A DNA stretch of 64,000 nucleotides from positions 192,001 through 256,000 of the forward strand of contig CAWDVR010000004.1 in assembly GCA_963805975.1 (NCBI GenBank), written 5' to 3'. Numbering within the stretch: position 1 is the stretch's first letter; each line of letters opens with the position of its first letter. Source of the stretch: an uncultured Acidobacteriota bacterium. Lineage in GTDB: Bacteria > Acidobacteriota > Thermoanaerobaculia > Multivoradales > SZUA-115. The translations under genes and the position numbers were made by a program. Positions 1-64,000 of this stretch are shown here, piece after piece. The notes beneath the pieces were generated by a model. The model was not told the origin of the DNA. It worked only from the letters and a program-made list of their open reading frames with translations, and made no database searches.

Positions 1-2
1 GC

Positions 3-1178
3 AGCCGGCACTACGAGCTCTCCGTCACGGGCGAGACCGTGTGCACCAGCGAGGAGGCGGGATGGGCGGTGCGGGCGAGCGACGGCCTAGGCTCGTTCTT
101 CCTCGCCGCGACGGGCGCGCCCACGACGGCCTTCGCCTGGCCGAAGCCCGAGGGCCCGGCCCTCACTCTCCCCGAGCCGGTGGCGGCCCCGCCGTGGAGC
201 GAGCCCAAGGATCTGGGCTCCGCGCTCCTCTCCGAGCGGGAGGGCCTGGGCTTTCTCGCGGCGCTGGCGCGCGAGCTCGAAGCGGAGGCACCGGGCTCGC
301 GGCTCCTGGGCGCACGGCTCGACGACGGCGGCAGCGAGAGCCGCATCGAGAACAGCCGCGGCATCGCCGTCTCCTGGCGCAACCGTCTGGCGGCCTTGCA
401 TCTCGAGGCTTCGAGCGCCGACGGCGCCACCGCCGAGCTGGCGGCCGCCGAGCGCGATGCGCACCGGTTCAACGCCAAGGCGCTCGCCCGGCGCCTGGCG
501 GACCGGCTGATGGTGGCGGCCGGCCGGCCCGTGGAGCGGGACCGCGGCGAGCTGCTCCTGGCGCCGGCGGTCGCCGCGCGCCTGCTCGCCGGCCTGGTGC
601 CGCTCTTCCTGGGCGGCGGGGCGCGCTCCCGGCTCGAAGCGCTCGCCGGCCGGCAGGGGAAGGTGGGGAGCGCCGCCCTGACGCTGATCGACGACGGCCG
701 CCTGCCCGGTGGGGCGCTCGAAGCGCCGGTGGACGGCGCCGGCTCGCCGGCCCGGGAGACGGTGCTGATCGACGCCGGGGTCCGCGGCCGGGTGCTCGAG
801 GGCCCGGGCACGCTCCGGCGGCCGGGCTGGCGGGACCTGCCGCGGCCGGGCATCAGCCACCTCTACCTCGCCCCCAGGTCCCGCGCCTCGGTGGCCTCGC
901 TCGTCGCCCTCGTGGCTCGCGGCTACTACTTCATCGACGCCCCGGGCCCCGGCACCTTCGACCTCGAGCGCGACTTCTTCCACCTCCCGGTGCGCGGCTT
1001 CGCGCTCGAGGCCGGCGCCGCGCACGCCCCGGTGGCCGGCGTGGCGCTCACCGGCGCCGTCTCGTCCTTCCTCCACGGCCTCCAGGCCACGGCGCGCGAC
1101 CTCTCCTTCCTCCCCCTCGCCGGCATGGTGGGCTCGCCGACGCTGCTGGTGGCGGGGTTGGAGGTGGTGGCGGAGTGA
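3..1178 (+). CDS. TldD/PmbA family protein (5' end outside window)
   Basis: Frame open from position 3; motifs 'IENSRG', 'VGSAALTLIDDGRLPGG..PVDGAG', 'GVALTG', 'GSPTLLVAGL' typical of the TldD/PmbA C-terminal domain. Confidence 0.8.
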   Translation, partial: SRHYELSVTGETVCTSEEAGWAVRASDGLGSFFLAATGAPTTAFAWPKPEGPALTLPEPVAAPPWSEPKDLGSALLSEREGLGFLAALARELEAEAPGSRLLGARLDDGGSESRIENSRGIAVSWRNRLAALHLEASSADGATAELAAAERDAHRFNAKALARRLADRLMVAAGRPVERDRGELLLAPAVAARLLAGLVPLFLGGGARSRLEALAGRQGKVGSAALTLIDDGRLPGGALEAPVDGAGSPARETVLIDAGVRGRVLEGPGTLRRPGWRDLPRPGISHLYLAPRSRASVASLVALVARGYYFIDAPGPGTFDLERDFFHLPVRGFALEAGAAHAPVAGVALTGAVSSFLHGLQATARDLSFLPLAGMVGSPTLLVAGLEVVAE

Positions 1179-1185
1179 GGAGCGC

Positions 1186-1641
1186 TCAATCCCGACCGGA
1201 ACGCTCGGAATCGGTGGGGCCGGAGTCGGGGTGCGGGAGGGCGAGAACCTCGAGGCCGTCGATCCCGGCAAAGTCCCCAGGATTGACCGTGTACAGCGGC
1301 AGGTTGTTGGCGAGCGAGGTCGCGGCGATCAGCGCGTCATAGGCACGGGCGGCTGGATTGCGGCCGGCGCGGCGTAGCGACGCCGCGACGCGACCGAAGG
1401 CGCGAGCCGCCGCGGCGTCGAAGCCGAGCGGCTCGAAGTCCGCCTCGGCTTGCTGGAGATGCGCCAATCGCCGGGCTCGCTCGGTCTCGGTCGTCGCGAC
1501 CAGGGGACCGACGGTCAGCTCGGCAAGCGTGATGGCCGAGATCAGCGGAACGTCCGGCAGGAGACCTGGGTCGCTGAGGCGCGGCAGAAGGATCACGGTG
1601 CTCGTGTCGAGCAATCCGGCGGGATGAGAAGGTCTGCTCAT
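1186..1641 (-). CDS. vapC: VapC-like PIN-domain toxin
   Basis: 'LLDTSTVI', 'ISAITLAEL', 'YDALIAAT', 'LYTVNPGDF'; ATG overlaps antitoxin stop (ATGA). Confidence 0.9.
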   Translation of the reverse strand: MSRPSHPAGLLDTSTVILLPRLSDPGLLPDVPLISAITLAELTVGPLVATTETERARRLAHLQQAEADFEPLGFDAAAARAFGRVAASLRRAGRNPAARAYDALIAATSLANNLPLYTVNPGDFAGIDGLEVLALPHPDSGPTDSERSGRD

Positions 1642-1874
1642 CGAGCGGGGTCCACCGCTGCATCGACGTCGTTCCGGAACCTCACCGGGTCTACCGGCGG
1701 AAGACGGCGCCATCGCTCCACGAGAGTGGCTCGGTCGAGACCACGCCGCCGTAGCGGACGAAGCTCGGCCACGGGAGTACCGGAGCGTGTGATGGTGACC
1801 GACTCGCCGCCCAACACTCGCTCCACGACTTCACCACCGTGGTTTCGGAGCTCACGGATGCTGATCGGGTTCAT
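1638..1874 (-). CDS. Phd/YefM-family antitoxin
   Basis: 'ISIRELRN..GEVVERV..GESVTITRSGTPVAEL'; coupled to PIN toxin. Confidence 0.9.
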   Translation of the reverse strand: MNPISIRELRNHGGEVVERVLGGESVTITRSGTPVAELRPLRRRGLDRATLVERWRRLPPVDPVRFRNDVDAAVDPAR

Positions 1875-1910
1875 GGCACCACGGTATCACGCCGTGAGAC
1901 GCCGGCGCCT

Positions 1911-3005
1911 TCAGGCCGTGGTCCAGATCTCGGCCAGGGCGCGGCGGAAGTTGCCGCCCAGGATCTGCTCGACCTCGGCGTCCCTGAAGCCCCGGCGCAG
2001 GAGGCCCGCCGCCAGGTCGTAGGGCCGCCGGCTGTGGCGGAGCCCGCGGATGTCGTAGGCCTCCCGCACCCGGCCGGTGGCCGGATCTCGGGGGTCGAGG
2101 TCGCAGTCGCTGCCGATCCCCAGGTGCGCGGCCCCCACCAGCTCGGCGACGTGCACGAAGTGGTCGAGGAGGTCGTCGAGCGTGCTCCCGGCGAACGCCC
2201 GCACCGTCGTGATCCCCATCACCCCACCCCGGCGGGCGAGGGCGAGGATCACGCGGTCGGACTTGTTGCGCGGGTGCGCCGCCAGAGCGCTCGAGTTGGC
2301 ATGGGTCACCAGCACCGGCCGATCCGAGCAGTCGATCGCTTCGAGAGTGGTGCGTTCGGAGCAGTGCGAGACGTCGACCGCGATCCCCACGCGGTTCATG
2401 GCCGCGACCATCTCGCGCCCGAGCCCGGTAAGGCCCTCGTCTCTTGGGTCGCGGCAGCCGGAGCCCAGGCGGCTGCGCCCGTTGTAGGTGAGCTGCGAGA
2501 CCCGCTGGCCGAGGCCGTGGAAGAGGGCGACGTCGTCGACGGTGCGAAAGTGCTCGCTGCTCTGGAAGCCGATCAGGATGCCGATCCGCTGCTCGCTCCG
2601 CGCCCGGTCGAGGTCGGAAGCGGAGAGCACCGGCACGAAGTAGCCGGGCCGGCCGCGCAGGAGCGCGTTCCAGTCTTCCGTCCAGCGCAGAGCCGCCTGG
2701 TGGGGCTGCGGTGAGTTGGGCTCCACCGCGGGGTGGAGCACGCTGACCCCGGAGGCGAGGAGGCGCTGGAAATCCGCATCGCTGAACGCCGCCGGATCGC
2801 GCTGCCAGGAGTAGAGGCGGGGCCAGTCGAGGGTCAGGAGCCCCAGCATGTCGATGACCGTGGCACGCTCCACCAGGGCGGCGGCACGGGTGTGCTCCGG
2901 CGAAGGGGTGTCGGAGGTGCGTGTGGCGGCGCGGAGCGGTCCGGCGACCCAGAGGCCACCTCCCGTGAGCAACCCGGCCCGGAGGATCTCGCGCCTAGTC
3001 CACAT
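1911..3005 (-). CDS. Membrane dipeptidase (peptidase M19) with Tat signal
   Basis: 'TRREIL' twin-arginine leader; 'QLTYN', 'DVSH', 'THAN', 'HPRNKSD', 'GIGSD', 'ILGGNF'. Confidence 0.85.
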   Translation of the reverse strand: MWTRREILRAGLLTGGGLWVAGPLRAATRTSDTPSPEHTRAAALVERATVIDMLGLLTLDWPRLYSWQRDPAAFSDADFQRLLASGVSVLHPAVEPNSPQPHQAALRWTEDWNALLRGRPGYFVPVLSASDLDRARSEQRIGILIGFQSSEHFRTVDDVALFHGLGQRVSQLTYNGRSRLGSGCRDPRDEGLTGLGREMVAAMNRVGIAVDVSHCSERTTLEAIDCSDRPVLVTHANSSALAAHPRNKSDRVILALARRGGVMGITTVRAFAGSTLDDLLDHFVHVAELVGAAHLGIGSDCDLDPRDPATGRVREAYDIRGLRHSRRPYDLAAGLLRRGFRDAEVEQILGGNFRRALAEIWTTA

Positions 3006-3229
3006 CAACGAACCGGTGTGGAAGACTCTCCCCCCATATCCCCCACCCCGGGTTTCGTTGCTCAGTAGCCCCGCACGGGCTACACTTCTGCTTCAGCAAC
3101 CACAGAGACTCGGATAGATCGTGCCGCTCATTCATTCCTGCTGTTCCCTGACTCCCAAATTGGCGGTTCGTCGGGTCAGTAGGTCTACGAGTGCTCGCGA
3201 CCATTTGTTGTGCTGAAAGGAGCGAATTC

Positions 3230-3748
3230 ATGAACAGGAAGCTCGATCGCCTCGTGATCTGTTGCAGCGCCGCCCTGCTGGCCGCGGCGCTCACCGCCTG
3301 TACGCCGAAACCCGCGCCGCCGCCGGAGCCGGAGTGCACCGCCGACTCCGGCTGCGCGGTCGGGAGCATCTGCCAGGAGGGCAAGTGCCAGGTCGCGGCC
3401 TGCACCCGCGAGTACGCCCCGGTGTGCGGCGCCGACGGCAAGACCTACGGCAATGCGTGCGAGGCACGCGCCGCCCATGTCGAGGTGAGCCACCAGGGAG
3501 AGTGCAAGGTGGTCTGCGGCGGCATCCAGGGCAAGCCGTGCCCCGACCCCGCGACGCAGCTCTGCGACCTCGATCCCGGCATCTGTGGCGGTGCGGACCT
3601 GACGGGCACCTGTGTCGCCAAGCCCCAGGTGTGCACCGAGGAGGTCGCCCCGGTGTGCGGCTGCGACGGCGTGACCTACGGCAACGACTGCAAGCGCCTG
3701 CTGGCGGGAGCGCAGAAGAACCACGACGGCGAGTGCGCCGCCAAATAG
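3230..3748 (+). CDS. Kazal-type protease-inhibitor domain lipoprotein
   Basis: AAAGGA RBS; lipobox LTAC; two Kazal motifs 'CTREYAPVCGADGKTYGNAC' and 'CTEEVAPVCGCDGVTYGNDC'. Confidence 0.85.
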   Translation: MNRKLDRLVICCSAALLAAALTACTPKPAPPPEPECTADSGCAVGSICQEGKCQVAACTREYAPVCGADGKTYGNACEARAAHVEVSHQGECKVVCGGIQGKPCPDPATQLCDLDPGICGGADLTGTCVAKPQVCTEEVAPVCGCDGVTYGNDCKRLLAGAQKNHDGECAAK

Positions 3749-3781
3749 CGGCTGGAGCTCGCGCCCGCCGGCCACGGGAGG

Positions 3782-4708
3782 TCAATACCCGTCGCCGGCG
3801 GGCTCTACTCTGGCACGCGCGGAGCCGGCGAGAAGCTCGCGGGTGACCGTCACCACCTCGACCGCCACCGGCCCTCGGCGCGGACCGATGTGCACCTTGC
3901 CGGCCGGCGCGGGTGCGGGCTGGCCATCGATCGAAGCCTCGGCGGCCACGACCTCGCCGCCGCCCGCCAGGCGGACGCTGTAGCCCACCTCGCCGCCGGC
4001 GGCCCGGTCGCCCAGCTGGACGGCGGGCCGGCGTGCGAACAGCTCCTCGCGGGTGAGGGGCGGCTGGGCGAGAACCTCGGCATCGAGCCGCCGGGCGAAG
4101 GGGAGCACCGCCTCACTCAGGGAGCCGTGGCCGCGGAGGCGGAAGACGACGTTGGAGCGCAGGAACCACAGCCTCCTCTCCGGGCCGCTCCGCGGCACCA
4201 CGAGGAACGCGAGGTCGCCAAGCTCGGCGGGCCGTTCCGCGGCCTGATAGAGCCGTGCCAGGTCGCCGACCATCATCATGTTGTCCGCCAGCTCCGAGAG
4301 CAGCAGCTCCTGGGCGGCCTGGGCGCTGGGGGTGAGGGTGATCTGGAGGTCCAGGGAGCCGGTCGAGGGAGATTGCCGCCCTTGCCCGAGCGCGTTCCAC
4401 GACCACTGGCACCGGCCCCACGGCTCGTCGCCGAAACGGATGGCGGTGCAGGCGCGCACCTCGCGCAGCCCCTCGGGCGCGCCGAAGAGCGCGCGGTCCA
4501 CCGCCGGTGCCACGTAGAGACCGGCCGGTCGCCGCCAATCGCTGGCCCCGAGCTCGTCGGCCAGAGCCTGGGCCCGTGCGGCGAGCGGCGGCTCCACGCG
4601 CATGGTCTCGAAACGAAACGGGCTGGCGGTGGTCTGCCCCGCCACCGGCAGGGCGAGCGCACCACCGAAGAGGGCAAGCATCGGAAGAAGGATCCGTCGC
4701 TGGTTCAT
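3782..4708 (-). CDS. Hypothetical exported protein
   Basis: GAGGTG RBS, Sec-type signal, GC-rich codon usage, 24 bp downstream of the 768-aa gene. Confidence 0.75.
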   Translation of the reverse strand: MNQRRILLPMLALFGGALALPVAGQTTASPFRFETMRVEPPLAARAQALADELGASDWRRPAGLYVAPAVDRALFGAPEGLREVRACTAIRFGDEPWGRCQWSWNALGQGRQSPSTGSLDLQITLTPSAQAAQELLLSELADNMMMVGDLARLYQAAERPAELGDLAFLVVPRSGPERRLWFLRSNVVFRLRGHGSLSEAVLPFARRLDAEVLAQPPLTREELFARRPAVQLGDRAAGGEVGYSVRLAGGGEVVAAEASIDGQPAPAPAGKVHIGPRRGPVAVEVVTVTRELLAGSARARVEPAGDGY

Positions 4709-4732
4709 CGCGCACCTCGGGCCAGACGGAGG

Positions 4733-7039
4733 TCAGTAGACGGTGAAAGCGTAGACCGTGGGCGTTCCCGGGTTCGAGACCGGGAGGTTGTCGATCACCC
4801 GCGTGCGGTAGCTGGCGTTCCAACTGTCGTCGCCGTCGAGATCCCGCGGCGTGCCGGCGGGAGCGTCGTCGGGATCGGCGTCGGCGTCCACCTGGCCGCC
4901 CGAGCCGTCGTAGATCTGGCCGGCGAGCAGGGTGAAGGCGTGGTTGCCGAACCCGCAGCGGTTCTGAGCCGGCCCGTTGTCGCCCGGGACGATCGGGTTG
5001 GGGTCGCAGCCGCCGTCGTAGAAGGGGTTGTTGGTCCAACCGCGACCGATGGCGTTGATCAGGTTCAGATAGCCGAAGGGATTGGTGTAGACGTACTCGG
5101 TGCCGGCCCCGAGGGCATTGGCGAAGACCACCACCGACTTGCCCATGTCGTAGCAGTTGACGACGCCGATGCTCGCCGTCGAGTAGTTGGCCAGCCACTG
5201 CGTGAGGTTGAACTGAGCCGTGGTGCCTCCCGTGTACGCGGAAGAGCCCGAGACGGTGTCGTACAGCCCGCCGGCGTTGGTGTAGAAGTCCTGCCAGATC
5301 GCCCGCGTGGCCGCTGCGGCAGTGGTGGTTCCCTGGGCCAACTGGGTGGCGACCTCGAGCGCCCCCACCCAGGGCACCGCCTGCGGCGCCTGGGGTGGGG
5401 CGAGAACCGTGTAGAGATGGTGCTGCCCGGTGTGCCCCAGGGTGAGCGTGGTCATGCCGGACAGGTATTTCCAGTCCCAGGTGAAGAGGGTGCGCGCCAC
5501 TGCCGCCGGTGGGGTGTTGACGGGGAAGGTCGCCTCGCCGAAGCCGCCGGCGAAGTTGACCGTCACCGGAGAGCCGGCGCTCGCGAGGCCACCCAGCCCC
5601 CCTTCCGCCCAGACCTGGGCCGTGGTGATGGCCGGCGCGGCCGCGAACCGCACCCGCACCGAGTGGCCGCCGCCCATCACCCACGCCGCCGGCTTGCTCG
5701 CCTGCCCGGCCGAGACGTACTCGGGCGCCGTCACGCTGGCGGCGGCGACGTGGTCGTAGAGCTGGATGGCGCCGGAGCCGGCGTAGTTGAAGGAGATGGT
5801 GTCCACCCGCAGGTCGGCGACGGTGAAGCCCACCGGGTCGAGCGCGTCGATCAAGTCCGTGCCCGCGGTGTAGAGGCCATCGTGATTGAAGTCGAGCACC
5901 ACGTCGTACTGGCCCACGGTCAACGGCGCGGCCCAGGCGAGGGTGTTCCAGCAGTTGCCGCAGATGCCGTTGACGGTGATCTGCTCGATCGTCCCGGTGA
6001 GGTCGGTGAGCGAGGTGTTCACTGTCCACTGGGCGTCCGTCTTGGCGGCCACGATGTAGACGTCGGCGGTCTGGCCGATGAAGGAAGGCTGGAGCAGCGG
6101 ATCGACGCCGACGTAGACGTTCTCGTGGGTGAGGAAGGCGCTCCGGAAGCTGAACGGGCTCGCCACCGAGCCGGCGACGTCCATCTCCAGGGGCTCGGCC
6201 ACCCCCGGCCGGCGCTGCACCACGAAGCCCGAGAAGCTGCGGTGGGACACCACGTCCAGGGCCTCGGCCACCGGGTTCGTGCGATAGGTGCCGAAGGGGT
6301 AGGCCACCACCTCGGCGACGATGTCGTACTTGCCGAGCGAGGTCAGCCCCCGGGGCCACAGGCGCCGCCGGAACTCGGTCTGGCCGGGTGCGAGCTCGAT
6401 GAGCGGCGGCATCTGGTAGCCCCACTGGCTGGTGCGGTCGGTGAGCGGCTCGCCGTCCCGCCAGTCGGAGTCCTCGGGCACCGCCCACAGGCGCAGCAGG
6501 CTGCCGGCGGGAAAGTTGCGGCCCACCACCCAGACGTCCTCCTCGCCGATCAGGAAGCCGGTCTTCGAGCAACCGCGGGCGTCGGCGGCGAAGAGCACCG
6601 GCCGCGTGAGCTCGGCGGCGACACGGAACGAGGTGCTGCGGACCACCCGGCCTTCCCGGGCTACCGTCAGGGTGTAGGTGCGATCGGCAAGCGTGGCATC
6701 GATCAAGGCGCCCTCGCCCTGCCAGCAGGGCAGGGTGCCGATCGAGTACCAGAGCACGGTCTCCGGCACCCGCCCCAGCGCGTCCGTCGACAGGCGATTG
6801 GCCACCATCACGCGGCCTTCCTGGTCGGCGACCGTCACCTCGTAGCCCTGCCGGGGCTCGAGGCCGGAGAGCTCGACCAGCAGCGAGTCGTGCATCTGGA
6901 GCTCGGAGACCGCCGCACCGGAAGCGTCCTTGAGCACGATCGGCGGCGATTCCGGCGGCCGCGGCGGACGGAGGCAGGCGCAAGCGCCGGAGAGGAGAGC
7001 GGAGCCGAGCAGCAGCAGGGCGAGCGGAGATCGGTTCAT
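4733..7039 (-). CDS. Large lipoprotein with beta-rich domains and putative Cys-His-Asp (transglutaminase/papain-like) C-terminal domain
   Basis: GAGGTG RBS; 'LLSGAC' lipobox-like; 'VNCYD...GNHAF...IYDG' arrangement. Confidence 0.7.
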   Translation of the reverse strand: MNRSPLALLLLGSALLSGACACLRPPRPPESPPIVLKDASGAAVSELQMHDSLLVELSGLEPRQGYEVTVADQEGRVMVANRLSTDALGRVPETVLWYSIGTLPCWQGEGALIDATLADRTYTLTVAREGRVVRSTSFRVAAELTRPVLFAADARGCSKTGFLIGEEDVWVVGRNFPAGSLLRLWAVPEDSDWRDGEPLTDRTSQWGYQMPPLIELAPGQTEFRRRLWPRGLTSLGKYDIVAEVVAYPFGTYRTNPVAEALDVVSHRSFSGFVVQRRPGVAEPLEMDVAGSVASPFSFRSAFLTHENVYVGVDPLLQPSFIGQTADVYIVAAKTDAQWTVNTSLTDLTGTIEQITVNGICGNCWNTLAWAAPLTVGQYDVVLDFNHDGLYTAGTDLIDALDPVGFTVADLRVDTISFNYAGSGAIQLYDHVAAASVTAPEYVSAGQASKPAAWVMGGGHSVRVRFAAAPAITTAQVWAEGGLGGLASAGSPVTVNFAGGFGEATFPVNTPPAAVARTLFTWDWKYLSGMTTLTLGHTGQHHLYTVLAPPQAPQAVPWVGALEVATQLAQGTTTAAAATRAIWQDFYTNAGGLYDTVSGSSAYTGGTTAQFNLTQWLANYSTASIGVVNCYDMGKSVVVFANALGAGTEYVYTNPFGYLNLINAIGRGWTNNPFYDGGCDPNPIVPGDNGPAQNRCGFGNHAFTLLAGQIYDGSGGQVDADADPDDAPAGTPRDLDGDDSWNASYRTRVIDNLPVSNPGTPTVYAFTVY

Positions 7040-7170
7040 CGCGGCACCTCGCGATTGGGGGCGATGCGTTGGTACCGAGGATCGGCGTTCGGCCCTGGCG
7101 CCGCGTTACAGGGGGGCCGCTCCAGGCGAGGAGCAGTCGAGACCGCGACGCCGAAGCGGCGGGATCTCCG

Positions 7171-7887
7171 CTAGGGTCCGACCGCCGCCGCGATCCGGCG
7201 CTGGATCGCCTCGGCCGCGGCTTTGCGGTCCGGGGCGTTCTTGATCGGGCGGCCGACCACCAGGTAGTCGGCGCCGAAGGAGAGGGCCTCCTCGACGTCC
7301 ACGGTGCGCTTCTGGTCGTCGGTCTCGCGGTTCACCACCGGGCGGATGCCTGGCACCACGATCAGGAGCCGGTGGTCCAGCCGGTCGCGCAGGCGCTCGG
7401 CTTCGAGACCGGAGGAGACCACGCCGTCGCAGCCGATCTCGAGCGCGCGCCGGGCCCGCGAGAGGACGAGCGCGGGCACGTCGGTCGCAAAGCCCAGGTC
7501 TTCGAGATCCCGCTGGTCGAGGCTGGTGAGGACGGTGACGGCGAGGATCTTCACCTCGCCCTTCTCGCGGCAGGCGGCCTCGAGGATGGCGTCGTTGCCG
7601 TGCACGGTGGCAAAGGTCACTCCTCGGCCGCGGAGCTGGCGGACGGCCCGGCCCACGGTCTCCGGCACGTCGAAGAACTTGAGATCGACCATCACCCGCT
7701 TGCCGCGGGCGGCCAGCCACTCGACCAGGCCGAAGTAGTCCCCGGCCATGAACAGCTCGAGGCCCAGCTTGTAGAAGACGGCGGCGTCTCCCAGCTCCTC
7801 GACCAAGGCCTTGGCTTCCTCGACGCTCGGCACGTCGAGGGCGACGATCAGCCGCTCGCGGGGTGGGATGTCTTTGAAGAGGGACAC
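7171..7887 (-). CDS. pyrF: Orotidine-5'-phosphate decarboxylase
   Basis: 'LIVALD', 'DLKFFDVPET', 'AVTVLTS', 'VPGIRP', 'DDQKR', 'VVGRPI'; GTG start. Confidence 0.95.
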   Translation of the reverse strand: MSLFKDIPPRERLIVALDVPSVEEAKALVEELGDAAVFYKLGLELFMAGDYFGLVEWLAARGKRVMVDLKFFDVPETVGRAVRQLRGRGVTFATVHGNDAILEAACREKGEVKILAVTVLTSLDQRDLEDLGFATDVPALVLSRARRALEIGCDGVVSSGLEAERLRDRLDHRLLIVVPGIRPVVNRETDDQKRTVDVEEALSFGADYLVVGRPIKNAPDRKAAAEAIQRRIAAAVGP

Positions 7888-7923
7888 CGCGGGCAGGATA
7901 ACATCCGGCTCCGGAGGTTCCAG

Positions 7924-8995
7924 ATGGAGCTTGGCATCGTCGGCCTGCCCAAGGCCGGAAAGACCACCCTGTTCAACACCTTGACGGCCTCGCATCTCGC
8001 GACCGACAAGTTCGTGTCCTCGAAGAAGACCAACGTCGGCGTGGCCGGCGTGCCCGACCCGCGGCTCGAGGCGATGCGCGACCTCTTCAATCCTCGGCGC
8101 TACATGCCGGCGACGGTCACCTACGTCGACGTGCCAGGCATCAACAAGGGCGACGGGCCGGAGAGCCTGGATCTCGGCCGAGCTCAAGAACGTCGACGCG
8201 CTGGTGCACGTGGTGCGGGCCTTCGAGGACCCGGAGATCCTGCACCCGGACGGCGCGGTGGACCCGGCGCGGGACATCGCCACCCTGGACCTCGAGCTGA
8301 TCCTGGCGGACCACAGCCTGATCGAGCGGCGCATCGACCGCCTGGACAAAGCCGTGAAGCGCGGCCTCACCCCCGAGGAGAAACGGGAGCACCAGCTCCT
8401 GACGGAGATCGTCCTGCCCTGTCTCGAGGCCGAGCGGCCGCTGCGCACGCTCGAGCTCGCCGCGGACGACGAGCGGCGGCTGCGCGGCTTCCAGCTCCTC
8501 TCGGCCAAGCCGCTTCTCGCCGTGGTCAATGTGGACGAGGCCCGGGCCGGCGAGGGCGAGGCGGTCGCCGCCGGGCTCGCGGTGGGCCCGGGCGTCAAGC
8601 TGCTGGTGGTCTCGGCGCCCATCGAAGAGGAGATCTCGCGCCTGCCGCGCGAGGAGCAGCGCGACTTCCTGGCCGAGCTCGGTCTCGCCGAGCCCAGCCT
8701 CGACCGGCTCCTGCGGGCGAGCTACGGCCTCCTCGGGTTGCTCTCGTTCTTCACCGTCGGCGAGGACGAGGTGCGGGCCTGGACCATCCGCCAGGGCACG
8801 CCGGCCCGCCAGGCGGCGGGGACCATCCACTCGGACCTCGAGCGCGGCTTCATCCGGGCAGAGGTGGTGGGCTGGGAGGAGCTGCTGCGCCTGAAGACCC
8901 TGGCCGCCTGCCGCGACCAGGGCCTCTTGCGGCTGGAAGGCAAGGACTACGTGGTGCAGGACGGGGACGTCCTGCACGTCCGCTTCAACGTCTAG
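7924..8995 (+). CDS. ychF: Redox-regulated ATPase YchF, interrupted by +1 frameshift near 8176
   Basis: 'GIVGLPKAGKTTLFN' in one frame; 'HVVRAF', 'FFTVGEDEVRAW', 'AGTIHSDLERGFIRAEV', 'EGKDYVVQDGD' in the next frame. Confidence 0.9.
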
Positions 8996-10047
8996 CCCGC
9001 TCGCTCCGGGGCCACCGCCGGGCCGGGCAGCACCCGGTTCTCGAGGCGGCCGGTGCTGTTGATGCCGGGCACGAAGCCCGTGGGTCCGGGGCGGACCCCG
9101 CCGGCGGAGCCGGGCGGATTGACCAGCGAGGGCTTTTGCGAGGCCGGGGTGCGACCGGTGGCGCTGCCGCCCTGGCCGGAGCGCGGCCAGGACCAGCTCG
9201 TGTTGCCGCCGCCGCGGGTCCCGGCGACCGTTGCCGCACGGTTGCCTCCGCGGCTCGAACCGGGCAGCGGCGTCACCTGGCCGGTGGGGCGACCGCCGAG
9301 CTGGTCCTCGGACAAGACCTTGGAGGAGGCGACCGGGTTGGAGACCGGTCTGGCGCTGCCGCCGCGGCTGGCCGGCGAAGCAGAGCGGCTCTCGCCCGCT
9401 CGCGCCGGCGTGACCGCCGTGCCCGAAGCGACACGCTCGGACGCGGGGGCCGACGGGATCGGCGGCACCAGCAGGGAGGTGATGTGCTCCGGGTCCTCGT
9501 AGGTGTTGGGCGCCTGCGGCAGCGCCGCCATGTCGCGGTAGGAGCGCAGGAGAGCCGCGGTCAGGAGCTCGTTGTCGATCACCTGCGGGTTGATCTTGGG
9601 AAAGGCGAGGTCCGGGTTCAGCGAGAAAGCCTTGGCGTAGGCGGTGAGCGCCGCCGCCTCGTTGCCCTTGGCCTCGAGCAGGGCGCCAATCTGATAGTGC
9701 GCCCAGGCGAACGCCGGCTCGGTCTTCACCACCTGCCGAAACTCGTCCAGGGCCTTCTCGGCCTTGCCCTGCTGCTGCAGGAGCAGACCCAAGTTGTAGC
9801 GCGGCGGCACCTTGTGCGGGGCGATGGTGAGCGCCTGGCGGTAGGCGTCTTCGGCCTCGGCGAGCCGTCCGGCCATGCGCAAGAGGTTGCCGAGGTCGTT
9901 GAGCACCGCGTCATCGCCGGGCGTCTGCTGCGCCAGCGCCTTCTGCGCCTCCACCGCCTTCGAGAGGTTGGGCGGCGGGGCGCTGGCGGCCACGGCGGCG
10001 GCGACGGCGAGGGTCGGGAGGAGAAGCCAGAGCTTGGATTTGTGCAC
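8992..10047 (-). CDS. Exported tetratricopeptide-repeat protein with low-complexity C-tail
   Basis: AAGGAG RBS + GTG; signal peptide; TPR motifs 'LNDLGNLL..AG..AEAEDAYRQAL', 'YNLGLLL', 'AHYQIG'. Confidence 0.8.
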   Translation of the reverse strand: MHKSKLWLLLPTLAVAAAVAASAPPPNLSKAVEAQKALAQQTPGDDAVLNDLGNLLRMAGRLAEAEDAYRQALTIAPHKVPPRYNLGLLLQQQGKAEKALDEFRQVVKTEPAFAWAHYQIGALLEAKGNEAAALTAYAKAFSLNPDLAFPKINPQVIDNELLTAALLRSYRDMAALPQAPNTYEDPEHITSLLVPPIPSAPASERVASGTAVTPARAGESRSASPASRGGSARPVSNPVASSKVLSEDQLGGRPTGQVTPLPGSSRGGNRAATVAGTRGGGNTSWSWPRSGQGGSATGRTPASQKPSLVNPPGSAGGVRPGPTGFVPGINSTGRLENRVLPGPAVAPERAG

Positions 10048-10088
10048 AGAGACTCCTTGACGGCTGCTTGAAGGGCTGGGGTGAGCGG

Positions 10089-10700
10089 CTACACCGCCTT
10101 GATGGGTTTCGCCTTGAGCCGGGTCTGGCCGTCTTCTTCCACCAGCCGGAATCGCACTTCCTCGCAGCCGGTCTTGGCCCGGATGGCGGCGAGCTGTTGC
10201 GTCAGATAGGACCGAAAACTGTCGAGATCGAAGCGCGCGCCGTCGCCCCGCGCCAGGCCGGCGAACAGGGCTTCCACGGCGTCGCCGGGGAGCGAGGGGT
10301 CGAGCACCACGCCTTCGGCGAGGTCGAAGCGCGGGCCGGCGGCCGGTACGGCGAGCGCTGTGCGGCCCTCTTCCCGGCCGCGCAGCCGGCGGTTCTGGAG
10401 CTCGCTGTAGGTGTTGAACCGGGCCTCGAGCTGCTGCAGGCGGAAGCGGTCGGCAAGGTTGTGGATGGGCCGGTCGCGCAGCCGGCGAAGCGCCGTCTGC
10501 AGCCGGTCCTTGAGATCGACCGGGGGCACCGGCAGGGCACCGTTGAAGAAGCGCTCGAACTCCACGCGCAGCTCCTGGATGCCGTGCTCGAGCTTGTTGA
10601 GCGCGTCCCGCACCGCCCACTCACTCCCCTGGGCAGCTCCCGAGGCGGTGAATGCTGGGGTCGGCGTGAGGCTCCGCGGCTTAGAATTCATTGTGGCCAT
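10089..10700 (-). CDS. MXAN_5187 C-terminal-domain-like protein
   Basis: 'ELRVEFERFF.G..P.PP', 'RFRLQQL..RFNTY', 'IRAKTGCEEVRFRLV..DG..RLKA'; recalled family signature. Confidence 0.65.
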   Translation of the reverse strand: MATMNSKPRSLTPTPAFTASGAAQGSEWAVRDALNKLEHGIQELRVEFERFFNGALPVPPVDLKDRLQTALRRLRDRPIHNLADRFRLQQLEARFNTYSELQNRRLRGREEGRTALAVPAAGPRFDLAEGVVLDPSLPGDAVEALFAGLARGDGARFDLDSFRSYLTQQLAAIRAKTGCEEVRFRLVEEDGQTRLKAKPIKAV

Positions 10701-10817
10701 GAGACTTCGAGCTCGAAGGTCGGTTCGGTCGGCGACGGCGGCGCCCGCGGAGGACGACCGCGCACCACGATTATACGGGCCGGCTCCGCGCAGCATCCAG
10801 GGAGGGCGGAAAGGGTG

Positions 10818-12149
10818 GTGAAAGCGGGCGGACGGCTGCTGCTGGTCGAGGATCGCGAGTCTCTCGCCAGGATGCTCGAGCGCGCGCTCGTGGGCGAGGG
10901 CTACGAAGTGGCCGTGGAGCGCGACGGCGCCCTGGGCATCGCCCGCCTGCGGCGCGACCCGTTCCACCTCGTGCTCACCGATCTCAAGCTGCCGGGAGCT
11001 TCCGGCCTCGAGGTGGTGGCCGCCTGCCGGTCGCTCGCTCCCCCCGTGCCGGTGGTGGTGATGACCGCCTACGGCACCGTGGAAGCCGCCGTCGAGGCGA
11101 TGAAACGTGGCGCCCTCGACTTCCTGGAGAAGCCGGTCGAGATCGACGACCTCTTTCGGCTGGTGGCGGCGGCGGTGGGACGGTCGTCGGTGGAACCGAA
11201 GGCCGGGGCGGGCGAGCGGAAGGCACCGGGTGCGCCGCTCCTCGTCGGCTCGCATCCCCGGTTCCGGGCCGCCCTCCATCTCTTGGAGCGGGTGGCGCCG
11301 TCCGCGGCCACGGTGCTCCTCACCGGCGAGAGCGGCACCGGCAAAGAGCTCTTTGCCCGCACCCTCCATCACCTCTCCCCCCGACGCCACGGGCCGTTCG
11401 TCGCCATCAACTGCGCGGCGATCCCGGAACCGCTCCTCGAGAACGAGCTCTTCGGTCACGAGAAGGGAGCCTTCACCGGCGCCGGCGAGCGCCAGGCCGG
11501 CCGCTTCGAGCAGGCACGGGGCGGCACTCTGCTACTCGACGAGATCGGCGAGCTGGCGCCCTCCGTCCAGGCCAAGGTGCTGCGGGTGCTCGAGGAGCGG
11601 ACCTTCGAGCGCGTGGGCGGCGGTGCGACGATCGCCGCGGACGTGCGCCTGGTGGCGGCGACCAACCGCGATCTCGGGGCCATGGTGGCGGCGGAGAGGT
11701 TCCGCCAGGATCTCTTCTTTCGTCTCGACGTCTTCCCCATCGCGCTGCCGCCGCTGCGCGAGCGCCGGAGCGACGTCGAGGCCCTGGCTCAGCATCTCCT
11801 GGGCTCGATCGCCAGGCGGCTGGGGCGGGAGGCGCCGGCGCTCGCCGCGGACGCCGTGGAGGCGCTGGTCGCCGAGGATTGGCCGGGCAACGTGCGCCAG
11901 CTCGGCAACGTGCTCGAGCGGGCTCTGATCCTCGGCAGCGGCCCCTGGCTCCGAGCGGTGGACCTGGCGCCGCTCCTGGCACCCGCCGTGGCCGGGGGCG
12001 GCGAGCGGGAGCGTCTCAAGAAGGCGCTGGTCGAGGCCGCGGGTGACAAGCACCGGGCCGCGGAGACGCTGGGCGTCAGCTACCGCACTCTGCTCCGCAA
12101 GGTGAAGGAGCACGACCTCGAAGGCGTGCCCCGCTATCGGTCCGGATAG
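10818..12149 (+). CDS. Sigma54-dependent response regulator (PilR/NtrC-like)
   Basis: REC 'VLTDLKLPG', Walker A 'GESGTGKE', 'GAFTGA', 'LLDEIGE', 'WPGNVRQL', Fis-type HTH. Confidence 0.95.
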   Translation: MKAGGRLLLVEDRESLARMLERALVGEGYEVAVERDGALGIARLRRDPFHLVLTDLKLPGASGLEVVAACRSLAPPVPVVVMTAYGTVEAAVEAMKRGALDFLEKPVEIDDLFRLVAAAVGRSSVEPKAGAGERKAPGAPLLVGSHPRFRAALHLLERVAPSAATVLLTGESGTGKELFARTLHHLSPRRHGPFVAINCAAIPEPLLENELFGHEKGAFTGAGERQAGRFEQARGGTLLLDEIGELAPSVQAKVLRVLEERTFERVGGGATIAADVRLVAATNRDLGAMVAAERFRQDLFFRLDVFPIALPPLRERRSDVEALAQHLLGSIARRLGREAPALAADAVEALVAEDWPGNVRQLGNVLERALILGSGPWLRAVDLAPLLAPAVAGGGERERLKKALVEAAGDKHRAAETLGVSYRTLLRKVKEHDLEGVPRYRSG

Positions 12150-12157
12150 GCGGCCGC

Positions 12158-12934
12158 TCAGCGGGTTTCGGCGTCCGCCGGTGGCGACTCGACGACCCCG
12201 ACCGGCCGCACTCGCAGGCCGCCCCCCACCTCGAAGGCGGCGGTCGAGAAGGTCACCACGCCGGTGAAGACGGCGCGGAAGTTCACCGCGGCCCCGGCGG
12301 CGAGCGTGGTGGGCGCCAGCGACGCCGCCTTCTCGGCGATCAGCGAGCCGTCCCCGGAGAGCAGCCGCACCGTCACCGAGAGGCCGGTGACCAGGTCCTG
12401 CGACTTGTTGGTCACCGTGCCCAGGATCTGGACGTTGAGGTTCTCGGGGTCGTCGACCTGCCGCCAGTCGGTGACCTCGACCCCGGGCGGCGTGGTGGCC
12501 GGCCTTGCCGGATCGACCGATTCATCGGCAGGTGCCTGTCCTTCCGCCTCCGGGGTCAGCGGATCGCCCTCGGGCGTGACATGGCCCACGTCGGCGTCGG
12601 TCAGCACCAGGACCGGCTTCTTGGGCGGCGGGGGTGGGGGTGGCGGCGGCGCGGGCCTGACTGCTTCCGCCGTGGCCTCGCGGCTGGCGTCGAGGTCGAC
12701 CGCGGAGAGCCGGATGGAGGAGAGGCTGCCGTTCGGGCGCTTGAACACCACCAGCTTGCCCTGGGCCTTCCAGGGCCCGTCGGTCTCCACTCTCTGGCCG
12801 TCGGTGGTGACCAGCCAGTCCGCACCGGCGGGAGTGGCGAGCCAAGGGGAGAGCAGGACGAGCGCCGACAGGGCCGCCGCCGAGCGCCAGGACCACCGCG
12901 ACTTCGTTTCGTGCCTCGCTTCGCTCGTCCTCAT
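12158..12934 (-). CDS. Exported protein with Pro linker and FxLYD-like C-terminal domain
   Basis: Signal peptide, poly-Pro, 'ILGTVTN..V.GLSVTVRL..DG..L.PG..F'; last gene of the pilY1 operon. Confidence 0.65.
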   Translation of the reverse strand: MRTSEARHETKSRWSWRSAAALSALVLLSPWLATPAGADWLVTTDGQRVETDGPWKAQGKLVVFKRPNGSLSSIRLSAVDLDASREATAEAVRPAPPPPPPPPPKKPVLVLTDADVGHVTPEGDPLTPEAEGQAPADESVDPARPATTPPGVEVTDWRQVDDPENLNVQILGTVTNKSQDLVTGLSVTVRLLSGDGSLIAEKAASLAPTTLAAGAAVNFRAVFTGVVTFSTAAFEVGGGLRVRPVGVVESPPADAETR

Positions 12935-12943
12935 CAGGGCCTC

Positions 12944-15900
12944 CTAGAACTCCTTCCAGTTCTTCTCGACGATGCCGATCGGGATCGGGATCGGCCGCAC
13001 CTCGCCGGTATCGGCACGGCGGAACATGACCTCGACCGTATAGTTGGCGAATCTGGTACGGGGGGGGAAGAGCTCCTTGAGGGTCGCGAGCACGGCCTTG
13101 CGCCACTCCAGCTCCTCCTCGTCGTACTCCACGCCGCCCTGCGAGTTGCCGGAGGCCCCCTGGTCCACATAGGGAGGCGTGACGAGCGTCTCTCCGACAT
13201 TCATGTAGCGCAGCGTATCGCCGTCCTGCTCGGGCTGGATGGCGTCGCCGTTGGTGCTCAGGACCAGGAACACGCGGCTGTCCCCGGTGCGGGCGCAGAC
13301 CGCGTTCTCGTCGGTGACGATCTGGGGCTTGAAGGTGGGGAAGATGGTCACCCCGGAGACCGAGAAGACCTGTGCGACCACCCGCTCGTTGGCATCGAGA
13401 GTGATGATGAATCCCTTCCCCTTGTTCGGCGGCGGGCGCAGCAAGAAGTTCTCGCCGTCGTTGCCCGCGCCCTCGGAGTCGACGAGCCGGTAGCCGGTCT
13501 CGAGCTTGGGCAGCGTGCCGGCGAGCGCCTGCGCGCGGGTGAAGCCCTCGTCGGCCACCACGTACAGGCGTCCCTCGGCGCCGGTCAGGTTCCACATCTC
13601 CTCGCGGTTGCCGCTGCCGAAGACCAGGGCGAACTGACCGGTCTCGGCGACCAAAAGGACGGTCGGGGCGAAGAAGATCGGCAGGCGCTGGCCGCCGCTC
13701 AGGGTGTCGAAGATCTTGAACGGTGCCCAGGCGTCGCCCGTCACCCGTTCGACCTCGTGCTCGACGCCGTTCAGATCCTGGACCTCGACCTCCTCGATCT
13801 CCTGCGGCACGGTGAGGTCCACTTTGTACATGTAGCCGGCGGTGGTGCCGACGTAGAGAGTGTCGAGGAAGCCGTCACTGTTGAAGTCGATCGCCGCCGG
13901 CGACGACGGGACCGCGCCTTCCATGGCCCGCTTGTAGATCGCCTTGCCGGTTTCGATGTCGATCATGTAGAGCCAAGTGCCGCTCTTGGGTGCCAGGCGG
14001 TTCTCGGGATCGAAGCCGCCGCCCAGGACCGCCACCCAGCGCTCCGTGGTGCCGCCGGAGCCGTCGGCAAGCCGCACGCGGCCGATGATCGGCTGCGACC
14101 AGGTTCGACCGAGGTCGGGCATGCCGTTGTCGTCCTCGTCGAAGGAGACCCCCCACTCGGCCGGCGAGCCGTCGACCGAGTCGGTGAACTCCCAGAGCTC
14201 GGCCCCGAAGGGGATCGGCCCGCAGGCCGAGGCGTTGTAGTTCGAGAGACAGGTGGGGACCACGTCCCGGTTGCTCGGCTTGTTGTCGCTGCCCAGCCGG
14301 TCGGGTTGGGTGACGTCGAGGGCGTAGTAGCCGCTCACGAACGGCTTGCTGTTGTCGAGGTCCACCTCGCCGCCGCCGTCGATGCTGCCACCCTCGCGCA
14401 AGCCGCCGATGGCGATCGTGCGCCAGCGGCGGTCGGCGGGATCGACCGGATCGCCGCTGCTGTGGGCCGGATCGATGAACACGTTGATCATCCGCGGCGA
14501 ACCGTCCACCGAGAAGATCTGGCGATCGCCGGTGGCGACCTCCTTGAGGATCGGCAGCACCATGCGCGGGATGAAGGAGAAGAGCTCCTTGCCGGTGCCG
14601 TTGTCGAACTTCTTGGCCGAATCGTCCCAGATACCGGCGTCGAAGAAGTGCAGCATGCCGTCGTTGGCGCCCACCGCCAGCATCTTGCGCCGGAACTCGT
14701 GCTTCCTCGCGAAGCAGCGGTAGCCGGGGCTGGCGGCAGTGCAGCTCTGGCCGTTGGCGTCGGAGTCGTCGTGGTAGCGGTTGCTGGCGAACTCGGCGAA
14801 GTCGTCCGGCCGGTCGACGAGCGTGGGGTTGGCGTGGAAGATGTCGCCGAGGACGTAGGTGATGTCGGTGGCCTCGCCGTCGATGGTGATGCTACCCGTC
14901 TTCTCGACCAGGGTCTCTCCGATGACCTTGTTGGCCAGGACGTCGGGCGGGCTGCCGGGAAGCGCCAGATCGACCAGCGTGTAGCTCAACCCCATGCCGT
15001 CCCACAGATCCTGTCGCGCCGTGGCCGTGGTCGGGAACTCGAACAGAGAGCGATCGTTGGGCACCGCATCCGTACCCAGATTCTTGGCCTTGGGATAGAA
15101 GACCCGGCGCTGGTCGGCGGCGTTGCCGAGGCGTAGATTGCCGCTGGATACCTCGGTTTCGCTCGGTGCCTGGGTGAGGAGCACCTCGCCCGCGTCCCAG
15201 AGGTGGCAGCCGCCCTCGACGTCGGGGCCGCAGTCGGGGTCCTTGTCCGGCTTGCCGTCCTGGTCCGCGTCCGGGATGGGCTTCAGGAAGGCGTCGACGT
15301 GGCCGTCCCAGGTGCTCTTGTTGTTGAGCGGGGTGAAGCTCGAGAGGAAGATCTTTTCCTCCACCTCGGCCTGGATCGACGGCACCGCGGCGGCGGCGAA
15401 GGCCGCGGCCTGGCCCCGCAGGTTGTCGACGATGGCACGCAGCGCGGCGACCAGCTGGTCCTTGTTCTGCGGCAGGATCGGTGCCGGCGGCTCGCGGTCG
15501 CCGTCGCCGTCGGCGTCCGGCAGCGGAGCGGTCGCCATGCAGCGCAGCTTGTTGTTGGGGTTGAGGTTCTCGTTGTTGAGGCCGAAGCCGACCACGTAGG
15601 TCAGCACGTTGTCCTGGGTCTCGAGCTGCGAGGCGATGGTGCAAGGGTTGTTGCTGCCGCAGCCGGCGGTGTCGTCACCGTCGGTCAGCACCAGGATGTA
15701 CTTCTGCCGGCACGCCCAGTTCGGGTCGTTGGCGCCCCCGAGGGCCTTGAAGGCGCTGTACCAGGTGCGGAAGTTGGCCATCGAGTTGCCGAGCGGTGTC
15801 GAGCCGAAGGCGACGAACGGCCGCGCCGCCGCGTTGCGCAGGCGCACGGCGCCGAGCAACGGAGAGTCCTGGAAGTAGCGGGCGGTGCGGAAGTCCGGGA

Positions 15901-17011
15901 TGGCCTCGCCCAGCAGCCGGTTGGGTGCCAGCCGGCCGAGGATCTCGTCCTTGTGGTCGTCGTTCCAGTCGAGGGGTATGACGTCCCCGCTGTTCAGGGT
16001 CGGCCGAAAGGCGGACACCGGGTGGTTCACGGTGGGGAAGCGGATGTTGTACCCGGTGGTGGAGTCCGCGTCCGCCGAGGTATCGGTGTTGGGGTCCCAG
16101 CCCGAGCAGGTGTTGTCGGTCACCGAGTCGGAGGCGGCCGCCTGGCTGAAATATCCGAGCTGGGGATTGTCGATCTTGGCCGCCTGGTCCCACATGTTGA
16201 AGTCACTGACCAGGTTGTACTGCAGATCCTTGTCCTGGACCAGCGTGCGGTTGCTGCAGGCGGTGTTGTTGCAGCGCTCCAGCCGCAAGGTCACCGAGTA
16301 GCTCGCGGAGCCCAGGACTTGGAGGGGCTTGTTGCGAAACTGCAGACGGTAGGTGGTGGTGTTCGCCGGGTTGCGCAGGTAGATGAGCTGGGTGCCGGCG
16401 GAGGCCGTGCTCCCCGTCTGGTCGAGCTGGGCGCAGCGATGGGTGCGCTCGATGGCCCAGGCGTCGGAGAAGAACGCGGGGTCGCCGGCATCGTGGCCCA
16501 CGGTGTCGCCGCTGGTGCAGGAGAAGGGGCGGCCGAAGACTTGCGTCGAACCGGCCTCCGGGTAGACGGCCGCGCTGCTGGGGATGGTGATGCCGGTCTG
16601 GCCGGCGGCCAGCTTGTACAGCCAGTGCTTGCCGATCATCTTCAGGTGGTCCTGGTTGTAGGTGGCAAGCCCCAGGCTCACGCCGTCGGCGTCCTTCAGC
16701 ACTTCGTAGAGCGCATCCTTGGCCTGGTGGAACTTCGAGCCCGGATCGTCGCCGTTGAGCGGCACGTAGCAGTCGCCGTTGGGGCAGAGAGGAGAGCACT
16801 CCCCGGCGTCGAACTGCGCCTGGGAGCACGGCGGCGACCAGTGCATGGAGCCCGAGGTGTCGAGGAGGATGAACAGGTACGGATCCTCGGAGGACTCGCG
16901 CAGCAGGTCGCGGTCGTCGGCTTGCGCGGTGGTCGAGAGCAGCAGGACGGCGGCGAGCGCAGTCCCGGCGGCCCGGAGGACGGCAGAGTGCTTGGGGTGG
17001 CTATAGGTCAT
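12944..17011 (-). CDS. pilY1: Type IV pilus tip adhesin PilY1 (vWA + beta-propeller)
   Basis: MIDAS 'DTSGSM', 'VLTDG', 'LGDIFHANP', 'VGANDGMLHFF', 'GKELFSFIP', 'VDGSP', 'LG.TWSQP'; follows pilX. Confidence 0.9.
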   Translation of the reverse strand: MTYSHPKHSAVLRAAGTALAAVLLLSTTAQADDRDLLRESSEDPYLFILLDTSGSMHWSPPCSQAQFDAGECSPLCPNGDCYVPLNGDDPGSKFHQAKDALYEVLKDADGVSLGLATYNQDHLKMIGKHWLYKLAAGQTGITIPSSAAVYPEAGSTQVFGRPFSCTSGDTVGHDAGDPAFFSDAWAIERTHRCAQLDQTGSTASAGTQLIYLRNPANTTTYRLQFRNKPLQVLGSASYSVTLRLERCNNTACSNRTLVQDKDLQYNLVSDFNMWDQAAKIDNPQLGYFSQAAASDSVTDNTCSGWDPNTDTSADADSTTGYNIRFPTVNHPVSAFRPTLNSGDVIPLDWNDDHKDEILGRLAPNRLLGEAIPDFRTARYFQDSPLLGAVRLRNAAARPFVAFGSTPLGNSMANFRTWYSAFKALGGANDPNWACRQKYILVLTDGDDTAGCGSNNPCTIASQLETQDNVLTYVVGFGLNNENLNPNNKLRCMATAPLPDADGDGDREPPAPILPQNKDQLVAALRAIVDNLRGQAAAFAAAAVPSIQAEVEEKIFLSSFTPLNNKSTWDGHVDAFLKPIPDADQDGKPDKDPDCGPDVEGGCHLWDAGEVLLTQAPSETEVSSGNLRLGNAADQRRVFYPKAKNLGTDAVPNDRSLFEFPTTATARQDLWDGMGLSYTLVDLALPGSPPDVLANKVIGETLVEKTGSITIDGEATDITYVLGDIFHANPTLVDRPDDFAEFASNRYHDDSDANGQSCTAASPGYRCFARKHEFRRKMLAVGANDGMLHFFDAGIWDDSAKKFDNGTGKELFSFIPRMVLPILKEVATGDRQIFSVDGSPRMINVFIDPAHSSGDPVDPADRRWRTIAIGGLREGGSIDGGGEVDLDNSKPFVSGYYALDVTQPDRLGSDNKPSNRDVVPTCLSNYNASACGPIPFGAELWEFTDSVDGSPAEWGVSFDEDDNGMPDLGRTWSQPIIGRVRLADGSGGTTERWVAVLGGGFDPENRLAPKSGTWLYMIDIETGKAIYKRAMEGAVPSSPAAIDFNSDGFLDTLYVGTTAGYMYKVDLTVPQEIEEVEVQDLNGVEHEVERVTGDAWAPFKIFDTLSGGQRLPIFFAPTVLLVAETGQFALVFGSGNREEMWNLTGAEGRLYVVADEGFTRAQALAGTLPKLETGYRLVDSEGAGNDGENFLLRPPPNKGKGFIITLDANERVVAQVFSVSGVTIFPTFKPQIVTDENAVCARTGDSRVFLVLSTNGDAIQPEQDGDTLRYMNVGETLVTPPYVDQGASGNSQGGVEYDEEELEWRKAVLATLKELFPPRTRFANYTVEVMFRRADTGEVRPIPIPIGIVEKNWKEF

Positions 17012-17039
17012 GATTTCTCCTCCGCGGCGGCCGGAGCGG

Positions 17040-17642
17040 TCAGAACTTCACCTGCTGCTCTTCTTCGTCGGTGAGATCGATCGTCTCGCTCTGGCGTTCG
17101 AAGGGCTGCATCTCGAACATCACAGTCAGGGTCTTCTGGGCTTGGGTCTGGGCGTCGTCCGCGGGCGTGGCTTCGTCCCCGGCCCAGGTGAGCTCGGTCG
17201 CCGTCGAGGTGACGGCGTGGTTGACGCGGAAGTACTTCGGGCCGTGCCTGCCGTCCTCGCCCTCGTTGGCCGGGCAGTAGTTGCAAACGCTGGAACCGAT
17301 CGGCACCATGGGCGAGACTGCGATCTGGAAGCCGCGCGACGTGGGGGCGGAGCTCCCGTACGGAGTCTGCGTGCCCGAGAACAGGCGGATCGCCTGCCCC
17401 GCATAATCGCGCCGCGCCAGTACCTGCGCGAGCGCAATCTGGAGACCCGAGTTCGAGGCGTAGAAGGTGCGGGTGACGGCGCGCTCCGCAGTGCCGATCT
17501 CCATCTCGAGATTGGTGATGGTGGCGAGCGAGAGACCCATGATGGTCAGGACCAGGAGCACCAGCAGCACCGCCAGGTAGGCGCTCCCGCCCTCGCTCCG
17601 GATCCTCGATGCACGGCTTGTCGTCATGTCCTTGCTCCGCAT
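17040..17642 (-). CDS. pilX: Minor pilin PilX-like
   Basis: 'G|SAYLAVLLVLLVLTIMGLS' lacking E5; 'FYASNSGL'. Confidence 0.8.
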   Translation of the reverse strand: MRSKDMTTSRASRIRSEGGSAYLAVLLVLLVLTIMGLSLATITNLEMEIGTAERAVTRTFYASNSGLQIALAQVLARRDYAGQAIRLFSGTQTPYGSSAPTSRGFQIAVSPMVPIGSSVCNYCPANEGEDGRHGPKYFRVNHAVTSTATELTWAGDEATPADDAQTQAQKTLTVMFEMQPFERQSETIDLTDEEEQQVKF

Positions 17643-17663
17643 GTTCGCGCTCCGTCCCCCGGC

Positions 17664-18908
17664 TCAGCCGGCATTGCGCAGGTCCACGGTGGTGGTCACG
17701 GTGCGCCGCCGGAACCAGTTCTCCGGCTCCTCGTTGAAAGCCGAGTCCGAATAGTCGTGGTTTTCCAATCGATCGATCGCCGGCGCCACGAAGCCGCGGT
17801 CGTTGCGCTCGCTGCGCACCAGACTGGTGGCGCGCAGGTACATGAGCCGTCCCGCCGCCCACTGCGGCTCGGCATCGTCGTCGGCGCCGACGTTGTACAG
17901 CCACTCGTCGGTCACCGGGTCGCCGCCCTCGTGCGCGAAGCCGTCGGCCACCACACCGTCGCCGTCGGCGTCGATACCCAGGGCGAGCTGGAGATCCAGC
18001 ACGTTGTCGACCATGTCGACCGCCCAGTTCGCCTCCTCGCCGTTCCACGGCGCCTGGGTGCCCGGGTAGGTGCGGGCGCGCGACAGGCTGGGGATCAGCT
18101 CGCCGTCGGCGCGCAGCTCGCGCACGAAGTAGCGGTACTCCTCGAGCAGCCCGATGTGCGCGTAGGCGTTGAGGTTGGCCGGGAACACTCCGCCCGGGGT
18201 GAGGGCCATGTACTGGTCGGTGTGCTCGCCGCCGCTGATCTTGAAAGCGATCGTGGGGTTGGTGGGGTCGTCCACGATCGAGTTTGCCGGATCCAGCTCG
18301 ACCACCGCGAAGATGTTGTCGCCGAGATTGCTGACGATCATCAGCGCCTCGGGCCGGCCCTCTTCGACGGCTTCGATGACGGCGGAGAGATCCTGGGGGA
18401 TGCCGCTGTTCGTGGGTGAGGTCAGGACGAAGCTGCCGGCGGTCGACTCCGAGGGGCTGGCGCCGTCGAAAGTGATGGCGGTGCCGACATCGATCGGTGA
18501 CTGGAAGATCGGCGCGCTGAACACCCCGCGCACGATCAGCACGTCCGTGCCGTCCAGCACCTCGGGGGTGCCGTCGTCGTCCGGGTTGATGTGGGCGTCC
18601 CCCGCGGCGTCGTCGAGGATCTCGAGCGCCTGGCCGTTGGGCAGGATGCCGAGCGGCACGCCACCGCGCCCCGCCATCTGCATGATGCGGGCGAGGTCGT
18701 GCTGGGCGACGCGCTGCCCCTGCTGCATCTCCGCGACGTCGGTCTGCACCCGCGAGATGCGCGCGTTGAGCTCGAAGAGGTTGTAGACGCCGACGATCAG
18801 CAGGATCGAGATCAGCATCGCGAACAGCACCTCGATCAGCGTGAAGCCGGCCTTACCGGTCGGGGTAGGCCGTGGAGGGGCCACGGGCGAGGGCAGTTGG
18901 GGGCTCAT
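17664..18908 (-). CDS. pilW: Minor pilin PilW-like
   Basis: 'G|FTLIEVL', 'MQQGQR..L.R.MQMAG', 'VDNVLDLQLALG.D.DGDG', 'TTTVDLRN'. Confidence 0.8.
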   Translation of the reverse strand: MSPQLPSPVAPPRPTPTGKAGFTLIEVLFAMLISILLIVGVYNLFELNARISRVQTDVAEMQQGQRVAQHDLARIMQMAGRGGVPLGILPNGQALEILDDAAGDAHINPDDDGTPEVLDGTDVLIVRGVFSAPIFQSPIDVGTAITFDGASPSESTAGSFVLTSPTNSGIPQDLSAVIEAVEEGRPEALMIVSNLGDNIFAVVELDPANSIVDDPTNPTIAFKISGGEHTDQYMALTPGGVFPANLNAYAHIGLLEEYRYFVRELRADGELIPSLSRARTYPGTQAPWNGEEANWAVDMVDNVLDLQLALGIDADGDGVVADGFAHEGGDPVTDEWLYNVGADDDAEPQWAAGRLMYLRATSLVRSERNDRGFVAPAIDRLENHDYSDSAFNEEPENWFRRRTVTTTVDLRNAG

Positions 18909-18924
18909 CAGGCGTCTCCCAGAG

Positions 18925-19458
18925 CTAGACGGTCTTGAGCGCGCGCACCAGGAGCCGCCGCCCGGGGATCGGGCCGGCGCCGTTGGCGCCGGCCCCGGCG
19001 AAAGACTGGATGGTGACCTCGAGCTCCTTGATGTGAACGTTCTCGGGCAGGGTGTCGCCATCCAGTGGCTCGTCGAGGTTGCCGTTGTCGGTCAGATCCG
19101 CCATCGCGAACTGCCGGATACGCGTCGTCCGTTGGAAGCGGGCGGTGGCGGTGTCCGGCTCCTCCTCGGCCCAGGTCTTGGTCGCCGGGTCCCAGTAGTC
19201 GACGGTCTCGAGCATCTCCGCACCTTCCTCGAGGGTGAGCTGCGGATCGTTGAAGTCGAGCTGCGACAGCTCCTCGACCCGCGACTTGGCGAGATTGGCG
19301 AGCTGCGTCGAGTCCGCGCCCATGGCGTTGTTCACCGCCGAGCGGAAGAAGAGCGGCAGGATCCCCAGGATCATGAAGAGAAACAGCATCGAGGCGATCA
19401 TCACCTCGACCATCGACATGCCGGCGTCGGCGCGGAAGGCGCGTCTTCTGGCGCTCAT
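18925..19458 (-). CDS. pilV: Minor pilin PilV-like
   Basis: 'G|MSMVEVMIA', 'LANLA.SRVEEL'; ATGA overlap with upstream gene. Confidence 0.75.
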   Translation of the reverse strand: MSARRRAFRADAGMSMVEVMIASMLFLFMILGILPLFFRSAVNNAMGADSTQLANLAKSRVEELSQLDFNDPQLTLEEGAEMLETVDYWDPATKTWAEEEPDTATARFQRTTRIRQFAMADLTDNGNLDEPLDGDTLPENVHIKELEVTIQSFAGAGANGAGPIPGRRLLVRALKTV

Positions 19459-20123
19459 TCGTTCCACTCCCATGGGATGCCGTCCTGGTCGCGGGCGTAG
19501 AAGTGCAGGCCGTCCGGGCCGGCCGCGCGGTCCGCGTCGTACTTGCGGAGCTGAATCCGCGCCGTGGCTTCCGGCGAGATCCGCACCTCGAAGAAGTTGG
19601 CGCGGTCGTCGCCGAAGCGGATGGCGCCACGGTTGCGGATCGAGCCGTCGATCTCCAGCACCGCGACGTTGGGCAGGCCCGCCTCGGCGGGGGTGAGCTC
19701 GTCGATCGTGTCGGGGCCTTCGGGCTCGGCGTCGGCAGGCCCCCAGAAGCGCACGTCCTGGGGGAGAGGGATGAGCGCCACCTGGTAGTCGGTGGCGCCG
19801 CCGTTGGCGCCGTCGACCGGATTGAAGACCAGGTCGCTGCCCCGGCTGCCGTCGTCTAGGTTGACGTCGGCGAAGGCGAAGAGCTGCTGCGCCTCGTAGT
19901 CGACCCCGACCACTACAGGCACGCCGCGCTTGATGGCTTCCATGCGGGCACGCGAGAGGAGCATCGAGGTCTCGGTGAGGATGGCCTGGTCGCGGCTACG
20001 CCTGAGGAGATGAAAGATCTTGGGTACGGCCACCATCAGCACGACGAGCAGTAAAGCGAGGACCACCAACCCCTCGATCAGGGTGAATCCCGAGGTCTGG
20101 CGATGTCTCTTGGGCTCTTTCAT
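19455..20123 (-). CDS. fimT: FimT/FimU-like minor pilin
   Basis: 'G|FTLIEGL', 'ARMEAIKRG.PV.V'. Confidence 0.75.
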   Translation of the reverse strand: MKEPKRHRQTSGFTLIEGLVVLALLLVVLMVAVPKIFHLLRRSRDQAILTETSMLLSRARMEAIKRGVPVVVGVDYEAQQLFAFADVNLDDGSRGSDLVFNPVDGANGGATDYQVALIPLPQDVRFWGPADAEPEGPDTIDELTPAEAGLPNVAVLEIDGSIRNRGAIRFGDDRANFFEVRISPEATARIQLRKYDADRAAGPDGLHFYARDQDGIPWEWNE

Positions 20124-20140
20124 GGCGGGAGCCTGAAAGG

Positions 20141-20155
20141 GCAAGCCGTGTGCCA
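20141..20155 (-). promoter_or_regulatory. Sigma54 -24/-12 promoter for the fimT-pilVWXY1 operon
   Basis: Minus strand TGGCAC-ACGGC-TTGC (GG-N10-GC). Confidence 0.75.
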
Positions 20156-20260
20156 TGCCCCCCAAGCTCCGGCGCTCGAGCGTAACTGTCTGACTTGAAT
20201 GATCTTCTGGGCGATGAGCGGTTGCTGACAGGCTCTTCCGGCAGCGTTTTCGAGTCATGG

Positions 20261-21646
20261 TTAGTTACCTTTCTCTACCGATTCGCCAGCCGCAGGGAGC
20301 CAGACCACGACCCGCGTGCCTCCCCCCGGGCGCTTGGAGATGGTGAGCTGCCCACCGTGCAGAGTGATGATGCGGTGCGATAGCGCCAGCCCCAGGCCGA
20401 CGCCTCCCGGCCGCCCGCTGGCGAAGGGTTGGAAGAGCCGCGCGCGGACCTCCGGGGGCAGGCCGGGGCCGCGATCCGAGATCGCGAGCTCGAGGCCCCG
20501 AGCGGTGTGCGAGAGCAGCACCTCGGCGCCGGCGGGCTCGAGGCCCGCCCCGCGCTCGGCCTCGACCGCGTTGGTGAGCAGGTTGCGCACCGCGCGCTCG
20601 AGGAGCTGCGGGTCGCCGGCCAGCCGCGGCAGCGGCTCCCCGGCGGCGATCTCGATGTGCGCGCCGTCGAGCGACGGGTTGGCCGCCGCCCGGCGTACCA
20701 GGGCTTCGAGATCCACCGGCTCTAGCCGCGCCGTTCCCGGCCTGGCGAAGGCCAGGAAGTCCTCCACCACGCGGTTCAGGTGGCCGGTCTCCCGCCGGAT
20801 CTCCGCCAGGTAGTCGTGGAGCGTGACCTCGTCCGGCCGCCGCGCCGCGAGCGAGAGATAGCCCGAGATCGTCGCCAGGCTGTTGCGCAGCTCGTGGGCC
20901 ACGCCGGCCGCCATCTCGCCGAGCTGGGCGAGCCCCTCGGCCAGGCGGGCTTCGCGGTCCTTGAGCCGCACCTCGGTCAGATCGGTGAACAGGCGCACCA
21001 GGAAGCTGCCCTCGTCTTCCTCCTCGCGGCTCGCCTCGCCCAGCTTTCTCGCCTGCGCGAGCAGGCGCTCGAACGGGTTCAGGAGGCTGCGCAGGAAGAG
21101 GATCACCAGCAGCAGAACGGCTCCGGCGAGCGACAGCACGATGATCTGGAGCGTCTCGAGGGAGTGGAGCTGGCGGGCGAGGGTGCCGGCACCGAGGTCG
21201 ATGCGCACCGCGCGGCCCGGCGGTGCGTCCGGCACCGGGGCGAAGCCGATGGCGCGGTCGGGAGCGCCGCGGTCGAGACCGACCGCCATCGCCTCGCGCA
21301 GGCCGGCTCCGGGCGGCAGCCTGCCCTGGAGCGGCGCCAGGAGCCCCAGTCGCGGCAGGTCGCCGACCGCGACCAAGGCCTGCCCGCGCTCGTCGAGGAG
21401 AGCGGCGCCCAGGGCGTCGCGCGCCAGGCGCCGCAGCTCCTCCTCGGTGGTGGTACCGGCCTGCGCCAGCCTCCCCGCCACGGCGCGCGCGGCGCGCGCG
21501 GCGTCGCCCCGCCGCTCGTCGGCGAGGAGCGAGAGGGAGCTCTTGTAGGAGAGCAGCGAGTAGCCGATGAGCACCAGCAGCAGCGCAAAGGAGACCGGGA
21601 CGAGAATCAGGACTTCGCGCCGCAAGCTGAGACGGTCGCGCTTCAA
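20261..21646 (-). CDS. Membrane sensor histidine kinase (PilS-like position)
   Basis: Two TM segments; H-box 'AHELRNSL', N-box 'NLLTNA', 'DRGPG', 'GLGL'. Confidence 0.9.
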   Translation of the reverse strand: MKRDRLSLRREVLILVPVSFALLLVLIGYSLLSYKSSLSLLADERRGDAARAARAVAGRLAQAGTTTEEELRRLARDALGAALLDERGQALVAVGDLPRLGLLAPLQGRLPPGAGLREAMAVGLDRGAPDRAIGFAPVPDAPPGRAVRIDLGAGTLARQLHSLETLQIIVLSLAGAVLLLVILFLRSLLNPFERLLAQARKLGEASREEEDEGSFLVRLFTDLTEVRLKDREARLAEGLAQLGEMAAGVAHELRNSLATISGYLSLAARRPDEVTLHDYLAEIRRETGHLNRVVEDFLAFARPGTARLEPVDLEALVRRAAANPSLDGAHIEIAAGEPLPRLAGDPQLLERAVRNLLTNAVEAERGAGLEPAGAEVLLSHTARGLELAISDRGPGLPPEVRARLFQPFASGRPGGVGLGLALSHRIITLHGGQLTISKRPGGGTRVVVWLPAAGESVEKGN

Positions 21647-21655
21647 GGCGGGACC

Positions 21656-22432
21656 TCAGAAGGTGGCGAGGTACGAGCGCATGATCGCAGGGCCGGCAAA
21701 GAGCGCCAGCACGCCGCCGGCCGCGAGGAAGGTGCCGAAGGGCAGCTTGGTCTTCATGCCCGCCTGCCCGCGGCTCATCAGCACGACGCCCACCAGCGAA
21801 CCGGCGAGGGCGCCCGCGAAGAGGGTGACCAGCGCTCCCTTCCAGCCCAGGAAGGCGCCCACCATGGCGAGCATCTTGACGTCACCAAGGCCCAGGCCTT
21901 CCTCCTTGCGCCACAGGTACCAGCCCCACCACAGCGCGGAGAGGATGGCAGCGCCGATCGTGGCGCCGAGCACGGCGGCGCCGAGCCCACTCCAGGAGAG
22001 CCAGGGCGAGAAGGCGAGGCCGACCACGATCCCCGGCAGGGTGATGCGGTCCGGCAGGATGTAGTGCTCGGCATCGATCGCGCCCAGGGCGACCATCAGG
22101 GCGCAGAAGAGCGCCGCCGCCACCGCCTCGATCGCGGGGCCGAAGCGCAGGAAACAGGCGAGGAAGAGGGCGCCGGTCAGCGCCTCGATCGCCGGGTAGC
22201 GCGCCGAGATCCTCGTCTTGCACGAGCGGCAGCGGCCCCGTAGCCACAGGTAGGAGACGACCGGCACGTTGTCGTAGGCCGCGATGGCGGCGCCGCAGCT
22301 CGGGCAGCGCGAACGCGGGAAGAGCGTCGACTCCTCCCGCGGCAGGCGATGGATGACGACGTTGAGATAGCTGCCGACGATCAGGCCGAGGCCCGTCGCG
22401 TAGACCGCCAGCAGCACGGAGGTGGGCGACAC
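21656..22432 (-). CDS. pilD: Prepilin peptidase/N-methyltransferase
   Basis: 'GSYLNVVIHRLP', 'SRCPSC', 'GRCRSC', 'RYPAIE', 'IDAEHYILPD', 'GLGDVK', 'PFGTFL'. Confidence 0.95.
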   Translation of the reverse strand: MSPTSVLLAVYATGLGLIVGSYLNVVIHRLPREESTLFPRSRCPSCGAAIAAYDNVPVVSYLWLRGRCRSCKTRISARYPAIEALTGALFLACFLRFGPAIEAVAAALFCALMVALGAIDAEHYILPDRITLPGIVVGLAFSPWLSWSGLGAAVLGATIGAAILSALWWGWYLWRKEEGLGLGDVKMLAMVGAFLGWKGALVTLFAGALAGSLVGVVLMSRGQAGMKTKLPFGTFLAAGGVLALFAGPAIMRSYLATF

Positions 22433-22451
22433 GCGGCCGATCTTACCGGCT

Positions 22452-22982
22452 CTACGTACCGGCCGTGTTCGCCGGTGAGGGCGCGCGCACGAAGCCGCCG
22501 TCCGCCCACACGATGTCCTGCTCGTAGTCGGTGGCGCTGAACGAGCCGGACTCGTACTCGTCACCCTCGAACTCGCCGTCGCTTCCCGGGCTCCTCGCCA
22601 GGGCGTAGAACGAGCGCGGCGGGTTGGTGAGCTGCACCCGATACTCGAGGTTGTTGCCCCAGCCGTCCTCGTCGGGAAGCTGCGGCATGTAGTCCGGTAC
22701 CACCGCCTCCTCGATCTCGTCGAGGCTCGCGGTTCCCGCCCAGTCGGCGATGTCGACGGTCACCGCACCGGCGGCGCCGGCGCCGCCGTTCTCGCTCCAG
22801 TACTGCGCCATGCCGAGGCCGAACTCGCGCAGGTTCGCCATGGTGCGCTTCTGCCGGCTCTTCTGCAGCGCCTCCAGCATGTTGGGGATGAGAACGGCAG
22901 CGATGATGCCGATGATCGCGATCACGATCAGGAGCTCGATCAGAGTGAACCCGGAACGCCGGGTCCTGGTCCAGGATTTCAT
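22452..22982 (-). CDS. Type IV pilin paralog 2 (GspG-like C-terminus)
   Basis: 'G|FTLIELLIVIAIIGIIAA..IP', 'DGWGN..Y', 'SPGSDG'; GGGGAGG RBS. Confidence 0.9.
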   Translation of the reverse strand: MKSWTRTRRSGFTLIELLIVIAIIGIIAAVLIPNMLEALQKSRQKRTMANLREFGLGMAQYWSENGGAGAAGAVTVDIADWAGTASLDEIEEAVVPDYMPQLPDEDGWGNNLEYRVQLTNPPRSFYALARSPGSDGEFEGDEYESGSFSATDYEQDIVWADGGFVRAPSPANTAGT

Positions 22983-23014
22983 TTCATGCCTCCCCGCAAG
23001 GTCTTCGACCGGGA

Positions 23015-23031
23015 TAGCAACGCGTGTGCCA
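23015..23031 (-). promoter_or_regulatory. Sigma54 promoter of pilin 2
   Basis: Minus strand TGGCAC-ACGCG-TTGCTA, a consensus match. Confidence 0.85.
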
Positions 23032-23104
23032 CGGCGGGGCAGGGGAAAAGGCCGTAATCTGCGCCGTAATGTGACAAAGAATGGCAACCGGCTGCTACCC
23101 GATG

Positions 23105-24496
23105 TCAGTCGCCGCGCCCGCCGTCGCGGGCGTAGGCCTCGACCATGAGCCGCAGGCGCTCGACACCGCGGTCCAGCTCGGCGAGAGGGATGCGCTCGTC
23201 CGCGGCGTGGACGCCCGCCGCCTCCTCGGCGTCGAGCAGGAAGGGTGAGACGCCGTAGGCGGCGATGCCGCGGGCGCGAAACAGGCGCGAGTCCGTGAAG
23301 CCGGCGGCGACGGAGGGCACCACCGGAGCGCCGGCCCCGAACCCGCGCTCGATCGCTCGCCAGGCCGGGGTGCCGACGGGCGAAGCGGGGGCCGGCGGCG
23401 AGGTCAGGAGCACCTCGACCTCCGCATGCTTGCCGAGCGCGGCCTCGAGATCGGCGAGGAAGAGCGCGGCGTCGGTGTCGGGCAGCAGGCGGGCATCGAC
23501 CTTGGCGCTCGCCTCGGCGGCGATCACGTTGATCGACTCGCTCGCCGTGATGCCCGTCACCTGCACGGTGTCGAGGAAGAGGTTGTGCAGCCCCGGGAGG
23601 AGCGGCACCTTGGAGCCCTCGGGGGTGATCGCGGCATCGATGTCCGCGTAGAGCTTGGGATAGCGCGGGCCCTTGTGCAGCGGCGCGATGGCGCGAAAAT
23701 AGGCTCGTACCGGATCGGTGACGCGGTAGGGGCGCGGCAACGCCAGCATGCGGTCGAGCGCGGCGATCAACTGGTGGAGCGCGCTCTCCGGATTGTAGGT
23801 CGAGGCGTGGCCGGCCCGGCCGCGAGTCCTGACCATGAACCACAGCGGGCGCTTCTGCGCCACCTCGACCTCCCACCACATCAGGCCGCGGTCGTTGGCG
23901 CGGCCCGAGCCACCCTCGTTCCACACCGCCTCGACGCCGGCGAAGAGCTCCGGGTGCTGCTCGACGAGCCATGCCATGCCCTCGCCCCCGCCCAGCTCTT
24001 CGTCGGCGACGGCGAGGAATGCCACGTCGCGCGCCAGCGGCACGCGGCGGCGCTTGAGCTCCACGAAGGCGGCGAGGTGGGCGATCCCCAAGCCCTTGGT
24101 GTCGAGCGCGCCGCGGCCCCAGAGCCGCCCGTCCGCCACCGTGCCCTCGAACGCCGGCCGCGTCCAGCCCGGGCCGGCCGGCACCACGTCCATGTGATGG
24201 GTGAGGAGGAGAGTGTGCCCCGCCGGCGGCTCGGCCTCGAGCCGCGCGTAGAGGTTGGCGCGCCCGGCCGGCGAGAAGAAGAGGCGGACCGGGATCCCTT
24301 CCCGTTGCAGCAGGTAAGCGAGATACGCGGCAGCTCGGCGCTCGTTGCCGGGAGGGTTCGAGGTGTCGATGCGAAGGTACTCGCGCAGCCATTGGCCCGC
24401 CTCGGAAAGCCTGGGTCCGGCCGCGACCGCGGGCCGCATCGACGAGGGCTGGACGAACAGGAGGAGGGCGAGGAGGAAAGGGGCTCTGCGCTGCAC
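23105..24496 (-). CDS. Exported M20/M25/M40 metallopeptidase A
   Basis: 'HHMDVV', 'GRGALDTK', 'ADEE', 'NEGG', 'GHAS', 'GFTDSR', 'VHAADER'. Confidence 0.9.
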   Translation of the reverse strand: MQRRAPFLLALLLFVQPSSMRPAVAAGPRLSEAGQWLREYLRIDTSNPPGNERRAAAYLAYLLQREGIPVRLFFSPAGRANLYARLEAEPPAGHTLLLTHHMDVVPAGPGWTRPAFEGTVADGRLWGRGALDTKGLGIAHLAAFVELKRRRVPLARDVAFLAVADEELGGGEGMAWLVEQHPELFAGVEAVWNEGGSGRANDRGLMWWEVEVAQKRPLWFMVRTRGRAGHASTYNPESALHQLIAALDRMLALPRPYRVTDPVRAYFRAIAPLHKGPRYPKLYADIDAAITPEGSKVPLLPGLHNLFLDTVQVTGITASESINVIAAEASAKVDARLLPDTDAALFLADLEAALGKHAEVEVLLTSPPAPASPVGTPAWRAIERGFGAGAPVVPSVAAGFTDSRLFRARGIAAYGVSPFLLDAEEAAGVHAADERIPLAELDRGVERLRLMVEAYARDGGRGD

Positions 24497-24537
24497 GGGC
24501 GGGAGTGTATCGGGCCTTGGGGGAGCGCGCAGGGAAC

Positions 24538-24564
24538 AAAAAAAGGCGCCGTCGAGACGGCGCC
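24538..24564 (-). terminator. Rho-independent terminator after pilin 1
   Basis: GGCGCCGT-CTCG-ACGGCGCC stem followed by T7 on the minus strand. Confidence 0.9.
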
Positions 24565-24610
24565 CAGAGTCGAAACGCGAACCTCTAAGGAATCGTAAAT
24601 CAGGCGGCTT

Positions 24611-25141
24611 TTAGGTGCCGGCCGCCAAGATGCTCTTGGGAGCGCGAACGAAACCGCCGTCCGCCCACACGATGTCCGCTTCGTAGTCGCTCGGGTCGAA
24701 GGAGCCCGACTCGTACTCGTCACCCTCGAACTCGCCGCCGAGGCCCGGCGCACGAACCAGCGCGTAGCCGACGCGCGGCGGATCCACCAGCGTCACGTAG
24801 TACTCGAGGTTGTTGTCCCAGGCGTCCGTGCGCGGGATCGAGCTGGCGTAGTTCGGAACGATGGCGGTCTCGAGGTCGTCGAAGGACAGCGAGTTGTCCC
24901 AGTCACCGACCTGGATCGTCACCGCGCCGGCGGCGGCGGCGCCGCCCCGCTCGCTGTACAAGGTGCCGAGCGCGAGGCCGAACTGGCGGATGTCGCCCAT
25001 GGTCCGCTTCTGGCGGCCCTTGTGGAGCGCGTCGAGGAAGTTGGGGATCAGGATGGCGGCGATGATGCCGATGATCGCCACGACGATCAGCAGCTCGATC
25101 AGGGTAAAGCCCTTCTGGCGGTTGCGCAACTTGCTCAGCAT
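24611..25141 (-). CDS. Type IV pilin paralog 1 (probable major pilin)
   Basis: 'QKG|FTLIELLIVVAIIGIIAAILIP'; own sigma54 promoter, AAGGAG RBS and terminator. Confidence 0.9.
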   Translation of the reverse strand: MLSKLRNRQKGFTLIELLIVVAIIGIIAAILIPNFLDALHKGRQKRTMGDIRQFGLALGTLYSERGGAAAAGAVTIQVGDWDNSLSFDDLETAIVPNYASSIPRTDAWDNNLEYYVTLVDPPRVGYALVRAPGLGGEFEGDEYESGSFDPSDYEADIVWADGGFVRAPKSILAAGT

Positions 25142-25199
25142 GGTCGGTCTCCTTCTGGGGTGAACGGTCGGAACTCAGTTGGCTTCGTGGTCCCGGAGG

Positions 25200-25215
25200 A
25201 GCAGAAAGCGTGCCA
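25200..25215 (-). promoter_or_regulatory. Sigma54 promoter of pilin 1
   Basis: Minus strand TGGCAC-GCTTT-CTGCT. Confidence 0.8.
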
Positions 25216-25344
25216 CTCGGGAGGCTGAGCAGGAAAAGTCTTTACAGCATGGAAACGCTTCCAGGAGCCCGATTTCTCAGGCCCTGGCCGCGCGAGGATC
25301 CATAGCCCAAAGACAAATCTTGGCAAGACCCCTGTCAAGGATTG

Positions 25345-26772
25345 TCATTGCACGAGCCGGCGAACCAGGCGGCGATAGGTCTCGACGCCCTCGACGAAGG
25401 CCGGCAGCAACATGCGCTCGTCCACCTGGCCGATGCGCCCGGTCTCGGCGATGAAGAGCAGAAAAGGGGAGAAGCCGTAGGCCGGGATGCCGGCGGCGCG
25501 GGCGAACCGTGAGTCGGTCGCCGTCCAGGGCAGGAAGTGGGGCCCGACGGGAGCGCCGGGATGAGCTTCGGTGAGCGCCTCCACCAGAGCCGGGAAGACC
25601 TCGTTGCCGGTCGGGCTGCCGTGGTCGGCCCCTCCCTCGTCGTAGAGGCTCTGATCGAAGCCCGCGATCCGCCACGGCGGCAGGAAGCGCTCGATCGCCC
25701 TCCCGGCGTCCGAGCCCGGCAGCAGGTGGAACTTCAGCAGCATGCTGAAGCCGCCGCCGGCGTCGGCCTCCACCGAGAAGGGAAAGACCTCGTCGCGGAA
25801 CATGGCCTTGAGGTAGACCGGGAGCTCGGCCCAGGTGGGGCCGTCGAGACGCAGGCTCTCCGGCTTTCCGAGCGCCCGGCGGTAGAGCTCGTGGTGGCGG
25901 GTGGGCGCGTAGACCTCGAGGAACTCGCGGACCTCCGGCGTCAGGCGTACCTCGAAGTTCTCCTCCTCCCGCTCCTCGAGCAGCTCTCGGCGCAGCTCTT
26001 CCAGCGGCTCGCGGCTGGCGCTGCAGAGGGTGACGTCCACGTAGCGCTTCTGCGCCACCTCGATGCCCCAGAACAGGACCTCCTCGGCGCTCCGGGTCTC
26101 GACCACGCCGCCTTCGGTGAGGAAGGCCCAGAAACGGCTGGCGAGGTCCGGGTGTTGCGCGAGCACCCATTTGGTGCCGAGGTCGCTCCCCACTTCCTCG
26201 GTGCCGGTGGCGAGAAAGATCACCGAGCGCCGGAGCCGGACACCGCTCCGCGCGAGATCGATGACGGCGGCGAGCTGCGCGATGCCGATGCTCTTCATGT
26301 CGTAGGCGCCGCGGCCGTAGATGTAGGGCGGCCGGATGTGGCCGGAGAAGGGTGGAAAGCTCCACTCGTCGGGAGTGGGCACGGGATCGGTGTCGATGTG
26401 GTGGTGGAGCACCAGCGCCTCGCGGCTCTCACCCTCGAGCACTGCGATCACGTTGGCGTGCGTGCCGCCCAGGACCTCGATCGTGGCCGGGATGCCGGCC
26501 TTCTCGAGCTCGCCGGCCAGGAAGCGGGCGCCCGCGAGCTCGTTGGCGTTGGGCTGGGCGGTGTCGATCTGAAGGTAGCGCTGGAAGAGCTGCACCTCGG
26601 GAACGGAAGCGAAGTCGACGCCCTGCCAGTCGAAGCGCACTTCCTCGGGCTCGAGGCTCTGCATGTAGAGGAGGCAGGCGGCGAGCACCGCGCCGACCAC
26701 GCCGAGGCTGGCGTAGAGCGCGGCGCGGGCCGCGCTCCGAGCACGGCGCTCGAGGACGGTGCGGGCCTTCAT
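25345..26772 (-). CDS. Membrane-anchored M20 metallopeptidase B (possibly degenerate active site)
   Basis: N-terminal TM; 'HHHIDT', 'GRGAYDMK', 'GTEE', 'TEGG', 'ATDSR'; final His replaced ('IGQVDER'). Confidence 0.85.
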   Translation of the reverse strand: MKARTVLERRARSAARAALYASLGVVGAVLAACLLYMQSLEPEEVRFDWQGVDFASVPEVQLFQRYLQIDTAQPNANELAGARFLAGELEKAGIPATIEVLGGTHANVIAVLEGESREALVLHHHIDTDPVPTPDEWSFPPFSGHIRPPYIYGRGAYDMKSIGIAQLAAVIDLARSGVRLRRSVIFLATGTEEVGSDLGTKWVLAQHPDLASRFWAFLTEGGVVETRSAEEVLFWGIEVAQKRYVDVTLCSASREPLEELRRELLEEREEENFEVRLTPEVREFLEVYAPTRHHELYRRALGKPESLRLDGPTWAELPVYLKAMFRDEVFPFSVEADAGGGFSMLLKFHLLPGSDAGRAIERFLPPWRIAGFDQSLYDEGGADHGSPTGNEVFPALVEALTEAHPGAPVGPHFLPWTATDSRFARAAGIPAYGFSPFLLFIAETGRIGQVDERMLLPAFVEGVETYRRLVRRLVQ

Positions 26773-28295
26773 CGCTGCGGCGCCAGGAGCTCGTCCTCGC
26801 CGGCCGAGATCTGGACCAGGCGCTCGACCGGCGCGAGCTCGTCGGTGAGGAGGTGTGCTCCCAGCAGCTCGAGATCGACCTCGAGATAGAGCTTTTCGAC
26901 CATCAGGGTGGCGGGCACCTCGAGGCCGGCCGCGGCATCGAGCTGCCGGGCGGCGGCCAGCAGGGCCTCGCGCGGTGCACGGCTCTCCTCCTGCGTGGCC
27001 AGCACCACGACGTTGGTGAGGCGCGGGGCCCGGAAAGCGTAGAGCTGCGGAAACACCTCGGCCAGCGTGCGGTACATGGCGCGGGTGAAGGGGCTCCCCA
27101 GGCCTCCGGCGAGGTTCAGGGCCAGCACGCCGTCCGGCGTCAGACGGTCGCGGACCAGGCGAAAGAACTCGACCGTGGCGAGATGGAAGGGTACGGCACG
27201 GCCGACGTAGGTGTCGGCGAAGATGAAGTCCCAGCGGCGCTCGCTCCGGCGCAGGAAGCGCCGCGCGTCGTCGATCGTCAGCACGTCGCCGGGCGCCGGG
27301 GCAAAGCCCAGGAAACGGCCCGCCACCTCCGGCACCGCGGGATCGATCTCCACGTAGTCGAAGCTCATCCCGGGCTTCACCTCGCGCATCACCCTGGCGC
27401 AGCTCCCGGCGCCCAGCCCCAGGAGCAGGCCGCGCTCGATGTCCGGCTTGAAGAGCAGGGCCGCGGGCGCGATGCGGATGTAGTTGAGGGCGGGCTTGCC
27501 GTCGGCGATCCGGATGCCGGCCTGCACCACCCGGTCGCTCTCGAGGTAGCGCTCGCCGTCGACCTCCGCCACCTGCAGGGTCTGGTACGGCGTGATGCGC
27601 CGATAGAGAGCGCCGGCGTAGCTCTCGCGCGGCCGGGCGTGAGAGCCGGCGAGCGCCAGGAGCGCCACGGTGAGGAGGAGGGCCGGCCCCTCGCGCCGGG
27701 CGGTGCCGGCCGAGAACGGGCCCAGGAGCGCCACGCCGCCGGTCGCGGCGGTCAGCGCGAGGAGCAGCGCGAGGACCTGCTCGAGCGTCAGGAACGGGAT
27801 CAGGAGGAAGGTGCAGGCGAGGGTGCCGAGGAGGCTGCCGGCGGTCGAGAGCGCGTAGAGGCGACCGGCCTGGTGCCCCAGGTGGTCGAGGTCGCGAGCC
27901 GCGAGCCGCACCGCCCACGGCGACACCATGCCGAAGAGCACGGACACGGGGCCGAAGAGCACGCCCGCCGCGAGCAGGGTGCCGGCGGGGCTGCCGCCGG
28001 TGGCGCGACCGAGCGCGGCCACCAGGGGCTCGCCCCAGAGCAGCAGCCCGCCGAGGAGGGTCGCCGCCAGCACCACCAGCCGCCCCAGCGCGGCGAAGCT
28101 GGGGAAGCGGTCGGCGAGCTGGCCGCCGGCCACGTAGCCCAGCGACAGTGCGGCCAGGAACACGCTGATGATCGATCCCCAGACGTAGACGCTGCTGCCG
28201 AAATGGGGGGAGAGGAGGCGGCTCGAGAGGATCTCGAGCGCCATCAGCACCCCGCCGCAGGCGGCCACCAGGAAGTAGAAGCGCAGAGCGCGCAT
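26769..28295 (-). CDS. Fused membrane (MFS-like)/spermidine synthase-like SAM-binding protein
   Basis: 'MALEI..SRLL.P.FGSS.YVW', 'GRLYALST.GSL.G', 'LLGLGAG', 'VEIDP', 'DDAR', 'PFHLAT.EF'. Confidence 0.9.
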   Translation of the reverse strand: MRALRFYFLVAACGGVLMALEILSSRLLSPHFGSSVYVWGSIISVFLAALSLGYVAGGQLADRFPSFAALGRLVVLAATLLGGLLLWGEPLVAALGRATGGSPAGTLLAAGVLFGPVSVLFGMVSPWAVRLAARDLDHLGHQAGRLYALSTAGSLLGTLACTFLLIPFLTLEQVLALLLALTAATGGVALLGPFSAGTARREGPALLLTVALLALAGSHARPRESYAGALYRRITPYQTLQVAEVDGERYLESDRVVQAGIRIADGKPALNYIRIAPAALLFKPDIERGLLLGLGAGSCARVMREVKPGMSFDYVEIDPAVPEVAGRFLGFAPAPGDVLTIDDARRFLRRSERRWDFIFADTYVGRAVPFHLATVEFFRLVRDRLTPDGVLALNLAGGLGSPFTRAMYRTLAEVFPQLYAFRAPRLTNVVVLATQEESRAPREALLAAARQLDAAAGLEVPATLMVEKLYLEVDLELLGAHLLTDELAPVERLVQISAGEDELLAPQR

Positions 28296-28330
28296 GGCGC
28301 GGAAGTCTAATCCAGGCGGTGTCCGGACCC

Positions 28331-28415
28331 GGATGGATTCCCGCTTGCGCGGGAATGACACTTCTGGAAGGGGCCTTGCTCAAGCCGTCATTCGCGCGCA
28401 AGCGGGAATCCATCC
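28331..28415. repeat. Inverted pair of ATTCCC-N8-GGGAAT REP-like elements
   Basis: GGATGGATTCCCGCTTGCGCGGGAATGAC (28331-28359) and its near reverse complement (28387-28415, one mismatch). Confidence 0.85.
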
Positions 28416-28510
28416 GACGCTCGATGTGCCACGGGCAGAGGCTTCCCAAGCCTCTACCACCGTCCGACCAGTTGCCGGCCCTGCGAGACCGGGGGAAGAT
28501 AGGCCCTCCG

Positions 28511-30112
28511 ATGGCTTTTCAATCTGTTGGGCCGAGCTCCGCGCCGGACCGGCCGCCGCGCTGGCTGCTCGCCCTCGCGCTGCTGCCGGTGGGCTTCTAC
28601 CTGGCTGCCGAGTGGCAGGCGACGGGAAGCGTGCTGGGCCTGCCGCTCGACGACAGCTTCATCCATCTCCAGTTCGGCAAGAGCCTTGCCGCCGGCCAGG
28701 GCCTCGCCTACAACCCGGGCGAGCAGGTGGGCGGCTCGACCGCGCCGCTGTGGACGGCGCTGGTCTCGCTGCTCTTCTTCCTGCCCGGCCCGGTGATCGC
28801 CTGGACCAAGCTCCTGGGCATCGCCCTGCACCTGGGCGTGGTGGCGGCCACTTGGCGGCTGGCGCGGGAGCTCGGCCTGCCGCGTGGGCTCGCCACCCTG
28901 GCCGCCGCGCTGACCGCCGGCACCTACTGGCTCGTCTGGTCGGCGCTCTCGGGGATGGAGGTCCCACTCTTCACCCTGCTCACCCTCTCGGGGCTCGTGC
29001 TGCAAGTGCGCGACCGCCGTGAGCCTGGGCGGCTGCCCCTCTCCTTCGCCCTCTTCGCGGCTGCGGCCCTGGCGCGGCCGGAAGGACTGCTCCTTCTGGC
29101 GCTGGCGATCGTCGACCGGCTGCTGGTGGTGGAGCCGAGCGCGGGTGGCTGGAGCCTCGCTGCTCTCCCCTGGCGTGCGATCGGCCGCGGGCTCTTGCTC
29201 GCGGTGCTGATCGTGGTGCCCACGGCGTGGGCCTACCAGGCGATGGGCGGCTCGCCGCTGCCCTCCACCTTCGCGGTCAAGGCGGGCTCGGCCCCGCGCC
29301 TGCTGCCGGACTTGCGGTACGTACACCTCGTGCTGGGCATCCTGATGAAGCCACAGCCCTGGATGGCCCTCCTGGCCGGAGCCGGGGTGATGAGGCTCGC
29401 CGAGCGCCTGGGCTCGAAGGAGGACCGCGGCCTGCTGCCCGGGCTCTGGGTGCTGGGGTTGCCGGTGGCCTACTCGCTGCTCTCGCCGCCGGGGGCGAGC
29501 CCGCTGGTGGGCAACTTCGGGCGCTACTTCTTTCCCCTGTTCCCCCCGCTCGTGGTGCTCGGCGCCCTCGGCCTGGCGCCGCTCGCCGCCGCGCTCGCCG
29601 GCGGCGCCGGCCGAAGCTCCCGGCGCTTCGCGCTGGCCGCGGCGGCGACCGCCCTGCTCGTCGCACCGAGCCTCGTCGCGCTGGCGAAGAACGCCCGTTT
29701 CTACGCCACCAACGTCGCCAACCTCGAAGCGAGCGACGTCACGCTCGGCCGCCTCCTCGCCGCGCGGGTGCCGGCCGCGGCGGTGGTCGCGGTGGAGGAC
29801 ATCGGCGCCATCAAATACCTGGCGCCGCAGCGGGTGGTCGACCTCGTGGGCCTGGTCTCGCCCGAGGTGCTGCGAGCCGCGCGCGACGCCCGGTCCCCAT
29901 CGGACCCCGCCGGCGACCGCGGGGTCGCGGCGCTCCTCGAGCGCGAGCAGCCGGACCTGGTCGCCGCCTTCTCCAACTTCCGGCCGCGCCTCTTCGGCGA
30001 CCCCGGCCGCTTCCGGCCGCTGATCAGGCTCCCGGTGCCGGAGAACATCACCATGGCGGGCGACGAGCTGGTGCTCTACGCGACACCCTGGTGCCGGTTC
30101 GAGGTGCGATAG
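28511..30112 (+). CDS. GT-C fold membrane glycosyltransferase (AftB/TfpW-like motif)
   Basis: 'LDDSFIHLQF...G.G..YN.GE..G.T.PLW', 'SGME', 'RPEG', 'RYF.P', 'DIG.IKY', 'DLVGL'. Confidence 0.75.
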   Translation: MAFQSVGPSSAPDRPPRWLLALALLPVGFYLAAEWQATGSVLGLPLDDSFIHLQFGKSLAAGQGLAYNPGEQVGGSTAPLWTALVSLLFFLPGPVIAWTKLLGIALHLGVVAATWRLARELGLPRGLATLAAALTAGTYWLVWSALSGMEVPLFTLLTLSGLVLQVRDRREPGRLPLSFALFAAAALARPEGLLLLALAIVDRLLVVEPSAGGWSLAALPWRAIGRGLLLAVLIVVPTAWAYQAMGGSPLPSTFAVKAGSAPRLLPDLRYVHLVLGILMKPQPWMALLAGAGVMRLAERLGSKEDRGLLPGLWVLGLPVAYSLLSPPGASPLVGNFGRYFFPLFPPLVVLGALGLAPLAAALAGGAGRSSRRFALAAAATALLVAPSLVALAKNARFYATNVANLEASDVTLGRLLAARVPAAAVVAVEDIGAIKYLAPQRVVDLVGLVSPEVLRAARDARSPSDPAGDRGVAALLEREQPDLVAAFSNFRPRLFGDPGRFRPLIRLPVPENITMAGDELVLYATPWCRFEVR

Positions 30113-30126
30113 GTACAATCCCGCCC

Positions 30127-31227
30127 GTGAACGTCCCCCCGATCGACCTCACCCGCGTCCATGCCCGCATCGCCGGCGAGCTCCAGTCCCGCTGGCAGCG
30201 CGTTCTCGCCTCCACCTCCTTCGTTCTCGGTGCCGAGGTCCGGGAGCTCGAGGAGTCCTTCAGCCGCTACCTCGGCGCGGCCGGCTGCGTGGCCGTCGCC
30301 AACGGCACGGACGCCCTGGTGCTGGCGCTGCGCGCGCTGGATCTCGCGCCCGGGGACGAGGTGCTGGTGCCGGCCTTCACCTTCTTCGCCACCGCCGAGG
30401 CCGTGATCCTGGCCGGCGGCAAGCCGGTGTTCGTGGACGTCGACCCGCGCACCCTGAACCTCGACCCCGAGGACGCGCGGGCGCGCGTCACCGAGGCCAC
30501 CGTGGGGGTGATCGGCGTCCACCTCTACGGCCGGCCGTTCGACGTCGCCCAGGTGGAGGCCCTCTGCGAGGAGCAGGGCCTCTGGCTGCTCGAGGACGCG
30601 GCCCAGGCCCAGGGCGCCTCCTGGCAGGAGCGCAAGGTGGGCACCCTCGGCAAGCTCGCCGCCTGGAGCTTCTACCCCACCAAGAACCTCGGCTGCTTCG
30701 GCGACGGCGGCGCCGTCACCGGGCCGGACGCCGTGCTCCTGGGGCGCGTCCGGAGCCTCGCCAACCACGGCCAGCAGGGCCGCTACAACCACCTCGAGGT
30801 GGGGACCAACAGCCGCCTGGACAGCCTCCAGGCCGCGGTCCTCAACTGCCGGCTGCCGCTCCTCGACCTCGACAACGCCCGCCGCCGCGAGCTCGCCTGC
30901 CGCTACCACGGCGCGCTCTCCGGCGTCGGCGACCTGAAGCTGATCGACGACCCGCCCGAGACCTTCTCCGTCTACCACCAGTACACCGTCCGCACCGCCC
31001 GTCGCGACGACCTCCAGGCCCACCTGGGCGCGGCCGGCATCGTGAGCTCCGTCCACTACCCCTCGCCCGTCCACCTCCAGCCGGCCCTGGCCGACCGCGG
31101 CACGCCGCCCTCCCTGCCGCACGCCGAGGCCGCCGCCCGCGAAGTGCTCTGCCTGCCGATCTTCCCGGAGATGACCAACGAGGAATCGGACCGCGTGTGC
31201 GCAGCGGTGCGCGAGTTCTACGGCTGA
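30127..31227 (+). CDS. DegT/DnrJ/EryC1/StrS sugar aminotransferase
   Basis: 'ANGTDAL', 'EDAAQA.G', 'SFYPTKNLG..GDGG', 'NSRLD..QAA'. Confidence 0.95.
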   Translation: MNVPPIDLTRVHARIAGELQSRWQRVLASTSFVLGAEVRELEESFSRYLGAAGCVAVANGTDALVLALRALDLAPGDEVLVPAFTFFATAEAVILAGGKPVFVDVDPRTLNLDPEDARARVTEATVGVIGVHLYGRPFDVAQVEALCEEQGLWLLEDAAQAQGASWQERKVGTLGKLAAWSFYPTKNLGCFGDGGAVTGPDAVLLGRVRSLANHGQQGRYNHLEVGTNSRLDSLQAAVLNCRLPLLDLDNARRRELACRYHGALSGVGDLKLIDDPPETFSVYHQYTVRTARRDDLQAHLGAAGIVSSVHYPSPVHLQPALADRGTPPSLPHAEAAAREVLCLPIFPEMTNEESDRVCAAVREFYG

Positions 31228-32150
31228 GCGCCGACCTTCTCCGCCACCACGTACAGGGGCCGGGACAGGCCGGCGGTGAAGATGCGGCCCAGGTACTCGC
31301 CGAGGATGCCCAGGGTGAGGAGCTGGATGCCGCCCAGGAGGGAGAGCAAGCCCGCCGTGGAGGCCCATCCTGGCACCGCGAAGCCGGTCGCCAGGCGCAC
31401 CGTGATCACGTAGGCGAGGTAGGCGAAGGAGGCGAGCGAGACCAGGGCTCCCAGGGCGCTCGCCAGGCGCAGCGGCACCACCGAGAAGCCCAGGATGCCG
31501 TCGAGCGACAGGCGGACCATGCGCCGCAGGGTGTAGCTCGGCGTGCCGCCCAGGCGCTCCTCGGCCGCAAAGGGCAGGTAGGCCGTGGGCAGCCCCAGCC
31601 AGGGCAGGAGGCCGCGCAGGAAGGGTGCCGGCCCGGCGGCGCGGAGCACGGCGTCGCGCGCCGCGCGCGAGAGCAGGCGGAAGTCCGCGGCGCCCTCCCG
31701 CAAAGGTACCCCGGCCAGCCGCTGGAGCAGGCGGTAGAAGAGGCGGGAGGTCGCGCGCTTGAAGAGGCCCTCGCCGGCGCCCTTCTGCCGCACGCCTTGC
31801 ACCACCGCGAAGCCCTGGCGCCAGCGTGCGAGGAAAGCGGGCAGGAGCTCCGGCGGGTGCTGGCCGTCGGCGTCCAGCATCAAGACGGCCTCGCCGCGGG
31901 CCGCCTCGAGCCCGGCGACCAGTGCCGCCTGGTGGCCGAAGTTGCGCGAGAGGCGCAGGCCCGAGACCGCCGGCAGCCGCGCGGCGAGCCGGCCGATCTC
32001 GGCCCAGGTGCCGTCGGAGGAGCCGTCGTCGACCACGATCACCTCGACCTCTTCGCCGGCGAGCGCGGCGAGCACCCGCTCCACCACGCGCGCCAGGGCC
32101 TGCGCCTCGTCGTGCGCCGGCATCACCACGGAGATCAGGGCGGAGCTCAC
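31218..32150 (-). CDS. GT2 polyprenol-phosphate glycosyltransferase (GtrB/ArnC-like)
   Basis: 'VDDGSSD', 'SRNFGHQ.AL.AG', 'DADGQHPPE', 'ADFRL', two C-terminal TMs. Confidence 0.9.
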   Translation of the reverse strand: MSSALISVVMPAHDEAQALARVVERVLAALAGEEVEVIVVDDGSSDGTWAEIGRLAARLPAVSGLRLSRNFGHQAALVAGLEAARGEAVLMLDADGQHPPELLPAFLARWRQGFAVVQGVRQKGAGEGLFKRATSRLFYRLLQRLAGVPLREGAADFRLLSRAARDAVLRAAGPAPFLRGLLPWLGLPTAYLPFAAEERLGGTPSYTLRRMVRLSLDGILGFSVVPLRLASALGALVSLASFAYLAYVITVRLATGFAVPGWASTAGLLSLLGGIQLLTLGILGEYLGRIFTAGLSRPLYVVAEKVGAQP

Positions 32151-33919
32151 GACCCCGCCCCCAGCCTTCCCGATGGGGCCGGCCGAAAGACGTCCCACGG
32201 GCCGATCGTCGTCAGGTGCTCGTACGAGCGGGCGAGGGTCACGATCATCCGGCGCGAGAGCGGCGTGTTGTACTTGTCCCGTCCGGCGTAGAAGATCAGC
32301 GCCGGTGGCTTCCTGCCGAGCTCGGCCTGCACCCGCGCGGCATCCTGCTCGTCGAGCACGCCGAGCGCGAAGTTGAAGAAGCGGAACGGGTTCTCACGCC
32401 CGGAGAGGAAGTAGAGCTCGGACGAGCTCGGCAGGGCGAAGAAGGTCTCGCCAGGCCCCACCTCGCGCTCGATCAGCGCCAGGGCGGCGGTGTAGGTGGC
32501 GAGGTCCGGGGCGTCGATCCGCAGGCCGCAGCGGGGGATCGCCGACGCCGTCGCGACCATCGGAACCCGCACCCCGGCGAGGAGCTTCTCCCAGCCGCGA
32601 TTGGCGGTCTGCCCGGCGTGGAAGAAGAGGGCGATGCCGGCCGCTGCCGCGACCACCGCCTGCACCGCGCGCCGCGGTCTCGGGCCGGCCTCCGCCGCCA
32701 GCCACAGGGCGCCCAATGCCGTCACGCCGATCGTGAAATAGAGGTAGGTCGGGTTCTGGAAGTGGACCGAGACCACGGCATAGAACACCGCGAGCCAGGG
32801 CAGGGGAGCGGGCGTGCCACCGCGCCGCAACCGCCAGAGGAGAGCCACGCCCAGCGCCGCGGCGGAGAACGGCAGCAGCATCCAGAACAGGCCGTTGACG
32901 AACGCGGCCGGGCTGGCCGGTTCGAGCATCACCCCCCAGCCGCCGGTGACCAGCGTGGTGAGGAAGTTCTGGCCGTGGATGAAGGGCAGCGCGGTCAGGG
33001 CCGCGGCCGTCACCACCACGTCGTGGTACCAGGAGGCGAAGGAGCCCATGGCCGCGTGGTAGGCGAGGAGCGGTGCCACCGCCGCGAGCGCGCCGAGCGA
33101 GAGTCCCCCCAGACGACGCAGAGCCGGACCGTCCGCCATCCGCGTCCGGAGGAAGGTCCAGCCCAGCAACAGCAGAGGCCAGAGTCCGAACAGCAGGAAG
33201 CCGGAAGCGTCCGTCTTCTTCCCCAGGTAGGTGGCGAGGCCGGCTGCCGCGATCGCCAGCGTGCCGCGCGCCACCCACGGCCTCCGGCCGCTCTCGTCGC
33301 CCTCCCCGTGCTCGGCCAGCAGATAGGCCGTGAGCCCGATCGCCACCAGCACGCCGGTGAGCTGGCGGAAGCAGAACGTCAGGCCGACGACGAAGCCGAG
33401 CGCGGGGTCGCGCCAGCGCGACTCGCGCGGCAGGCGGGTGAGGGCCGCGACCAGCACGAAGAAGAGGAGCTGCGAGTACCAGTGGGCGGTGGGGTCGAGG
33501 TAGAGGAGCACGCCGAGAGCGGGCACCGCACAGGCCGCGATCGCCGCCGTCACGGCGCCGGAGCGCCGGAAGAGCCAGAAGGCGATCGCCGCCTGCGCCA
33601 GAGCGGCCACCATCAGCGGGTAGCGGAGCGAGACCATGCGGCGGCCGAAGGCGGCCATGGTCGCGGCATGGAGGAAGTTCACGTAGCCCATGTGGATGTC
33701 CTGCACGTCGCGGTTCAGCACCGCGCCGTCGAGCACCCGCTCGGCCACGTGAGCGTAGTTGCCCTCGTCCGCCGGCCACCAGAACCGGTCGTAGAAAACG
33801 GCCACCACCAGGAGGTTGAACACGGCGGCGAGGGCGGCGGCGATGGCGAGCGAGCGCCGCGCCGGCGGGCCGCCCACCACGGCTGGGGACGGGGAGGCAG
33901 CGGTCGGCGGCGCGTCCAT
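32147..33919 (-). CDS. GT-C fold membrane glycosyltransferase (ArnT/PMT-like)
   Basis: Polytopic; first-loop 'ADEGNY..VA.R.L.G....RD' motif. Confidence 0.7.
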   Translation of the reverse strand: MDAPPTAASPSPAVVGGPPARRSLAIAAALAAVFNLLVVAVFYDRFWWPADEGNYAHVAERVLDGAVLNRDVQDIHMGYVNFLHAATMAAFGRRMVSLRYPLMVAALAQAAIAFWLFRRSGAVTAAIAACAVPALGVLLYLDPTAHWYSQLLFFVLVAALTRLPRESRWRDPALGFVVGLTFCFRQLTGVLVAIGLTAYLLAEHGEGDESGRRPWVARGTLAIAAAGLATYLGKKTDASGFLLFGLWPLLLLGWTFLRTRMADGPALRRLGGLSLGALAAVAPLLAYHAAMGSFASWYHDVVVTAAALTALPFIHGQNFLTTLVTGGWGVMLEPASPAAFVNGLFWMLLPFSAAALGVALLWRLRRGGTPAPLPWLAVFYAVVSVHFQNPTYLYFTIGVTALGALWLAAEAGPRPRRAVQAVVAAAAGIALFFHAGQTANRGWEKLLAGVRVPMVATASAIPRCGLRIDAPDLATYTAALALIEREVGPGETFFALPSSSELYFLSGRENPFRFFNFALGVLDEQDAARVQAELGRKPPALIFYAGRDKYNTPLSRRMIVTLARSYEHLTTIGPWDVFRPAPSGRLGAGS

Positions 33920-34008
33920 GGCCACGGGTATCGCGGGGAGAAAGCGAGGCGCGGCAGTATAGGCGAAGGGAGAAGAGGGCCCCGGAGCCGGGTGCTACCA
34001 TCCCGCCA

Positions 34009-36043
34009 ATGCCGTCCAGCCGTGAGGGAGCGGCGCCGCCCGCGGCGGGCTCGGGAGCCTCCGCCTGGGTCGCGCGGTGCACGAACCTGGGCCTCGGCCT
34101 CGGGCTGGCGCTGGGGCTCGTCGGCCAGACGGTGCTGCACCTCCACGACGGCAAGATCGGCCTCGCCTTCCTGCCGGCGACCGTGGCCTTGACGGCCATG
34201 ACCTTCGGCCTCGGCGGCACCTTGCTCGCGCTGCCGACGGCGCCCATCCGAAGCTCTCGCTGGGCGCGCTGGCTCGCCGCCGGCGGCCTCGCCGGGTTCA
34301 CCTTCTTCCACCTGGTCTCGGTCTGGGTCCGGGTCTGGACGGGGGTCTTTGCCACCGTGGCACCGATCCAGATGCTGCTCGCGAGCCCGGAGCAGTTTCT
34401 GCGAGCCGGCCTCGCCGGGCAGGGCCGGCGGATCGCCCTGCTGCTCGCGGTGACCGCCGCCCTGGGGGTGCTCCTCGCCCGACTGCTGTCGCGCCCGGCT
34501 CCTGCCGGCGGCTGGAGAAGGTCTTTGCTCACCGGGCTCGGGCTGGCCGCGACCCTCGCCTGGGTGGCGTTCTCGCCGGCGCTCTCCGGCCCCGTGCGCA
34601 TCCTGCAAGGGTCGACGCCGGAGATGCGCTGGCTCTCGACCCTGGTGGCACAGCGTTCGGCCCTCGAGCAGGGCGTGGAGCTCGTGCCGGTGCCGGCCGG
34701 GGAGCCGCTGTCGGCGGCGCGCGAGTGGCAGGCGGAAGCGGCAGAGAGCGGCGGGCCGCGGCCGAACGTGCTGCTGCTGATGCTCGAGTCGGTGTCCGCG
34801 AACCATCTGCACTACGCCGGCTATCCGCGGCCAGTGAGCCCTCATCTCGACCGTCTGGCCGCCGAGGGCTGGAACTTCTCCCGCACCTGGACCATGGCCA
34901 CCCAGTCCAACTACGCGCAGACCTCCATCCTCTCCTCGCTGCTGCCGATGCGCCGCCGCCAGCTCGAGACCTACGTGCGGCTCGACTATCCCCGCTTCCT
35001 GTTCCACGACCTCTTCCATGCCTACGGCTACGAGACGGCGACGATCTCCTCCCAGAACGAGGAGTGGCAGGGCATGCGCCGTTTCGAGACCACGGCGACC
35101 CCGACGCACTTCTTCCACTCCCTGGACCACCCGGGCCCGCACCTCGGCCGCGGCGCCGAGCGCAAGCTCCCCGACCATCTGACCGTGGAGCACCTGCTCT
35201 CCTGGCTCGACGGCAGAGACCGACCCTGGGCGGCGTACGTCAACTTCCAGCGCACCCATTTCCCGTACGAGCCGGCGCCCGGCTTCCGGGGCCCTTTTCA
35301 ACCCTCCGAGCCGGAGGCCTCGACCTTCAGCTTCCTCAACTACCCGCCGTCGGAGATTCCCGCGGCCATCAACCGCTACGACAACGCCCTGCTCTACGTG
35401 GACGCCCAGGTGGGCCGCGTCGTCGAGTACCTGGAGCGCACGGGCCAGGCCGAGCGCACGCTCCTCGCCGTGGTCGCCGATCACGGCGAGCACTTCGGTG
35501 AAGGCGGCCAGGTGGGCCACGGCACCACCCTCGACGAGATCGCGGTACGGGTGCCGCTGCTCCTCTACTGGCCCAAAACATTGGCGCCGCGCCGCATCGA
35601 GACCCCGGTCTCGACCCTCGACCTGCTGCCGACGCTCGCCGACCTCGCGGGCGCCCGGCCCCACCCCGCCTTCCAGGGGCGGAGCTTCCGCGATCCCGCG
35701 GCCTACGCCGCGGCCCGCCCGGCTCTGTTCGCCACCCTGCAGAGCCTGGGAAGCAACTACGCCGTGGTCTGCTGGCCGTGGAAGCTGACCGCCAACTGGA
35801 GCGCCTCCGAGGTGGAGATCCTGCGCCTGGAGGGAGACTTCGAGGAGCGGCAGCTCACCTCGGCCGCGACCGAGGTGGCCGGCGAGAAGCTGCTCGCACT
35901 GGTGGCGAGCCAGCGCCGTGCGCAGCTCGACTATTACCTGGGAGACGACCTGCGGCGCGACCGGGAGTTCGCCCCGCGCCCGCTCGTCCTGCCCGGCCGA
36001 CCTGCCGGAGTACGAGCCGTCCGGGGCGGCTCCTCCACCCTAG
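34009..36043 (+). CDS. Membrane-anchored sulfatase/LTA-synthase-fold protein; apparent +1 frameshift near 35985
   Basis: TMs then 'PNVLLLMLES', 'THFPY', 'YDNAL.YVD', 'ADHGE', 'RVPLL'; natural-looking end '..SCPADLPEYEPSGAAPPP*' lies in the +1 frame. Confidence 0.8.
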
Positions 36044-37893
36044 CGCGAGGCGGCCGCCACCGGCTTCACCGGCACCTCGGCGAGCAGGAAGGAAGCGACG
36101 TTGGCGAGCTCGTCGCGCAGGCCCACGGCCACCGAGTGGTCGCCTTGGCGCATCAGCATCTTGACCTCGTAGACGTAGAGCTTCCCCCGCGCCTCCTCGA
36201 GACGCGCGGTCGGGATGGCGATCGGGATCGCCGTGGAGCGCACCGGCGCCAGCTTCCCCTGACGGTCGCGAGCTCCCACTTGCAGGCTCAGGCGGCCGAC
36301 GTGGTTTCCTCCCTGGGCGATCAGCGTCAGCTTGCCCAGCGGGATGCGTACCCGGATCGGCACCGAGAAGAGGGTGCCGTCGAGCGACAGCGGCTCGCCC
36401 ACCTCGATCGCCAGGGCGAGGGGGTTCTCCTCGACGCCGAAGAGCAGAGAGCCCAGGGTCAGGTCGGCCAGCTCCTGTTCTCCGGACTTGACCGAGAGGC
36501 TGCGGCGGTAGCGCACCTCGACCCCGCGCCGCTTCACTTTGACCTCGATGCGCCGGGACCCGTCGCCACCGCGGGCGGCGGCGTCGGTCACCCGGTAGCC
36601 CAGGGAGTAGAAGCTGTCGAGGTCGCTCGCCACGGCGCCGAGCGCGGAGCCCAGGTCGCCGGCGTTGAGCACCGCCTGGCCGCCGGTCTCGTCCGCCATC
36701 ACGTGCAGCGAGTCCTGGAAGTTGGCGCGCTGCACCAGATCCACCGACTGGAAGGTGAGGAGGCGGCTCTCGACCTCGGCGAGCGCGGAGGCGGGCGGCC
36801 GTGGTCCGGTGGCCTCGAGGGTGAAGAAGGTGACCTTGTTGGCGTTGGCGCGCTCGGTGAGGCGCCGGAAGAGCTCGTCCGCGGCAAAGCTCGCGGCCTC
36901 GAGCTGGAGGGCCTGCACGTTGAGCGCCTCCGGGCCGAGGAGGGTCGCGTCGTGCACCGCTCCGGCCATGCCCGAGGTCGCGGCACCTCCGCCGCAGATC
37001 TGGTAGAGCAACTCGAAGGCTTCCTGCCCCGGCACCAGTGGCAGGCCGTCGGAGAGGTAGAGGACGTTCTTCTTGCCCGGCAGGCCGGCGAGCGAATCGG
37101 TGAAGGAGCCGAGAGCGTCCAGCGTGCGGCGCACGTCCTCGTAGATCGAGCGCGCATAGTTTCTCGCCAGGTCGCCGAGCTGGGGCTCGCAGGAGCGGTT
37201 GCCGAGGCCCTGCTGCCCGCCGGGCGCGCCGGCCTCGCCTTCCTCCGACTCTCCGACCGTGCCCCCGACGATCTGCGTGGTCTGCTTGCCGCGCGTCAGC
37301 TCCTGGACCGACACCAGCTCCTCGAGCATGCGCCGCTGCCGGACCTCGGGGCCGGCGTCGACGAGCGGCATCTCCCGCAGCTTGCCGAGGACGGCCTGCA
37401 CCTGCTTGAACGAGGTGGTCGGCGCCAGCTCGACCGCGACGGTGTGGTTATAGCTCGCGAGCATCACCCGGTCGCCGCGGTCCATGCGCTCGCGCAGGAA
37501 CTTCTCGAGGTCGTCGAGGGCGCGGTTGCGGTGGAAGGCCGAGAGATTGTGGTTGTCGACGAAGACGACCAGGAACGAGGAGAGGGCCTCGGGCTCCGCC
37601 GGCCCGCCGGAGGCGGCTTCGACGCCCAGGGCCTCTTCCGTCACCCGCCGGCCGCCGTCCACGGCGTAGAAGTTGGTGAGCGGCACGGGCTTGCCATTCT
37701 CCAGGAGCTCGAAATCCTCGGCCGCGAGCCCGGTCACCGGCTGGCCGGAGCGGCTGCGGACGAAGACGTCGAGATTGGCGATCTCGACCTCCACCGTGTC
37801 CGTGAACGGGGCCGGGAGGGGCTCGTTCTCCGCCGCCGAAGCGAGAGATGTGGCCAGCGCGAGGCCGGCGATCGAGAGACGAAGGGCCTGCAT
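36040..37893 (-). CDS. Acidobacterial-type VWA domain protein
   Basis: 'FTDTVEVEIANLDVFV..RSG.PVTGL..EDFEL.E.G', 'VFVDN', 'PGKK.VLYLSDG', 'MADETGG', 'YSLGY'. Confidence 0.85.
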   Translation of the reverse strand: MQALRLSIAGLALATSLASAAENEPLPAPFTDTVEVEIANLDVFVRSRSGQPVTGLAAEDFELLENGKPVPLTNFYAVDGGRRVTEEALGVEAASGGPAEPEALSSFLVVFVDNHNLSAFHRNRALDDLEKFLRERMDRGDRVMLASYNHTVAVELAPTTSFKQVQAVLGKLREMPLVDAGPEVRQRRMLEELVSVQELTRGKQTTQIVGGTVGESEEGEAGAPGGQQGLGNRSCEPQLGDLARNYARSIYEDVRRTLDALGSFTDSLAGLPGKKNVLYLSDGLPLVPGQEAFELLYQICGGGAATSGMAGAVHDATLLGPEALNVQALQLEAASFAADELFRRLTERANANKVTFFTLEATGPRPPASALAEVESRLLTFQSVDLVQRANFQDSLHVMADETGGQAVLNAGDLGSALGAVASDLDSFYSLGYRVTDAAARGGDGSRRIEVKVKRRGVEVRYRRSLSVKSGEQELADLTLGSLLFGVEENPLALAIEVGEPLSLDGTLFSVPIRVRIPLGKLTLIAQGGNHVGRLSLQVGARDRQGKLAPVRSTAIPIAIPTARLEEARGKLYVYEVKMLMRQGDHSVAVGLRDELANVASFLLAEVPVKPVAAASR

Positions 37894-37947
37894 GGGAACC
37901 TCCCAAACGCGAAGCAAAGTCGGAATTCTGAACGAAACGCGCAATCC

Positions 37948-37963
37948 AGCAAGGCGTGTGCCG
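37948..37963 (-). promoter_or_regulatory. Sigma54 promoter upstream of the VWA gene
   Basis: Minus strand CGGCAC-ACGCC-TTGCT. Confidence 0.7.
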
Positions 37964-38073
37964 CGTGGCGGAAGCGCCCACCACGGCGCAAGAACGGGCC
38001 GGAGCGGCGGTGCGGAGAGACGGGTTTGTACCCAGTGGGAGACGAGAATGTGTCGACCAGGTCGCCGATCGGC

Positions 38074-38102
38074 TTGACTTAGTCCATGCCTTAGTCTAGC
38101 CT
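38074..38102 (+). promoter_or_regulatory. Sigma70-like promoter of vapBC with repeated operator-like boxes
   Basis: TTGACT-N17-TAGCCT; CTTAGTC occurs twice within it. Confidence 0.6.
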
Positions 38103-38111
38103 CGTCGAACC

Positions 38112-38342
38112 ATGACTCGGGTCAACGTCCACGAAGCCAAGACCCATCTCTCCCGCCTGCTGCAAAGGGTGGAGTCCGGTGAGGAGATCGTCATCTCCCG
38201 CGCTGGCCGACCCGTCGCCCGCCTGGTGCCGGAGCGGAAGGCCGCCGAGCGCAGGCTCGGGTTGGACCGCGGCCTCTTCGATGTGCCGGAGGACTTCGAT
38301 GCCCCGCTCCCGGCCGAGGTGCTCGAGGCCTTCTACCGTTGA
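38112..38342 (+). CDS. Phd/YefM antitoxin
   Basis: 'VNVHEAKTHLSRLL.RV..GEEIVI.RAG.PVARL', 'DFDAPLP'. Confidence 0.95.
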   Translation: MTRVNVHEAKTHLSRLLQRVESGEEIVISRAGRPVARLVPERKAAERRLGLDRGLFDVPEDFDAPLPAEVLEAFYR

Positions 38343-38737
38343 AGATCCTGCTCGACACCCACTGCTGGCTGTGGATGACGAGCGCTCCGGAGAAGCTCGC
38401 CCCCGCGGCCAGGGCGCTGGTGGAGGACCCCGAGAACGAGCTCTTCCTGTCCGCGGCGAGTAGCTGGGAGATCGCGATCAAGTACGCGTTGGGAAAGCTC
38501 CCGCTACCGGTTCCCCCGGCGAGCTATGTGCCGACCCGGATGGCCGCGACCGGCGTCTCGGGTCTGGCCGTCGAGCATCACCACGCGCTCGAGGTCTCCG
38601 GCCTGCCGATGCACCACGCGGACCCCTTCGATCGCCTGCTGGTGGCGCAGGCGCGGGTCGAGGGCCTGTCCCTCTTGACGGCCGACCCACAGCTCGCCGC
38701 CTACGAGGTGGAGCTGGTCCCGGCCCGCGACGGCTGA
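38339..38737 (+). CDS. vapC: VapC PIN toxin
   Basis: 'LLDTH', 'SAAS.WEIAIK', 'HADPFDRLLVAQA', 'LTAD'. Confidence 0.95.
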   Translation: MKILLDTHCWLWMTSAPEKLAPAARALVEDPENELFLSAASSWEIAIKYALGKLPLPVPPASYVPTRMAATGVSGLAVEHHHALEVSGLPMHHADPFDRLLVAQARVEGLSLLTADPQLAAYEVELVPARDG

Positions 38738-38744
38738 TCGCCGC

Positions 38745-40178
38745 TCAGCTCCTCCGCAACCGCGCCGCCGTCTCGCGGATCAGGTCCCAGGCGGCTGCCA
38801 CGTGGCGCTCGGCGGTCTTGATGTTGCCCACCACCACCCGCAGCACGTAGCGGCCGCCGAGCTTCGAATGCGAGAGGAAGATCGGGCCGGCGGCGTTCAC
38901 ACTTTCGAGCACGCGCTCGTTGAAGGCGTCGTCGGCCTCGGGCCCGTCGCCGGTCACCGCCCGGAAGGCGACGATGCCGAGCGGCACCGGCGCCGCGAGC
39001 TCGAAGCCCGGCTCGGTTTCCACCCAGCCGGCCAGGAGCTGCGCCAGGCGCAGGTGCTCGCGGATGCGCTCCTGCAGGCCCTCGACGCCGAAGGCGCGGA
39101 TCACCATCCACAGCTTGAGCGACCGAAAGCGCTTGCCGAGCTGGAGGCCGTAGTCCATCAGGTTGGTGACCCCCTCCTCACCGGTGCGCAGGTACTCGGG
39201 CACCACCGAGAAGGCGCTCTTCAGCTCCTCCGGATCGCGCAGGTAGAGGAGTGAGCAGTGGACGGGCACGAAGAGCCATTTGTGGGGGTTGACGACGATC
39301 GAGTCGGCCTCCTCGAGGCCGGCGAGCCGGTGGCGCACCTCGGGCAGGATGGCGGCGCCGCCGCCGTAGGCCGCGTCCACGTGGTACCAGAGGCCGTGGC
39401 GCCGGGCCACGGCCGCGAGCGCCGCCAGGTCGTCGAGGCTGCCGGTCGAGGTCGAGCCGGCGGTCGCCACCAGCGCGATGGGCCGCGCGCCGGCGGCGAG
39501 GTCTTGCTCGACGGCGCGGGTCACGGCCTCGGGATCGAGCCGGAAGTCGGGTCCGGCGGGGAGGCGGCGGAGCTGGTCGAGGCCCAGGCCCAGGGCGATC
39601 ATCGCCTTGTCGATCGAGGAGTGGGTCTGGTCCGAGGTGTAGACCGTGAGGCGCGGCAGCTCCGCGCGCCCGGCGAGGCCCTTCAGCCGGAGATCGGGGA
39701 GCGCCCGCTCGCGCGCCACGGCCAGGGCCAGGAAGATGCCGATCGAGGCCGTGTCCTGGACGAAGCCGCGAAAGACCGGCGGCAGGTCGAGCATCTGGCG
39801 CACCCAGTCGCAGACCCGCTCCTCGAGCTCGGTGGCGGCCGGCGAGGTGCGCCAGAGCATGGCGTTGACGTTCAGGCCCGCGGCGAGAGCCTCGCCCAGG
39901 ATGCCCGGGCCCGAGCCGCTGATCGCGATGTAGGCCATGAAGCCCGGGTGATTCCAGTGCGTGACGTTGGGCTCGATGATGCGCTTGTAGTCGGCGAGCA
40001 CGTCGGCGAGCGGCTCGGGGGCCGGCGGTGGCCCCTCCGGCAGCGCCGCGGCGACCTCGCCGGGCACGACCCGCGGCAGGACCGGGTATCCCTCGACCTG
40101 TTCCAGGTAGTCGGCCACCAGGTCTGCGACCTGGTGCATGGCTGCGCGGAACTCCTTCGGAGGCAGGTCGCCGGTCAT
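38745..40178 (-). CDS. PLP-dependent aromatic-L-amino-acid (group II) decarboxylase
   Basis: 'THWNHP.FMAY', 'SPAATELE', 'HSSIDKA', 'HVDAAYGG', 'NPHKWL', 'RFRSLKLW'. Confidence 0.9.
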   Translation of the reverse strand: MTGDLPPKEFRAAMHQVADLVADYLEQVEGYPVLPRVVPGEVAAALPEGPPPAPEPLADVLADYKRIIEPNVTHWNHPGFMAYIAISGSGPGILGEALAAGLNVNAMLWRTSPAATELEERVCDWVRQMLDLPPVFRGFVQDTASIGIFLALAVARERALPDLRLKGLAGRAELPRLTVYTSDQTHSSIDKAMIALGLGLDQLRRLPAGPDFRLDPEAVTRAVEQDLAAGARPIALVATAGSTSTGSLDDLAALAAVARRHGLWYHVDAAYGGGAAILPEVRHRLAGLEEADSIVVNPHKWLFVPVHCSLLYLRDPEELKSAFSVVPEYLRTGEEGVTNLMDYGLQLGKRFRSLKLWMVIRAFGVEGLQERIREHLRLAQLLAGWVETEPGFELAAPVPLGIVAFRAVTGDGPEADDAFNERVLESVNAAGPIFLSHSKLGGRYVLRVVVGNIKTAERHVAAAWDLIRETAARLRRS

Positions 40179-40209
40179 CGCTCGTCTCCCAGTTGCAACA
40201 GAACGGGCC

Positions 40210-40242
40210 AAAAAAGAAAACGCCGCCTCCGGGGAGGCGGCG
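40210..40242 (-). terminator. Rho-independent terminator after the dsbA-like gene
   Basis: CGCCGCCTCC/GGAGGCGGCG stem followed by TTTTCTTTTTT on the minus strand. Confidence 0.9.
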
Positions 40243-40269
40243 CGGGTTCTACCTGGGCTTCGGGGACGA

Positions 40270-41385
40270 TCAGCCGCCCTTGCGGGCCAGCTCGTCGTCG
40301 ATGATCGGGGCGATCTGCTCGAAGGGCACGGCGCCCGAGATGAAGCGGCCGTTGACGAAGAGCGCCGGCGTGCCGGAGACGCCCGCGGCCGAGCCGGCGG
40401 CCATGTCGTCGGCCACCTGCTTGGCGTGCTTGCCGGAGTCCAGGCACTGGTTGAACTGCTCGGCGTTGACGCCCAGGCCCGCAGCCTTGGTCTTGAGCTG
40501 GTCGACGCCCAGCTCCTGCTGGTTGGCGAACATCGCGTCGTGGAGCTCCCAGAACTTGCCCTGATCATGAGCGCAGAGCGAGGCCTCGGCGGCCTTCTGC
40601 GCCTTGGCGTGCATGGGGAGCGGGTACTGGCGGAAGGCGATCCGCACCTTGTCGCCATACTTCTCGCGCACCTGCGCGAGCGTCGGGTTGACGCGGCTGC
40701 AGAACGGGCACTCGAAGTCGGAGAACTCGACGATGGTCACCGGCGCGTTGGCCGGGCCCTTGCTCGGCGCGTTGCCCACCTCGACGCTGGCGCGCTGCAC
40801 CTCGAGGAGGATCTTGACCTTGTGGCTCTGGCGCAGGGAGGAGAGGAACTCGCCGCGGGTCTGGTCGGTCCGCTGCTGCTGGAGGTAGGTCTTGATCTGC
40901 TCGGAGAGCTGCTCCAGGGTGCGGCCACCCACCCGGGCCTTGTTCTCTTCGTAGAACTTGCTGACGTCGTCCGGGGTCACCGGCTGGATCTTGCTCTCGA
41001 CCTCGGCCTTGACCAGGTCTTCCTTCGAGAGGCCCCGCTTGGCGGCCTCGGCCTCGATCAGCTTGTCGTCGATCAGGTCGTTGAGCGCCCCTTCGAGGAT
41101 CTTGTGGCGGGAGTCCTCGAGCTGCTTGAGCATCGCCTGCTTCTGCTGCTCGAGCTGCTTGAACTGCGGCTCGGCCGCCTTCTCGAGCTCGGCCAGAGCG
41201 ACCGGCTTGCCGTCGATCTCCGCCACCGGGCCGGTGGACTTCGGGGCTTCTGCCGCCTTCGCGGCGTCGGCGCTGCCACCCTGAGCCGAGCAGGCCGGCA
41301 AGATGCCGCCCAGACCGACCAGGGCCAGAATGGCACTCAAGGCCAGGCTGCGCGACAGGACATTGCGGTTTGCGTTGGGATTCAT
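40270..41385 (-). CDS. DsbA-family thioredoxin lipoprotein with SurA-like N-domain
   Basis: 'VEFSDFECPFC', 'AAEASLCA..QGKFW', 'GVSGTP'; lipobox LPAC. Confidence 0.9.
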   Translation of the reverse strand: MNPNANRNVLSRSLALSAILALVGLGGILPACSAQGGSADAAKAAEAPKSTGPVAEIDGKPVALAELEKAAEPQFKQLEQQKQAMLKQLEDSRHKILEGALNDLIDDKLIEAEAAKRGLSKEDLVKAEVESKIQPVTPDDVSKFYEENKARVGGRTLEQLSEQIKTYLQQQRTDQTRGEFLSSLRQSHKVKILLEVQRASVEVGNAPSKGPANAPVTIVEFSDFECPFCSRVNPTLAQVREKYGDKVRIAFRQYPLPMHAKAQKAAEASLCAHDQGKFWELHDAMFANQQELGVDQLKTKAAGLGVNAEQFNQCLDSGKHAKQVADDMAAGSAAGVSGTPALFVNGRFISGAVPFEQIAPIIDDELARKGG

Positions 41386-41460
41386 GGGTCCTCGACTCCT
41401 TCAGAACTAGGGTTTTATGCACACGCCGAATGGGTGATCCTAGGCGTCGTGCCGCCGGTG

Positions 41461-41476
41461 AGCAAGCCGCGTGCCC
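41461..41476 (-). promoter_or_regulatory. Sigma54 promoter upstream of the dsbA-like gene
   Basis: Minus strand GGGCAC-GCGGC-TTGCT. Confidence 0.65.
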
Positions 41477-41486
41477 GCCCAGGGCT

Positions 41487-42344
41487 TCAGATCGCTTCGA
41501 TCTCGGGTCCCGCCAGGTGCCGCGCTACCAGGCCCTCGAGGATGCGCTCCGGGCTGATCGACCGCATTCGGAGCGACGGCGCCCGGAGCAGCGCATCGGC
41601 CAGCGCCAGCACGCGCCGCCGTTGCGGCGCCGGGATCTTCTCCGCTCGCACCGCGGTGAGGATCGCCGCCGCCGCCGCCGACCACGGCCGGCCGCTGCGC
41701 GGCTCTTCCCAACCGCCAACGCCTTCCTTCAAGGTGTCCGCCGCAGCCAAAAGGTAGACCGCGGCGTTGGATTCGGCGAAGCGACCCAGGCAGTCGGCGA
41801 AGGCACTGGCTGCGTTTTCCACCGCCTGCGGGTCGAGCGCCTCCGTGGGGCCCAAGTAGAGGGACAGCGACCGGCTGCGCAACGTGGCCAGGAGGTCGAG
41901 CCGCGACGGCGCCAGGAGCAGGAAGTGGCGGGGCGCCGTGTCGTGGGGCTCCTCCAGGTTCTTGAGCAGGCTGTTGGCGGCCTCGGCGGTCAGCGTCTCG
42001 GCGTTCCCGACCACGAAGACCTGGCCCCGCGCCTCGAACGGCGACACCTGCGCCGCGCGCAGGAAGCCGCGCGCCGCTTCGACCGAGGTCGAGGTCCGGA
42101 GGTCGCGCAGCAGGACCTGGAAGTCCGGGTGGAAGCGCTCTCCCTCGTCGCTCTCCGGCCACACGATACGCCGGCAATGCCGGCAGCGGCCGCAAGGGCG
42201 CTCCTCCGGATCCGCCTCGCACAGCAGGGTGCGGGCCAGCTCGAGAGCGGTCGCGCGGCGCTCCTCCTCGGTGCCACCGTGGAGGATCACGCCGGGGTAG
42301 AGCTCGCCGCCGCGCGCCAGGCGCAGCGCGCCTTCCCGGTTCAT
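41487..42344 (-). CDS. holB: DNA polymerase III subunit delta'
   Basis: 'PCGRCRHC', 'HPDF', 'AANSLLKNLEEP', 'TLRSR'; follows tmk. Confidence 0.9.
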   Translation of the reverse strand: MNREGALRLARGGELYPGVILHGGTEEERRATALELARTLLCEADPEERPCGRCRHCRRIVWPESDEGERFHPDFQVLLRDLRTSTSVEAARGFLRAAQVSPFEARGQVFVVGNAETLTAEAANSLLKNLEEPHDTAPRHFLLLAPSRLDLLATLRSRSLSLYLGPTEALDPQAVENAASAFADCLGRFAESNAAVYLLAAADTLKEGVGGWEEPRSGRPWSAAAAAILTAVRAEKIPAPQRRRVLALADALLRAPSLRMRSISPERILEGLVARHLAGPEIEAI

Positions 42345-43009
42345 GCTCCGGCTCCTGAAGGAGAGACCAGGAGCGGTTCGAGTGCCTTCCGCACCTGCTC
42401 CTCCGTCGCCTCCTTCTCGCCCCCCGAATCGATCACCCGGAAGCGCTCCGGCTCGGCCGCGGCGAGCGCCAGGAAGCCCTCGCGTACCCGGCGGTAGAAG
42501 GCCAGGTCCTCGGCGTCGAGGCGGTCGACGCTCCCCGCCTGCTGGCGGCGGGGCGAGTGGCCGCGCCGCCTAGCGCTGTCCGCCGGCAGGTCGAAGAGCA
42601 GTGTCAGGTCCGGCCGCCGGCCGCCGGTCGCTTCGCGGTCCACCGCCTCGATCGAGGCGAGCGGCACGCCGCGGCCGTGGCCCTGGTAGGCCACGGTCGA
42701 GTCCGTGAAGCGGTCGCAGAGCACGAGCTTGCCGGCGGCGAGCGCGGGGTCGATCACCTCCACCAGGTGCTGGCGCCGGCTGGCGAAGACCAGCAGCAGC
42801 TCGACAGTGCCGTCCGCGGCGCGGAAGCGGGCATCCAGGAACAGGCGCCGCAGCTCGTCGCCGAGCACCGTACCGCCCGGCTCGTGCGTGGTCACGGCCT
42901 CGAGCCCGGCCTCGGCGAGCCAGCGTGCCGCGCGCTTCAAATGAGTGGATTTGCCGCTGCCATCCAGCCCCTCGAAGGTGATGAAGCGGGGGCGGGCGGC
43001 CTGGCTCAT
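42341..43009 (-). CDS. tmk: Thymidylate kinase
   Basis: 'FITFEGLDGSGKST', 'EPGGT', 'CDRFTDST.AYQG'. Confidence 0.95.
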   Translation of the reverse strand: MSQAARPRFITFEGLDGSGKSTHLKRAARWLAEAGLEAVTTHEPGGTVLGDELRRLFLDARFRAADGTVELLLVFASRRQHLVEVIDPALAAGKLVLCDRFTDSTVAYQGHGRGVPLASIEAVDREATGGRRPDLTLLFDLPADSARRRGHSPRRQQAGSVDRLDAEDLAFYRRVREGFLALAAAEPERFRVIDSGGEKEATEEQVRKALEPLLVSPSGAGA

Positions 43010-43084
43010 GCGAAGAAGAGCGTAGCACGCGGCTCGAGGCAGCCGAGAGTCGCAAGTAGGCTAGGTGCCTGCTACTCTTCGAGC

Positions 43085-43273
43085 GTGAAGGTGGGCGAGA
43101 TTCTGCGGTTGCTCCAAGGCGATGGCTGGTATCTGGTCGCTACGCGAGGAAGCCATCGGCAGTTCAAGCACGCGAGTAAGCCAGGTCGGGTGACCGTTCC
43201 CGGCAAGCCCAGCGACGACCTGGCACCCGGTACATTGAATAGCATCTACAAGCAAGCTGGTCTCAAGAGGTGA
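43085..43273 (+). CDS. hicA: HicA toxin
   Basis: 'L..DGW....RGSHRQFKH..KPGRVTVP...DL..GTL.SI.KQAGL'. Confidence 0.95.
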   Translation: MKVGEILRLLQGDGWYLVATRGSHRQFKHASKPGRVTVPGKPSDDLAPGTLNSIYKQAGLKR

Positions 43274-43278
43274 TCTCC

Positions 43279-43491
43279 ATGCGCTACGCCATCGTCATCG
43301 AGAAGGCAGAGGGTAACTACTCGGCCTATGCTCCCGATCTTCCCGGTTGCGTCGCCACGGGCTCGACGATCGCAGAGGTCGAAGCCGAGATGCGGGAAGC
43401 CATCGTGTTTCACGTCGAGGGCCTGCGGGAGGACGGCCTGCCCGTGCCCTCTCCCATGAGCCGTGTCGAGTACGTCGAAGTCGCAGCCTAG
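43279..43491 (+). CDS. hicB: Short HicB antitoxin
   Basis: 'YAIVIEK...YSAY.PDLPGC...G.T..E....REAI..H...L.EDG.P.P'. Confidence 0.95.
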   Translation: MRYAIVIEKAEGNYSAYAPDLPGCVATGSTIAEVEAEMREAIVFHVEGLREDGLPVPSPMSRVEYVEVAA

Positions 43492-43567
43492 GCGTGGAAA
43501 TCAATTCGGACGCCGGTACCGGGTGCTCGGCAGTGCCGCGCCGGTCGAACCATACGAGGATGCCCGT

Positions 43568-44188
43568 ATGAGCAGCCATGAGGTCTCGGACGTCGTGATC
43601 GACCTCTCGCACTACAACGAGGTCACGAGCTTTTCGGAGGCCAAGGCCGGGGGGATCGTCGGCGTCATCCACAAGGCGACCCAGGGCACGAGCGGGGTCG
43701 ATCCCACCTACGCGAGCCGCCGCCCGCAGGCGCTGGCGGCCGGCCTCTGGTGGGGTGCGTACCACTTCGGCACCGGCGACGACGTCGTGGCGCAGGCGCA
43801 GCACTTCCTCTCCACGGTGAACCCCGGCCCGCAGGATCTGCTGGCGCTGGATTTCGAGGGCGATGGCAACGACACGATGACGCTCGAGCAAGCCGAGCAG
43901 TTCGTGAGCGCCGTCTACCAGCAGACGGGCCGCTATCCCGGCCTCTACTCAGGCTCGCTCGCCGGCAACGACCTCGCCAACAACCCCAGCACGGTCCTCG
44001 CTAACTGCTGGTTCTGGCGCGCCGAGTACGGCGTGTCGTCCCCCGTCGTGCCGTCCACTTGGCCCACCTGGACGATGTGGCAGTACACGAGCGGCGGCAC
44101 GGCACCGGGGATCGGCGGGGCCTGCGATCGAGATCAGTTCAACGGCAGCCTCGACGCCCTGGCCCTGCTCTGGGGCACTGCCGGCTGA
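43568..44188 (+). CDS. GH25 muramidase (lysozyme)
   Basis: 'IDLSHYN', 'KATQG', 'GAYHF', 'LDFE', 'WQYT', 'DRD.FNG'. Confidence 0.9.
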   Translation: MSSHEVSDVVIDLSHYNEVTSFSEAKAGGIVGVIHKATQGTSGVDPTYASRRPQALAAGLWWGAYHFGTGDDVVAQAQHFLSTVNPGPQDLLALDFEGDGNDTMTLEQAEQFVSAVYQQTGRYPGLYSGSLAGNDLANNPSTVLANCWFWRAEYGVSSPVVPSTWPTWTMWQYTSGGTAPGIGGACDRDQFNGSLDALALLWGTAG

Positions 44189-44194
44189 CGAGCC

Positions 44195-45760
44195 TTACCG
44201 CAACAGCCGCGGCAGTGCTTCTCGCACTTCCTCCGTCGTCATCCCGAGCTTCCCCGCAGCCGCCACCAGTGCCTCGAGGTCCACCGGGTAGAGGCCGGCG
44301 CGAGCCGGGTCGGCGAGGCCGGCAATGTTGCGCGGCTCGATCGCCTGGCTGATCCAGCGCGAGAAAGCCTCGACGTCCGGCTCAGGTGCCTCGAGCTGGC
44401 GGACGGCCTCCGCGAGCACGCCCGAAACCAGCGCATCGCGGCAGCCGAAGAAGCCTTCCCAGGCCCAGTCCCTGGCCTCGGGCGCGAGGCGGCGGGATGC
44501 CTCGGTGAAGCTCACGAAGGCGAAGTAGAGCATCGCGTACGCCTCGAAGAGCTGGAAGTCCGCCATCGTCCGGTAGGCGCCGGAGACCAGGCGGTCCACA
44601 GCGTCCGCCTCTTCGGCGAGGAGAGCTTCGTAGCGCGCCAGCCCCGCGGCCGAGGGCAGGCCGGACGCGAAGAGGCTTCCCACCCGCTCGATGCCCGCCA
44701 AGCTCCAGGCGATGCCGGTCGAGAACAGCGGGTCGGTGAAGGCGAAGGCGCTGGGCAGCAGCAGCCAGCGCTCGCCGGCAGCCCGCGACAGCCGGTGCTG
44801 GAGGCGGGGCACGGCGCGCACGGGGAAGAGCGGCTCGGAAGGCGCGAACTGGCGGCCGATCGACGGGTAGCGCGCGAGGAGCCGCTCCCAGAGCGCCGCG
44901 GGGTCGGCCAGGCCCTGCTCCAGGAGCTGGCGCGCCTCCGGTTTCCGGCGGTCGAGCATGAAACCGGCGCTCACCACGCCGTGGTCGAAGCCCAGCACGT
45001 ACATCCAACCCAGGTCGAGCAAGTGGTGGAGAGCCGCCTTGTCGTCCGGGTAGGGGCCGGGCGGAAGGGCCACGCCTTCGCGCTCCGCCACGGCGGCGAA
45101 GTCCAAGGCGCCGGAGAAGTGGCTGTAGACCAGACCGGCGTCCACCGTGATGCGCTCTGGTGCCGGTGCGATGGGGAGGGCCCGGGCGAGGAAGCCGCCG
45201 GCGCCCGAGGCGTCGATCACGAAGCCGGCCGCGACCTCGAGCCGCCGGCCCTGCCGCTCACCGCCGAGGCTCACCCCCGTCGCGCCGATCTCCACTCGGT
45301 CGAGCGCCGTCTCGTCGAGGTAGACGGCCCCTGCCTCGACCGCCCGGTCGAGGAGGAAGTGGTCCACGTCGGCGCGCAACCAGTGCGTATCGGAGATGCC
45401 GTCGTGCGGGCTCGCCGCCACCAGCAGACGCTCGTTCGCGGCTTCGTGAAACGAGCGGCCGGGCCGATGCCCGAAGAAGCTGAAGCCACGCTTCAAGCCG
45501 CGGCGCACCTGCGGCAGGCGCTCCATCCAGCGCCCGTAGGCCGAGAGGGCGTGAAGGTCTTCCAGGCCGTAGCGCGCGGCGAGCGCGTCGAGCGCGATGG
45601 CGGCGAGCGGCGTCGAGGACTCGCCGATCGCGAAGCGCGGGTGCCTGCCGCGTTCGAGGAGCGCCACGCGATAGCCCTGCGCGAGCAGCACGCGCGCCGC
45701 GATCGAGCCGGCGAAGCCGGAGCCGACGATCGCCACGTCGCAGGCGAGGCTCTCGCTCAT
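44195..45760 (-). CDS. Flavin-dependent halogenase-like protein (PrnC-type)
   Basis: 'GSGFAG', 'HPRFAIGES', 'LKRGFSF', 'RADVD', 'IDASG', 'FTDPLFSTG'; WxWxIP degenerate as 'WMYVLG'. Confidence 0.8.
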   Translation of the reverse strand: MSESLACDVAIVGSGFAGSIAARVLLAQGYRVALLERGRHPRFAIGESSTPLAAIALDALAARYGLEDLHALSAYGRWMERLPQVRRGLKRGFSFFGHRPGRSFHEAANERLLVAASPHDGISDTHWLRADVDHFLLDRAVEAGAVYLDETALDRVEIGATGVSLGGERQGRRLEVAAGFVIDASGAGGFLARALPIAPAPERITVDAGLVYSHFSGALDFAAVAEREGVALPPGPYPDDKAALHHLLDLGWMYVLGFDHGVVSAGFMLDRRKPEARQLLEQGLADPAALWERLLARYPSIGRQFAPSEPLFPVRAVPRLQHRLSRAAGERWLLLPSAFAFTDPLFSTGIAWSLAGIERVGSLFASGLPSAAGLARYEALLAEEADAVDRLVSGAYRTMADFQLFEAYAMLYFAFVSFTEASRRLAPEARDWAWEGFFGCRDALVSGVLAEAVRQLEAPEPDVEAFSRWISQAIEPRNIAGLADPARAGLYPVDLEALVAAAGKLGMTTEEVREALPRLLR

Positions 45761-46716
45761 GGCCTGGAGCCCCCACCGCAGGCGATGCAGGCCACGCGAG
45801 CCTCTGCCGTGCCCGAGAGGTTGAGGCGCGCGAGCCGTGCCCGGCGCGCGCCGGCGCACTCCGGGCAGCACGCGAAGCGCTCGAGGTCCCAGAGGTCCGC
45901 GCTCACCACGCCACCGTGGAGGGCGAGGCAGGCGTCGAGCGCGTCCTCCAGGTCCGCGAGCGACGGCGGCGTGAAGTGACCCTGGCGCTCCAGCTCTTCC
46001 AGCGCCCCGTTGCCGCCTCGTACGGGGATCAGCGAAACGCTCGCCGCGCCCTGCTCGAAGGCGTGCTCGGCCGAGCGCACGGCCCAGGCCACGGACTCGG
46101 CCGCAGGCACGAAGGGCGTGCCCACGAGCACGAAGGCGCGAAGCCCCAGGCCCGCGTTGCGCAGAAGTGCCGCGGCGCGGTCGAAGTCCTCGATCGTCAT
46201 CGCCTTGCCCAGCTGCGGAAGGGCCTGCGGATGGATCGTTTCGAGCCCGATCGCCACTTCGAGCCGGCCGTCGAGCCGCTCCCCGAAGGCGAGCGCCCGC
46301 CGGCCAACGAGCCGCGCGTGGCTCTCGACGACCGTGCGGAGAAACGGCCGGGCGAGCGCCGCCAGCGCGGCGTCGTCTTCCGGCGGCACGGCCCGCGGCT
46401 CAAAGAAGTTGCTCGCGTTGTAGAGCTTGAGGAGAGTGCCGCCGGGGTCCGGGGCCCCGAGCTCCGCGAGCCCGGCCTCGACCTGGGCCGGCAGGGCGCC
46501 CGCCGGCGTGGGGCCGTCCAGAGTGTGCTGCCAGAGGTCGCAGAACACGCAGGTGAACGGGCACTCGGCGCCCGCCAGGAAGAGCGTCGCGGCGGGCACC
46601 ACACCGTGGTCCGCCGTGCGCTCCTCTTCGAGCAGCGCGCCGAGCGGCCGGAAGGGATCGACGAAAGGCTTCGCCGGGCGCAGGGCGCGGACGTCGGGTT
46701 CGGCCGTCGCCGGCAT
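45757..46716 (-). CDS. Radical SAM enzyme, RaSEA-like
   Basis: 'CPFTCVFC'; 'KLYNASNFFE..AVP', 'VES', 'EVAIGLET', 'G.F.PP'; C-terminal 'CPEC...CIAC'. Confidence 0.8.
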   Translation of the reverse strand: MPATAEPDVRALRPAKPFVDPFRPLGALLEEERTADHGVVPAATLFLAGAECPFTCVFCDLWQHTLDGPTPAGALPAQVEAGLAELGAPDPGGTLLKLYNASNFFEPRAVPPEDDAALAALARPFLRTVVESHARLVGRRALAFGERLDGRLEVAIGLETIHPQALPQLGKAMTIEDFDRAAALLRNAGLGLRAFVLVGTPFVPAAESVAWAVRSAEHAFEQGAASVSLIPVRGGNGALEELERQGHFTPPSLADLEDALDACLALHGGVVSADLWDLERFACCPECAGARRARLARLNLSGTAEARVACIACGGGSRP

Positions 46717-48056
46717 CAGGCGGCCGGGCGGTAGAGATCCAGGAAGTGGCGGCGGTACGCCTCGGCGTCCTGCCCCAGCCGCCCCATGAAGACCGCGCCC
46801 GGCAGCGCGCCGTGCTGGAAGCGCCGCTTGGGGAAGACGGGCATGTCGAGCCCGGTCCAATGCCGGAGACCGCGGCGGACGATCTCGCCCTTCAAGGCGT
46901 AGAGGCGCTCATGGTCTCCTGCCGCCAGCTCGGCGAAGGGGATGGCCTCGGCCACCGCGATCACCGCCGGTCGCGTGTAGGGGGAGAAGCCCAGGAAGCC
47001 GTGGCGGGCGAGCGGCGCCGAGGTGCGCACCGTGCCGCGCGAGAGGCCGCCGCTGTAGGTCAGCGAGTGCTTGATCGCCTCCACCCCCCAGCCCTCCTGG
47101 TAGAGCATGCGGTTGTTCACCACGCTCCGGATGGTCAGCTCCGGGTTCTCCTCGATCGGGTAGTCCTTCAGGTTCTCGTCTCCTCCGTCGCCGTCGGCCA
47201 GGTGGCGCCAGGCCGGGTAGCGGCGCCGGATGCCGCCGAGGAGCGCCAGCGCCACGGCCGCGCACTCGACGTCGAGCGGCTTGTAGTCCTCGATCACCTC
47301 GACCGCCGCCAGCGGGTCGACCTCGCCGGCGCCGGCCTCGATCACCTCGCCCAGCATCTCGAGGTCGAGCCGCGAGAGGAACTCCCGCGCCTGGGCCAGG
47401 TCCTCGCCGCCGCCGTCCACGGCGAGCGTGAAGGCCTTGAGCCGCACCGGGCTCTGCCCCAGGTCGAGGAGGGTGCGATAGACGGCGAGGAGCACGGCAC
47501 CGCTGTCGATGCCGCCCGAGAACAGCACGCCGATCGGCTCCTCGGGGCCCACGGCCGAGAGCCAGGCGCGGGTCTCTTCGAGGAGCGCCCCCACGTAGCG
47601 GCGCCCGATCTCGTCGAGGTCCGGCGCCAGCACTCCGCGCGGCGGGTCGAAGAAGCGGCGGTAGGTGGGGTTGGGGTCCGGGCAGCCCACCAGGCGCAGG
47701 TTCGTCACGTGGTGGGCCGGCGCCATGCGCGTGTAGCTGGGGTGGAACTGGCCGCCGTGCCCCTCGGCCTCGAGGCAGCGGCGGATCTCGTCGATGCGCT
47801 CGGCCACCACCAGCATGGGCCCCGCGGCTTCCTTGGCCAGGAAGTAGCGCAGCGGCCGGTCCAGGCTCCGCGCCAGGGCCACGCGCTCGCCGTCGCGGGC
47901 CATCAGGGCGAACGACCCCTGGATGCCGAGCACCGCGGCCGGGTCGTCGTCCAGCAGGCGCCGGCGCGCTTCGTCCACGGAGAGGTTGAGGATCTGCTGG
48001 CGGCCGGGGTCGACGAGGTCGATGACGCGGGCGATGGGGCGGTGTGGAGTCAGCAT
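46716..48056 (-). CDS. Asparagine-synthetase-like ATP-dependent amide ligase (no N-terminal Cys)
   Basis: PP-loop 'FSGGIDS', 'DGDGGDE', 'PY', 'K..I.R', 'PKRRFQ.G'; degenerate Ntn N-domain. Confidence 0.85.
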   Translation of the reverse strand: MLTPHRPIARVIDLVDPGRQQILNLSVDEARRRLLDDDPAAVLGIQGSFALMARDGERVALARSLDRPLRYFLAKEAAGPMLVVAERIDEIRRCLEAEGHGGQFHPSYTRMAPAHHVTNLRLVGCPDPNPTYRRFFDPPRGVLAPDLDEIGRRYVGALLEETRAWLSAVGPEEPIGVLFSGGIDSGAVLLAVYRTLLDLGQSPVRLKAFTLAVDGGGEDLAQAREFLSRLDLEMLGEVIEAGAGEVDPLAAVEVIEDYKPLDVECAAVALALLGGIRRRYPAWRHLADGDGGDENLKDYPIEENPELTIRSVVNNRMLYQEGWGVEAIKHSLTYSGGLSRGTVRTSAPLARHGFLGFSPYTRPAVIAVAEAIPFAELAAGDHERLYALKGEIVRRGLRHWTGLDMPVFPKRRFQHGALPGAVFMGRLGQDAEAYRRHFLDLYRPAA

Positions 48057-48091
48057 GGTGGAATTCTAGCCTCAGAGAGGACGCACTCCGG

Positions 48092-48129
48092 CCCCCTCTC
48101 CCACTTGCGGGAGAGGGCTGGGGTGAGGG
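48092..48129. repeat. CCCTCTCCC-N-GGGAGAGGG palindromic REP-like element
   Basis: CCCCCTCTCCCACTTGCGGGAGAGGGCTGGGGTGAGGG in the divergent intergenic region. Confidence 0.7.
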
Positions 48130-48231
48130 TGTCGTGTGCGAAGGCGCTGTGGGCACGGGTTGGTTATAGGATGCGCCGAGCTTTTTGCCGGAGAAGTCGT
48201 GATCGCGTTCCGGAGACGGGGTGTGGGAGCC

Positions 48232-49374
48232 ATGCCGAGAGTCTTCGTAGCCAAGGAAACGCGTCCGGGCGAGACCCGGGTCGCCGCCACGCCCGAAACC
48301 GTCAAGAAGATGGTGAAGGCCGGGCTCACCGTCGCCGTCGAGAGCGGCGCGGGTCGGGCCGCCGGTTTTTCCGACAAGCTCTACGCCGATGCCGGCGCCG
48401 AGGTCGGGCCGGGCGGTGCCGCGGCCCTGGAGGCGGCGGACCTGGTGCTCCGGGTCACCGCGCCGGAGGACTCCGAGATCTCGCAGCTGCGCTCCGGAGG
48501 CATCCTCGCCGCGCTCCTCGACCCCTACCGCAACGTCGAGCTCGTTTCGAAGCTCGCCGCGCGGGGCGTCTCCGCCTTCGCCCTCGAGCTCGTGCCGCGC
48601 GTCACCCGCGCGCAGGACATCGACGTGCTCTCCTCCCAGGCCTCGATCTCCGGCTACAAGGCCGTGGTGCTCGCCGCCGCGCGCCTCGGCAAGTACTTCC
48701 CGCTGCTGATGACCGCCGCCGGCACCATCCAGCCGGCGCGGGTGGTGGTGCTGGGCGCGGGCGTCGCCGGCCTCCAGGCGCTCGCCACCGCCAAGCGCCT
48801 GGGCGCCGTGGTCGAGGTGTCGGACATCCGCGCCGCGGTCAAGGAGCAGGTCGAGTCCCTGGGCGGCAAGTTCATCGAGCTGCCGGAGATGCCTTCCGGC
48901 GAAGGCCAGGGCGGCTACGCCAAGGAGATGACGCCGGAGTTTCTCGAAAAACAGCGCGCGCTCTTGACGCAGCGGATCGCGCTCGCCGACGTGGTGATCA
49001 CCACCGCGCAGGTGCCGGGCAAGAAGGCGCCGACCCTTCTGACGCGGGCCATGGTCGAGGTGATGAAGCCGGGCTCGGTGGTGGTGGACATCGCCGCGGC
49101 GCAGGGCGGCAACTGCGAGCTGACCCGCGTGGACGAGGAAGTGGACCACAACGGCGTCCTCATCCTGGGGCCGGGGAACCTCCCCGCCACCCTGGCGCAC
49201 GACGCGAGCCTGGTCTACTCGCGGAACCTCCTCGCCCTGTTGACGCTGCTCTTGAAGGACGGCCAGCTCGCGGTGCGCGAGGACGACGAGGTGGTGCGGG
49301 GCACGCTCCTCACCCACGGTGGCCAGATCGTCAACAAAGCGGTGGCCGACCTGGCCGCCACCGCCAAGTCTTGA
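48232..49374 (+). CDS. pntA: NAD(P) transhydrogenase alpha subunit part 1 (dI)
   Basis: 'KETRPGETRVAATPE', 'RAQ..DVLSSQ', 'GAGVAGLQA', 'GGYAK', 'GGNCE'. Confidence 0.95.
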   Translation: MPRVFVAKETRPGETRVAATPETVKKMVKAGLTVAVESGAGRAAGFSDKLYADAGAEVGPGGAAALEAADLVLRVTAPEDSEISQLRSGGILAALLDPYRNVELVSKLAARGVSAFALELVPRVTRAQDIDVLSSQASISGYKAVVLAAARLGKYFPLLMTAAGTIQPARVVVLGAGVAGLQALATAKRLGAVVEVSDIRAAVKEQVESLGGKFIELPEMPSGEGQGGYAKEMTPEFLEKQRALLTQRIALADVVITTAQVPGKKAPTLLTRAMVEVMKPGSVVVDIAAAQGGNCELTRVDEEVDHNGVLILGPGNLPATLAHDASLVYSRNLLALLTLLLKDGQLAVREDDEVVRGTLLTHGGQIVNKAVADLAATAKS

Positions 49375-49387
49375 GCGAGGGACGGGC

Positions 49388-49681
49388 ATGAGCGAAGGGT
49401 GGATCGTCGGTCTCTGGGTCCTGCTGCTCGCCACCTTCATCGGCATGGAGGTGATCCGCAACGTGTCGCGGCTCCTGCACACGCCGCTCATGTCGCTCAC
49501 CAACGCCATCTCCGCCATCGCCATCGTGGGCTCGATCCTGATCGCCGGTGAGGAGCAGTCCACCTTCTCGACCGTGATCGGCGCGATCGCCGTGGCGGCG
49601 TCGATGACCAACATCGTCTCCGGCTTCCTGATCACCGACCGCATGCTCAAGATGTTCAAGAAGCGGGAGCCCGGCAAGTGA
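49388..49681 (+). CDS. NAD(P) transhydrogenase alpha subunit part 2
   Basis: 'LHTPLMSLTNAIS', 'GFLITDRML.MF'. Confidence 0.95.
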   Translation: MSEGWIVGLWVLLLATFIGMEVIRNVSRLLHTPLMSLTNAISAIAIVGSILIAGEEQSTFSTVIGAIAVAASMTNIVSGFLITDRMLKMFKKREPGK

Positions 49682-51075
49682 ACGTCGAGATCGTCACCCA
49701 GCTCGCCTACATACTGGCGGCGGGGCTCTTCGTCCTGTCGCTCAAGTGGCTCTCGCGCCCCACCACCGCGCGCCGCGGCGTCATGGCCGGCGTGCTGGGC
49801 ATGACGGCCGCGGTGGCCGGCACGCTGCTCCACCCGGAGATCGTCAGCTACAAGTGGATCCTGCTCGCCATGGTGGCGGGCACGCTGATCGGCATCCCCC
49901 TCTCCTGGGTGCCGCTCACCGCCGTGCCGCAGCGGACGGCCCTGTCGCACGCCTTCGGCGGCCTCGCCGCGGGCCTCGTGGGCACCGCCAAGTTCTACCT
50001 CTGGCACGACGACGGCTCGCTCACCGCCTTCCGCACCTCGGTGATCGTGATCGAGGTGATCCTGGGCTACCTCACCTTCACCGGCAGCCTGATGGCGGCC
50101 GGCAAGCTCCAGGAGGTGCTGCCGACGCGGCCCATCACCTACCGCGGGCAGAACGTCGTCAACCTGCTACTGCTGGCGGTGGCGGTGGTGGCCGGCGTGG
50201 TGCTCGCCGTGGACCCGAGCCACTCCTACCTCTTCCCGGTGATCATCGTCCTCTCGCTCTCCTTCGGTGTCTTCCTGATCCTGCCGATCGGCGGCGCGGA
50301 CATGCCCACCGTGATCTCGCTCCTCAACTCCTACGCCGGTCTCGCAGCCGTGGCCATGGGCTTCGTTTTGGACAACAAGCTCCTGATCACCGCCGGCGCG
50401 CTCGACGGCGCCTCGGGCCTGATCCTGTCGATCATCATGTGCAAGGCCATGAACCGCTCGTTCACCAACGTGCTGTTCGGCGCTTTCGGCTCGGTGCAGA
50501 CGGCGGTAGCCGCGGCGAGCCAGAAGGCCGTCAAGTCCGCCACCGCCGAGGACGCGGCCCAGCTCCTGGAGAACGCCAACCGGGTGGTGATCGTGCCCGG
50601 CTACGGCATGGCCGTGGCGCAGGCCCAGCACCGCGTGCGCGACCTCTACGATCAGCTCGCCAAGCGCGGGGTGGACGTGCGCTTCGCCATCCATCCGGTG
50701 GCCGGCCGCATGCCCGGCCACATGAACGTGCTCCTGGCCGAGGCCAACATCCCCTACGACCGGCTGGTGGAGATGGACGACATCAACCCGGACTTCCCGG
50801 AGGTGGACGTCGCCCTGGTGGTGGGTGCCAACGACGTGGTGAACCCGGCTGCCAAGAACACGCCCGGCAGCCCGATCTACGGCATGCCGATCCTCGACGT
50901 CTACAAGGCCCGGACCGTGCTCGCCAACAAGCGCTCGATGAACCCCGGCTTCGCCGGCATCGACAACGAGCTCTACACCCTGGACCAGACCCTGATGGTC
51001 TTCGGCGACGCCAAGTCCGTGATCGGCGACATCGTCAAGGTGCTGTCGGGCGAGGGCGGGGGGATGGGGCACTAG
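49678..51075 (+). CDS. pntB: NAD(P) transhydrogenase beta subunit
   Basis: 'IGGADMP.VISLLNSY', 'CKAMNRS', 'PGYGMAVAQAQ', 'HPVAGRMPGHMNVLLAEA'. Confidence 0.97.
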   Translation: MNVEIVTQLAYILAAGLFVLSLKWLSRPTTARRGVMAGVLGMTAAVAGTLLHPEIVSYKWILLAMVAGTLIGIPLSWVPLTAVPQRTALSHAFGGLAAGLVGTAKFYLWHDDGSLTAFRTSVIVIEVILGYLTFTGSLMAAGKLQEVLPTRPITYRGQNVVNLLLLAVAVVAGVVLAVDPSHSYLFPVIIVLSLSFGVFLILPIGGADMPTVISLLNSYAGLAAVAMGFVLDNKLLITAGALDGASGLILSIIMCKAMNRSFTNVLFGAFGSVQTAVAAASQKAVKSATAEDAAQLLENANRVVIVPGYGMAVAQAQHRVRDLYDQLAKRGVDVRFAIHPVAGRMPGHMNVLLAEANIPYDRLVEMDDINPDFPEVDVALVVGANDVVNPAAKNTPGSPIYGMPILDVYKARTVLANKRSMNPGFAGIDNELYTLDQTLMVFGDAKSVIGDIVKVLSGEGGGMGH

Positions 51076-51420
51076 GAACCCGGCCGCGGTTTCGTTCTTC
51101 TGCGGGCCGATAGCGAAAGACCTGCAAGCCGTGGCGCGCGTCGTCCGCCACGAAGAAAAGCGTTCTCTCGGACACGGTGAGGAATCTGGGCTCGGAAGAG
51201 CGGAGGCCCGGGGAGAGGTCGTTCACCAGGCGCGTGCCGGCCGGAGTGCCGTCGGTCTCCCACAGCCCCAGGCCCTGGTGGGCATCGTTCCCTCGGTCAC
51301 GCGCCGCGCCCCACCGCCGTCAGAGCTGATGCCCAGCAGCTCCGTGCCACCCATCTCCTGCATTCTCAGGTACAGTCAGTGCGCCAGAGCGCTGCTTCCC
51401 CCGGTCGGTGGCCACCACGG
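51076..51420 (-). pseudogene. Decayed ELWxxDGT-repeat gene remnant
   Basis: Fragments in different frames: 'ALWRTDCT*', 'GTELLGISSDG..GARRV', 'GLWETDGTPAGTRLVNDL.PG..SSEP..LT....LFFVADD..HG'; no usable start. Confidence 0.7.
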
Positions 51421-51497
51421 CTGCCAAAAGCCGAGCCCGGCGTGAAGGCCGAACGGGCACACGCCGCCGTGGCTGACGGGGCCCAGATCCGACATCA

Positions 51498-52742
51498 CTA
51501 CCGCGCGGTGATCGTTTCGGCAGACTCGAAGCCCACCGTCCGCCAATCCCCCAAGGGCAGCACCTCGCAGCTCTCCCCTGTTCCTCGCGCCGCCTCTCCG
51601 GCGCGCACGCGCACCAGGCCCGAGCCGCGGCCGTAGGCGCCGAGGTCGTGGGAGCCCACGGGGGGGCAGGGGAGGGCGAGGACGCGGCCCTCTTCGAAGG
51701 CGATCTCGGCGGGGAGGAAGCGGTCGCGAGCCGTGGCCGCGGGTAAGGGGCCGGCGAGCTCGGCGGCGACCGCGCCCTGCCAGAGGCCGTCGGCCAGGCC
51801 CAGGAGGCGCCGCAGGGCCGGGCGGACGAAGAGCCAGAAGCCGACCATGGCGCCGGCCGGGTTGCCGGGCAGGCCGAAGACCAGGCCGCGGGCGTGGCGG
51901 GCAGCGACCAGGGGCTTGCCCGGCTGGACGGCCACGGCGTCGAAGATCGTCTCGCAGCCGAAGCCGGCGAGAACGCCCTCCACCAGGTCCAGCTCGCCGG
52001 CCGAAACGCCGCCGGTGGTGAGCAGCACGTCGTAGCCGAGCCCCTTCTCGATCGCGCCTGCCAGCGACTCGATCTCATCGCGCGCGATGCCGAGCGGCTC
52101 GAAGGCCAGGCCCAGGGCGGCGCCGGCCGCGAGCAGGAAGTCCGTATGCGAGTCACGGAGCTGGCCGGGGCGGGGCTCGGCATCGGGCGCCACCACCTCG
52201 TCGCCGGTGACGAGGATCGCCACCCGCGGCGCGCGGTGCACCTCCACCTCGGGCGTGCCGTGAGTGGCGAGAAGCGCCAGGGCCCCCGGGGTGAGCAACG
52301 CGCCCGCGGCCAGCAGGGGGCCGCCGGCACGCTGCACCTCGCCGCGCCGCCGGATGTGCGCGCCGGCCTCGAAGGCGCGCGCGAAAACCACGACCCGGGC
52401 TCCGCGGTCCGACGCCTCGACCGGGATCACCCGATCCGCGCCGCGCGGCACCGGGGCGCCGGTCATGATGCGGGCAGCGCTGCCGGGGGGGAGCTCGAAG
52501 CCGGGAGGGTCACCCGCGACCACCGTGCCGGCCACCGGCAGCACGGCACCGGCGGCGAGATCCCCGCAGACGGCGTAGCCGTCCATGGCCGAGACGTCTG
52601 CGGCCGGCACGTCGACCGTCGCTGCCACGGAGCGCGCCAGCACGCGCCCGGCGCTCGCGCGCCGCGGCAGGCGCTCGGCCGGCAAGGGAGCCAGATGCGG
52701 CAGCAAACGCTGCCAGGCGGCTTCGGGTGGGATCACTGGCAT
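51498..52742 (-). CDS. moeA: Molybdopterin molybdotransferase
   Basis: 'SAMDGYA', 'IMTGAPVP.GAD', 'TGDE', 'TGGVSAG', 'PGKP', 'GLPGNP'. Confidence 0.95.
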   Translation of the reverse strand: MPVIPPEAAWQRLLPHLAPLPAERLPRRASAGRVLARSVAATVDVPAADVSAMDGYAVCGDLAAGAVLPVAGTVVAGDPPGFELPPGSAARIMTGAPVPRGADRVIPVEASDRGARVVVFARAFEAGAHIRRRGEVQRAGGPLLAAGALLTPGALALLATHGTPEVEVHRAPRVAILVTGDEVVAPDAEPRPGQLRDSHTDFLLAAGAALGLAFEPLGIARDEIESLAGAIEKGLGYDVLLTTGGVSAGELDLVEGVLAGFGCETIFDAVAVQPGKPLVAARHARGLVFGLPGNPAGAMVGFWLFVRPALRRLLGLADGLWQGAVAAELAGPLPAATARDRFLPAEIAFEEGRVLALPCPPVGSHDLGAYGRGSGLVRVRAGEAARGTGESCEVLPLGDWRTVGFESAETITAR

Positions 52743-52839
52743 CCGGAAGCGGATGCTATACTCACGCGTCTCCACCGCCGTCCGGCACGACGCTCCATTT
52801 CGCCATGCTTTCGTTGTCTTTTCTCATCTCTTCGCCGTC

Positions 52840-53634
52840 GTGACCAAAGCCTTCGAGTACCGCGGAGACCTCGCCCACACCACGCTGCCGGAGATGCTCT
52901 TCACGATCTACCGGTTCCAGGTGCCGGGGATCCTGGAGGCCCGACGGGAGGGCCTGGTCAAGCGCGTCTACGTGCGCGACGGTGCCGTGCTGCACGCCAC
53001 CTCTTCCGACATCGACGACAGCCTCGGCGGTTTCTTGAAGCGCACCGGGCGGCTGCCCGGGGACCAGTACGACTCGCTGATGCGCCAGCGCGCCGAGACC
53101 AAGCGCCGCTTCGGCGCGCTGGTGGTCGAGCACGGCCTGCTGGGGCCTGACGAGGTCTACAGCTCGATCCGCGAGCAGGTCGAAGCCATCGTCTGGAGCC
53201 TCTTTTACTGGCAGGAGGGCGAGGTCGCCTTTCGCATCGGAGAGTTCGCGGCCATCGAGCAGGTGCGCATCCAGGTGCCGGTACGGCAGGTGATCCTGGC
53301 CGGCATCAAGCGCGCCCCCAACCCCAAGATCCTGGTCGCCCGGCTGGGCAAGAAGGAGACCGTCTTCGAGCCCAACTTCCAGAGCGAGGAGCTGATCGAG
53401 ACCGGCCTCGACAAGGTGGATTTCACGCTTCTCAAGCTGGTGGACGGCAAGCGGACGCTTTTCGAGGTCTGCACCCAGGGCCCACTGCCGCCGGCCGACA
53501 ACGCCAAGCTGATGTACGCTTTCCAGGTGCTGCAGTTGATCCGCCGGACGGAGCCGAGCGGCCCCCCGAAGACCGACACCGGCGCGATCAAGATCCGTTT
53601 GAAGACCGAGTGGGACGGCGGCGGCCAGGCTTGA
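52840..53634 (+). CDS. DUF4388/PatA-N-like domain protein
   Basis: 'GDL..TTLPEML', 'LG.FL.R.G', 'G.L.VE.G.L', 'W.EG...F', 'VDGKRT'. Confidence 0.75.
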   Translation: MTKAFEYRGDLAHTTLPEMLFTIYRFQVPGILEARREGLVKRVYVRDGAVLHATSSDIDDSLGGFLKRTGRLPGDQYDSLMRQRAETKRRFGALVVEHGLLGPDEVYSSIREQVEAIVWSLFYWQEGEVAFRIGEFAAIEQVRIQVPVRQVILAGIKRAPNPKILVARLGKKETVFEPNFQSEELIETGLDKVDFTLLKLVDGKRTLFEVCTQGPLPPADNAKLMYAFQVLQLIRRTEPSGPPKTDTGAIKIRLKTEWDGGGQA

Positions 53635-53691
53635 CGGGCTTCGCCCGGCGAGCCCCGTGCCGAGCCGATCCAGAATGGAGCTTCCCCTTCG

Positions 53692-54093
53692 ATGCCCATC
53701 TATGAGTACCAATGCGACCGCTGCGGACACCGGAGCGAGGAGCTGCAGCGCCTCGCAGACCCGCCGGTAGCTCTCTGCCCGAACTGTGGCGGGCCGTATC
53801 GCAAGCTGATCTCCGCCCCCTCCTTCCAGTTCAAGGGCAGCGGCTGGTACGTCACGGACTACGCCCGCAACCAGGGCGGCAAGGACCAAGGCAAGTCCGA
53901 TACGGGCAAGAGCGAAGAGAGCTCGGCGAAGAGCGAGGGCGGGGCCAAGGACAGCGCCTCCAAGGATAGTGGCTCCAAGGACGGCGGCTCCAAGGAAGGG
54001 GCAGGCGACGGCGCGGCAGGGAAGACCGCGAGCGAGCCCTCGGGCGGCGACAAGGCGCCGGCCGCGAAGAGCGCGGCCAAGACCGGCGAGTAG
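53692..54093 (+). CDS. FmdB-family zinc-ribbon protein with Ser/Lys/Gly tail
   Basis: '[10 protein letters not shown]', 'CP.CG', '[11 protein letters not shown]'. Confidence 0.9.
53945..54000 (+). repeat. Four imperfect 15-bp tandem repeats within the FmdB-like tail
   Basis: CCAAGG at 53945, 53960, 53975 and 53990 ([18 protein letters not shown]). Confidence 0.8.
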
Positions 54094-54177
54094 TTGCACG
54101 CAGCTTGTCGCTGCGAACTACTTCACAAAAATTCGCCACTCGGTATGGTAGGGTCGCCCGACGCTGGCGGTGCTGCC

Positions 54178-56487
54178 ATGACACGCCCCACCCTTCCTCC
54201 GCTCGTCCCGGCGCTGCTCCTCGGCGCGCTGCTCGTCGTCGGGCTCGTGGGGCGCCCGGCGGCGGGCACCACCTACGCCATGGTCTCGGACGCCGAGCTG
54301 GTAACGCAGGCCGCGGTGATCGCCGAGGTGGAGGTGCTGGGCTCGGCCGCCGCCGCGGACGCCGCCATTCCCTCGACCGACTACCAGGTCGCCGTGCTCC
54401 GGGTGCTCAAGGGGGCCACCGCCGGCCCGAATGCCACGGTGCGGGTGCCGGGCGGGGTGTCGGCGGAGGGCGTGGGCTACCGGGTGTGGGGTGCCCCGGC
54501 TTTCGCTCCCGGCGAGCGGGCCCTCCTCTTCCTGCTGCCGGCCGCGGACGGCGCCTACCGCATCCTCCATCTCCTGCTCGGCGCCTTCCACGAGGTCGAG
54601 CTCGGTGGGCGCAAGCTGGCGCTGCGCGATCTCTCGGGAGCTACCGAGGCGAGCTTCGACCGGGAAGGCCGGCTGCTCCTCGAGGAACGCCCCACCGACC
54701 TGCCGCGCGATTTCGAGGCCTTCTCGCGCTGGATCTCGACCGGTGCAGGAGACCGCGTCGGCTACTTCGTCCACGACAAGAGCGGGGCGCTCGACGACGC
54801 GATCGCTTCCTACACTTTTCTCACCGACCCCAACGACGGCGGGCGCATCCGCTGGTTCGGCTTCGAGCAGGGCGACACCATCGGCTGGCAGGCGGACAGC
54901 CGCGGACAGCCGGGCTTGGCGGGCGGCGGCTTCTCCGAGCTCCAGCGGGCGATCGCGGCCTGGAACAACGACCCTTCGTCGATCGTCCGCTACGGCTGGA
55001 GCGGCACCACCAGCTCGCTCGCCACTCGCTGCGCACCGCCTTTCGGGCTGGGCAAGCTGGTGTTCGAGGACCCGGTCAACGAGATCGGCGGCGCCTACGG
55101 CTGCAGTGGCGGCATCCTCGCCCAGGGCGGCCCCTGCTACCAGCTCAGCTTCGCTTCCTATCGCGGGACCAACTACCACCCGGCGGTGGACGCGCACATC
55201 GTCACCAACGACGGCCTCACCTGCTTCTTCGACCAGAGCGCGAGCCCAGGGAAGGCCGCGGAGGAGCTCTTCGCCCACGAGCTGGGCCACACGCTGGGCT
55301 TCGGGCACTCCGCGACCCGGCAGGCGCTGATGCACGCCTTCATCCACGACGACGGGCGCGGGGCGCAGCTCCACGCCGACGACCGCGCCGGCCTGGCCGA
55401 GGTCTACGGCAACGGCACCACGCCTCCTCCTCCGCCCCCGCCCACCCCTGCCGCTCCCAGCCAGCTCGTGGCGGCGGCGCTCTCCACCACCCAGATCCGT
55501 CTCACCTGGCGCGACAACGCCGGCAACGAGTCCGGCTACCGCGTGGAGCGACGGGGCTACGCCGGCTTCTCCGAGATCGCCTCGCTGCCGGCGGGTGCCA
55601 CGAGCTTCACGGTTTCGGGCCTCTCTCCGGCCACGCCCTACGAGTTCCGGGTGCGGGCGGTGAACGCCCAGGGCTTCTCGGCCTTCTCGAACGTCGGCGC
55701 CGCCGTCACGCGTGGCGTCCTCGGCCCCTGCGTGGCCAACGCCACCACGCTCTGCCTGCTCTCCGGGGCGGTGCGCGTCGAGGTCGACTGGAAGAACCAG
55801 CACGGCGGCGGCGCCCTGGGCACCGGCCGCGCGGTGCCGATGGGCAACAAGAGCGGCTCGTTCTGGTTCTTCAGCCCGGACAACATCGAGCTCCTGGTCA
55901 AGGGGCTCGACGGCGGGCCGCTCAACGGCTACTACTGGTTCTTCTACGGCGCGCTCTCGGACGTCGAGTACTGGGTGCGCGTTACCCAGACGGCGACCGG
56001 CGAGGTGGCCGTGTACCACAACCCTCCGGGCCAGATCTGTGGCGAAGGCGACGTGGGGGCCCTGGCCAAGGCGGACGATGGCGCGGTCTTCGCTCTTCCC
56101 GACGAGGCGTCCGCCGCGTTCGCAGACCTGCCGGCCGGAGCCCCAGGTCCTTGCGCGGCGGGCCCCGAGGCGCTCTGCCTGCTGGGAGGCCGTTTCGAGG
56201 TCCGGGTCAACTGGCGCGACCACAGGAACGGCGGCGCGGGGACCGGCAAGCGGGTCACCGTGTCCGACCGCAGCGGCTACTTCTGGTTCTTCAACGCCGA
56301 CAACCTGGAGCTCGTGGTCAAGGCCCTGGACGGCCGCGGCCAGAACGGGCACTTCTGGTTCTTCTACGGCGCGCTCTCGGACGTCGAGTACACCCTTCGG
56401 GTGCGCGACACGGTGACCGGCGCCACCCGCCTCTACAACAACCAGGCCGGCGAGATCTGCGGCGAGGGCGACGTCGAAGCCTTCTGA
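54178..56487 (+). CDS. Secreted M10/matrixin-like metalloprotease with FN3 and two C-terminal repeats
   Basis: 'HELGHTLGFGH', Met-turn 'ALM'; FN3 'LTW.DN..NE.GY.VER..Y.FRVRA.N'; duplicated ~110-aa domain. Confidence 0.9.
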   Translation: MTRPTLPPLVPALLLGALLVVGLVGRPAAGTTYAMVSDAELVTQAAVIAEVEVLGSAAAADAAIPSTDYQVAVLRVLKGATAGPNATVRVPGGVSAEGVGYRVWGAPAFAPGERALLFLLPAADGAYRILHLLLGAFHEVELGGRKLALRDLSGATEASFDREGRLLLEERPTDLPRDFEAFSRWISTGAGDRVGYFVHDKSGALDDAIASYTFLTDPNDGGRIRWFGFEQGDTIGWQADSRGQPGLAGGGFSELQRAIAAWNNDPSSIVRYGWSGTTSSLATRCAPPFGLGKLVFEDPVNEIGGAYGCSGGILAQGGPCYQLSFASYRGTNYHPAVDAHIVTNDGLTCFFDQSASPGKAAEELFAHELGHTLGFGHSATRQALMHAFIHDDGRGAQLHADDRAGLAEVYGNGTTPPPPPPPTPAAPSQLVAAALSTTQIRLTWRDNAGNESGYRVERRGYAGFSEIASLPAGATSFTVSGLSPATPYEFRVRAVNAQGFSAFSNVGAAVTRGVLGPCVANATTLCLLSGAVRVEVDWKNQHGGGALGTGRAVPMGNKSGSFWFFSPDNIELLVKGLDGGPLNGYYWFFYGALSDVEYWVRVTQTATGEVAVYHNPPGQICGEGDVGALAKADDGAVFALPDEASAAFADLPAGAPGPCAAGPEALCLLGGRFEVRVNWRDHRNGGAGTGKRVTVSDRSGYFWFFNADNLELVVKALDGRGQNGHFWFFYGALSDVEYTLRVRDTVTGATRLYNNQAGEICGEGDVEAF

Positions 56488-57788
56488 GTCTCGGGGTCGC
56501 CCTTCCTCGCCCAGCGGTCGAGCGCCACGCCCGAGCCCAGGAGCGCCACCGGCCACAGGTGGAAGGCGAGCCGTGCCAGGTTCGAGCGCACGAAGAAGTC
56601 GGCGGAGCCGGCCGAGGGATGCGGGGTCGAGAAGTAGATGTAGAGATAGAAGAGGAGCTGGAGCGAGGCCAGGAGCGCCGCCGGCCGCGCCGGCCGGCAG
56701 AAGAGCAAGGCCGGCAACAGCAGCACCAGGAACGCCGCCCCGTGCCACTCCGGGGAGGCGAGGCTCTCGAGCGCGGCACGGAGGATGGTGCCCGCAAAAC
56801 GCAGCGACAGCGCTCGCTCCCCCTGCCCGCCGAGAAGGCCGTGGTGCCAGCCATAGGCCAGCCAGGCACCGACCACCAGCGCCGGCGGCAGGGCGACGGC
56901 CGGGAGCGCCCGCCACCAGCCACGGCCGCGGTGCAGGAGGTACACCGCGATGAGGAAAGCGGCGAGCGGCACACCTTCGATCTTGACCGCGGCGGCGAGC
57001 GCCGCGAGCCAGCCGACCGCAAGGTCCGAGGCCCGGTCCGGTCGCCGCAGCAGCAGCGGCCAGGCGGCTACCGGCACCAGCGCGATCACCCAGTCCGGGC
57101 TGCCGCCCATGGTGTAGCCGATGCCGAACATCGCCGCCCCGAGCCCGAGGAGCGCCACCGTCGCCTGCGCGGCCGGCCGCGAGACCTGCGCGGCGCGGAG
57201 CGCCTCGCGCGCGGCGGCGAGCAGGGCGAAGAAGAAGATCGCCGTCCACAGCATCATCGCCGGCTCCCGGAAGCCGCCGGCGAAGGCGGCGGTGGCCGCG
57301 AACAGGCTGGGGAATAGGTTCGGGTACTCCGGGTGGCGCTGCCAGTTCCAGGGCTGGACCAGGAACTCGAAGTCGAAGCCGCGAGCCAGGAAGAACCGCT
57401 CGCCCTTGATCCCCCAGTGGAAGATGAAGTCCGAGTAGACCATCCACATCTGGACGGCGCAGAAGGTCAGGATGGCGAGCGTGAGGAGCGCCGAAGCGTC
57501 GCCCCAGCCGGGCGCGATCCGCCCCGCGGCCGGCGCCAGCTTCCCACGACCCAGGAGATGGGCGAAGAGGGCGAGAAGCCCGAGCGCGCCGGCGAGCGTC
57601 GCCGCACGCCACGGAATGCCCAACGCATAGAGGGCGATCTGGGCGAGATAGAAGCCCACCAGCCCGGCGGCTCCCCAGAGTATCCCCCTGTAAAGCGGAT
57701 CCTCGCCCTCCGTGGCAAGCCGGCCGCGCAAACGGCTGCCGGCGAAGACGCAGGCCGCGGCGAGGGCGAGCGTGGCGGCGAGGCTCAG
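56433..57788 (-). CDS. Polytopic membrane protein, GT-C-like; probable CTG start
   Basis: Many TMs; 'DF..HWG.K', 'HPEYP', 'KIEG'; GGGGAGG RBS before a CTG that overlaps the upstream TGA. Confidence 0.65.
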   Translation of the reverse strand: MSLAATLALAAACVFAGSRLRGRLATEGEDPLYRGILWGAAGLVGFYLAQIALYALGIPWRAATLAGALGLLALFAHLLGRGKLAPAAGRIAPGWGDASALLTLAILTFCAVQMWMVYSDFIFHWGIKGERFFLARGFDFEFLVQPWNWQRHPEYPNLFPSLFAATAAFAGGFREPAMMLWTAIFFFALLAAAREALRAAQVSRPAAQATVALLGLGAAMFGIGYTMGGSPDWVIALVPVAAWPLLLRRPDRASDLAVGWLAALAAAVKIEGVPLAAFLIAVYLLHRGRGWWRALPAVALPPALVVGAWLAYGWHHGLLGGQGERALSLRFAGTILRAALESLASPEWHGAAFLVLLLPALLFCRPARPAALLASLQLLFYLYIYFSTPHPSAGSADFFVRSNLARLAFHLWPVALLGSGVALDRWARKGDPETQKASTSPSPQISPAWLL

Positions 57789-58240
57789 CGTGCCTCCCCG
57801 GAGCGCACGGTGCGGTAGAGCCGGCCGGGACCCTGCTCGAGGAGGAGCACGCGGTCCGGCTGCTCGAGCTTGCGGCGGAAGGTGATCCAGTAGTCGGCCG
57901 CGCGCGACTCGGGAGCGCCTTCGGGGATGAGCAGGCTCCCGGGCAGCCAGTACCCCGCCCGGAGCCAGCGGAAGAAGGCCTCGCCGGGAGGCGTCGCCTC
58001 GGTGGCGAAACCCACGCGGCTGCCCGGAGGGATCTGCTCGGCCGCCCGTTCGAGAAAGGCCTGAAGTCGCCGCGCCTGCGGTGTCGAATGCCGCCAGACG
58101 ACGGCCGGCAGCGGCTGGCCGGGATGGAGCACTTCGAGGTAGAGGGTGTGGTACAGCTCCTTGGCGAAGCCGAAGGCGAGCCACGCACCGGCGGCGGCGA
58201 AGACCAGAAAGGCGAGTCGCTGGCGGGCGGTGCGGGACAT
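57785..58240 (-). CDS. Hypothetical membrane-anchored protein
   Basis: N-terminal TM; coupled to downstream membrane gene. Confidence 0.65.
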   Translation of the reverse strand: MSRTARQRLAFLVFAAAGAWLAFGFAKELYHTLYLEVLHPGQPLPAVVWRHSTPQARRLQAFLERAAEQIPPGSRVGFATEATPPGEAFFRWLRAGYWLPGSLLIPEGAPESRAADYWITFRRKLEQPDRVLLLEQGPGRLYRTVRSGEAR

Positions 58241-58378
58241 TTGGGGAGGGATACTGCCACCTTTTCCGATCGCGGAGCGCGTTCGACGCCGGGGCTCCGC
58301 AGCTACGTCCACGCCGCTCGGGACGGCCGCCGAGAGCCGTGCCGGCTCTCCGGGGCCTGCGATACTCTGCCGGGCATC

Positions 58379-60229
58379 GTGCTGCCTTTTCCGAGACACG
58401 TCCCGTACCGCTCCCGGCTCCCCTTTCTCCTCCTCGCTCTCGCGGTCCTCCTCACGGCCTGCGGTCGCCCTGCGACCGAGCGCTTGGCGTACGAGGACTT
58501 TCTGACCAACGGCCGGCTGGCGTCGGGCCGCGGCCCGGTCGAGCCGGCCGAGGGCGTGTGCGCCTTCGAGAACCGCTGGGGAGTGCGGCTCGAGGGTGAC
58601 GAGCTCACGGCCACGTTCACCCTCGGCCGTGCGGCGCGGCTGATGGTCGCCGGCTGCGCGGGGCGCTTCGCAGCCTCGCCGCCGGCCCAGCCGGGCAGGG
58701 ACCGGATCGAGGTGACGCTCGAGGCTGCCGATGGATCGCAGCGCCGCCTGCAGCTCGAGCTTCCTGCCGGCTCCGGCTCTGTCCAACGCGAGATGGCCCT
58801 CGACCTGCCTCCCGGCGAGACGCGGCTGTCGCTCGCCCCGAGCCTCGGGAGCGGCCGGCAGGTCTTTCTCCGCGACCTCGCGGTGCGCCATGAGCTGGCG
58901 CTCGGAGAGAGGGCGCAGGAAGGCAGGCCCCGCGAGGGCGAGCCGCGGCAGGTGCTGCTGATCTCGCTCGACACGCTGCGCGAGGACGGCCTCTCGCACC
59001 TGGGCGGCCCCTGGCCCACGCCGGCGCTCGACCGCTTCGCGGCGCGGGCGCAGACCTTCCGGCCGCACTATGCCGCCGCGAGCTGGACCAAGCCCTCGCA
59101 CGCGAGCCTGCTCTCCGGCCAGTCGGTAGGCGTGCACGGCGCGAGCGACGTCCAACGTCCGCTGCCCGCGGGGCTGCCGCTCGTCTCCGAGCGCTTTCGG
59201 GAGGCGGGCTTCGCCACCGCCGGCCTGGTCTCCGACTGCCTGTGGCTCAACCCGCCGTTCGGCTTCGCGCGCGGCTACGACACCTACCAGCCGGTGCACT
59301 GGAGCCTGCCGCAGCAGAGGCGCCGGGCCTTCAACTGGATGGCCGAGCATCGCGATCGGCCGTTCTTCTATTTCCTCCACAGTTTCGAGGCGCACTCGGA
59401 CTTCCATGCCCTGCCCTACGAGGGGCCGGGCGTCACCCGCCGCACCGTCGAGCAGCGCTTCGGGGTTCCCGGCTATGGCTGCCGCGAGGAGCAGTGCGCC
59501 TCGGGCCTGCTCTCCGAGCTGAGCGCCGGGCGCATCCGGCCGCTGGCCAACGAGGAGGCGATCCTGCGCTTCCTCTACGGCGAGGGCGTGCGGCACCTGG
59601 ACAGCGAGCTGGGCGCGCTGTTCTCCGACCTGGAAGAGCTCGGGCTCTTCGACCGCCTGCTGATCGTCCTCACCTCGGACCACGGCGAGCAGTTTTTCGA
59701 GCATGGCGAGCTGCTGCACGGTCAGGCCTGGAACCAGGTGATGCGGGTGCCCCTCCTCGTCAAGTGGCCGGCAGGCCGGCGGGCCGGCGAGGTGGAGACC
59801 GCGCCCACCTCGGCGCTCGACGTGGCCCCGACCCTGCTCGCCGCCGCGGGCCTCGCGGCAGGAGGGCTGCCGGGCCGCGACCTCGGCCGGCCGCTGCACG
59901 GTGAGCCGGTCTTCGCCTGGGACCCCGGAGCCACGGTGGTGGCGGGCGACCTCAAGGCGATCTTCCGGCTTCCCGACGGCCAGCCGCGTCTCTTCGACCT
60001 CGCCGCCGACCCGGGCGAGCGCCACGACCTCGCCGCCGCGCGGCCCGAGGTCGTGGCCCGGCTCGAGCGCCTGCTCGCGGCCCGCGAAGCCGCGGACCGG
60101 GCGATCGTCGCCCGCCTGGGCACGCGGCAGGACGCGGCGTCGCCGGAGACGCTCAGCGAGGAGGACGTCGCCCGCCTGCGCGCCCTGGGCTATCTGGGCG
60201 GCCCGGCCGCCGCCGGGGGCCCGGAGTAG
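58379..60229 (+). CDS. Sulfatase-fold lipoprotein (Thr at nucleophile position)
   Basis: Lipobox LTAC; 'ISLDTLR', 'WTKPSHASLLSG', 'SDHGE', 'RVPL', 'LFDLAADPGE', 'LRALGY'; start uncertain. Confidence 0.85.
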   Translation: MLPFPRHVPYRSRLPFLLLALAVLLTACGRPATERLAYEDFLTNGRLASGRGPVEPAEGVCAFENRWGVRLEGDELTATFTLGRAARLMVAGCAGRFAASPPAQPGRDRIEVTLEAADGSQRRLQLELPAGSGSVQREMALDLPPGETRLSLAPSLGSGRQVFLRDLAVRHELALGERAQEGRPREGEPRQVLLISLDTLREDGLSHLGGPWPTPALDRFAARAQTFRPHYAAASWTKPSHASLLSGQSVGVHGASDVQRPLPAGLPLVSERFREAGFATAGLVSDCLWLNPPFGFARGYDTYQPVHWSLPQQRRRAFNWMAEHRDRPFFYFLHSFEAHSDFHALPYEGPGVTRRTVEQRFGVPGYGCREEQCASGLLSELSAGRIRPLANEEAILRFLYGEGVRHLDSELGALFSDLEELGLFDRLLIVLTSDHGEQFFEHGELLHGQAWNQVMRVPLLVKWPAGRRAGEVETAPTSALDVAPTLLAAAGLAAGGLPGRDLGRPLHGEPVFAWDPGATVVAGDLKAIFRLPDGQPRLFDLAADPGERHDLAAARPEVVARLERLLAAREAADRAIVARLGTRQDAASPETLSEEDVARLRALGYLGGPAAAGGPE

Positions 60230-60291
60230 GCCGGCGGCCCATATACTCCTCGGGCCGTAGACCCTACATTCGGAGGCGATCTCCAAAGACC

Positions 60292-61953
60292 ATGCTCGCT
60301 ACCTGGCTGTTGATGATCGGACTCGCCGCTGCCACGGAGGCGGCGACACTTCCCGCGGCTCCCACGGCCGAGCATCCGACCCCTGCGCCCGCCGTCGTCT
60401 GGCAGACGGCGGCGCTCTACGGCGCGGACGTGCGCTCGCTCGCCATCGATCCCAAGAACCCTGACCTGGTCTTCGCCGGCACCTCGGCCGGCCAGGTCTA
60501 CGTGTCGAGCAACGGCGGCGCCTCCTGGCGGGACCTGGCGCCCGTCCAGCCTTTCCTCGGTTGGGTGGTCTCGGCCCTGCGCTTCGATCCCAACCGGCCG
60601 GACCGGCTGTGGGCGGGCTTGTGGGGACCCTGGGGCGGTGGCATGGTGGCCTACTCCGAGGACGGTGGTGCCCACTGGACGTACCGCACCGAGGTGCCCG
60701 GCGGCCAGGTCTACTCGCTGGCGCTGGTGCCGGGACGGGAGGGGCAGATCTTCGCCGGCACCCGCCGCGGCGTGTACGTGAGCTCCGACTTCGGCGCTCA
60801 CTGGACGCACGCGACCGCCGCTCTCCCCGAGGTCGAAAAGGTCACGAGCCTCCTGGTCGACGACCTGCGGCCGGGCCGCGTCTACGCCGGCTCCTGGCAG
60901 TGCGCCTACCTGTCCGAGGACGGTGGGCGGACGTGGCGGGGCCTCTTCACCGGCATGCTGCACGACAGCGAGGTGTTCAGCCTGACCCCGGTTCCCGGAC
61001 GGCCCGAGGAGCTGTGGGCCTCCACCTGCGGCTGGGTGTACAAGAGCGGCGACCGCGGCGAGACCTGGACCCGGCAGCGCGAGGGCCTCTCGACGCGGCG
61101 GGTGCCGAGCTTCGCCGCCCTGGCCGACGGCCGGCTGCTGGCCGGTACCGTGGCGGGGCTCTACGCGACCGCGGACAGCGGCGCCACCTGGCAGCAGGTG
61201 ACAGGCTCCGACCTCGCGGTGCTGGCGATCGCCGTCCACCCGGCGCGGCCCGGGCGGGTGATCCTGGGCACCGAGGGCTCCGGCGTCTGGCTGTCGAACA
61301 ACGGCGGCGCCACCTTCGCGCGCGCCGAGCGCTCGATGACCAACGTACGGGTGGGAGCGCTGATCTCGACCGGCCGCGAGGTGCTGGCCGCGGTCAACCA
61401 CGCCGGGCCGGCCTCGGGCATCTACAGCTCGATCGACGGCGGCCTGAGCTTCCAGCTCCAGCGCGCCGGCCTGCCCACGGCGCTCGAGCTCGCGACCGGC
61501 GGCGGCAAGGTCTTCGCCGCCACCGAGCGCGGGCTCTTCGAGCGCGACCTCGACTTCTCCTGGCGCCATCTGGCGGAGCTCGGTGAGACGCGCGTCGACG
61601 GCGTCTGGGTGGCGGAAGGGAAGGTGCGGGCCCAGGCCGGCAGCCGCCTCTTCGAGCGCCCCATGGCGGGGCCGGGCGGCGAGCGCTTCGTCGAGGTGCG
61701 CATCGCCGGGGCCGAGGCCGGCCGGGTCGCGGTCGACCTCGAGGCCGCCCGCTCCCTCCCCACCGGCGATGAGCGCTTCCCCTGGCTCGCCCTCTCCCCC
61801 GAGGCCGCCCGGCTCTTCGATCGGCAGAGCCGGACCGCGAGGCCCTTGCGGCTGCCGGTCCCCGCCCAGGACGTCACCGCGGCGCTGATCTTCGAGGGCA
61901 AGCTCCTCCTGGGCACGGCGGGCTACGGCGTCCTCGGCACCCGCTTCGACTGA
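60292..61953 (+). CDS. Exported YCF48/VPS10-like beta-propeller (BNR repeats)
   Basis: Repeated 'S.DGG.[HT]W' Asp-box motifs; GGAGG RBS. Confidence 0.85.
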   Translation: MLATWLLMIGLAAATEAATLPAAPTAEHPTPAPAVVWQTAALYGADVRSLAIDPKNPDLVFAGTSAGQVYVSSNGGASWRDLAPVQPFLGWVVSALRFDPNRPDRLWAGLWGPWGGGMVAYSEDGGAHWTYRTEVPGGQVYSLALVPGREGQIFAGTRRGVYVSSDFGAHWTHATAALPEVEKVTSLLVDDLRPGRVYAGSWQCAYLSEDGGRTWRGLFTGMLHDSEVFSLTPVPGRPEELWASTCGWVYKSGDRGETWTRQREGLSTRRVPSFAALADGRLLAGTVAGLYATADSGATWQQVTGSDLAVLAIAVHPARPGRVILGTEGSGVWLSNNGGATFARAERSMTNVRVGALISTGREVLAAVNHAGPASGIYSSIDGGLSFQLQRAGLPTALELATGGGKVFAATERGLFERDLDFSWRHLAELGETRVDGVWVAEGKVRAQAGSRLFERPMAGPGGERFVEVRIAGAEAGRVAVDLEAARSLPTGDERFPWLALSPEAARLFDRQSRTARPLRLPVPAQDVTAALIFEGKLLLGTAGYGVLGTRFD

Positions 61954-62020
61954 TCTCCCCGCCCCGACGCGGGCGGGCAGCGAATGTGCAGCGAAACACT
62001 CCTGCGCCGCCGACGTAGGA

Positions 62021-62656
62021 ATGTCTTACCAGCATTCGCCCACGGCCATGCCCGCACTCACCTCCCACCGTCCACTGACCGCGCTCCTACACCAGTGGAC
62101 CGGGGGTGACTCGCAAGCCGTCGACCGCGTGCTGCCGCTGGTCTACGAGGAGCTCCACCGCATTGCGGCCCGCGAGTTCCGCCGCGAGCGGTCCCAGCAC
62201 ACGTTGCAGGCCACCGCCATCGTGCACGAGGCCTACATGCGGCTGCGCAACGTGCACGGCGTCACCTGGGACAGCCGCCAGCAGTTCTTCGGTTTCGCCG
62301 CGCACCTCATCCGCCGCATCCTGGTCGAGCACGCGCGGACCCGCGGGCGGGTCAAGCGCGGCTCCGGCTACCAGCGGGTCACTCTCGCCGAGGCGCAGGC
62401 CCTGGCGGCGAGCCGCCCGCCGGACCTCCTGGCGCTGGACGACGCCCTCACCGCCCTGACCGAGCTCGACGAGCGCAAGGCGACGGTCGTCGAGCTGCGC
62501 TTCTTCGGCGGGCTGACCACCGAGGAGACGGCGGCGGTGCTCGGCGTCTCCTCCGAGACGGTGGGTCGCGAGTGGCGGCGCGCCAAGGCCTGGCTCTTCC
62601 AGCAGCTCGCCGCGCCCGTGGAGGCGGCCCCGGCGGAGGTCGCCCATGGAGCCTGA
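62021..62656 (+). CDS. ECF sigma factor (TIGR02999/ECF43-type)
   Basis: 'LPLVYEEL..IA', 'TLQATAIVHEAY', 'RRILV.HAR', 'VVELRFFGG', 'REW..AKAWL'. Confidence 0.9.
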   Translation: MSYQHSPTAMPALTSHRPLTALLHQWTGGDSQAVDRVLPLVYEELHRIAAREFRRERSQHTLQATAIVHEAYMRLRNVHGVTWDSRQQFFGFAAHLIRRILVEHARTRGRVKRGSGYQRVTLAEAQALAASRPPDLLALDDALTALTELDERKATVVELRFFGGLTTEETAAVLGVSSETVGREWRRAKAWLFQQLAAPVEAAPAEVAHGA

Positions 62657-64000
62657 GCGCTGGGGGGAGGTCGACGCCCTCTTCGCCGCCGCCCTCGAGC
62701 GCCCGCCCCAGGACCGACCCGCCTTCCTCGACGCCGCCTGCGGCCAGGGTGAGCTGCGGCGCTCGGTCGATCGCCTGCTGGCGGCCGACGACCGGGCAGG
62801 CAGCTTCCTCGAGCGCCCGCCAGCCGCCGATCTCGCTCGGGTCGAGGCCGGGGAGGAACCCGCTGCCGGCGGCGTCTTCGGCCCCTACCGGCTCGAAGAG
62901 GTGATCAGCCGGGGCGGCATGGGAACCGTCTACCAGGCGATCCGCGACGACGGCCAGTTCGAGCGCCGCGTCGCCCTGAAGCTCCTGCACGGCGGCTGGC
63001 GCCATCCCGAGATCCGGCAGCGGTTCCTCTCCGAGCGCCAGATCCTGGCCCGCCTGGAGCACGCCAACATCGCCCGCCTCTACGACGGCGGCGAGTCGGA
63101 GAGCGGCGTGCCCTACCTGGTGATGGAGCTGGTCGAAGGCCTGCCCATCGACGAGTACTGCGACCGCCACCGGCTGACCATCGAAGAGCGCCTGCGCCTC
63201 TTCCGGCGGCTCTCCGACGCCGTCTCGCACGCTCATCAGAACCTGCTCGTGCACCGGGACATCAAGCCCGCCAACGTGCTGGTCGGCGCCGACGGCCAAC
63301 CCAAGCTGCTCGACTTCGGGATCGCCAAGCAGCTCGAGGGTGGCGTCCTCGCGCCGCGCAACCAGACCCGGCCCAGCCTGCGGCCCATGACTCCCGGCTA
63401 CGCGAGCCCCGAGCAGGTGCGAGGGGACGCCATCACCACCGCGAGCGACGTCTATTCGTTGGGCGTGCTGCTCTACGAGCTGCTCTGCGGGCGGAGCCCC
63501 TACCGCTTGGAGACCGAGCTGCCGCACGAGCTCGAGACCGCCATCCTCACCCAGGAGCCGGAGAGGCCCAGCCAGGCCCTGGCGCGCCCGGGCGCCGGGA
63601 GCGCCGGCCAACCGCCGGCGGACGAGATCGCCGCCGCCCGGCGCGGCAGCCGGCGGGAGCTGGCGCGCCGCCTGGCCGGTGACCTCGACACCATCGTGGG
63701 CAAGGCGCTGCGCAAGGACCCGGCACGCCGCTACAGCTCGGTGGCGGAGCTCGATGCCGACCTCGAGCGCCATCTCAAGGCGTTGCCGGTGGCGGCCAGG
63801 CCCGACACCCTCCGCTATCGCAGCGCCAAGTTCGTGCGCCGGCACCGGCTCGGAGTGGGGGTCGCGGCGTTGACCGCGGTCCTCATCGCCGGCTTGGTGG
63901 TGAGCCTCTTCCGCCAGCGCGGCACCGCTCTGCGCGAGCGGGACCGCGCCGAGCTGGCGCTCAACTTCCTGATCGACACCTTCCGCGAGGCCAACCCCTA
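62646..64000 (+). CDS. Membrane Ser/Thr protein kinase (3' end outside window)
   Basis: 'RGGMGTVY', 'VALK', 'HRDIKPAN', 'DFGIAK', 'YASPEQ', 'SDVYSLG', TM near 63850; overlaps ECF stop. Confidence 0.92.
   Translation, partial: MEPERWGEVDALFAAALERPPQDRPAFLDAACGQGELRRSVDRLLAADDRAGSFLERPPAADLARVEAGEEPAAGGVFGPYRLEEVISRGGMGTVYQAIRDDGQFERRVALKLLHGGWRHPEIRQRFLSERQILARLEHANIARLYDGGESESGVPYLVMELVEGLPIDEYCDRHRLTIEERLRLFRRLSDAVSHAHQNLLVHRDIKPANVLVGADGQPKLLDFGIAKQLEGGVLAPRNQTRPSLRPMTPGYASPEQVRGDAITTASDVYSLGVLLYELLCGRSPYRLETELPHELETAILTQEPERPSQALARPGAGSAGQPPADEIAAARRGSRRELARRLAGDLDTIVGKALRKDPARRYSSVAELDADLERHLKALPVAARPDTLRYRSAKFVRRHRLGVGVAALTAVLIAGLVVSLFRQRGTALRERDRAELALNFLIDTFREANP

Follow-up and report, generated by a model that had tools for sequence, protein, structure and literature searches.

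Within the analysed window, a stretch of 64,000 nt, three genes lie on the minus strand as mutually overlapping open reading frames. Gene 1 (46716..48056, 446 aa) encodes an ATP-dependent ligase with the AsnB/beta-lactam synthetase (BLS) fold that lacks the Ntn Cys1, gene 2 (45757..46716, 319 aa) encodes a radical SAM enzyme related to RaSEA, QueL and Elp3, and gene 3 (44195..45760, 521 aa) encodes a flavin-dependent halogenase-like enzyme of the PltM/CtcP clade. Both stop/start overlaps described in the first-pass annotation were verified, namely TGATG at 46718-46714 between genes 1 and 2 and ATGA at 45760-45757 between genes 2 and 3. None of the three proteins contained a hydrophobic signal or membrane segment.

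A TAGAAT box resembling a -10 element (48063..48068, minus strand) was present six bases ahead of the gene 1 ATG, as annotated, and the spacing recurred in some homologues. Of 93 distinct upstream regions, 19 had the pattern TANNNT 4-8 nt ahead of the ATG, compared with a mean of 3.1 and a maximum of 10 in shuffled regions. Since a -10-like box at this position is enriched over shuffles, the results suggest that the trio is transcribed without a leader. A sigma-70 scan returned no full promoter.

The genes flanking the trio are unrelated in the window, as had been noted, but not in the family as a whole, in which FG-GAP/ASPIC-UnbV genes are the commonest neighbours. Across loci, no fourth gene in the direction of the trio, no adjoining substrate-supplying gene and no nearby flavin reductase was conserved. 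The earlier remark that no precursor peptide is encoded nearby was borne out when small ORFs lying up to 2.5 kb from the trio were compared, as the 771 sequences formed no widely shared cluster; this radius leaves room for a RiPP or lasso precursor located remotely. A small ORF with an NQ repeat was seen downstream of the trio at two loci only.

The three enzymes

Gene 1 matched PF00733 with an E-value of 1.2e-7 (32 bits against a cut-off of 21), and the best Foldseek match of its structure model (pLDDT 83.8) was beta-lactam synthetase (E 7e-13). VIA alignments of the model to ASNS, AsnB, BLS and CarA gave Z scores of 19-24, with the AsnB alignment (Z 23.3) starting at AsnB residue 40, while a phmmer search of the PDB returned no match. 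The combination of an Ntn-type N-domain and a PP-loop synthetase domain places the protein in the AsnB/BLS superfamily. The PP-loop SGGIDS (47502..47519, minus strand) is present as annotated and follows SGG.DS in 127/127 homologues. The claim that the N-terminal catalytic cysteine is missing also held, with a cysteine among the first 16 matched residues in only 7 of the 127 homologues and no counterpart in the model of the AsnB strand that bears Cys1. A plain glutamine-dependent asparagine synthetase was excluded by this structural alignment and by the score against TIGR01536, the profile of glutamine-hydrolysing asparagine synthetases (23 bits against a cut-off of 267). Motifs, profile and model alignments thus support a glutaminase-less AsnB-fold ligase, and because the synthetase motifs were kept and the glutaminase nucleophile was lost, the enzyme presumably needs another nitrogen source.

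Glutaminase activity is likewise absent from BLS and CarA, and BLS forms a lactam. Gene 1 shares the two-domain fold and the PP-loop with BLS, CarA and AsnB, but its identity to BLS and CarA is just 11-19%, it lacks about 40 residues at the N-terminal end relative to AsnB, and it carries an insertion with the invariant motif GCPDP (Cys125; 47673..47687, minus strand), which lies on a hairpin within the N-domain of the structure model.

In gene 2, the annotated motifs CxxxCxxC and EVAIGLET were both found. The cluster motif (46540..46563, minus strand) reads CxxxCxxCD[LY]W in 107/107 homologues and, together with the fold, identifies a radical SAM enzyme, as RaSEA is. The C-terminal cysteine cluster, listed with it as a RaSEA feature, was not universal (81/107). 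The RaSEA profile TIGR01210 was the sole NCBIfam match of gene 2 (E 3.5e-15), which bears out a RaSEA likeness, but the score of 56 bits fell far short of the cut-off of 212, four relatives also failed it with 68-105 bits, and the best structural matches were to Elp3. In detail, the model (pLDDT 94.6) had Elp3 enzymes as its top Foldseek matches and QueL at rank 46, whereas among PDB sequences the gene 2 profile matched the queuine lyase QueL (6P78) best, at a weak E-value of 2e-4. Phmmer against the PDB gave no match.

QueL and gene 2 share the motifs CxxxCxxCD, N.gsFF, E.H and G.ET; QueL is shorter (251 aa), removes an N-substituent from deazaguanine and is a salvage enzyme without a ligase partner. 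It is described as regenerating preQ1 from queuine (PMC11130926), and RaSEA as converting preQ0-Lys to archaeosine in a complex with ArcS (PMC11298593). The two closest characterised sequence relatives of gene 2 thus both strip a substituent from nitrogen. Elp3 enzymes make a C-C bond by adding an acetyl radical to uridine. An Elp3-like coupling was also considered, in which gene 1 would adenylate an acid and hold it as a Cys125 thioester, gene 2 would abstract an acyl hydrogen and add the acyl radical to an aromatic ring, and gene 3 would decorate the same ring. The presence of GCPDP in all 127 homologues of gene 1 and the Elp3 structures heading the Foldseek list speak for this scheme; however, sequence profiles prefer RaSEA and QueL over Elp3 (E 1.5), and the hairpin position of Cys125 also counts against it, so that we judge it unlikely. 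In one genome (G010), a RaSEA-like gene of another subfamily was followed by an ATP-grasp protein, a single case that favours the ligase-lyase pathway proposed below.

The PrnC-type likeness reported for gene 3 was upheld, as the protein falls in the PltM/CtcP/PrnC clade of flavoenzymes. Its profile matched PltM (E 3e-75) and the tetracycline 7-halogenase CtcP (E 2e-72), and weak matches to QhpG, GoxB and LodB were also obtained. Like PltM, CtcP and PrnC, which it matches over its full length, it has an aligned lysine and the motifs Fx.Px.Sx.G and GxGxxG. Lys90 (45491..45493, minus strand), invariant in the family alignment and surrounded by G[LVP]KRGF in 71/75 homologues, aligns with the conserved lysine of PltM and CtcP, which we take to be the catalytic one. 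The tunnel motif Fx.Px.Sx.G appears as FTDPLFSTG in the window and as PxxSTG in 71/75 homologues. GxGxxG, part of the definition of flavin-dependent halogenases (PMC8407142), was found in 74/75. The WxWxIP motif of these enzymes was found in 0/75 homologues, all 75 having the variant GW.[WY].L.F (W-x-[WY]-x-L-x-F) in its place, and the same review describes some true halogenases that lack WxWxIP. Because of this absence, gene 3 might also act as a hydroxylase. PltM and PrnC use free phenols or pyrroles as substrates according to that review (PMC8407142). The trio loci also differ from those of PltM, CtcP and PrnC in having no PKS or NRPS context. Judged from its sequence, gene 3 likely halogenates the product of the pathway.

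Co-inheritance of the trio

The proposal that the triad is conserved as such was tested across genomes and metagenome loci and held. Genes 1 and 2 occurred in the identical 22 of 251 genomes of the phylum Acidobacteriota, and an orthologue of gene 3 (E<=1e-164) in 19 of these 22 and nowhere among the other 229. Searches did not detect gene 3 in the remaining 3 of the 22 or in G255-G258, all of which are draft assemblies. Among 43 loci collected by gene 2, gene 1 was present in 39 and gene 3 in 28, and among metagenome loci with enough sequence gene 2 came next in 72/73 and gene 3 in 47/49, although kinship and partial redundancy among the genomes and loci inflate the counts and make the Fisher values overstate the associations. 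Where gene 2 had no neighbouring gene 1, gene 1 lay elsewhere in 4/4 genomes and in G347, and gene 3 turned up at a separate position in G253 and in 5/5 further genomes, once as a fragment at the end of a contig. The genes of Planctomycetota and Verrucomicrobiota likewise co-occurred in a genome even where scattered. The genes are single-copy, the trio occurs in a number of bacterial groups from soil and sediment, and the pairwise identities of its proteins correlated at 0.81-0.84 over 63 loci. Genes 1-3 are one functional, co-inherited unit.

Records resembling gene 1-gene 2 or gene 2-gene 3 fusions (P0274, P0275, P0276, P0277, P0279, P0280) were rejected as frameshift artefacts with out-of-frame stretches; the records checked exclude P0278, P0281 and P0282. 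Searches of the ESM Atlas yielded nothing beyond clusters without a name or with a generic one. A literature search, which covered few subscription papers, found no description of the trio combination or of UnbV/UnbU or E4 function, in agreement with the suggestion of an undescribed conserved pathway.

These patterns bear on two other readings. Gene 1 could be a BLS-like intramolecular cyclase or an ammonia-dependent amidating enzyme, with gene 2 as a separate tailoring enzyme and no coupling through nitrogen donation, for which the lead of beta-lactam synthetase among its Foldseek matches would speak. We regard this as quite unlikely, since human ASNS and AsnB scored equally or better in VIA, the identity to BLS and CarA is low, and genes 1 and 2 are almost never apart, with a single metagenome locus (L144) having gene 1 and no adjacent gene 2. 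It is also improbable that a tRNA nucleoside, whether a 7-deazapurine or some other, serves as the substrate; in one such scheme, 7-carboxy-7-deazaguanine would be amidated via a lysine adduct before being halogenated or hydroxylated. RaSEA and QueL do work on 7-deazaguanine compounds, Elp3 acts on tRNA, the single-copy genes persist when scattered, as housekeeping genes would, and QueF lies directly upstream of the trio at one locus (L113). However, a Pfam scan of part of the neighbours placed QueF beside the trio at only that 1 of 142 loci, Pfam detected no RNA-binding domain in the three proteins, the spread over 22/251 genomes is patchy, and the association with propeller proteins would be left unexplained.

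Link to exported propeller and giant proteins

The first-pass annotation had overlooked neighbours of the UnbV/UnbU type that encode exported proteins. FG-GAP/ASPIC-UnbV genes lay within 1 kb of the trio in 47 of 142 loci, against about 2% in the background of the same genomes. In the phylum, PF07593 was present in 22/22 trio genomes and 112/229 others, and a giant TPR-propeller protein, recognised by its C-terminal domain, in 22/22 and 78/229. The same domain was found in 6/6 trio-bearing Planctomycetota and 37/115 others, so that no trio genome lacked the giant protein (28/28). Conversely, 78 of the 100 genomes with the giant protein had no trio, some of them in the same families as trio genomes. 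The surface link is thus one-way: the trio was found only together with the giant protein, and the reverse does not hold. A membrane subfamily resembling UnbU was present in 9/22 trio genomes and 5/229 others, but trio-linked loci supplied most of the sequences behind the propeller, UnbU and giant-domain profiles, and 5 of these 9 genomes contributed to the UnbU profile. The 430-residue C-terminal domain of the giant protein had no Pfam match and no significant PDB sequence match, which does not imply a new fold. In the source genome, no ASPIC gene lies on the contig of the window, and the enediyne-type cassette sits on another contig.

The trio neighbours, ASPIC-UnbV propellers and an NqrB/RnfD-like membrane protein, resemble E4 and E5 of the enediyne cassette, which we presume to be UnbV and UnbU. 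The trio-linked membrane protein found at some loci is homologous to that of the enediyne-type cassette of the source genome (probability 99.5, 34% identity), whereas the giant TPR-propeller protein is an addition of the trio-linked modules. The cassette proteins E3-E5 are described in PMC10760148. No PKS or DUF1702 gene was seen at the trio loci, which hence do not form an enediyne cluster (PKSE, thioesterase, E3, E4, E5).

The pathway might be real and its link to FG-GAP/ASPIC-UnbV genes a mere hitchhiking of multi-copy genes in the same lineages. Each trio genome has 4-20 ASPIC copies, the neighbours are propellers of differing subtypes and often on the opposite strand, and kinship among the genomes inflates the counts. 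We nevertheless give this explanation little credence, as the local enrichment is roughly tenfold or greater over the own-genome background, the arrangements are independent in four phyla, and the giant protein accompanies the trio without exception.

Alternatively, the trio may modify the propeller proteins before export, creating a protein-derived cofactor or modified residue in the manner of the QhpD/QhpG or LodB maturases. The genomic nesting and adjacency, the weak matches of gene 3 to QhpG, GoxB and LodB, and a genome (G251) in which genes 1 and 3, though scattered, each lie no more than about 8 kb from a propeller gene are in line with this. A record joining gene 2 to a propeller protein (P0258) would also fit; it is a single record with an internal signal-like segment, hence probably two genes, and was taken as adjacency and not as a fusion. 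We consider this reading unlikely, because most giant-protein genomes lack the trio, gene 3 is far nearer to halogenases of free substrates, and no propeller gene neighbours the scattered trio genes of G330 and G347.

Proposed pathway and its significance

The best explanation, which we hold tentatively, is lysine ligation followed by radical C-N cleavage, halogenation and hand-over to the surface system. Gene 1 would couple a carboxylic acid with an organic amine at the expense of ATP, the sacrificial nitrogen donor most likely being lysine through its epsilon-amine; gene 2 would break the C-N bond radically so that a primary carboxamide remains; and gene 3 would halogenate an electron-rich ring on the same small molecule. 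The halogenated product would probably be used or bound by the giant exported TPR/beta-propeller protein system. Genes 1 and 2 would form the core, with gene 3 as a dispensable tailoring step that is optional in some lineages. The analysis establishes the gene architecture, the folds and motifs, the joint inheritance and the nesting in the propeller system; every chemical step, the identity of the amine, the small-molecule nature of the substrate and the direction of the surface link are inferred. The invariant Cys125 of gene 1 is left unexplained by this mechanism.

Lysine and a radical lyase would replace the lost glutaminase much as in archaeosine synthesis by ArcS-RaSEA (Euryarchaeota; TIGR01210; PMC11298593), which also pairs an amine-ligating partner with a small radical SAM enzyme from the broader family to which gene 2 belongs. 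The trio differs in being bacterial, in its AsnB-fold ATP-dependent partner in place of the TGT-like ArcS, in its extra flavoenzyme and in the distance of gene 2 from the RaSEA cut-off. The ligate-then-cleave logic put forward earlier gains a second analogue in queuine lyase and stays conjectural at such a profile score. More specifically, the trio could be a widespread lysine-dependent amidotransferase and halogenase making a new halogenated cofactor or ligand for an extracytoplasmic enzyme system of E4/E5-like proteins and the giant TPR-propeller lipoprotein, which at present is rather doubtful. Genomes that have the surface system and no trio would then take up the compound from outside or make do with an untailored form.

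Because the three enzymes are soluble and have no membrane segments, the question is directly testable. If the main reading is true, carboxamides would be formed via an amino acid and a radical lyase and not from glutamine or ammonia, and the logic of ArcS-RaSEA would reach from archaeal tRNA to bacterial small molecules. The trio would also be a possible source of organohalogens in soil and would give a first handle on the abundant, unexplained ASPIC/UnbV propellers of Acidobacteriota, Gemmatimonadota and Planctomycetota, relatives of which are required in enediyne core formation.

Locus structure and start of transcription

The three overlapping genes reported in the first-pass annotation were recovered as minus-strand open reading frames of 446, 319, and 521 aa (window 48056-44195), joined via TGATG and ATGA and encoding an AsnB-fold ligase-like protein (gene 1), a RaSEA-like radical SAM protein (gene 2), and a flavoenzyme of the PltM/CtcP clade (gene 3). 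The TAGAAT box described near the first ATG was also confirmed, six bases upstream of the gene 1 start. Of the 93 distinct homologous upstream regions compared, 19 had TANNNT 4-8 nt 5′ of the gene 1 ATG (mean 3.1 and maximum 10 in shuffles), and 60 contained a Shine-Dalgarno-like word. This enrichment, together with the TAGAAT box, indicated that gene 1 is the first gene of its own transcription unit, and the sequence suggests that its transcript in the window is probably leaderless. Between pntA and the trio, 5′ of the −10-like box, lies a short perfect inverted repeat with 9-bp arms (window 48094-48117), which resembles a dispersed palindromic element or the edge of the divergent unit.

The base composition of the trio region matched that of the remainder of the window, which spans positions 192001-256000 of contig C4 in the source genome G000. 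Each trio gene was single-copy in G000, which also contained two distant paralogues of gene 3 (26% identity). The nearest named relatives among the matches listed were Thermoanaerobaculia. On either side of the trio are genes that read as tmk, holB, and moeA (window 41487-43009 and 51498-52775), and since similar flanks recurred in the fetched loci L013, L123, L149, and L150, the trio appears to have been established here for a long time in part of the order. Other genes beside it look more recent, namely the GH25 gene (window 43463-44188), the transhydrogenase genes, and a small HicAB-like pair.

Joint inheritance of the three genes

Among the matches listed, 43 genome loci were fetched by gene 2, of which 39 contained gene 1 and 28 contained gene 3 (one copy at a distance of 5.6 kb). 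By record title, they belonged to Acidobacteriota, Gemmatimonadota, Planctomycetota, Deltaproteobacteria, Chthonomonadales, and Verrucomicrobiota. Of the 590 metagenome loci that gene 1 retrieved, the best 80 were analyzed: gene 2 followed gene 1 in 72 of the 73 with room, and gene 3 followed in 47 of the 49 with room. The co-conservation that the first-pass annotation put forward for testing held for genes 1 and 2 within the phylum, where both were found in the identical 22 of 251 genomes (a count that takes in G023), with one further weak gene 2 match, of another subfamily, beyond these. An orthologue of gene 3 was found in 19 of the 22 trio genomes, with only paralogue-level matches in three other genomes.

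Among 121 Planctomycetota genomes, six had a strong gene 2 match, and all six carried all three genes, which lay side by side in two genomes and were fully or partly dispersed in the other four; in the genome G253, they lay on three separate contigs. The single-contig genomes G313 and G330 suggest that carriers of the trio may exist among cultured planctomycetes or acidobacteria. Gene 3 was not found by genome search in G255-G258. That the trio is kept even where its genes are scattered marks it as a working pathway and not as a block carried along passively. Pairwise identities of the three proteins correlated at 0.81-0.84 over 63 loci, and the gene trees had 14/25 to 23/31 well-supported splits in common (around half to three quarters), which is compatible with joint inheritance, short of full congruence. 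The trio almost certainly constitutes one pathway. One genome (G166, L147:4497-7715) carries, just 5′ of the trio, a gene of the MbnB/TglH family together with an ORF of 76 aa whose sequence resembles a leader.

Predicted activities and proposed chemistry

The Asn_synthase domain was the only Pfam match of gene 1, which scored 23 against TIGR01536 (cut-off 267), and both domains of its structural model (pLDDT 83.8) matched beta-lactam synthetase, asparagine synthetases, and CarA. The structural alignment began only at AsnB residue 40, so that the strand bearing Cys1 is absent, in agreement with the proposed loss of the glutaminase cysteine. The motifs SGG.DS, [DE]G[DE]GGDE, K.RFQ, and GCPDP were each present in 127/127 near-full-length homologues; the family is large, with at least 8000 scored candidates, all of which passed, and the best 120 having at least 71% identity. 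BLS-like cyclization by this ligase is a live alternative to coupling with an amine.

The RaSEA-like assignment of gene 2 stood: RaSEA was its sole NCBIfam match, but the score was only 56 bits against a cut-off of 212, and four relatives scored 68-105. The C-terminal Cys cluster was present in 81 of 107 homologues. The gene 2 profile search gave 553 representatives at E ≤ 1e-30, and its top PDB sequence match was queuine lyase (E 2e-4). ArcS is described as putting lysine onto preQ0, with neither ammonia nor glutamine used in three species and with activity requiring a complex with RaSEA, which forms archaeosine from the lysine adduct (PMC11298593); QueL converts queuine to preQ1 (PMC11130926, PMC7694415). 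The substrates and products described imply that both reactions cleave a C-N bond. The trio would follow a logic similar to that of ArcS-RaSEA with a different ligase. Deazapurine or tRNA chemistry is a rival still alive, as is radical C-C coupling in place of C-N cleavage, since Foldseek placed Elp3 structures on top for the gene 2 model, with QueL at rank 46.

Two loci are recorded here. In one metagenome locus (L113:1334-1762), QueF lies directly 5′ of gene 1 on the same strand. In G010 (L164:7378-9928), where gene 1 was not found by genome search, an ATP-grasp protein is encoded 3′ of a RaSEA-like gene (107 bits) that belongs to another subfamily; the two may be a second case of a ligase paired with a lyase.

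The halogenase-like character of gene 3 was upheld by full-length profile matches to PltM (E 3e-75) and tetracycline 7-halogenase (E 2e-72), which scored far over other halogenases. Gene 3 retains GxGxxG, the aligned Lys, and Fx.Px.Sx.G, while GW.[WY].L.F stands in place of WxWxIP in 75/75 homologues. These motifs are listed for halogenases in PMC8407142, according to which WxWxIP is absent from some of them. Judged by its sequence, gene 3 likely halogenates, and hydroxylation may be an alternative activity. At two loci (L073:6919-7143, L153:7402-7740), a small protein with repeated seven-residue NQ units is encoded 3′ of gene 3. Each trio enzyme is assigned to a known superfamily, yet fails the cut-off or defining feature of the nearest named family, except gene 3, which satisfies most halogenase criteria.

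Based on the lost glutaminase, the tight coupling to the radical enzyme, and a halogenase of the free-substrate type, we infer that an acid would be adenylated, joined as an amide to lysine or another amine, released as a carboxamide by radical C-N cleavage, and halogenated. The cleavage step is suggested by the nearest characterized sequence relatives of gene 2, which remove N-substituents. The full four-step chemistry, which specifies the earlier proposal of ligation, radical cleavage, and halogenation or oxidation, is tentative, the favored reading yet less likely than not, and its rivals stay alive because Cys125 (in GCPDP) is invariant, gene 2 is structurally similar to Elp3, and substrate genes are missing. 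No description of the trio combination or of its propeller link was found in the literature covered, chiefly non-subscription main texts.

Association with exported propeller proteins

Neighbor clustering gave a single dominant group (56 loci) of exported FG-GAP/ASPIC-UnbV propeller proteins, many of which have N-termini resembling those of lipoproteins. The distance from the trio to a propeller gene was at most 1 kb in 47/142 loci, compared with 2.0% of G000 positions, and at most 8 kb in 57/142, compared with 4.6%; the profile was derived from the same trio loci, which are related, with at least one duplicated, and the background score was stricter (150 versus 60). With long-flank loci only, the counts were 18/69 and 7/19. 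A recurring module combined an NqrB/RnfD-like membrane protein with a giant TPR-FG-GAP-ASPIC protein and either one or two propellers of 600 residues, and other propeller-linked loci contained TPR-cytochrome c554, SusC/D, or GH97 genes.

The ASPIC/UnbV profile PF07593 matched in 22/22 trio genomes and 112/229 others. The 430-residue C-terminal domain of the giant protein (A5), with a conserved Ser-Cys at its start and no match among Pfam and PDB sequences, was found in two phyla: in 100/251 genomes, comprising 22/22 with the trio and 78/229 others, and in 43/121 Planctomycetota. There, all six trio genomes were positive and held six of the top seven scores, a ranking for which kinship may account and in which one trio genome was part of the profile. 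The NqrB/RnfD-like subfamily was present in 9/22 trio genomes (five of these nine in the building set) versus 5/229 others, or 6 counting one weak match. These distributions confirm that trio genomes are nested among giant-protein genomes, and the link of the trio to this surface system is likely real. Modification of the propeller proteins by the trio is a rival to the small-molecule chemistry, alive on the same grounds as the others.

No ASPIC gene was found on the window's contig in G000, and the UnbU/UnbV module of this genome lies on contig C1 (L166:7069-16304, ~687-696 kb). It adds a 233-aa membrane protein without annotation, a YtkA-like protein, and a NapH/MauN-like membrane protein, with a di-haem peroxidase near; the same accessory genes come after the trio in G027 (L157). 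An enediyne-type cassette outside the window (contig C3, ~326-336 kb; L167:4311-13978) contains DUF1702, an ASPIC-UnbV gene, an NqrB/RnfD-like gene, whose product is homologous to the module's membrane protein, and a 1980-aa iterative PKS. E4 and E5, which we take to be UnbV and UnbU, take part in iodination. Making the enediyne core is described as the work of the PKS and a thioesterase together with E3, E4, and E5 (PMC10760148).

The UnbU/UnbV module at L169, L171, L175, and L177 adjoins an ABC transporter whose binding protein is NMT1/THI5-like (annotated in L169). The transporter accompanied the module both where the trio was present and where it was not found in the genome, an arrangement that would be consistent with salvaging a small product.
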